Origin: Candidatus Heimdallarchaeota archaeon
GTDB taxonomy: Archaea; Asgardarchaeota; Heimdallarchaeia; Heimdallarchaeales; Kariarchaeaceae
Length of the DNA stretch: 32,000 nt
Assembly (NCBI GenBank): GCA_030149205.1
Contig: JASBSB010000006.1
Span: 90,001-122,000 of the forward strand
Direction of reading: 5' to 3'
Below the pieces are notes generated by a model. The model made no database searches, was not told the origin of the DNA, and saw only the letters and a list, made by a program, of their open reading frames with translations. The first letter of the stretch is position 1, and every line of letters begins with the position of its first letter. Both the position numbers and the translations under genes were made by a program. Below are positions 1 through 32,000 of the stretch, piece after piece.

Positions 1-1032
1 TTTTACATGGATTTCTTTTGCCTTTGATAATAAAAGGTTTTCAAAATGCAAGAAATAGTTAATCTGATTTATGATTCCTGAATAATGACTAGCAAAGTCA
101 TATAGGGGGGACCCAATTAATACATCCTCTATATCCATAATCTCTAATTTATCCATAGTTAGAATGAGTTGCCGCCACCAGAGATCCCCATGGATTGGTT
201 GCTCAAGATCTGTCATGAGATTTGAAAAGTCAACTACCTCTTCGAGATGAGAAAAATTTAATTCTAGTCCAACTTTTTTAATTTGCTCATTGAATTTCGC
301 CACCCATCTGGAAAGGTATTCTTTAACATTGAACAGTGCGGTCTTTGCCTCATCAGTAAGTTTTGAAAGATGTAGCCCCTCAATTATGATTGAACCTAAT
401 GCTATATGAAATCTTGATATCAAATTGATAGATCTAGCTGTAAATTCTACAAAATCATCCTTAAATTTTGGATTTTGTGAGCTTATGTAGTCCCTTAGCA
501 ATGAACCTGTGTAAGTATCAGCATTCTCCTGTTCTGAGATTTCTTCAAAAAGAGCAAAGATGGTATGGGTTCTTCCCTCAACTTGAATTTGCAAAGAGGT
601 ATAGAGTTTTGGAAACATACCAAATTCGCAAAGTTTTGAAGAAAAAGTGACTTCATTGGATCCAATGAACATTCGAGTGTAAATCTTCATATGATACCTG
701 GTTCCATCAACCCCAATTAACAAAAAATGTTGATTTGTAGCATCGATATTCAACCTCTCTATACTCTTACACATTATCCCAACTGATTCTAATGCTGTAT
801 TTACTAATCCAAGAACATCTGTCACAAAACTAAGTGACTCACCTTTTCTTTCTAACCAAATAAAAGCTGAAGTAAAATCATCGTGGACCTTATACAGCCC
901 ACCCACTTTTTTATTGGAATTTGTACTAACTGGTATGAAGTCAGTTATTTTTATACGGTGTTTGTCCAACCCATAATTTCTTCTGAGAATTTCCTGAGAA
1001 AGGTTAGAAATATCTAGCTTGTTTAGACTCAC
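1..1032 (-). CDS. APH/choline-kinase-like phosphotransferase (maltokinase-like), truncated at the window edge
   Basis: Manual translation gives an open frame from GTG at 1032 to position 1 (344 codons; MSLNKLDISNLSQEILRRNY...). It contains the APH-type catalytic loop IHGDLWWRQL (nt ~195-166) followed by IMDIEDVLIGSPLYDFAS. Absent from the ORF track because the stop lies outside the window. Confidence 0.75.
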   Translation of the reverse strand, partial: MSLNKLDISNLSQEILRRNYGLDKHRIKITDFIPVSTNSNKKVGGLYKVHDDFTSAFIWLERKGESLSFVTDVLGLVNTALESVGIMCKSIERLNIDATNQHFLLIGVDGTRYHMKIYTRMFIGSNEVTFSSKLCEFGMFPKLYTSLQIQVEGRTHTIFALFEEISEQENADTYTGSLLRDYISSQNPKFKDDFVEFTARSINLISRFHIALGSIIIEGLHLSKLTDEAKTALFNVKEYLSRWVAKFNEQIKKVGLELNFSHLEEVVDFSNLMTDLEQPIHGDLWWRQLILTMDKLEIMDIEDVLIGSPLYDFASHYSGIINQINYFLHFENLLLSKAKEIHVK

Positions 1033-1055
1033 TAAAACAAAAAGCAGGTTGACAA

Positions 1056-1063
1056 TTTTTTAA
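1056..1063 (-). promoter_or_regulatory. Putative TATA box for a leaderless transcript of the kinase gene
   Basis: Minus-strand TTAAAAAA ends 23 nt upstream of the GTG at 1032, the spacing expected for an archaeal leaderless mRNA. Confidence 0.4.
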
Positions 1064-1114
1064 GGGGTTGTATGTGTTCTATTTTAAAAGTAAAGTTGGG
1101 CCTCATCACCTAAC

Positions 1115-1459
1115 TTATAAGCCTAATTGTTTGGTAAGTTTTTCCTCGAGTGTTTTCATTTCATGTTGAATTGTTTCTATCTGAGCCTTGTATCTACCAG
1201 ATTGAATTTTATATAACTCTAAATCCTCATTTAGTTTTTCTCTGGTTTTACCGACTGTTGTTTTATACATGAGCATCCCTGCAGCCCTGTAGATCTCTTC
1301 TTCTTCCTTCAACCCTTCAACCTCTTTAATAGCCTGTTCAGCTTCTCTCATTGATCCACTGATTTGTGAGTTGTTCTGTTGTAATGTGTTAAGTTGTTGA
1401 GCAAGATTTTGCAATTTCTTTATATCAGCCTCTTGCTGTGGTGTTAAATTAGCTGCCAT
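1115..1459 (-). CDS. pfdB: Prefoldin subunit beta
   Basis: 114 aa with a coiled coil / beta-hairpin (EEIYRAAGMLMYKT) / coiled coil layout; expected position at the end of the exosome superoperon. Confidence 0.85.
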   Translation of the reverse strand: MAANLTPQQEADIKKLQNLAQQLNTLQQNNSQISGSMREAEQAIKEVEGLKEEEEIYRAAGMLMYKTTVGKTREKLNEDLELYKIQSGRYKAQIETIQHEMKTLEEKLTKQLGL

Positions 1460-1609
1460 TCTCGTGTCAGATTAATCTTATTGAATCATAATATCAATGT
1501 TCTGTTTTGTTCGTAAAGAAAGAGTAATTTGAGTTCAATGAATATAATGATTGGAGCTGCAATTTAGCATAATTTAAATTTTATATTAGTTCGAGATGTA
1601 CACTTAGAA

Positions 1610-2371
1610 TTACGAATCATTCAAAAAATCAATTAGTTTAGGAAAGATCAAATTATATCGGATAAATGCGAGATCATGTGTTGAATGCTTCACCTCATAT
1701 ATTTGATAGCTTGTAAATAATTCACTAAACCTTAAGATTTGTGATTTCATTGGATCGTCCTCCCCAAAGAAGATGAAGCATTGAATGCTGAAGGATATTT
1801 GCTTACCAGGTATTAAACCATCATACCTTGAAAAAGCAGATAGAAATGTAGAGATTGCCTTGTAATCTTGTGTCCTGAGATAGCTGATTCTTTGTAACGA
1901 CTTTGGTTGAAGCAACTTCTTAGCACCTTCCCAACCCTGGTTAAAGTAAGGAATTCTTGGGTCTGACTCCGTTCTTCTAAATGGATGCATTCCCCCTAAT
2001 ATCAATTTCTCAACGTAAACTGGATTAAATTTATAAAACCAAAATGCATACCATGCACCCATAGAATACCCGAAGATGTGAACTTTTGAAATTTCAAGTA
2101 AATTTAATAGCTGAACAATTAAGGGTACAACGAATTCAGGGAGATAATATTTTTCCTCATGTGGTTTAGAGCTTTTTCCATGACCCAGCTCATCGATGAG
2201 TATAACTGTGTAATATTTACTAAGTTTATTCAGATATCCTAACCGTTCCCACGTTTCATGAGAACCTAAGAGAGGATGCAACAACAGGAGAGGTTTACCA
2301 TCTCCATGAATTTCGTAATAAAGTTGAATTGCAGGATCTAGATTAGAAACAATGTAGGGTATATTTCTCAC
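1610..2371 (-). CDS. Alpha/beta fold hydrolase
   Basis: HGDGKPLLLLHP, DELGHGKS, nucleophile elbow GYSMG, GEDD acid and late His (HSTHD). The GTG start overlaps the pcc1 TGA stop (GTGA). Confidence 0.9.
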   Translation of the reverse strand: MRNIPYIVSNLDPAIQLYYEIHGDGKPLLLLHPLLGSHETWERLGYLNKLSKYYTVILIDELGHGKSSKPHEEKYYLPEFVVPLIVQLLNLLEISKVHIFGYSMGAWYAFWFYKFNPVYVEKLILGGMHPFRRTESDPRIPYFNQGWEGAKKLLQPKSLQRISYLRTQDYKAISTFLSAFSRYDGLIPGKQISFSIQCFIFFGEDDPMKSQILRFSELFTSYQIYEVKHSTHDLAFIRYNLIFPKLIDFLNDS

Positions 2372-2622
2372 CTCTTTAGATCATCTACAAGGCTATCAAG
2401 TCTGATGGTTGTTCTCAGTAATCTAAGGGTTGAGTTAGAAAATGCTCGAAGGCTTACTAGATCAGTGGAAATTATATTGATGATTAAGGACCCACTTTTT
2501 GATATCACTTTTACCGTTGATCTGTCAGAATCATTTTGGTTATTTTCTATTTCTAATAGGTCAATTACCCTTTTCCTCATCTCTTCCTGAGGAATTAACA
2601 ATTCTATAGAAATCTTATACAT
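2368..2622 (-). CDS. pcc1: KEOPS complex subunit Pcc1
   Basis: 84 aa; C-terminal STDLVSLRAFSNSTLRLL signature; conserved superoperon position. Confidence 0.8.
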   Translation of the reverse strand: MYKISIELLIPQEEMRKRVIDLLEIENNQNDSDRSTVKVISKSGSLIINIISTDLVSLRAFSNSTLRLLRTTIRLDSLVDDLKR

Positions 2623-3133
2623 GCTTTTTCACCTTAATGTTGCAGGTAAACACTGTCTTTTTTGACCTGCTTTCCATAATTTTCAATTTTATTGTTGTGT
2701 CTATTGTGTCAATGAAAAGCCACAACCTTTTCGACTTATCTGACGTGACTTGAAGTACTTTTCTTAGAAAAAGTTGTAATTCATTATCTAAGTCTTCAAT
2801 TAACACATCTGGTAAAGAGACAGGCCCATTAGCAGGGAATGATTCCCAGCCATAGATCTGATGGTCTATGATTTTGGTTAAAGTAACATTAATTGGTAAC
2901 CGAAGCCTTGATTCATTAAGAGGAATAAACTCTAAGGTTACCTTCTGATTGTATTTTGAGCTAACTCGAACCACCAAATCTATCTTTTCATCGAAGCAGT
3001 ATGAATAAATCTCATCAACAGATCTATTTCCCTTGTTAATCTTCTGAGAATTTGGAATGAGCTTGTTGAGAATTTTTGCTGTTCTTCGACTGAGTTCAGT
3101 ACCTTTATTTCCTGTCAGGATTAAAGTTTTCAT
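2615..3133 (-). CDS. Brix/Imp4-like ribosome biogenesis protein (divergent)
   Basis: N-terminus LILTGNKGTELSRRTAKILNKLIPNSQKINKGNRSVDEI resembles archaeal Brix proteins; position between rpl37ae and pcc1 matches the conserved operon. Confidence 0.6.
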   Translation of the reverse strand: MKTLILTGNKGTELSRRTAKILNKLIPNSQKINKGNRSVDEIYSYCFDEKIDLVVRVSSKYNQKVTLEFIPLNESRLRLPINVTLTKIIDHQIYGWESFPANGPVSLPDVLIEDLDNELQLFLRKVLQVTSDKSKRLWLFIDTIDTTIKLKIMESRSKKTVFTCNIKVKKHV

Positions 3134-3136
3134 AAA

Positions 3137-3418
3137 TTATTCTTCAAATCGTTTCTCTTCTAACTGACCTGCGACTCGGTTAATTCTTTTAGCTGCCAAG
3201 GTTTCGGGTCTCCAAGCGCCACCAGTGAATTCATAGTTACATTTCCGACAAAGCCACAAACCAACTGATTTTCTTTTTACCGCATTTAACCTGCATCTTG
3301 GACACCTGTGTATGCCTTTTGCAGTTAGGTCTATTTTTAAAATATCTTTTCTAAGACGAGCACCGTATCTTACTCCATATCTTCCAACAGATTTGGTTTT
3401 CTTACTTCGACGTGCCAT
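3137..3418 (-). CDS. rpl37ae: 50S ribosomal protein L37ae (eL43)
   Basis: GRYGVRYGARLRK motif; zinc finger CPRC...CRKC; FTGGAW. Confidence 0.97.
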   Translation of the reverse strand: MARRSKKTKSVGRYGVRYGARLRKDILKIDLTAKGIHRCPRCRLNAVKRKSVGLWLCRKCNYEFTGGAWRPETLAAKRINRVAGQLEEKRFEE

Positions 3419-3449
3419 TAAACTTCCCTAAACAACCTGATTCTCCATC

Positions 3450-3458
3450 TTTTTAAAA
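3450..3458 (-). promoter_or_regulatory. Putative internal TATA box upstream of rpl37ae
   Basis: Minus-strand TTTTAAAAA about 31 nt upstream of the ATG, in the only sizeable gap (86 nt) between rrp42 and rpl37ae. Confidence 0.4.
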
Positions 3459-3504
3459 TGAATTGATGTGTTACAAATCTATTTACTTGAAATTCTTGAT
3501 AGGA

Positions 3505-4317
3505 TTATAGGTTAAGAGCAGATTTAATTACAGATCTAAGTTCTTTTGATCGTTTGAATGAAGATTCAAAAATATCCATTAACTCTTGAGATTTAAATGC
3601 ACCAAATCCTCCCTTTTGTGCTGAGACAATATGGTCTTCAGTGAAGCCAATTGTGATTCTTGCATCACCTGCATCCTCTTCTTTGTAGCTAGGATCTGTG
3701 ATTTTAAAATCTCCAAGTTTATACGTTGTGATAGAAACTGGTATTTCCTTCAGTTTAATAGACCTTGAGGTATCAAGTTTCTCTATTTCACCCATCTCAT
3801 CTATTTTTATCTCTGGCACTTTGGTGGAGGAAAGAGCAGCAAAGGCTGCGATAGCGCAGGCATCAAATAAGTTTCCATCATGATCTAGTGGATAAATATC
3901 CAAAAATATAGTCCAAACCTTTTCTCCTTCTATTATGCATAAGTCTTCAAGATCCACACACTCTGACTCACGAATGATTCTGTCTGTGACTCTAGTTAAC
4001 TCAATTGACTCTGGACTTGGTGGACCATTTCTAAATGCTGGCGAGGCGGTAGGATTCAATTCCCCAGTAACAATTAAAGTGGCTTTATTAGGGTAGTCAT
4101 CATAAGGTTTACCTATTGATAGTTTTACACCTGCGACAACTTTTGTGTTACCCAGCTCAACAAGAGCAGATCCTTCGGCTTTCTCCACGATTCCTGTCTT
4201 TATTTTGATAGGGCGATAATCAGAAAGACCTCTCCCATCCAACCTTTTTCCCCGTTCTAGTAACGTTAGTATATAATTTCTTTCAACTGTTGATGTGACA
4301 ATTCCTTTTTCGGTCAT
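3505..4317 (-). CDS. rrp42: Exosome complex component Rrp42
   Basis: RNase PH fold: RLDGRGLSDYRPIKI, AEGSALVELGNTKVVAGVK, DHDGNLFDA; downstream of rrp41. Confidence 0.95.
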   Translation of the reverse strand: MTEKGIVTSTVERNYILTLLERGKRLDGRGLSDYRPIKIKTGIVEKAEGSALVELGNTKVVAGVKLSIGKPYDDYPNKATLIVTGELNPTASPAFRNGPPSPESIELTRVTDRIIRESECVDLEDLCIIEGEKVWTIFLDIYPLDHDGNLFDACAIAAFAALSSTKVPEIKIDEMGEIEKLDTSRSIKLKEIPVSITTYKLGDFKITDPSYKEEDAGDARITIGFTEDHIVSAQKGGFGAFKSQELMDIFESSFKRSKELRSVIKSALNL

Positions 4318-4324
4318 CTATAAT

Positions 4325-5767
4325 CTACTCCTCATACTCCATGTATTCAAGGTCTCGCTCGACCTCACGCTTTTTCTCGTCTTCCTTTGTTGACTCTTCC
4401 TTAGTCACATCTATGTTCAAGTCTCCAGTTGAGAGTTTGTTGTTCTGGAGGAGCTCCTGCATCTTTGAGCTGAAGAAACCACTCTTTGGTTTCTCCTTGT
4501 CTTTTACCTGTTCATTCTTTCTCTTTTCATAGAGTAACTCAGTCACAGACTTGACAGAACTTTCGTCAAATTGATCCCTATCTTCCTCTTCAGAGGATTG
4601 AGTTTTATCAGCTGTTTCTTCAGGTTCAGTTGTGTGTTTATTAATTTTAGTGACTAAATCGTTGGCTTCCTTTAGTGCCTCATCTATCTCATTGTATTTT
4701 TCATCAAATGAAGGCTTAGGAGATTCATCCTTAGATATTTTATCCAACGTTTCTGCAATAAGAGATTCCTTATTTATTGATGTTTCACCTTTAACAACAG
4801 TATCTTCTGATGCTTGTGATTCGGAAGAACTATCCGTTGAGGCTTCTTCCACAGGAGTCGTTTCCTTGGGTATATCAACTGTTTCTTCCTTAACTTCATC
4901 GATTTGACTCTCTTCAACAGTCACATCAGTTTCTGTCATATCCTCTGAACTCTGTTCAGGCTCCTCTGATTGCGTAGGTGATTCCACATCTGCATCTGTT
5001 ACATCTTGATTAACTGTGAGAAGAGCTGCTTTTTCATCATCCTCTTCTAATGGTTCCTCACCTAGTATGGATTGTCTAATCACATCATATTTTTTAACCA
5101 GAGCTGCTCGCTGAACTTCATCAATCTTCTTGATTGCGTCAATTGACATATTGAAACAAGTTTTAAATTGATCTAATGTGAACTTCCCATCAAGTTGTAA
5201 TAAGGACACCTCATCTAATGCAGGTGAGTATAAAATTGGACAATCACCTGTACCCTCGTTATCCTCTATTCCGCTTAGATCAAGAACACAATGGTCTTGA
5301 TACAATCCGGATGCTATACCCCCAATTAATCCCCTCATTGGAATTCCAGCATCTGCCAATGCAGCGCTGGTCGCAATTGCCGCAGCTGTACGTGAACCAC
5401 CATCTGATTGGATCATTTGCACCTGAATGTCAATGGTTGATCTTGGAAATAGTTTCGTTAGAATGATGCTTTCAAATGCTTCACTAAGTACTTTCGATAT
5501 TTCCTTCTCTCTTCTTGAAGGAATTGGGTGTTTTCTATATTCTACAGAAAAGGGGAGCATTTTATAGGTCACCTGTACTATTGCTTTTTGTGACAAAGCC
5601 ATATGCTTAGGATGCAACTCCCTTGGTCCATTTACTGCTGCAATCACCTCATTTTTTCCTAAAATAACTCGTGCAGAACCGTCTGCCCGGTGCAAAACTC
5701 CGACCTCTATTTGCAAATTTCTAAGCTCATTTGCACTTCTTCCATCGAGTCTTTCTAATTCATTCAT
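4325..5767 (-). CDS. rrp41: Exosome complex exonuclease Rrp41 with ~245-aa acidic C-terminal extension
   Basis: RLDGRSANELR, ADGSA, GPRE, PSRREKEISK, DGGSRTAA and catalytic-region EDNEGTGDCP in aa 1-235; aa 236-480 are E/D/S/T/K-rich low complexity. SD AGGAG upstream. Confidence 0.95.
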   Translation of the reverse strand: MNELERLDGRSANELRNLQIEVGVLHRADGSARVILGKNEVIAAVNGPRELHPKHMALSQKAIVQVTYKMLPFSVEYRKHPIPSRREKEISKVLSEAFESIILTKLFPRSTIDIQVQMIQSDGGSRTAAAIATSAALADAGIPMRGLIGGIASGLYQDHCVLDLSGIEDNEGTGDCPILYSPALDEVSLLQLDGKFTLDQFKTCFNMSIDAIKKIDEVQRAALVKKYDVIRQSILGEEPLEEDDEKAALLTVNQDVTDADVESPTQSEEPEQSSEDMTETDVTVEESQIDEVKEETVDIPKETTPVEEASTDSSSESQASEDTVVKGETSINKESLIAETLDKISKDESPKPSFDEKYNEIDEALKEANDLVTKINKHTTEPEETADKTQSSEEEDRDQFDESSVKSVTELLYEKRKNEQVKDKEKPKSGFFSSKMQELLQNNKLSTGDLNIDVTKEESTKEDEKKREVERDLEYMEYEE

Positions 5768-5769
5768 AT

Positions 5770-6459
5770 TTATTTCTCCTTTAAAAATTGTATAACTCTC
5801 TCGGTTAACCCAGTGACATGTGATTCTTGGATAATTTTGTCAATAGCTTCAATTACCTTAAGTTCTTTGTCAACGTTTTCTCCTCGGATCCAAACCCTAC
5901 CATTATGCCCTACAATGATTTTACAACCAGTAAATTCTTTGATTTTAGAGATCATTGATCCATTTCTTCCGATAACCCTACTAATAAGTGAAGGGTTAAT
6001 CTCTATGATTCTGCCTCCTACAAGTTTGCCTAACCCTTTTCCGGTAGTTGTTGATAACTGTGGGTCTCTGGTTCTATCAAACGTACGAATTTCAGCTCGG
6101 ATCGCATCACCTACATCAAAATACTTCCTGGCATCATCATTTATTGGGTCAAACTGGTCATTGGTTGCATTTGAAACCAATAGGATTGCAGGATATGGCC
6201 CTCCTATATCGACTTTCCAAGAAGTTAGGTTTGTTTCTTCAACAAGACCTATTACAATGTCTTTAACATTGGGAAAATATTTACCCTTCAAGGGTTTTAC
6301 TCTAATTTTGTTTTCGGTAGCTTTCTGGACTATACCAACATTATTTGCTATTGCTTTGTTCCCATTTTTGTATACACTTCCGGAGAGATTTATATTTTCT
6401 CCTTCAGCGATAATTTGACCGGGAATAACAATATCCTGTTCATTTACAAAATATTTCAT
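5770..6459 (-). CDS. rrp4: Exosome RNA-binding cap protein Rrp4
   Basis: IVIPGQ N-terminus, S1 domain (YFPNVKDIVIGLV), KH GxxG loop RVIGRNGSMI, GHNGRVW. Confidence 0.95.
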   Translation of the reverse strand: MKYFVNEQDIVIPGQIIAEGENINLSGSVYKNGNKAIANNVGIVQKATENKIRVKPLKGKYFPNVKDIVIGLVEETNLTSWKVDIGGPYPAILLVSNATNDQFDPINDDARKYFDVGDAIRAEIRTFDRTRDPQLSTTTGKGLGKLVGGRIIEINPSLISRVIGRNGSMISKIKEFTGCKIIVGHNGRVWIRGENVDKELKVIEAIDKIIQESHVTGLTERVIQFLKEK

Positions 6460-6460
6460 C

Positions 6461-7198
6461 TTAATTCCTCTTGATTACCTGAATTTGTGATTTTCCTTTT
6501 GATTTTGTGAGTACCTCTTCCATCAGTTTTGCTTGAACACCCGCAGGTATCTGTGACACAAGGGTTAAACTTCCGTCGTTTTCCCAATTTTCAGAAACGA
6601 CTTCCCCTTCATTTCGAATGGTTGAGTATAAGCTCCCTGCAAACTGAGAAGGGATTTTAAATTGAACATTTACTACCTCCATCTTTATAGGGAGTATTGA
6701 GTTGATCTCTTTTATGATGCGAATGGCTTGTTCCTTTGTAGGTTCATCTCTTGAGATATTTACTCCAGACTCATCTATTGCTTTCTCAATTCTTTCTGGT
6801 GTGTGTGGTGTTCGAGTCTTAGGATTGATGGTATTCTTAACTAAAAATGCAACTATTTCATCAATCTTCTCTTGTAAGAAACGTTTTCTCATTTCATGAG
6901 TAATAAGAAGTTCACCTTTCTTCAACATTGTTTCGGCGATCTTTCTTTCTTCTGTCGTTCCAAATGTATCCTCTAACTGTTGTTCACCTGATTTTAATCC
7001 TTTTGAAAAATTATCAAAGATTGTAAAGCTTTCGATTATCTCATCTAGTGGTACATCATCTCCTTGTTGGTACAACCAAGCTTTTTCTGGGTCTACAACT
7101 AGTTCAAACCTTTCACCTTTGAATTTATATCTTATTAATGATAAATTTCCCAGGTCTGATTGTTTATATCTTTCTCCTGGGTTTTTGTTGAATGACAT
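6461..7198 (-). CDS. sdo1: Ribosome maturation factor SBDS/Sdo1
   Basis: RYKFKGERFELVVDP, IFDNFSKGLK, NTINPKTRTPHTPERIEKAI, WENDGSL; precedes rrp4. Confidence 0.95.
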   Translation of the reverse strand: MSFNKNPGERYKQSDLGNLSLIRYKFKGERFELVVDPEKAWLYQQGDDVPLDEIIESFTIFDNFSKGLKSGEQQLEDTFGTTEERKIAETMLKKGELLITHEMRKRFLQEKIDEIVAFLVKNTINPKTRTPHTPERIEKAIDESGVNISRDEPTKEQAIRIIKEINSILPIKMEVVNVQFKIPSQFAGSLYSTIRNEGEVVSENWENDGSLTLVSQIPAGVQAKLMEEVLTKSKGKSQIQVIKRN

Positions 7199-7202
7199 AT
7201 TT

Positions 7203-7209
7203 TCACCTC
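7203..7209 (-). promoter_or_regulatory. Shine-Dalgarno site of the SBDS gene
   Basis: Minus-strand GAGGTGA 4 nt upstream of the ATG at 7198. Confidence 0.7.
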
Positions 7210-7291
7210 TTTACCCTATGAGGGGTTTTTAAATTCTATATTTTCTAAATAAATGCCCTCGTATAAAAACAAAGAGATGTAAATACGTACG

Positions 7292-7394
7292 CAGTTTAAA
7301 AATTATAGATATTCAAACACAAGGATTTCCCTATACAGCAAATTGAGAAAGAGACCCTCCCGTTTTCTGTAAGTATAAGACAGTTTAAAAATTA
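7292..7394 (+). repeat. 14-bp direct repeat CAGTTTAAAAATTA (two TATA-containing copies)
   Basis: Exact copies at 7292-7305 and 7381-7394 in the divergent SBDS/THUMP intergenic region; the second TTTAAAAA starts 28 nt before the THUMP ATG. Confidence 0.7.
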
Positions 7395-7411
7395 CAATAA
7401 TAGGTAAATTT

Positions 7412-7972
7412 ATGCTGAATTATTATCGGGGACTGCTATTAGGGTGTAGGCGAAACCTTGAAAGAGCATGTGCCTCTGAAATGAAGTACACCCTGATAAA
7501 CCACCTTGGTTATTCAAAAGACCAAATCAAAATTGGTAGAACTGGGATAAGTGGATTGGTAAGCATTAAAGTACCAGAAGATGTTAATCCAGTTGATACT
7601 CTAAGAAAATTATCAGAATTAGAGACAGAAACTCCATTTTTCGTTCATACCCTAAAAATAAGACCAATACAAATGGTTTTACAAACCAACTTAGAAGAAA
7701 TGAAATCTATGGTTAAACAGCTAAGTGAAGGGTTTGAGGGAAACTATAAGGTAGTTGTGGAAAAAAGGCACACCTCACTTGATAAAGCAATTATAATCGA
7801 TGCTGCCGCATCAGTAATAGAGCAAAATGTTGACTTATCTAATCCTGATTGGGTTGTCTTGATTGAAGTCGTCGGGTCGAAAATGGGCCTTTCAGTTGGA
7901 GCTTCTCCATTGATCTATTCAACTGACGTAGCAAAGGTTCCAAACGATACTGACACAGGATGGTTTTTATAA
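7412..7972 (+). CDS. Stand-alone THUMP-domain RNA-binding protein
   Basis: TGISGLV, HTLKIRPIQ, YKVVVEKRH and VDLSNPDWVVLIEVVG are typical of THUMP; no catalytic domain attached. Confidence 0.8.
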   Translation: MLNYYRGLLLGCRRNLERACASEMKYTLINHLGYSKDQIKIGRTGISGLVSIKVPEDVNPVDTLRKLSELETETPFFVHTLKIRPIQMVLQTNLEEMKSMVKQLSEGFEGNYKVVVEKRHTSLDKAIIIDAAASVIEQNVDLSNPDWVVLIEVVGSKMGLSVGASPLIYSTDVAKVPNDTDTGWFL

Positions 7973-8096
7973 AAATTTACTATTTTCAGACAACTGTTTA
8001 ATTGATTTGTTTTATAACTAGATAAAATTCTACTCAATTTAAAGATGGATAAAGAATGACTTTAAATATTGCGTATAAACCTAGTTAAATTAAGCA

Positions 8097-8855
8097 ATGG
8101 ATACCGACATTCAAAGCAATGAAGATTTATCAGTCTCGATAGCAGGTCTGATGGATATAATTCATTCCGGAAATGACTTAATGATCAGACACGCGAGTGA
8201 AAGATATGACACTTTGAAAAAAGTTCTTAGCTCTATAAATTTAAATTCACCCCTTGGTGTAGAAGTCCTCAAGCTGGTCATGTCAGAATTGGTGAACCTT
8301 CAATCTGAGTTCAAGGGAAATCAACTCCAACATGAGATCGTTAGTGTCTTTTCTAGTAATTTTCAAGGGACAGATGTTGAAGACGTATTTGAAAAGTTCC
8401 CTCACCTGTTTGAAAGATTAGAAACTGGTGTTGCAATGGAGGAGGCTCTTGCAGAAGAGGTTTTGAGACAGGAACAGAATATTCAAAACAGAGATGAGTT
8501 AATCAGCATCCTTGAAGAAGATATAGCACTCATGGAAGTCGAGGTAGAGAGAACGATAACAGAGGTTCAATCACTGCATTTTCAGGGCGATGCATTTGAA
8601 AGGCAGATTGATGAGTTAGAGAGACTATTTATCAAAGACCCCAGATACCGAGTGGTTGCACTAATCAGTAAGTATCCTAAGGGATTAACATTTTCTCAAC
8701 TCAGCAACCGACTTAACCTTAAGCTTACTCACTGTATGAATGTGGTAATCTCTCTTGAGAAACAAAATCTATTGATTCGTGAAGGAAACCTTGTAAAACC
8801 CATTTTGGGAGAAAACGAAAGGAAAATCAGACGCAAGTTAATCGTTAACTACTGA
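8097..8855 (+). CDS. Uncharacterised coiled-coil protein with C-terminal winged helix-turn-helix
   Basis: Heptad-rich acidic helix at aa ~115-178, then DPRYRVVALISKYPKGLTFSQLSNRLNLKLTHCMNVVISLEKQNLLIREGNLV with a wHTH pattern. Confidence 0.65.
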   Translation: MDTDIQSNEDLSVSIAGLMDIIHSGNDLMIRHASERYDTLKKVLSSINLNSPLGVEVLKLVMSELVNLQSEFKGNQLQHEIVSVFSSNFQGTDVEDVFEKFPHLFERLETGVAMEEALAEEVLRQEQNIQNRDELISILEEDIALMEVEVERTITEVQSLHFQGDAFERQIDELERLFIKDPRYRVVALISKYPKGLTFSQLSNRLNLKLTHCMNVVISLEKQNLLIREGNLVKPILGENERKIRRKLIVNY

Positions 8856-8940
8856 GATGAAAAAGTAAATCAATACTAAATTTGTCTATAACACTGCTTT
8901 TAGAGTGCAATATTTTTATTTTGGGGTGTTCTAGTCACCT

Positions 8941-10071
8941 ATGGACTTTGAACTCTCTGAAGATGAGAAACTAATACTTGATGCTGTAAGATCAGTAGTC
9001 AATGATAAGGTTCGACCATTGTCAACAAAGGTTGACGATGAGAGCTACTTCCCTCATGAAAATATTGAGGCATTAGGAGAGTTAGGATTGTTTGGATCGA
9101 TACTTCATCAAGAATATGGTGGAGCAGATGCAAGTAGCCTGACTTATTCATTAATTCTGGAAGAAATTGCAAAAGCATGTGCTTCAACCAGTGTAATTAG
9201 CTCTGTAACAACCATGGTAGGATTAGCAATTCAGAGAGAGGGATCACCAGAACAGAAATCTAAATGGATTCCTAAGATAATAAACGGAGAGGTAATTGGT
9301 GCATTTTGTTTAACAGAGTCACAAGCTGGAAGTGACCCAAGTAACATGAAAACAAAAGCGAAAATTATTGGAGATACAATACATATCACAGGTCAAAAAT
9401 TATGGATAACAAATGCAAGTCATGCTGGAGTATTCTTAGTAATGGCTAAAGAAGACCCACATGGGATAAGCGCATTTTTAGTAGATTCAAAAAGCAAAGG
9501 GATCACTGTTAATTCACCTGAGAAAAAGATGGGGTTAAATGGTTCTCATACTTCTGCTGTTTATTTTGATGATGTTGAGATTCCACTTACAGAACGGCTT
9601 GGCAATCCAGGTCAAGGGTTAAGGATTGCTTTGAAAAGTCTAGACACTGGAAGAATCGGAATTGCCTCTCAGGCACTCGGAATTGGAGAAGCCGCCTTTG
9701 AAATCGCGAGAGAATACGCGAGGGACAGAGTACAATTTGGTAGACCCATTCATGAATTTCAAGCTGTTGGGTTCAGAATTGCGGAGATGAGAATGAAATT
9801 AGATGCCTCCAGACTATTAATTCAAAAAGCCTGTTGGATGAGAGACAAAGGACTTAATCATACGATGGAAAGTAGCATTGCAAAGGCATTTTCAACTGAA
9901 GCAGCAGAATGGGTCACCTCTGCCGCAATAAAAACACTTGGAGGTATGGGGTTTTCTAAAGAATTCCCCTTGGAACGGTATCACAGAGATATTCAAGCAA
10001 CATTGATTTACGAAGGAACCAATGATATACAACGATTGGTAATTAAAAGATCTATCTTTAGAGGAACCTAA
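8941..10071 (+). CDS. Acyl-CoA dehydrogenase
   Basis: MDFELSEDE, GAFCLTESQAGSD, GQKLWITNA, KMGLNGS, LDTGRIGIASQALG, RVQFGRPI, GGMGF, catalytic IYEGTNDIQR. Confidence 0.97.
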   Translation: MDFELSEDEKLILDAVRSVVNDKVRPLSTKVDDESYFPHENIEALGELGLFGSILHQEYGGADASSLTYSLILEEIAKACASTSVISSVTTMVGLAIQREGSPEQKSKWIPKIINGEVIGAFCLTESQAGSDPSNMKTKAKIIGDTIHITGQKLWITNASHAGVFLVMAKEDPHGISAFLVDSKSKGITVNSPEKKMGLNGSHTSAVYFDDVEIPLTERLGNPGQGLRIALKSLDTGRIGIASQALGIGEAAFEIAREYARDRVQFGRPIHEFQAVGFRIAEMRMKLDASRLLIQKACWMRDKGLNHTMESSIAKAFSTEAAEWVTSAAIKTLGGMGFSKEFPLERYHRDIQATLIYEGTNDIQRLVIKRSIFRGT

Positions 10072-10072
10072 G

Positions 10073-10106
10073 TACTTGATTTTATTGGGTTACTTGATTT
10101 TATTGG
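10073..10106 (+). repeat. Tandem duplication TACTTGATTTTATTGG x2 (18-nt period)
   Basis: Exact 16-mers at 10073-10088 and 10091-10106, immediately after the acyl-CoA dehydrogenase stop, in a convergent gap. Confidence 0.8.
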
Positions 10107-10171
10107 TTCTGTAGATCTACCAGAGCCATTCAGTTGGTTTAATGTTCAAATTCATGAGTTGGGAAGATGTA

Positions 10172-11530
10172 CTAGAACTGCAGAGTTGCATCAATAGATA
10201 GGATTCCAAGAATATTCTCATAACTACGGAAAGGATTTACAAAAACATAAGAATCAGACAGATCTAAATTATTTAAATAGGTTATAATAAAATTTTTCAA
10301 TTCGTCAGTTAGTTTAATCTCTCGGTGATAAAGAAGTTGCGTCAAACTCTCGTGAACTCCAAAAATGGATAACGACGGAATTTCAAGGAGTTTTATTGTT
10401 AATTTGTCTAACGAGAGGGACTCCTTATGTAATTCTTTCTCATTCCTCCACACATTAAGTAGAATTAACCTTTCCACCAAAAAGATAGGTACATTCAATG
10501 ACCCTGTTAAAGTAGAAAATACCTCTGGGATAATAAATTTCAACCCTTCAGGGAATCTATAAGCTAATGTGCTATCATAGAACAAAAGAAGGTTCCTTAA
10601 TGATTTACTTGTGAACTGTTGATTTATATTTGTAATTACAGAATCATTTGAGGTAAGTGACAAATTCCGGACATTTTCAAGCAGAAGAATAAGGATTTGG
10701 TTTATGAGATCTGCTCTTAGGTTCTCCACACCATCCACCTCAGGATAATTTTCACAATAATTTAGAATAACCACGAGCGTATCTATCTGTGAGAATTTGT
10801 AATAATATTTTAATTCACAGTCTTCACCAAAAATGAAATTGAAAATACCCGAGAAGAGGTCAAAAATTTTAGATAGGTTATCTTGAGAAACCCCCTCTCC
10901 AAATAGCTGAGGTAACAAATCTCTAATATTATTCAGTATTTCTAATATACGATTTTCAATTACAAAGTAAAATTTGCTGACACCCTCAACTGAATTAATT
11001 AACTTGTCTTGGTCATTGCAGAGAATTTTGGCATATGAACCCAAGGCTTGATTAAAATTGATGAGTGAACTATTAGGATCAGATTCTGAAATATTGATAA
11101 ATTCAGATGTTTTTTGTAATATGCTGTCCAATATCTTGATTGCCTCAAGCAATGAAAAAATACCTAAACTACCCTCTAATTTAAGCAGGGTTTGAACTAT
11201 TTTTGTGTACTCTTCCTTGCTATCTGTTTTCAAGAGTCTCGCTATAGCATAATAAATAAGTTTGTAATTGCTATTTTTAAATTTTTGATGAAAAATTTTG
11301 ATGATTTCATAGCTAGTTAACTCACAATGCAAGAACAATGAGTCATTGTCCTTTTTGTTGTATTGAAAAGGGTACTTTATTTCTTCTAAAACTGTCTCAG
11401 GTATAGATTCAACCCCCACTGTGAGGTCTGTGACTGAAGAGTCAATGGGAATTTCATTCTGAAATATATTCTTAAATATGCCATTCATAAATCGTCTCTG
11501 TTGTCTGGTTATTGACAGCTCATGTACCAT
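10172..11530 (-). CDS. Uncharacterised alpha-helical protein (possible solenoid); ORF-track start 11653, preferred start 11530
   Basis: Long open frame rich in L/I/F amphipathic helices with no recognisable motif. The ATG at 11530 has minus-strand TTATTATAA (11559-11551) about 20 nt upstream; the 11653 start would leave only 28 nt to the divergent ctaB start. Confidence 0.6.
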   Translation of the reverse strand: MVHELSITRQQRRFMNGIFKNIFQNEIPIDSSVTDLTVGVESIPETVLEEIKYPFQYNKKDNDSLFLHCELTSYEIIKIFHQKFKNSNYKLIYYAIARLLKTDSKEEYTKIVQTLLKLEGSLGIFSLLEAIKILDSILQKTSEFINISESDPNSSLINFNQALGSYAKILCNDQDKLINSVEGVSKFYFVIENRILEILNNIRDLLPQLFGEGVSQDNLSKIFDLFSGIFNFIFGEDCELKYYYKFSQIDTLVVILNYCENYPEVDGVENLRADLINQILILLLENVRNLSLTSNDSVITNINQQFTSKSLRNLLLFYDSTLAYRFPEGLKFIIPEVFSTLTGSLNVPIFLVERLILLNVWRNEKELHKESLSLDKLTIKLLEIPSLSIFGVHESLTQLLYHREIKLTDELKNFIITYLNNLDLSDSYVFVNPFRSYENILGILSIDATLQF

Positions 11531-11681
11531 AAATGTTAATCCACACTGACTTATAATAAGGGCTCGGGGGGAGAGGTCACCGAATGTATTCACCCATCTC
11601 AAATTTCTTCCCACTATTGAATTACTATATTTCATTGAACACTTAGCAATCATTCTTAAACCATAATTTTAAAAATCAGAT

Positions 11682-12626
11682 GTGGAGTACTCCAGCGTAG
11701 AACCGAGTTTTAGTTTTCAAAATTGGAAATATTATGTTGATATTATGAAGCCAAGAGTGGTGTTTTTACTTGTTCTGTCTGCTGTGGCGGGGTATTTCAC
11801 AGGTGCAACAGTCACTGGCTCAATTGACTGGTTTAAGGTGTTCTTAGTTATTTTTGCAGGATATCTCTCAAGTGGGGGAGCCAACGCTGTAAATTCATGG
11901 TTTGACAGAGATATTGATAAGATAATGTACAGGACAAAACAACGACCAATACCAGAACATAAGATCTCTGCAAACAGCGCTATTCTGTGGGCTATTATTT
12001 CAATAATATTGGGGGTTGGTCTGGCTTATTTCACTTTAAATCCCTTATCAGCCTTAATGATGTTAATAGGAGCAATATGGTACTCAATATTCTACACCAT
12101 GATTCTGAAAAGGAGAACCAGATGGAATATTATATGGGGAGGATTAGCAGGAACATTTCCTGTTTATGCAGGGTGGGCAGCTGCCACGAATTCACTTTCC
12201 TATTACTTTCCATGGTTAATAGGTTTAACCGTCTGGATTTGGATTCCTCTTCATTTCTGGGCCTTGGCAATCAGATTAAGAAAAGAGTATGAAGAGGTAA
12301 ATGTTCCGATGTTGCCAGTTGTAATTGGAGTAGAAAAGACAGTCCCATATATCGCTACAGCAGGTATTTTACTCTCTCTGGTTGTAACTTTATTGATATT
12401 TATTGAAACAACAAGCTTCTTATACCTTATCCTTGTCACGCCACTTACATTATGGATGTTAAAATACACCTTAAATGTGATCAGGCAACCAACAGAAGAA
12501 AATTCTTGGAGCTTGTTTAAGGTATCAAATATCTACCTCGTCTTGGTAGATTTTATTCTAATTCTTGATGCAATATTGTTCGTTCTTTTGAAAATCCCAG
12601 CTTTCGGTTATTTCAACATCATTTGA
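11682..12626 (+). CDS. ctaB: Protoheme IX farnesyltransferase (heme O synthase)
   Basis: MKPRVVFLLV, NSWFDRDIDKIMYRTKQRPIP, YTMILKRRT, GWAA, WIPLHFWALA, EYEEVNVPMLPV; multiple TM helices; upstream of cox genes. Confidence 0.95.
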   Translation: MEYSSVEPSFSFQNWKYYVDIMKPRVVFLLVLSAVAGYFTGATVTGSIDWFKVFLVIFAGYLSSGGANAVNSWFDRDIDKIMYRTKQRPIPEHKISANSAILWAIISIILGVGLAYFTLNPLSALMMLIGAIWYSIFYTMILKRRTRWNIIWGGLAGTFPVYAGWAAATNSLSYYFPWLIGLTVWIWIPLHFWALAIRLRKEYEEVNVPMLPVVIGVEKTVPYIATAGILLSLVVTLLIFIETTSFLYLILVTPLTLWMLKYTLNVIRQPTEENSWSLFKVSNIYLVLVDFILILDAILFVLLKIPAFGYFNII

Positions 12627-12826
12627 ATCACTATACCGATATAGAGAGTTAAACAACTACCCAATTTAATTTGGAAATTGCACAATATTTAGAGGGTTTC
12701 TAATTTTTTCAATTTTCAAATATTTTTATCATTAAGATTGTACAAATTTTACTAAAAAAATTAATAATAGAATTAATTACTATTAATTCAGTATATATTT
12801 TCTATTAGTACTTATTTATTTGAAAA

Positions 12827-13039
12827 TATGTCAATTAACGCAAATCGTCTATTGGATTTTTGTAATTTTTGACATACATTTTTTTACTTGTCTTAGTATA
12901 GTCCGATATTAGCCCATCTTGATTGGGTTATTATTAGATTTTTGAAAAATAGAACCCTGTGACAATCTTTGAATCTTACAATGTCAAAAGATTAGCTTAT
13001 AAGGGAGTATTTTTAACGACGACTAACAACAAAAGGTGA
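12827..13039 (+). promoter_or_regulatory. cox operon promoter region: TGTCA/TGACA inverted repeats, TATA box and SD
   Basis: TATGTCAA (12827-34) / TTGACATA (12869-76); TGACA-N17-TGTCA (12960-86); TTATAA (12997-13002); SD AGGTGA (13034-39) before the TTG at 13044. Confidence 0.55.
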
Positions 13040-13043
13040 AAAT

Positions 13044-13724
13044 TTGAAACAGAAAGTTATTAGCTTCATTTCAATCATGGGATTCCTTATCTCAATGACC
13101 ATCAAAAATGTAAGTGGTGCTCAAGATCCTTATTATAGGACCTTTCAGTATCTTTTCGATCTTCAACTTTGGATATCGATATTTTTATTGGTGGCATTAT
13201 TGATTACTTCATTTTATCTAATGATAAAATATAGGGCGAGTAATACGGAATCAAAACACGTGAAGAACAAATTTCATTCAAGTAATTTAGAGATTTTATG
13301 GACTGTACTTGCAACAATTCTTGCATTGTGGTTATTTTTCTTAACTATAGGTCCAGTTACAACATTTGCTAAAGCAAACAATAAACATGCAGATGTAATT
13401 GTAAAGGTCAGAGGATATCAATTTTACTGGAATATCACGGTTGGAGATCAACCTTGGGTCACAGGGGTAAATTTTACCACTGGTGCATATAACAAAATTG
13501 TTTTTGATCATACCAAGACCTATCTACTGGAGATTACAGCTGATGTGGCTGGTGTGATACATAGTTTCTATGTCCCGAAACTAGGGTTTAAAGCAGATGC
13601 AGTACCAGGACACACCAACTATGTTTATTTATCAAATCTAGTGCCTGGTGTTTATGATGTAACTTGCGCAGAATTTTGTGGTGCTGGTCATTACAACATG
13701 CCTGCGAGGATAACGGTGATTTAA
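13044..13724 (+). CDS. coxB: Cytochrome c oxidase subunit II (CuA)
   Basis: Signal-like N-terminus, two TM helices, GYQFYW, VIHSFYVP, CuA motif CAEFCGAGHYNM; no C-terminal cytochrome c domain. Confidence 0.95.
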   Translation: MKQKVISFISIMGFLISMTIKNVSGAQDPYYRTFQYLFDLQLWISIFLLVALLITSFYLMIKYRASNTESKHVKNKFHSSNLEILWTVLATILALWLFFLTIGPVTTFAKANNKHADVIVKVRGYQFYWNITVGDQPWVTGVNFTTGAYNKIVFDHTKTYLLEITADVAGVIHSFYVPKLGFKADAVPGHTNYVYLSNLVPGVYDVTCAEFCGAGHYNMPARITVI

Positions 13725-15260
13725 ATGGCGACACTCAAGAGACCTTCCTATTGGTTCATGGATTACCGCAAGCTATTTGGTACCATCGATCACAAACAGA
13801 TTGGAATGCTTTACATGGTGTTTGCTGCTGTAAATCTAACAGTCGCAGGCTATTACGCACTTCTAATTAGAACAGAACTATTCAATGTTGGATTGGACGG
13901 ATTTATATCTCCTGCAAATTATGGAAGTATTTTTACAATGCATGGAACGGCGATGATCTTCTTGGTCATTATGCCAATGGGTGCTGGATTTGGGAATTAT
14001 TTGATCCCACTGATGATTGGTGCAAAAGACTTGTATTGGCCGCGATGGAACAATATCGCATTTTGGATGCTTATTCCTGGAGCTAGTTTTGTTTGGATGA
14101 GTGAAGCACCAATAGGTTGGACCGCTTATCCCCCACTGTCAACCACTGTTGATTCTACAAATCTTTGGATCATAGGTTTAATAATTGTTGGTACATCATC
14201 TATAATAGGGGCAATAAACTTCTTTTTGACCATATTTAATTTAAGAAAACCTGGGTTGGGTATGATGGATCTGGATTTATTTTCATGGGCAATCTTATTT
14301 ACCTCCTTTATTCAGTTATTTGCAACTCCTATCATTACAACTGCCTTGGTTATGCTTCTATTTGAAAGAATTGCTGGAGCTCCATTTTTTACAATCACTT
14401 ATGGCTCATCATCACTTTTATGGCAGCACATCTTTTGGAGTTACAGTCACCCTGCTGTGTACATAATGATCCTTCCTGCAATGGGAATTATATCTGTGAT
14501 TATTGGAAGATTTTCTCAGAACCATATTTTTGGTAAGTCATCAATGATTTATTCAATGGGAGCTATTACTCTATTAGGTTTCATGGTTTGGGGACATCAC
14601 AATTTCACTGCTTCTCCAAATGCGGTTCCAAATTGGTTCTTTACATTCACAACCTTCCTTATTGCAATCCCTTCTGGGATTAAAACCTTTAATTGGATAC
14701 TTACAATGTATAAGGGATCTATTCACTTCGAACCACCTCTTCTGTTTGCTCTATCATTTATCTTAGGATTTATTTTAGGAGGGTTCTCAGGAGTAATTAT
14801 AAACACAATTCCTTTAGATTATTATTTTCATGACACCTACTTTGTAGTTGGGCATTTTCACTTCATCATAATTGGTGGAGGATTATCAGCTATAATCGGA
14901 GGAATCTACTTTATTTTCCCTGACGCTACAGGAAGAATGTATAACAAAAAAGCAGCTTACGTTCATTGGGCAATCTGGACAGTGGCCTTTATTGTAACTT
15001 TTGGAGGAATGAATGTGCTTGGGTACTTGAATCAACCAAGAAGATATGTGGATTATTCTGTGCTGTCAAACTATGCAGAGCTCGAATTCTGGCATCGTGT
15101 GACCACAATTGGTGCATATTTACAGGCACTGGCTTTTCTAATCGGATTCAGCAACCTGTTCTACAGTGCAATAAAGGGTCCTAAGGTTGGTGATAAACCT
15201 TATTCAATTGAAAATCCACAATTCTGGCCCTTAGAGACCAAGGAGGAATCTAGCCAATGA
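13725..15260 (+). CDS. coxA: Cytochrome c oxidase subunit I, type A2
   Basis: DHKQIG, FTMHG, D-channel GAKD, YSHPAVY (A2 YS motif), WGHH, K-channel PSGIK, HFH. Confidence 0.97.
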   Translation: MATLKRPSYWFMDYRKLFGTIDHKQIGMLYMVFAAVNLTVAGYYALLIRTELFNVGLDGFISPANYGSIFTMHGTAMIFLVIMPMGAGFGNYLIPLMIGAKDLYWPRWNNIAFWMLIPGASFVWMSEAPIGWTAYPPLSTTVDSTNLWIIGLIIVGTSSIIGAINFFLTIFNLRKPGLGMMDLDLFSWAILFTSFIQLFATPIITTALVMLLFERIAGAPFFTITYGSSSLLWQHIFWSYSHPAVYIMILPAMGIISVIIGRFSQNHIFGKSSMIYSMGAITLLGFMVWGHHNFTASPNAVPNWFFTFTTFLIAIPSGIKTFNWILTMYKGSIHFEPPLLFALSFILGFILGGFSGVIINTIPLDYYFHDTYFVVGHFHFIIIGGGLSAIIGGIYFIFPDATGRMYNKKAAYVHWAIWTVAFIVTFGGMNVLGYLNQPRRYVDYSVLSNYAELEFWHRVTTIGAYLQALAFLIGFSNLFYSAIKGPKVGDKPYSIENPQFWPLETKEESSQ

Positions 15261-16192
15261 ATGAAGATACTCAGGATCATTCAAATGAAGGTCATCATGA
15301 CCATATTAGTATGATGTCACCATTTATTGGACTATCATTTGGGTTAGTTGGGTTCTCTCTGCTATCCTTTGCACAAAATAACCTTGTTATGGGGTTAGGA
15401 ATGGCAGCTCTTTTTATAATCGTGCTAGCTGTGTTTGTAGTTCACGAAATTAGACAAAGAAAAGCAGCATGGGATGAAAGACAGATCGCATTAAAGGATC
15501 AAAGTCATTCTGCAACCTTCATGGGTAAGAAAATGTGGATGTGGATATTCCTAATATCTGAAGTTGTATTCTTCACCATTCTTATTGGGATTTCATTTTC
15601 ATTAAGACTTGTGAACGATCCATCTCTAGGGTTTCAAGATGTCGCTAGGTTCTGTGGTATACCGACCAACACAAAACTCTTCAATATTGGAGACTTTCCA
15701 AAAGGCTGGGTAGATTCAGAGGGTAAGACTCCAAGAGAGATATTGAACATCTGGGTGACCACAATTAATACCTTCATACTCATTGTTAGTAGCTATACCA
15801 TGGTAAAGGCTCATGAACAAGCAGAACATAAAAACTTCTTAGGACAGAAAGATGGAAAGGATCTTTTCTTTAAGCTGGGAGCTGGTAAACTTCTTTTGGT
15901 TACTGCAGCAATTGGTGCCATCTTTTTAGGAGTGCAAATTTATGAATACACCTTGCTGATCACCCGTGATCACTTCACACTTGGGTCAGGATTGTTTGGA
16001 GCCACATTTTATCTTCAGACTGGATTTCATGGTGCTCACGTTCTAGGTGGTATAATACTATTACTCTTGATGGCATACAAAACTTTCTCAAACGGAATGG
16101 AAGATGCCAGTGATATTGAGTTAGCAGGACTTTATTGGCACTTTATTGACGTGGTTTGGGTTATGCTCTTTACCATCGTCTATTTAATATAG
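15257..16192 (+). CDS. coxC: Cytochrome c oxidase subunit III
   Basis: MWMWIFLISEVVFF, NTFILIVSS, TGFHGAHVLGG, YWHFIDVVW; ATGA overlap with coxA. Confidence 0.95.
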   Translation: MNEDTQDHSNEGHHDHISMMSPFIGLSFGLVGFSLLSFAQNNLVMGLGMAALFIIVLAVFVVHEIRQRKAAWDERQIALKDQSHSATFMGKKMWMWIFLISEVVFFTILIGISFSLRLVNDPSLGFQDVARFCGIPTNTKLFNIGDFPKGWVDSEGKTPREILNIWVTTINTFILIVSSYTMVKAHEQAEHKNFLGQKDGKDLFFKLGAGKLLLVTAAIGAIFLGVQIYEYTLLITRDHFTLGSGLFGATFYLQTGFHGAHVLGGIILLLLMAYKTFSNGMEDASDIELAGLYWHFIDVVWVMLFTIVYLI

Positions 16193-16205
16193 GAGGAATT
16201 ACAAA

Positions 16206-16511
16206 ATGGCAACAGAAGTTTCAACAAACGTTCAACACGAACATCCACCAAGACCATATTTTAAGATTTTAATAATCTTAGCAGTTATTACTGCAATTGA
16301 AGTAACTACAAGTGAATTAGGGATTCCTGCATATGGAGCAGCAATCATAGCCTGGTTATTGATTGTAATGGCTTTAATTAAAGCAGTAACAATTATTGCT
16401 TTCTACATGCACATAAAGTATGAAAAGAGCCCACTTAAGGTGTTTTCAATCACCTTTGTAATTCCATTCCTGATGAGTTTCCTCGTGGCTTTCTTCCCAC
16501 TAGTTGGTTAA
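16206..16511 (+). CDS. coxD: Cytochrome c oxidase subunit IV (prokaryotic CtaF type)
   Basis: Three TM helices; LAVITAIEV and LIKAVTIIAFYMHIKYE; SD AGGAGG at 16191-16196. Confidence 0.85.
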   Translation: MATEVSTNVQHEHPPRPYFKILIILAVITAIEVTTSELGIPAYGAAIIAWLLIVMALIKAVTIIAFYMHIKYEKSPLKVFSITFVIPFLMSFLVAFFPLVG

Positions 16512-16555
16512 TTAGGGAAAAATAACTTTATATTTCTTACTTATTAATTTTTATT

Positions 16556-16879
16556 ATGAACACTGATAAATTAAACTCAGATTTTTTTATGAATAAATTA
16601 TTTGAAAGTGCACTAAAGGACAAGAAGATAACAAAGGAAGAGGATCTCCTCCTTAGATCTATAAAACTGAATCTTGACAATTACCTCAATTATCTTGATG
16701 AAGCTCTCTCTGATGGGATAATAAGTGTGTCAGAACATACTAAGCTTTTGGACCTTCAGAATATGATTTTCCAGGAGGCCGAAACCACAGCAAGAATAGA
16801 TCAAATTATTTCTGAGGATGAAGAATTGCTCTTGAATACCCTAAAAGGAGTTTTATTGAATCAAGACAATTACGAATAA
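16556..16879 (+). CDS. Small acidic protein with three TerB-like A-x-x-D-x-x-I-x-x-x-E-x-x-x-L repeats
   Basis: ALKDKKITKEEDLLL, ALSDGIISVSEHTKL, ARIDQIISEDEELLL at ~31-aa spacing; TTTATATT about 25 nt upstream of the ATG. Confidence 0.6.
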   Translation: MNTDKLNSDFFMNKLFESALKDKKITKEEDLLLRSIKLNLDNYLNYLDEALSDGIISVSEHTKLLDLQNMIFQEAETTARIDQIISEDEELLLNTLKGVLLNQDNYE

Positions 16880-16963
16880 AATTTGTAATAGGAAAAATTT
16901 GATTTTTTAACTAATTTATTCATTACTGCATAAGCTTAAATTTACTCAAACAGATATATTAGT

Positions 16964-18706
16964 GTGTTAAATTACGAAGAAAGAATCCGACTTCTCCAAA
17001 CTCATGAGATGAAGAACCAGAGGGTCCTTTTTGACAGCTTTAAACTTTCAATAATTCTTGTGATCTTTCTAATTTTGTTTTTTGTGTATGGTACTTTTGT
17101 AAGTACACCCACACCCTATTATTTTGTTCTTCTTTCTTTATCAGCCGTAATTTTACTGTATGAATTTGCAATGTATAGAATGCAAAAATATCGAAATAGG
17201 TCATTCTCAAATATAAATTCAGTCAAGGTTTCATATTTTATAACTGGTTTACTGCTTGCAGCAATCCTCCCCGCTATCAAACCTTTCATTTCAATAATAA
17301 TTGTTTTTGAATATTCAAATTTCCAGTCTAATCCACTGAACATATTGATATACATGTTTTTAGAAGTCTTCGTTATAGCCTTGCTTGCGATCGTTACGAA
17401 TTTTATGTTAATCAAAATAGCCCTATTAAATGAAGAAACTAATAAGATTGAATATTTTGTGAATTCTCCTGCAGAAGTTTCATACTTGTCCTCAGTTCTA
17501 ACCGTTGGATTTATATCTGGAACTCTTGTGCTCTATTCTGGCTTAAACTATTATAACAAAAATCTACAATTAAATGGATTTTCCTTTAGCCTTGCAGGAA
17601 TAACAGCCTTTGATATAATTTTTTCATTTTATCTTTATTTTGGAATTTTCGCAGCATTAACGTCTCGGTTAATTTTTAAATTCAGTAATGGTATTTATTT
17701 AAAACAACCTAGCAGGAGTTCAGTTTTGAAGGCAATTGGTTATCTACTACTGATTTATCTATTCTTGGTTTTATTAGGACTGTTTGTCTTAAACTCTTAC
17801 TTCTCAAAGCTAGAACAAATAATATTCACAACCCAAGCTGTGAATTCAAACATATTGATAAACTCTCTTATTATACCTAATTTCCTTAGTTGGGGTATAA
17901 TAACAGTTTATATCATATCTCATCTTTCTATCCTTACACAACTGATATTTAGAGATAGGTATTGCAAGAGTTGCAATCGGATTTCCACTTCTAAATCTGA
18001 CTTCTGTGAAAATTGCCAGCCCTTGGAACAAAACAGTAAAAAATTAATAAATATTTCATTTTTCAAGCGAAAGATTCATGTACCGAACTGTCCTAGCTGT
18101 CAAAAAACCTGGAATAGCTTGTCAAGGAGATGTGATAAGTGCGGCTTTACTTTGTTAATAATATGTGATTTCTGCGGAAATACTATTAATCCTCTTTGGA
18201 AGACCTGTGCATATTGCAAATCTGACCTTATTCCTGTCCCAGAAGAGGTTCTAAGAGCTGAAAAGCTAAGGTATATCCCTCAGGCACTAACTGGAAGATT
18301 TCTAATATATATTATGCTGGGGATAGTTTTAACCACTAATTTATTGATCATAACTTATTATTATAATATTTTTGTCTTAGCTGTTTATCCTGAACTTCAA
18401 ACTTATTTTATTAGAGTCCTTGGACTTCCACTGATATATTCAGTATTCATTGCTATCAGTATTTTACCGGATTTACATTATGCAAGAGCTAAAGATGAAT
18501 TAGTATCAATAAACATGAAAATTTCTACAGAATACATCAAATTTATACTTTATTTTATTCTTATCTTGTTTTCATTCTACTTCGTCACACTGTTTTTGAA
18601 TAGAATTATAGTCTTTCTAATGTATGTAGTTGGTCTATCAGTTTGGACTTATTTCAAGGTTGATAAATTCCAAGCTGTGGTTCATGTAAATAAGGAGGAG
18701 ACATAA
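16964..18706 (+). CDS. Polytopic membrane protein with three internal zinc ribbons
   Basis: About 9 hydrophobic segments, then six CxxC motifs (CKSC, CENC, CPSC, CDKC, CDFC, CAYC; nt 17963-18218), then about 4 further TM segments. Confidence 0.8.
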   Translation: MLNYEERIRLLQTHEMKNQRVLFDSFKLSIILVIFLILFFVYGTFVSTPTPYYFVLLSLSAVILLYEFAMYRMQKYRNRSFSNINSVKVSYFITGLLLAAILPAIKPFISIIIVFEYSNFQSNPLNILIYMFLEVFVIALLAIVTNFMLIKIALLNEETNKIEYFVNSPAEVSYLSSVLTVGFISGTLVLYSGLNYYNKNLQLNGFSFSLAGITAFDIIFSFYLYFGIFAALTSRLIFKFSNGIYLKQPSRSSVLKAIGYLLLIYLFLVLLGLFVLNSYFSKLEQIIFTTQAVNSNILINSLIIPNFLSWGIITVYIISHLSILTQLIFRDRYCKSCNRISTSKSDFCENCQPLEQNSKKLINISFFKRKIHVPNCPSCQKTWNSLSRRCDKCGFTLLIICDFCGNTINPLWKTCAYCKSDLIPVPEEVLRAEKLRYIPQALTGRFLIYIMLGIVLTTNLLIITYYYNIFVLAVYPELQTYFIRVLGLPLIYSVFIAISILPDLHYARAKDELVSINMKISTEYIKFILYFILILFSFYFVTLFLNRIIVFLMYVVGLSVWTYFKVDKFQAVVHVNKEET

Positions 18707-18708
18707 TA

Positions 18709-19368
18709 ATGGATAAAGCAGATAATAAGTTAGCAAAAAAAATGGTGGGTCTAAAACAACCTAGATTTGCAACCTTACCTGGAAAACGAGTTCCATCACC
18801 AGTTAAATATCAATTGATAAGCAGAAAATCAAGAACCCAAAATTCAATTCAAGGTGATTTATTAACAATCATTGGTACTTTTTTAACGATAGTTTACACT
18901 CTGTTATTACATCCACCAAGGTTGTTCGATCAAGCATTAAACCCAGTCATTAATCTGGACATCTCAATTTATTTTATGCAACCAATTCTATCAACCTTAA
19001 TCACTGCTTTTCTAAGTATATTTTCCATTGGGTTCTTAATTTTTACCAGGGATATTTTGATAATCACCGTCTTGTGGTTCCTTTTGGGTATTGGAATTCA
19101 ACTCATTATACCCAGAAAGAGAACATCATCATTTAGTCTCTCCCTGTTACACTTAAAGTTAATTGCGCTCTCATTTTTCATTCTGATTGTTTTATTCTTA
19201 TTATTAATACCATTATCGTCATCAATCGTAGGAAATAGTTTTTCATCGTTTGGAGACCTAATTGCTGTTTCATTCCTATTTACGGTAATTTTTATACTTG
19301 AAATTCCTTTTGTATTTATAGGATCCGTAGGGATGATTCTTGGAGGATGGTTCGTAGTTGAAGAATAA
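18709..19368 (+). CDS. Uncharacterised membrane protein
   Basis: Basic ~50-aa N-terminus followed by about 5 hydrophobic segments; 2 nt after the previous stop. Confidence 0.7.
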   Translation: MDKADNKLAKKMVGLKQPRFATLPGKRVPSPVKYQLISRKSRTQNSIQGDLLTIIGTFLTIVYTLLLHPPRLFDQALNPVINLDISIYFMQPILSTLITAFLSIFSIGFLIFTRDILIITVLWFLLGIGIQLIIPRKRTSSFSLSLLHLKLIALSFFILIVLFLLLIPLSSSIVGNSFSSFGDLIAVSFLFTVIFILEIPFVFIGSVGMILGGWFVVEE

Positions 19369-20560
19369 GATAGTAGGTGTTCTTGCCTCATCCAGATCAT
19401 TAAAACCAAGCAGTATGGTGACTTATAGACGATTCATTGCTTTAATCCTAATTTTAATCCTCACCATTCTAATTTTACTTGCACAGGGGGCGTCTCAATA
19501 TTCTCCAATTGGCAAAACAGAAAATCCACCGATTATTGATAGTGGAAACCCAGGAAATGGGTTATCTGTTACTCCCCCTAATCTTCCATCCAATGGAGGT
19601 GGACTCCCAGGTGGTGGAAATCTTCCCTCTGGAATTAACCTACCAACATTTCCTGGAGGTAATCTCCCACCTGGTGCTGGATTACCGACTGGGGGTTTTG
19701 GAAACCCATCATTCTCTCTTCCCACCGGATTTACTCCACCAACCTTTCTACCCCCCCCAGGTATAAGTATTAACCCACCTACATTTAACCCTCCAACCTT
19801 TGGGAACCCCACAATTAATCCCCCCACACTTAACCCTCCAACTGCCCCAAATATTCCTAACAATCCAAATATTACTGGGATCCCCGATATAAATTTTGGA
19901 GGTAACCTTTTTGATTATAATAAACTTCCTAGAAAGGCTCAGGTTTTACCCGATATACAATTGAATTTAAATTTTGAAATTCCGTACATTGGATACAAAG
20001 TCAGCTTGTTGGGATTATTAATGGCTCTCGTTTTCATATCCGCAGTAGGTTTGTTGAACCAGTATACACAATTTCTGAATTCATTAAATTCTGAAAACTT
20101 CATAAAGAAAAGAAGACGAATGGATATCAAAACTCAGTCTGATGAAGAAGAAATAACAAATTCAGCAATTCCTATGACAGAAGAGATAGAACGTCAGAGG
20201 AGGTTATTAACCTTCAGAGACCATGTAATTGGCATCATTGATCAAACTGAACTTAGAATAAACAAGATCACACCCTCAGAAACAGTGATATTAGGATATT
20301 ATGATTTGGAGACCGCCTTCGAAAAATTCTCTACCTTAAGACGTGATGTTGGAGAAACTCCTTTAGAACATGCAACTAAATCATTTAAGGAAGGAGAAAT
20401 AAATAATGAAGCCTTAGAGACAATTGTCCAGCTGTTTTACGATGCAAAATATGGCGAGTATAAAAAGAACATAGAAGATGTAAAGATGTTCATAAACGAG
20501 CTTTATGAGCTGGTTCCTGATAAGCCAGAAGTTGAGGTTATTGAGAATGAAGGTCAATAA
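19358..20560 (+). CDS. Membrane protein with Pro/Gly-rich repeat region and C-terminal DUF4129-like domain
   Basis: TM at aa ~26-42, Pro/Gly/Asn repeats, second TM, C-terminal GYYDLE...RRDVGETPLEH...LFYDAKYG; SD GGAGG (19342-46) before the TTG start. Confidence 0.75.
   Translation: MKNKIVGVLASSRSLKPSSMVTYRRFIALILILILTILILLAQGASQYSPIGKTENPPIIDSGNPGNGLSVTPPNLPSNGGGLPGGGNLPSGINLPTFPGGNLPPGAGLPTGGFGNPSFSLPTGFTPPTFLPPPGISINPPTFNPPTFGNPTINPPTLNPPTAPNIPNNPNITGIPDINFGGNLFDYNKLPRKAQVLPDIQLNLNFEIPYIGYKVSLLGLLMALVFISAVGLLNQYTQFLNSLNSENFIKKRRRMDIKTQSDEEEITNSAIPMTEEIERQRRLLTFRDHVIGIIDQTELRINKITPSETVILGYYDLETAFEKFSTLRRDVGETPLEHATKSFKEGEINNEALETIVQLFYDAKYGEYKKNIEDVKMFINELYELVPDKPEVEVIENEGQ
19523..19902 (+). 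repeat. Intragenic Pro/Gly low-complexity repeats (LPxG and NPPT units)
   Basis: LPGG, LPSG, LPPG, LPTG (x2), followed by INPPTFNPPTFGNPTINPPTLNPPT; C-rich DNA with ~15-nt periodicity around 19770-19845. Confidence 0.85.
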
Positions 20561-21833
20561 AAGGATAATACTTTTCATTATTCCCATAATTTTGTTCCTA
20601 AGTCTTTTGGTATTTAGAAGCCATATTGCATACATCCCACAAAGATCCATTTTAGACAAGGGTGAATATGGTCTGTCTGAATATTCTAAAGGAGTCAGCG
20701 AATGGTTAAAGTCACCAGTCCAAAGATCTGTAATTTCATCCTTTTCAGCGACACAAAAAGCTATAAATCAAACTATCGTAATTGATGGAGGAAACAGGCA
20801 ATTTACGCCAAGTGAGGTAAGAAGCTACGTTGAATTTGTAGAAAAGGGTGGAGGTCTCATCGTTTTTGAGGATTTTGGCCCAGCGAGAGCGATAGTAAAC
20901 GCATTTGGGATAAGTTACCTACCAGGCGTAATACGAGAAACCAATCCTGCACTTTATACAAATTCTCCAGATAAACCAATCATATTTGAGCAAGTTTTTT
21001 CAAGAATACTTAAGGGATACTCAATTAACCCTCTTCAGTTAAATAGGGCAAACGCTGTAATAGATTTAGAGGGGTTTTCAAGAGGAACAACCTTTCCCAT
21101 CCTACTGTCCAACTCATCCACAACTTACCTAGATATAAATGACGACAACAAGATTCAAAGTAGTGAACCTGTGGGTCGCCCCTTACCTCTTGGTTTATTG
21201 AAGATTGTCAAGAAAGGTTTTTTTGTAGTTATAGCAGATTCCACATTCCCTCTTAATTTCAATTGGAACCGAAAGATCAGCATTTCTAACCAATCATTTA
21301 TTCCTGGAAACGGTGCCTATAGTTTGGTTTTGACTGCATACATGATGGCTTTAACACATTCAAAACTATTGATTTTTGATGAATCACATCTCTCAATTGA
21401 CCCAACCAGTTTTACTGGGTTCACAAGTTGGATAGTAGGTGCATTGATTGGAATAATATACTCACCAGAGTTGATATTTCTTATTTCGTTACTGGTAATC
21501 ATCATTATTACAAATCAAATTCGTTTTATTTTTAAGAAGAAAACCCAAGAACCTTCATCTCGAGTCAGTTTCATTTCTAAACCGACCAGAAGTGAAAAGA
21601 CGTTATCAGAAGTTTTCCTTCTGGAAAAGGTAATGAAGGTTGGAATCCTTCCAACCGTATGCATTTATTTTTATGAGCAGATAAAATCTATAGAAGGAAA
21701 TGCAGAAATAGATAGAAGGATCTTTGAAGAGCTGAATAAATCAATTTATGATCTTGAAACAGAGAAGGAGTTTTGGCAGTTAAATGAGCTTTTGAGAAAT
21801 TATGTTTCAGAGAATAAAAAAAAGTGGGTATAA
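20547..21833 (+). CDS. DUF4350-like membrane-anchored protein (ORF-track start 20505; preferred ATG 20547)
   Basis: N-terminal TM; GEYGLSEY, FTPSEVRSYVEFVEKGGGLIVFEDF, GFFVVIADS, LLIFDESH; C-terminal TM. SD GAGGT at 20534-38. Confidence 0.7.
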   Translation: MKVNKRIILFIIPIILFLSLLVFRSHIAYIPQRSILDKGEYGLSEYSKGVSEWLKSPVQRSVISSFSATQKAINQTIVIDGGNRQFTPSEVRSYVEFVEKGGGLIVFEDFGPARAIVNAFGISYLPGVIRETNPALYTNSPDKPIIFEQVFSRILKGYSINPLQLNRANAVIDLEGFSRGTTFPILLSNSSTTYLDINDDNKIQSSEPVGRPLPLGLLKIVKKGFFVVIADSTFPLNFNWNRKISISNQSFIPGNGAYSLVLTAYMMALTHSKLLIFDESHLSIDPTSFTGFTSWIVGALIGIIYSPELIFLISLLVIIIITNQIRFIFKKKTQEPSSRVSFISKPTRSEKTLSEVFLLEKVMKVGILPTVCIYFYEQIKSIEGNAEIDRRIFEELNKSIYDLETEKEFWQLNELLRNYVSENKKKWV

Positions 21834-22845
21834 GATAAATAAATTTCAAATTATTGAGGAGATAGGAAAAATACTAATAAGTGCCTATTTAAGAAATTCA
21901 AATGTGTTAAGTCCTGTCAAAATCAAAGAAATAACTGATAACATTTTATCTGAAAGCAGTAAGAGATTAGTTGGGTATGAATTTTATTTGAAAAAAATTT
22001 TAATTTCTCTATGGGCAGACGGGCATGTCTTACTTGAAGGAAATCCTGGATTGGCCAAAACTTTAGCTGCATCAACTTTAGCGAAGATTCTGGGGGTACA
22101 TTTCAGTAGAGTACAGTTTACACCAGATTTAATGCCTTCAGACATAACGGGAGTAAATGTATTTAATCAAAAGACCAAAGAATTTGAATTTATTGAAGGT
22201 CCTGTATTTACCAATCTGTTACTTTGTGATGAGATCAATAGGTCACCTCCCAAAACACAAGCTGCTCTTTTGGAGTCAATGCAGGAGAGACAGGTCTCAG
22301 TTGAAGGAGAAGCGCGACTACTTCCAAAGCCTTTTTTAGTTTTGGCAACTCAAAACCCCCTTGAGAATGCAGGGGTCTACCCCCTCCCAGAGGCCCAACA
22401 GGACAGATTCTTGATGAGACTACTAATAAATCTCCCAACCAAAGAAAATGAGAAAAAGATGTTGGTAATGAAAAGCAAGGATCTTAATCCTGATGTAGAT
22501 ATTTTATATACCAGCCAAACTATTTTGGATATACAAAATTCAATTCCAGCTATAAAGATATCAGAAAAAGTAATGGACTACATCTTAAACATAGTTACCT
22601 CCACACGAGAGAATGTAAATTTAGAACTCGGGGCTTCTCCTCGAGCAAGCATAGCATTAATGCAATTAGGAAAAGCTTATGCTGCAATCAATGGTAGAGA
22701 CTATGTAACACCAGATGATATCAAAGTTATTGCATTTGATGTCTTAAATCACAGGGTCGTTCTTTCAAATGAGGCAGAACTTGACAGAATTGATTTGAGA
22801 GACGTGATATTTGAGATTATAAAAAATTCAGAGGTCGAGATTTAA
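21802..22845 (+). CDS. moxR: MoxR-family AAA+ ATPase
   Basis: HVLLEGNPGLAKT (Walker A), RVQFTPDLMPSDITG, DEINR (Walker B), ATQNP, YPLPEAQQDRF, GASPRAS, RDYVTPDDIK. True start may be downstream of 21802. Confidence 0.95.
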   Translation: MFQRIKKSGYKINKFQIIEEIGKILISAYLRNSNVLSPVKIKEITDNILSESSKRLVGYEFYLKKILISLWADGHVLLEGNPGLAKTLAASTLAKILGVHFSRVQFTPDLMPSDITGVNVFNQKTKEFEFIEGPVFTNLLLCDEINRSPPKTQAALLESMQERQVSVEGEARLLPKPFLVLATQNPLENAGVYPLPEAQQDRFLMRLLINLPTKENEKKMLVMKSKDLNPDVDILYTSQTILDIQNSIPAIKISEKVMDYILNIVTSTRENVNLELGASPRASIALMQLGKAYAAINGRDYVTPDDIKVIAFDVLNHRVVLSNEAELDRIDLRDVIFEIIKNSEVEI

Positions 22846-22849
22846 TCCT

Positions 22850-24211
22850 ATGCGTGTCGAATTTACAAAAAATGGGTTAAACATTACCATTTTTTCGATT
22901 ATCATTTTGATTTTAGCTGTGAGTCTACAGTCGTTCATCTTTCTCATCTTGGGCCTGTCTTTAGCCACATATCTCTTAACAGTTTCCTTGTTTGTTGCTT
23001 CTCAAGAAAAACCTCAACTTGACCTTCAATTTTCACCCCGCCACTTTCAAGTGTATAGGTACGAGGTTGAGTTAATTAATATCAAGGTGTATAATAGGTC
23101 TAATTCAGAGGTTCCATTTATAACCCTAGAAGTCGGACATTCTGTCAATTTAAAACTAGTTGGAGCTCCATCAGTGATTAGCTTTGGGTTAAAAGCTGGT
23201 GAAGAACTAGAGTTAAATCTGCCCATCTTACCTACTGAAAGGGGAAAACACCAATTTGGCCCCTTAAGGCTATCGATCTCTGATTACCTTGGCATATTTA
23301 AAACCAAAATTTCAGAATATGATCCTATTACCCTAAGAATTTTCCCGGCAAGAGTTACGAGAAGAGTAAACCCACTTAGAGCAAAGCAGGTGTTTTCCCA
23401 GCTTATCGGTGTCTATGCCCAAAGAAGGAAAGGGATCAGTAACAAATTTCAGAGCCTAAGAGAATATGTGCGTGGAGACCCTTCAAAAATTATCTCGTGG
23501 GCAGCTACAGCAAAATTAAACAAACTCATCTCAAAAGAATTTGAAGATGAGAGGGAATTAGAGGTTGTAATTGCACTTCAAGGAGGTGCTTCAATGAAAG
23601 GTAAGCTATTTGATTTCGCTCTTGGGAGTGTAACAGATATCTATGAACCCATTCTAAGGGAAGGTCACAGTGTTGGATTTTTATACTTTGATAAGGTTGT
23701 AAAAAATTATTTCGAGCCAAGTTTGAACAAACGGCAGTTAATGCAAATTTGGGGTGAAATCTATGATCTTGAAGTCAATGATGATTACGCAAATTATTCT
23801 CAACTTCAACAGTTCATATTAAGAAAGAAAATTACGAACAAGTTGATAATTATTATTGGGAACAATAGCTCTCCATTGATTGAAATTCGAGATTCTCTTA
23901 AAAAAATGATACTTCAGAAGAATTCGGTTTTATTTATTGATTTATGGAATTATGGGTTCTCCTACAAAGAACCTATAGCTGACCTGGCAAAATTCTATGC
24001 TGGTAGTGACTATGAGAGTTTTGTTTCTAATATTCTGGATCCCGCTTTGGATTTTGAAGAAATATTTGAATCCGCAAAGTTCAAGGCTGAGCTAAGAAAA
24101 CTTAATGTAGGATATGCTTTTGTGTCAGGACCGAAAGACACTGTTGTGGACGCAATAGAAAGGGCAATTAGAACCCTTTCAAGAACAGGACATCAATTAG
24201 TGAGGGTATAA
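22850..24211 (+). CDS. DUF58-family protein (vWA-like partner of MoxR)
   Basis: Two N-terminal TMs, ERGKHQFGPL, and the signature LREYVRGDPSKIISWAATAKLNKLISKEFEDE. Confidence 0.9.
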   Translation: MRVEFTKNGLNITIFSIIILILAVSLQSFIFLILGLSLATYLLTVSLFVASQEKPQLDLQFSPRHFQVYRYEVELINIKVYNRSNSEVPFITLEVGHSVNLKLVGAPSVISFGLKAGEELELNLPILPTERGKHQFGPLRLSISDYLGIFKTKISEYDPITLRIFPARVTRRVNPLRAKQVFSQLIGVYAQRRKGISNKFQSLREYVRGDPSKIISWAATAKLNKLISKEFEDERELEVVIALQGGASMKGKLFDFALGSVTDIYEPILREGHSVGFLYFDKVVKNYFEPSLNKRQLMQIWGEIYDLEVNDDYANYSQLQQFILRKKITNKLIIIIGNNSSPLIEIRDSLKKMILQKNSVLFIDLWNYGFSYKEPIADLAKFYAGSDYESFVSNILDPALDFEEIFESAKFKAELRKLNVGYAFVSGPKDTVVDAIERAIRTLSRTGHQLVRV

Positions 24212-24213
24212 AC

Positions 24214-24984
24214 ATGGATGACTATCAATTATATTATGAAAGTGGATATGATTATACCAACCCATGGGAGGAACAATCAACAATTCTAATAAAAAGAATT
24301 TTTGTTCTTCTCCTCTTTGTCGGTATAACCCTCACTTTTACATATGGGTCACGCCAATTCCTATCATTAGCAATCTTATTAGTATTGGTCATCATACACC
24401 AAATATCAGGTTTCAGAATTATTCAATCTAAATCAACAATTTACATTCTTATTTTGATTTTATTTCTATCAGGGGCAGAACAATACTTTGCTGGAAAACT
24501 AATAGATTTATCTGGTTCAATAATTTCTACTCTTAATTTTTATTTTTCTGCATTGTTGTTGATTTGGGTTTTTTTAATATTCTTCCAAATTGGGTTGGTT
24601 TATAACAACCAACCTTTCAAATTTGAGAAAAACACTGTTTTTCCAAAAACTGTGGAAAAGCAGGAAGCATTATTGAATTTCTTAGAGAGGATGAAAGCAA
24701 CAGGGTATAGTGTTGATTTTACTTCTTTAGAATCCAATGTGAATAACTACAGGAACTTTTTTCTTAAACTCATTGGAGCCATTGTAATAGTAATATTAAT
24801 TCTCCTAGGTTTAAATGAATTAACATGGTTTTTTTATAACTTTCAAAGATCCCCAGTTTCACTAAGAGAACAGTACGACATCCCACTTTTAACCTTCTTT
24901 GGGACAATAATGATCGTCCTGGTGATTATCGTGGTTAGTTGGTCCACTGAGGATAAAAGTAAACTAAAAGAAAATAATCAATAG
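24214..24984 (+). CDS. Uncharacterised membrane protein
   Basis: About 6 hydrophobic segments; 2 nt after the DUF58 stop. Confidence 0.7.
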   Translation: MDDYQLYYESGYDYTNPWEEQSTILIKRIFVLLLFVGITLTFTYGSRQFLSLAILLVLVIIHQISGFRIIQSKSTIYILILILFLSGAEQYFAGKLIDLSGSIISTLNFYFSALLLIWVFLIFFQIGLVYNNQPFKFEKNTVFPKTVEKQEALLNFLERMKATGYSVDFTSLESNVNNYRNFFLKLIGAIVIVILILLGLNELTWFFYNFQRSPVSLREQYDIPLLTFFGTIMIVLVIIVVSWSTEDKSKLKENNQ

Positions 24985-25033
24985 CCACGTTATAATGAAG
25001 CAGGTTAATAAAGCTTGATTAGATACAGTAATT

Positions 25034-25789
25034 GTGGAAGAAGAATCTCTTTTTGATGCAAAGGTTATCGAGAGAGATGTCGACAAAATCGCCTTAATAG
25101 CGGACATCCATTCCAACCTGCCAGCCTTAAAAGCAGTCATGAATGATATGAAGAGTAAGGAATTTGATGCTATTTATAATCTAGGAGACCTTGTAGGATA
25201 TTACTCTCAACCTCTTGAAGTATTGGATGAAATAGTTGATAAACTTGATGTAAGTGTAATGGGTAATCATGATTGGGCATCCATTGATCTAAACAACCCC
25301 TTGTTCAAAATCGCTAGACCTGCAGCACAGGAGAGCTTAGTATTTACAAATAAGCTCTTGAGAGAAAAAGACAAAAAATTCATTAAAACCCTACCCTTAA
25401 AATGTATTGTTGAAACTCCACATGGTTCTCTAACACTTGTTCACGGTCATCCTGTGACAATATTTGATTACATCTATGGAACAACTAAACGACTTTTCGA
25501 CAAATCTATTCAAAGCGCATTAAATGCAGTTAAGACAGACTATTTATTTGTGGGTCATTCCCATATCCAAGGTGATTTTGTTGGAAGTAAGGGTAAGATA
25601 TTTGTCAATCCTGGATCTATTGGACAGCCACGTGATAATGATTTTCGATCTGCGTATGCAATTGTTGATCTTAAAAACAAAACCCATGAGTTAATCAGAG
25701 TCTCATACGATATAGAATCAGTGATTAAAAGTGTGCATAAATGTCACCTTCCTAGCGAGTTAGGATCACGTTTAAAATTTGGAATTTAG
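25034..25789 (+). CDS. Calcineurin-like metallophosphoesterase (MJ0912/PPP-like)
   Basis: DIHSN, GDLVGY, GNHD, HG, GHSH, NPGSIGQPRD, SAYA. Confidence 0.92.
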   Translation: MEEESLFDAKVIERDVDKIALIADIHSNLPALKAVMNDMKSKEFDAIYNLGDLVGYYSQPLEVLDEIVDKLDVSVMGNHDWASIDLNNPLFKIARPAAQESLVFTNKLLREKDKKFIKTLPLKCIVETPHGSLTLVHGHPVTIFDYIYGTTKRLFDKSIQSALNAVKTDYLFVGHSHIQGDFVGSKGKIFVNPGSIGQPRDNDFRSAYAIVDLKNKTHELIRVSYDIESVIKSVHKCHLPSELGSRLKFGI

Positions 25790-25826
25790 AGTACGAATTT
25801 AGGAACTGATACTATATTCTCCTATA

Positions 25827-25833
25827 TTTTTTT
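25827..25833 (+). terminator. Putative oligo-T terminator
   Basis: T7 run 38 nt after the phosphoesterase stop; archaeal intrinsic terminators are oligo-T tracts. Confidence 0.4.
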
Positions 25834-25920
25834 CTGGGTTTAAGTAATTTTATAATTTGAGAAAGGTAAGACTTATATTGCGATAATTTGATTAGCTATT
25901 GAGAATCCACATTCGAAGAA

Positions 25921-26577
25921 TTGGGTACGAAGTTCGTTGGTGAAGTAATGTTAGATTTGCTGTTTAAAGTTGAGCTTGAAATTAAGAAAACTATTGAGAA
26001 TCATCATAATCAGCATAACAGTCACCTCTTCAGACATGAATCCGGGAGAAGATTGCTTCTTTCAGAGGTTAAAAAAATCGGTGTACAAGATGGTCCAATT
26101 ATTGGAGCATTAGTTATTTTTTACGCCCCCAGTTATTTTATGACAATAGATAGAATAATTTCAAAGACTGGTAGGTTTAAAAAGAAAAGAAGAATCATTT
26201 ATCATTTAAATTCAAGAGCTGGACAGATAGGATCAACGCTTTTGCTAGAGTTACTAAAAATTTCAGATGGACAAATATTTAGTAAGCCAGAGTTTGTTCA
26301 ATTTATTGATAAAAATTATTTCAGACAACTACATATCTCAAGTGGAGAGATTAATGAGGCATTATCTAGAATGTTTAGAAAGACTATGAAAGACTATTTC
26401 AAAGTTGAAGGAAAGATGCTTAACAGGAAACCATTTTCAATTTATTTCCAAGAAGTTACCATAAAAAATCCAATTTCTGAAAAAGAGAAACTCACCTATG
26501 ATAGAACAAAAATAGAGATTGATAACAAAGTTTCATCTTATATCAATGAATTAAACAGAGTTATCAGAGCAATTTAA
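25921..26577 (+). CDS. Hypothetical basic soluble protein (ATG at 25948 is a likely start)
   Basis: Open frame of about 210 aa with typical codon composition; no motif recognised. Confidence 0.6.
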   Translation: MGTKFVGEVMLDLLFKVELEIKKTIENHHNQHNSHLFRHESGRRLLLSEVKKIGVQDGPIIGALVIFYAPSYFMTIDRIISKTGRFKKKRRIIYHLNSRAGQIGSTLLLELLKISDGQIFSKPEFVQFIDKNYFRQLHISSGEINEALSRMFRKTMKDYFKVEGKMLNRKPFSIYFQEVTIKNPISEKEKLTYDRTKIEIDNKVSSYINELNRVIRAI

Positions 26578-26647
26578 TTTTCGTTCAATTCCTTAGTTGT
26601 TATCAGATAAATTTTAGTAATTTCTTGTTATAAACATATTATTAGAA

Positions 26648-27475
26648 ATGAGTAGTCGACAATTTATTTTTAAAATTCTTCTCACAGGAGATGGTGCTGT
26701 CGGAAAAACTTCGATTCGTGAAAGATATATGGGAAAGGGATTCTCAGGGGGATATTTAAAGACTATTGGGGCAGATTTTGCCTCGAAAAAAATTGAAATT
26801 GAACCTCATAAAGTAACATATCAAATTTTTGATTTAGCGGGGCAAGACGCATATGTTACTGCTAGGAGCTCCTTTTACAAGGGTGGACAGGCTGCTTTTT
26901 TAGTCTTTGATTTGCAGGATCCAGATACGTTACTTAACCTAAAAACATGGATACAAGACTGTATAACTAATTCCGATGGGTATATCCAAACTTTTGTGAT
27001 TCTTGGAAATAAAGCAGATTTGGTTCAAACCAGACAGGTCTCTCCAGAGATGATCACTGATTTTGTAAACCAAATGGTTGCTCAGACTGGACTCAGCTTT
27101 TATTATTTGGATACATCTGCAAAATCTGGCTTAAACATTGCGGAATCATTTGATTTAATTGGGAGATCGTTGTTAAAAAAACATAACATCGATGTAGATT
27201 TGGTTATCCCTGAAACAGCAGTTGTCTATGCACCCGGAAAACAAAGATCCCCGATTGATCAGAGGGTTGATGTGGCTGTAAACGAGCTTGTATCTAAATC
27301 AGATGTGATCATAAATGAATTACAAAACGAAGCTGAAGACTTAAATTCCCAGATAAGTCAGATTAAAGAGCAAAGCTTAAATCATGAATCAAGGATAATT
27401 TCTTTAGAAAAAAAAGTAGATAAACTTATTGAGATACTTGAATCTATTGTTGACGCAGAAACAGTTGAAAATTAA
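26648..27475 (+). CDS. Rab-like small GTPase with C-terminal coiled coil
   Basis: G1 GDGAVGKT, G2 TIGADF, G3 DLAGQ, G4 NKAD, G5 TSAK; regular heptads at aa 225-267; no C-terminal Cys. Confidence 0.92.
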   Translation: MSSRQFIFKILLTGDGAVGKTSIRERYMGKGFSGGYLKTIGADFASKKIEIEPHKVTYQIFDLAGQDAYVTARSSFYKGGQAAFLVFDLQDPDTLLNLKTWIQDCITNSDGYIQTFVILGNKADLVQTRQVSPEMITDFVNQMVAQTGLSFYYLDTSAKSGLNIAESFDLIGRSLLKKHNIDVDLVIPETAVVYAPGKQRSPIDQRVDVAVNELVSKSDVIINELQNEAEDLNSQISQIKEQSLNHESRIISLEKKVDKLIEILESIVDAETVEN

Positions 27476-28257
27476 ATAATAGTTAACTTGGAACTAATTT
27501 CTCGTAGGGCTAAATATTTATGTTTTGAAAATTTTATAGTTTCATTAATTGTATTTGATGTGATGTTTCCCCCTAATGTTGTTTCAAAATAATGTCGTTC
27601 TGAAATTTTTTCATGATAATAAGGTTCGAACTCTAATGACCCAAATGTTGAGAAATTTAAAAATTCAATTTCATTTGGACCATTCCAAATCAAATTTTTT
27701 GAAAAGAATTCTTTGATGTTTATAGCTTTCTTAAGTAATAATTTTAAGTCTAAGAATCCGAAACGGTCTATTTCATCAAGAATATTTTGATACCCCTTTC
27801 CCCAAGGTGAGAAATAAATCAAGGGCTGACCTTCAAGGTTGTTTACTAAAAACGTCTCTAGTCTGTTTAAGATTTGTTCCAACGAGTCATCAGGATACTT
27901 AGAATAGTAGTTTACTGATTTTGAGGAAAGGAAGACACTTGCAAACCACAGATTAAAATTTTTTATACTATATAGAAAGTTCACAAAAACATAATCTTTA
28001 GGAAGCGCCTTTAGAGTGGGGATATGATTATTTGAAAGAATATAGGCTTCACGTAGGATCACCAAGGCTGTCTGGATGTCAAATCCAGTTATTACTGAAA
28101 GCTCAACCGCATCGAGCTTAAGTAAATCTTGTAAATTAAAAATTTTGTACGAATAGAGTAAGTTCTTTGTTTTCTCATCTATAAGACTTAGAACATTCAG
28201 GGACTGAAATTTTGACTGGTTTTGATTTCTTACTAATTGACTCTCAATCTTCAACAT
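27472..28257 (-). CDS. Helix-hairpin-helix domain protein of unknown function
   Basis: N-terminal LIDEKTKNLLYSYKIFNLQDLLKLDAVELSVITGFDIQTALVILREA resembles the RadA N-terminal HhH module; no Walker A motif follows. Confidence 0.55.
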   Translation of the reverse strand: MLKIESQLVRNQNQSKFQSLNVLSLIDEKTKNLLYSYKIFNLQDLLKLDAVELSVITGFDIQTALVILREAYILSNNHIPTLKALPKDYVFVNFLYSIKNFNLWFASVFLSSKSVNYYSKYPDDSLEQILNRLETFLVNNLEGQPLIYFSPWGKGYQNILDEIDRFGFLDLKLLLKKAINIKEFFSKNLIWNGPNEIEFLNFSTFGSLEFEPYYHEKISERHYFETTLGGNITSNTINETIKFSKHKYLALREISSKLTII

Positions 28258-28280
28258 TCATACATAATTCAAGTTTTAAT

Positions 28281-28919
28281 TTAAAAGGACATTATGGAGA
28301 TAGGGTTAAGTTGAAATAATGAAGAGACCATGATGACAACTATACTCAAAATAAAAAATACTATTGACAGATCGATTTGATAATTCCCCAATGTTTCTTT
28401 GAGTGATGATTGAGTCTTCTGTGATAAAACAACTGATAACATTGGAAAAAAGGAAAAGGTTGCAAAATACAATAACCGGTAAATCACTAAATCATAAGGT
28501 TGAATTAATAGAGATAGGAAAACTATTAATAAAACTAATAGAGTGAAAATCGAAATTAGAAAAATCAGAATATACACCCCAGCATAGAGTTCATACGGCT
28601 GACCCTTAGATTTTTGCAATTTAATCCACCTTAATGAAAGATAAATTATGAGCACTGGGGGGATGATTGAATAAAATAACAATAATTTCCATTTCTTAAT
28701 TGTTCTGAATGTTAGACCGTAGTAGATTGAAGCAACTAAGGTTGTACTGAAAACTAGCGGGGAAGGGAACAGATAGAGGGAAGTTAGAGGTAATGTAGGC
28801 AGTGAAAATGAAAAAGAGATGATAACCATTACCACCAAATACACCTCAAAAGTACGTTGATAAGATAGCAATGCTTTCAACTTTTCAAATCCCATTACCA
28901 GCACATAGAAGTTACACAC
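28281..28919 (-). CDS. Uncharacterised membrane protein
   Basis: About 6 hydrophobic segments; ATG at 28895 is an alternative start. Confidence 0.65.
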   Translation of the reverse strand: MCNFYVLVMGFEKLKALLSYQRTFEVYLVVMVIISFSFSLPTLPLTSLYLFPSPLVFSTTLVASIYYGLTFRTIKKWKLLLFYSIIPPVLIIYLSLRWIKLQKSKGQPYELYAGVYILIFLISIFTLLVLLIVFLSLLIQPYDLVIYRLLYFATFSFFPMLSVVLSQKTQSSLKETLGNYQIDLSIVFFILSIVVIMVSSLFQLNPISIMSF

Positions 28920-29002
28920 TTAAATGAACTCTTACGTCAATAAATCTAATTTCAAATAAATTTAATGAAAAGAATAAATATTCTTAGGGAAATAATAGAC
29001 CT

Positions 29003-29893
29003 GTGTATAAAATTATTGAATGGACTTCTACTTATTTTTGGATTACAAGGCCATTAAACAGTAGTACAGCTGCATTTGCGGTCATTTTTGCATTACTCTT
29101 TTCACAATCATTGAGTTCAACCTCAATACCTGTTTTTGTTTTAATTTTTGCAGGGTGCGCGGCATATTTTACCACCGCACATGCTATGGTGCACAACGAT
29201 ATTGTGGATATTGAGATAGATAAAATAAATGCACCTGATAGACCTCTACCTAGTGGTCGTTTATCAGTGAAGGCTGCTAAGATTTGGGCTGGAATACTGC
29301 TCTCATTAGCAATTATATCAGGTTTAATTATTGACCAAATTACCATGATCTACTTTTATTCTACTCTGTGGGCAATTGGTAACGCACTATTGTTAGATTT
29401 TTATAACCTTCGACTTAAAAAATATGGGATTATTGGCAATTTTATTGTGGGATTTTCACCATATGCTTTGTTCCTCTATTCAGACATTTTGGTAAATCGA
29501 ACACTTACTCTACCCATGGAAACTATTGGGTTATTCACACTATTTGTAATTTGGGGAAGAGAGGTCTTTAAGGGAATGTACGACGTCCAAGGGGATGAAA
29601 CACATGGGGTTCGCACTATTGCTGTTTCACTAGGGGTTAAAAACGCAGCACTCTTAGGGTCTGGATTGGTATTTTTGGGCATTCTAACAACCATCCCCTT
29701 TATCTTTTTGTTTTGGGGAAAAAGCTATCTTGCCTACATATTCCCGATTTTAGATGGACTGTTTGTTTACTTCTGCATAAGATTAATACAACAACCGTCA
29801 CCTGCTAACGCATTTCAAACAAAATTAAATATATTAAGAGTCCTATTACTGTTGATCATAGCATTAATCGTTGGGATTTTCATAATTCCATGA
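29003..29893 (+). CDS. UbiA-family prenyltransferase, probably digeranylgeranylglyceryl phosphate synthase
   Basis: ITRPLNS, NDIVDIEIDKINAPDRPLPSGRLS, LKKYGIIGN, REVFKGMYDVQGD...GVRTIA. Confidence 0.85.
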   Translation: MYKIIEWTSTYFWITRPLNSSTAAFAVIFALLFSQSLSSTSIPVFVLIFAGCAAYFTTAHAMVHNDIVDIEIDKINAPDRPLPSGRLSVKAAKIWAGILLSLAIISGLIIDQITMIYFYSTLWAIGNALLLDFYNLRLKKYGIIGNFIVGFSPYALFLYSDILVNRTLTLPMETIGLFTLFVIWGREVFKGMYDVQGDETHGVRTIAVSLGVKNAALLGSGLVFLGILTTIPFIFLFWGKSYLAYIFPILDGLFVYFCIRLIQQPSPANAFQTKLNILRVLLLLIIALIVGIFIIP

Positions 29894-29914
29894 TTTTAAG
29901 GCTACAGTTAAATT

Positions 29915-30532
29915 TTAGTTTCTAAATAATCTCAGAATAAAAATGATTAAAATTACAGATGTTAATGCTACAAATATGTAAAAAAATTCAGGTGTTTTAT
30001 AAAAAGGGATTTCGATCGTGGGAGGATTAGAAGTTTGATTATTTGGAATATATTTATCAATGTATTTAATGTAATCTGCGGATTGACTCACATCCCTGGC
30101 ATCGAATTTCACTAAAACTTTCCCATTTTGATCAAATAATACATAAGTTGGTATAATTGAAATCTTGTATGCAGACTGAAATACATTGCCACTATCTATC
30201 CCAAATTCCCAAGTTGCATTGTAAAATTTTTTGAAATCAAGCAATGCTTTTGGATTGTCTGTATTTGGTGAGATGGAAAGTGAGAACAGAGTTATGATGC
30301 TCCCTCGATACTTAATTACATCCGAAAGATGAGACATAGCTTTTTGACATGGGCCACACCAAGTAGCCATTGCATCAACCAATAGATATTTTCCTGAAAA
30401 TTTGTTGTAATTGGTTTTTGTACTTTGAAGGTTTGTGTAACTTAAGTCATTGCTGTAAACTGCGTTAACCTGTTGAAGACTAAAAATCATAAGAACAAAA
30501 ACTGTTACGACCATTCCTTTATTATTCAACAT
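29915..30532 (-). CDS. TlpA-like thiol:disulfide oxidoreductase with signal peptide and C-terminal TM anchor
   Basis: LLVDAMATWCGPC, cis-Pro IIPTYVLFDQNG; hydrophobic N-terminus ending VNA; C-terminal FFYIFVALTSVILIIFIL. Confidence 0.85.
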   Translation of the reverse strand: MLNNKGMVVTVFVLMIFSLQQVNAVYSNDLSYTNLQSTKTNYNKFSGKYLLVDAMATWCGPCQKAMSHLSDVIKYRGSIITLFSLSISPNTDNPKALLDFKKFYNATWEFGIDSGNVFQSAYKISIIPTYVLFDQNGKVLVKFDARDVSQSADYIKYIDKYIPNNQTSNPPTIEIPFYKTPEFFYIFVALTSVILIIFILRLFRN

Positions 30533-30586
30533 ATAATAATTCTTCAGGATAATTTAAATTTTTCAATTATCTAACATTAAAAAACA

Positions 30587-31066
30587 TCAGAAACCATCAA
30601 TTTCAAATGGCGGGTCATTGCACTCTTTGATTTGTTGTAGTACGACATAAGTAAAACTCGAGGATATGCCGTTGATCTTTTTCATTTCAGTTATAACAAA
30701 ACTTCCAAGTTCATCTATATCTTTAGCCCGAACCTTACAGATAATGTCCCATTCTCCAGCGATTATATGAACCTCCTGAACCTTCGAAAACTCACTTAGT
30801 TGTTTTGCTGCATCCACCTGTGTTATAGAAGACCGAGTTGGGTCAAATTTTAACATAACAAATCCAACAATACTAAGATCCAATTTTTTCATTTCTAGGT
30901 AAATGCCAAATCTCTTGATTATACCACTTTTTTGAAGCTTCTTAATTCTTGCATGAATTGTGCTTTTTGGATTATTAAGTTTCTTAGATAAAGAAAGGAG
31001 AGGTTCCTGACTGTTTTGACGTAATAGCTGTAGAATTTTGAAATCAAGTTCATCTAATTTTACCAT
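30587..31066 (-). CDS. Lrp/AsnC family transcriptional regulator
   Basis: LDELDFKILQLLRQNS...RIKKLQKSGIIKRF HTH; RAM domain EVHIIAGEWDIICKV. Confidence 0.95.
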   Translation of the reverse strand: MVKLDELDFKILQLLRQNSQEPLLSLSKKLNNPKSTIHARIKKLQKSGIIKRFGIYLEMKKLDLSIVGFVMLKFDPTRSSITQVDAAKQLSEFSKVQEVHIIAGEWDIICKVRAKDIDELGSFVITEMKKINGISSSFTYVVLQQIKECNDPPFEIDGF

Positions 31067-31158
31067 GGATAATATTCAATTTTAACCAAGAGTATATTAA
31101 AAATTTTGCATAATTTCCAGAAATTCCATGAATTATTAGACGTCAAATTTGAAGTTCT

Positions 31159-31179
31159 AGAAATATTTCTGAAATATTT
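31159..31179. promoter_or_regulatory. Palindrome AGAAATATTTCT with tandem GAAATATTT; candidate operator
   Basis: Perfect 12-bp palindrome at 31159-70 and a second GAAATATTT 11 bp downstream (31171-79), in the divergent Lrp/membrane-gene gap. Confidence 0.45.
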
Positions 31180-31237
31180 TAAAAAGGTGAACACTTAACA
31201 CTAGAAATACTTATCTGATAGGGAGATTAATCTCACT

Positions 31238-31882
31238 ATGGAATCTAAGAGTACTGACAAATTAATTGGTTATTATTTGATTTTGTGGATTCTTCAGACT
31301 GCCATTTTGAATTATGCTCTTTTTGGGATTCTAAATGATGAAACCAAAAAAAATTTGTATAACCTAGGATATGCACTGGTTAATTTGGATTTGATCTTCT
31401 TCCTCGGATTAATTCTTTTAGTGCTCATTTCTCTACTAAATTCAACCTCATTGGCTGGAAGAATTTTAATAATACTTGGTTCAATAATCTTTATGTTTGG
31501 AGCTATTTCATACCGTGTTTTAATAAATTGGATTCCTAATATTTCTATTTTCAATGTTTTATCTAAATTACTCTATCCAAATTCTCCGAAAATACAAAAT
31601 TTGGGGTTCAGTGTTATTAACGAAATCATTAGGGCAGTTTTTATAGCGAATGTTGGTCTTTTGTTAGTTGCTATCGGACTTGTATTATTATCATCAAGGA
31701 GAAGAACCAAAATTATGTTCCTTCTCTATGGTATAATAAATCTCAGCCTATCATTTAGCCTCTTAGTTTTTTTAAAACCAATTATCAGTCTTGTGTTCCT
31801 CATTCCTGGAGTTTTGTTCTTTATTCAAGACCAAAAGTTGTACGATGAGATAGAAATCTATGAAGTAGAAGGGAACAAATGA
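31238..31882 (+). CDS. Uncharacterised membrane protein
   Basis: About 6 hydrophobic segments; divergent from the Lrp gene. Confidence 0.7.
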   Translation: MESKSTDKLIGYYLILWILQTAILNYALFGILNDETKKNLYNLGYALVNLDLIFFLGLILLVLISLLNSTSLAGRILIILGSIIFMFGAISYRVLINWIPNISIFNVLSKLLYPNSPKIQNLGFSVINEIIRAVFIANVGLLLVAIGLVLLSSRRRTKIMFLLYGIINLSLSFSLLVFLKPIISLVFLIPGVLFFIQDQKLYDEIEIYEVEGNK

Positions 31883-32000
31883 GAAACTTCTATTTCAGAC
31901 AAAACCTTTCCATTCTCCTTCGCAAAATCTAATACTATTCGGCAGTTTTCTTCTGTACAGTCAATCCCTAACTTCTCAAGTACAAATCTAGCATTTGATA
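31858..32000 (-). CDS. 3' end of a probable LeuA/homocitrate-synthase-family (DRE-TIM) enzyme
   Basis: Manual translation from 31998: SNARFVLEKLGIDCTEENCRIVLDFAKENGKVLSEIEVSHLFPSTS*, resembling the helical segment after the TIM barrel in LeuA-like proteins. Only 46 aa visible; overlaps the convergent gene by 25 nt. Confidence 0.4.
   Translation of the reverse strand, partial: SNARFVLEKLGIDCTEENCRIVLDFAKENGKVLSEIEVSHLFPSTS

Follow-up and report, generated by a model that had tools for sequence, protein, structure and literature searches.

The rrp41 gene of this archaeon raises the question of why a catalytic subunit of the exosome should run on in frame, past a complete RNase PH core, into an acidic extension that doubles the length of the protein, and which parts of that extension are constrained. 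To our knowledge, what is known of the structure and biochemistry of the archaeal exosome has all been learnt from Rrp41 proteins of 240-258 aa that lack a tail. The gene was analysed in its setting within the window (the whole stretch of DNA that was analysed, 32,000 nucleotides), and the features of the locus are collected in Table 1.

The catalytic core and the acidic tail of Rrp41

Pfam assigned RNase_PH (PF01138) to aa 14-143 (E 1.5e-34) and RNase_PH_C (PF03725) to aa 147-210 (E 1.8e-08), both with scores better than the curated cut-offs. The best PDB matches were archaeal Rrp41 chains of 240-258 aa (E 1e-57 to 4e-67), whose alignment covers only aa 4-238 of the query, while the values for the other classes were 9e-12 (Rrp42), ~1e-12 (RNase PH) and ~1e-16 (PNPase); judged by these matches, the protein is closest to Rrp41 and not to Rrp42, RNase PH or PNPase. 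In the PDB alignment, D175 in 'GTGDCPI' pairs with the Asp that serves catalysis in the 'GEADMPI' of the S. solfataricus chain, and the family alignments show no variation at the residues for phosphate binding and catalysis (R85/R86, D122-G-G-x-R126 and G174-D175). The intact RNase PH core of aa 1-235 with Asp175, as read in the initial annotation, was thus borne out by the Pfam domains, the PDB alignment and the invariant columns, and with the active-site residues all kept the gene product is best explained as a catalytically competent exosome Rrp41. The order of the operon, SBDS-rrp4-rrp41-rrp42-L37ae, is the usual one and its genes are co-oriented, with a prefoldin gene further downstream. 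The canonical archaeal proteins that were compared, those of S. solfataricus (2BR2, 2JE6 and 3L7Z), P. abyssi (2PNZ), A. fulgidus (2BA0), M. thermautotrophicus (2WNR) and T. acidophilum (8XIE and 8XFX), resemble the present Rrp41 in the full-length alignment of the core, the Pfam domains, the active-site residues and the rrp4-rrp41-rrp42 operon. However, they are 240-258 aa long and end where the core ends, and none has a 245-aa tail.

Table 1. Features of the rrp41 locus; positions are those of the window, and z values come from the 9-mer conservation scan.
Feature	Position	Strand	Remarks
rrp4 (exosome cap subunit)	5770..6459	(-)	2 nt upstream of rrp41 (intergenic gap)
rrp41 CDS	4325..5767	(-)	480 codons; ATG start; TAG stop at 4325-4327
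RNase PH catalytic core, aa 1-235	5063..5767	(-)	Pfam, PDB alignment, invariant columns; AlphaFold2 pLDDT ~90
Acidic linker, aa 236-404, fast-drifting	4556..5062	(-)	mostly predicted disordered; acidity kept, sequence not
Predicted helix, aa 355-377, hydrophobics in 4-3-4-3 spacing	4637..4705	(-)	AlphaFold2; species-specific
Island, aa 405-420 (VKSVTELLYEKRKNEQ)	4508..4555	(-)	z 11.7 in genus, 6.4 in family
Island, aa 426-443 (KPKSGFFSSKMQELLQNN), aromatic pair	4439..4492	(-)	z 22.7 in genus, 5.3 in family
C-terminal motif, aa 465-480 (KKREVERDLEYMEYEE)	4328..4375	(-)	z 18 in genus, 27 in family; AlphaFold2 helix 461-479
GAGGAG, last two Glu codons	4328..4333	(-)	10 nt upstream of the rrp42 ATG
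rrp42 (non-catalytic ring subunit)	3505..4317	(-)	7 nt downstream of rrp41 (intergenic gap)

The tail comprises aa 236-480 (245 aa, nt 4328-5062) and is in frame with the core within one ORF of 480 aa, as had been annotated. It is composed of 31% D/E, 12% K/R, 20% S/T and 24% hydrophobic residues and has a net charge of -46. At the given base composition, the chance of 245 codons without a stop is ~1.6e-8. A search for DNA tandem repeats in the tail region found none, and an origin of the tail by tandem repetition was rejected on that ground. In addition, windows of 100 aa with at least 30% D/E occurred in only 16 of the 2346 long ORFs of the genome, among which Rrp41 ranked fifth; since comparable acidity is confined to these few ORFs, the tail is not part of a proteome-wide habit, and acidic tails as a genome-wide feature were rejected as an explanation.

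The tail had also been proposed for disorder prediction, and an AlphaFold2 run using a 35-sequence family alignment agreed with a disordered state, most residues of aa 253-353 and of aa 384-401 having a pLDDT under 50; aa 236-354 are predicted to be disordered. Isolated helices were predicted at aa 355-377 (pLDDT 61-80), 408-419, 435-443 and 461-479 (pLDDT 63-71). The first of these has a hydrophobic moment of 0.53 and is missing from the genus relatives.

The same layout was found in independent assemblies. Two genomes of the same genus (G001 and G003) encode Rrp41 proteins of 464-486 aa whose elements follow in the same order and which share the C-terminal motif, and metagenomic clusters from other sources (P0002-P0004) encode proteins of 458-466 aa that are alike in layout and terminal motif. 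In all independent assemblies compared, the motif lies at the extreme C-terminus in frame with the core. Because same-genus genomes and metagenomic proteins agree in this architecture, the tail is shared by close relatives and is no product of the assembly. An assembly or annotation artefact, such as a lost stop or a chimeric join near aa 235-245, has next to no chance of being the explanation, as assemblies from other samples show the same unbroken ORF ending in the same terminal motif.

Conserved motifs in the tail and their distribution

In order to locate conservation within the tail, each of its 9-mers was compared with the tails of relatives and scored against shuffled tails. Two islands and the C-terminal motif stood out (Table 1), and the remaining tail had a median z of ~0. 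The islands at aa 405-420 and 426-443 are kept mainly inside the genus. Five helical islands had been proposed from the sequence of this one protein, and three of them (aa 405-420, aa 426-443 and the C-terminal 16 residues) proved to be conserved, while KESLIAETLDKISK and FDEKYNEIDEALKEANDLVTKINK (heptad-like helix) are species-specific and were not conserved even within the genus in the same scan. The tails of the family contain 26-44% D/E and have net charges of -28 to -62, so that acidity is kept while length (118-245 aa) and sequence drift. The expectation that islands would be conserved while linkers drift therefore held across the family-level clade, and the constraint on the tail is limited to its bulk acidity and to two or three short motifs under selection.

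The terminal motif has the consensus [IV]-[MLE]-R-D-[IL]-E-[YF]-S-x-x-[ED]-[ED] in 39 protein clusters, in which the protein ends 8-14 residues past the motif Arg, or 26 residues past it in one cluster. An alignment with other family members showed no substitution at R471, D472 or E474. Some 35-60 residues upstream of the terminal motif comes a second one with an aromatic pair, which most family members have as W[YF]-x5-7-LKPM; its counterpart in the present genus is GFFSS-x-M-x-ELL, which aligns with W[YF]..LKPM, and the LKDLYKKIK of one family subgroup resembles the ELLYEKRK of the present Rrp41. At the level of DNA, genomes differ in the codon for the Arg of the terminal motif (CGA, CGG, AGA, CGT or AGG) and in the motif's other codons as well. 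This synonymous variation indicates that the constraint is on the protein and not on the DNA. The final GAGGAG of the gene probably doubles as a Shine-Dalgarno site for rrp42, and the rrp41 genes of relatives end in a GAGGA-like sequence or have GAGGT past the stop.

The distribution of the tail was followed on a maximum-likelihood tree of the Rrp41 core and in a phylum survey of 251 genomes. On the tree, the motif-bearing Rrp41 proteins belong to one clade of 54 protein clusters with 100/100 support, the names on whose members include Kariarchaeaceae and Heimdallarchaeota. The terminal motif is present in 39 of the 54 clusters of this Kariarchaeaceae-like family clade; the exceptions comprise the Kariarchaeum pelagius group, in which just an SWF-type motif and K/E repeats remain, as well as one variant, one other motif-less cluster and one truncated record. 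Every complete Rrp41 gene recovered from the same family has a tail, of 121-250 aa. Across the order, tail lengths range from 13 to 250 aa, and the other lineages of the order carry mixed repeats of the KEEPK type, K-rich basic tails or acidic tails with other ends. Outside the order, the Rrp41 open frames in the phylum survey are mostly 245-300 aa long, with frames of 307-336 aa in two genera. The C-terminal extension is best explained as having arisen in the ancestor of one Heimdallarchaeia family.

Acidic Rrp41 tails in Methanosarcinales

When longer proteins with the same core were searched for, the Rrp41 proteins of Methanosarcina (RefSeq/UniRef entries such as P0135 and P0142) were found to be 451-506 aa long. 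Their tails measure 124-283 aa at 40-60% D/E, and the terminal GPWKVVKDPSESGSRGENDE hardly varies among them. Acidic Rrp41 tails of 50-170 aa are also present in Methanolobus, Methanomethylovorans, Methanohalophilus and ANME-2, and the Rrp41 of Methanoperedens has none. The length of about 240-250 aa that had been taken as normal for archaeal Rrp41 thus holds for the solved structures only and fails for the long-tailed Methanosarcinales, and with long acidic tails in Methanosarcina and other members of its order, such an extension is no Asgard speciality. The same search also yielded Rrp41 proteins with RGG-type tails and natural Rrp41-Rrp42 fusions.

The Methanosarcina protein resembles the Asgard one in its layout, in which the core is followed by a hyperacidic low-complexity tail and then by a short, conserved, aromatic-containing end motif. 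Unlike the Asgard tail, it belongs to another phylum, is more acidic (40-60% D/E versus 31%) and ends differently (GPWKVVKDP... versus xRD[IL]E[YF]), and the two tails cannot be aligned. The Methanosarcina tail is of independent origin, and that such a layout arose separately in two phyla speaks for a function of these tails in the exosome itself. Long acidic arms with clade-specific end motifs have arisen at least twice, in the Heimdallarchaeia family and in Methanosarcina. This suggests that the catalytic subunit of the exosome bears a layer of regulation or recruitment as yet unexplored. We found no paper discussing the Rrp41 tail of either Asgard archaea or Methanosarcina, and the acidic tail appears to be a recurrent and apparently unstudied add-on to the exosome. 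Methanosarcina is genetically tractable, so the function of an acidic Rrp41 tail is directly testable there.

Among better-known exosome subunits, EXOSC9/Rrp45 carries a disordered, charged C-terminal extension on a non-catalytic subunit of the Rrp42/Rrp45 type. It is like the present protein in bearing a charged disordered tail on an RNase PH-like ring subunit, but the type of subunit is another one, there is no sequence homology, and the Rrp42 encoded in the window has no tail. The eukaryotic Rrp41 chains in the PDB are 245-250 aa long.

Proposed function of the tail and alternative explanations

The reading that we favour, and to which we give about an even chance, is that the tail acts as a flexible polyanionic tether presenting short docking motifs to a partner surface. 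The arm, which is predicted to be intrinsically disordered, is strongly acidic and would be present in three copies per ring, with a charge of about -46 each. Its docking sites would be the helix-prone C-terminal motif of 12-16 residues and the aromatic-pair motif upstream of it, and the candidate surface may lie on an external factor or on a basic RNA-binding part of the holo-exosome, namely its S1/KH cap or the basic linker of DnaG. Through electrostatic competition of its polyanionic linker with RNA, the arm would modulate how RNA is admitted or recruited, and not catalysis. Counted against the docking reading were the modest pLDDT of the terminal helix (63-71), the net charge of Rrp4, which does not follow tail charge within the family, and the mixed K/E or K-rich basic Rrp41 tails of sister lineages, given which no one electrostatic role suits every tail. 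For finding partners, the Asgard tail offers a sharply defined motif (R471, D472, E474 and Y475).

Several searches were directed at such partners. A scan of this genome for RD[LIVM]E[YFW] at the ends of proteins revealed no credible protein besides Rrp41; the second match, an unannotated open frame of 139 aa, was taken as spurious. A profile of the last 80 aa, run against 1.84 billion representatives, matched only Rrp41 tails or fragments of them once a single low-complexity protein had been set aside as spurious, and since the matches are confined to Rrp41 tails, there was no signal of a shared hub. With the tail alone, a word-indexed homologue search returned the query itself as its sole match, and a feature search of the ESM Atlas gave no usable match. 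Co-folding of aa 396-480 with Rrp4, the Rrp41 core and Rrp42, for which alignments were used, scored 0.00, a result that counts neither way, and the charges of Rrp4, Rrp42 and the Rrp41 core showed no clear co-variation with tail charge within the family. Nop5 was rejected as a candidate, its short basic end (~25-30 aa) being uninformative. Among the known motifs considered for comparison (LIR/AIM-like, YxxPhi, HbYX and Mtr4 arch-interacting), none fits the terminal motif consistently family-wide.

DnaG of the present genome has 505 aa, including a basic low-complexity linker insert with a net charge of +26 over ~145 aa. Basic linker inserts of ~120-200 aa (net +11 to +34) occur in DnaG throughout the order and were not seen elsewhere in the phylum sample, and the DnaG open frames measure 464-586 aa in the order versus 355-463 aa in the rest of that sample. 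Likewise, in the Methanosarcinales the longest DnaG frames (540-619 versus 399-520 aa) are those of the four Methanosarcina genomes whose Rrp41 is long. When the Methanosarcina clade was left out, the frame lengths of Rrp41 and DnaG in the Methanosarcinales were not correlated (rho 0.13); a general correlation in that order was rejected, because the Methanosarcina clade alone drives it. The DnaG linker of Methanoperedens is basic as well. Long Rrp41 tails and enlarged DnaG linkers therefore make up two independent co-occurrences, which are suggestive and no more.

These DnaG inserts bear on the alternative that the arm acts without any specific external partner, purely as an electrostatic gate or a polyanionic mimic of RNA, auto-inhibiting or sharpening RNA selection, which we regard as possible though rather unlikely. 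The arm would then fold back on the S1/KH cap, the channel entrance or the DnaG linker, with the terminal motif as its intramolecular anchor. A net charge of -46 per chain, the conserved acidity and the joining of an aromatic residue to an acidic tip in the terminal motif are what such a mimic would lead one to expect, and the basic DnaG insert of this genome and its whole order, together with the long DnaG frames of Methanosarcina (the other bearer of a very long acidic tail), would supply a surface for it. However, each co-occurrence of Rrp41 tail and DnaG insert counts as one evolutionary event, the Methanosarcinales with intermediate tails show no trend (the rho given above), Methanoperedens combines a basic DnaG linker with a tail-less Rrp41, and the same basic DnaG insert is present in Heimdall lineages whose Rrp41 tails are basic or of the K/E type. 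Polyanionic autoregulatory tails are known on nucleic-acid-binding oligomers, namely the C-terminal domain of Hfq and the acidic tip of SSB, which are similar in that a disordered acidic tail with a conserved acidic or aromatic tip is borne by a ring or oligomer; they differ in that their tails are much shorter and the proteins unrelated. A fold-back of the Hfq/SSB type may serve as a plausible working analogy. To a further idea, that three acidic Rrp41 arms and basic DnaG loops form a charge-complementary disordered outer layer on the exosome, gating RNA entry or driving condensate-like clustering of the RNA-decay machinery, we give little credence. If true, this layer would be a prokaryotic counterpart to the way in which disorder organises RNA processing in eukaryotes, and would lie within their closest lineage.

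The docking reading has also to be weighed against a degradosome-like scaffold of the RNase E type, in which the tail would organise helicases and nucleases, anchor the complex to the membrane via the GFFSS helix, or both. The tail of RNase E is Arg-rich and RNA-binding, is targeted to the membrane by a helix and binds RhlB, enolase and PNPase at defined sites. Both proteins are ribonucleases with a long disordered extension in which short microdomains are separated by drifting linkers, and basic residues flank the GFFSS..ELL island in the genus relatives, as would suit a scaffold. In contrast to RNase E, to which there is no homology, the Asgard tail is acidic and lacks Arg-rich RNA-binding segments, and it retains only two or three conserved motifs, two of the five proposed islands being species-specific. 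The GFFSS segment is only weakly amphipathic (helical hydrophobic moment 0.26-0.28) and is replaced in the rest of the family by the Pro/Gly-containing W[YF]..LKPMGG, anionic membranes would be expected to repel an arm of charge -46, and partner enzymes were not indicated by any of the searches. The scaffold, which had headed the initial annotation, is thus improbable; of the arm proposed there, in three copies per ring, the conservation pattern fits the partner-docking or RNA-mimicking part, and nothing in the analysis supports the scaffold part.

We attach an equally low probability to the view that the tail is a largely neutral low-complexity expansion at an exposed C-terminus, with the conservation of its end due to the overlapping ribosome-binding site of rrp42. 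Free drift of linker sequence and length, the switching of tail type among acidic, K/E and basic between lineages, and the position of the final GAGGAG 10 nt ahead of the rrp42 start would all follow from such an expansion. However, the RD[IL]E[YF] residues are invariant even though their codons, 24-36 nt ahead of the stop, differ synonymously between genomes, acidity is conserved across the family, and the same layout evolved independently in Methanosarcina. Moreover, the frame has stayed open for 120-250 codons in every family member, for which the chance is ~1e-8 at 245 codons. Since the motif and the reading frame are both conserved, pure neutrality is contradicted.

Charged Rrp41 tails and DnaG inserts in this and other archaea

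As listed in the table below, Methanosarcina Rrp41 carries a hyperacidic C-terminal tail of its own, which is 124-283 aa in length, consists of 40-60% D/E and has a conserved motif, GPWKVVKDPSESGSRGENDE, at its end. In genera related to Methanosarcina, the Rrp41 tails are likewise acidic but measure 50-170 aa, and Rrp41 of Methanoperedens had no tail among the Methanosarcinales loci compared. The longest DnaG open frames among Methanosarcinales (540-619 aa) are also those of Methanosarcina. DnaG of the source genome (G000) contains a basic, R/K/S/G-rich linker of ~125-145 aa (net charge ~+26) between the TOPRIM and C-terminal domains, and similar basic inserts occur across the order to which this genome belongs, where the open frames span 464-586 aa. 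The rest of the phylum sample lacked comparable basic DnaG inserts, with open frames of 355-463 aa. Separately, two Rrp41 homologues among JGI metagenome proteins (P0126, P0127) have Gly/Arg-rich C-terminal tails of 184-247 aa with a GGGFRDRDRGGG repeat, a chemistry opposite to that of the acidic Rrp41 tails.

Positions of the features compared and of neighboring or charged genes
Feature	Position	Strand
Methanosarcina Rrp41 with hyperacidic tail	P0135, P0142; loci L063-L098	
Other Methanosarcinales compared	loci L100-L126	
DnaG (archaeal exosome-associated subunit), 505 aa	G000:C4:93956-95470 = L031:640-2157	-
172-aa ORF, immediately behind L37ae	window 2615-3133	-
End of rrp41 with GAGGAG	window 4315-4333	-
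SBDS and upstream THUMP-domain gene	window 6461-7972 region	
UbiA prenyltransferase, then heme-copper oxidase subunits II and I (COX2, COX1)	window 11682-15260	+
GyrA-like ORF, 889 aa	G000:C7:153894-156560	+
KH-domain, uS3-like ORF, 231 aa	G000:C8:200910-201602	-
Nop5 (contig G000:C2)	L147:1363-2520	-

The rrp41-rrp42 junction

The rrp41 coding sequence closes with two Glu codons, GAGGAG, which lie 10 nt before the rrp42 ATG; relatives have a GAGGA-like sequence at this end, or GAGGT right behind the stop. Judged from the sequence, GAGGAG looks like it serves twice, as coding sequence and as a putative Shine-Dalgarno site for rrp42. On a contig of another genome (G025:C8), both Rrp41 and Rrp42 matched a single 597-aa open frame. 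This frame and two homologues of the Rrp41 core (P0125, P0147) appear to be natural single-chain Rrp41-Rrp42 fusions, or read-throughs, and the apparent fusions suggest that the Rrp41 C-terminus is close to the N-terminus of the neighboring Rrp42.

Genes around the operon and elsewhere in the genome

The proteasome alpha gene, often the head of the exosome superoperon, is absent from the operon start here, since the first gene is SBDS and its upstream neighbor is a divergent + strand gene encoding a THUMP-domain protein. The slot after L37ae is usually occupied by a Brix/Imp4-like gene in archaeal exosome superoperons; the 172-aa ORF in this position had no Pfam match at E<=0.01. The UbiA gene with COX2 and COX1 behind it (heme-copper oxidase match, E 1e-132) fits a Heimdallarchaeia lineage that respires aerobically.

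Two further ORFs, identified by eye only, contain two of the genome's most acidic stretches: the GyrA-like ORF, with 48% D/E in its last 100 aa, and the small uS3-like ORF, with an acidic C-terminal tail. Nop5 ends in a very basic short tail (...KRNKSNQGKKRRRQRR).
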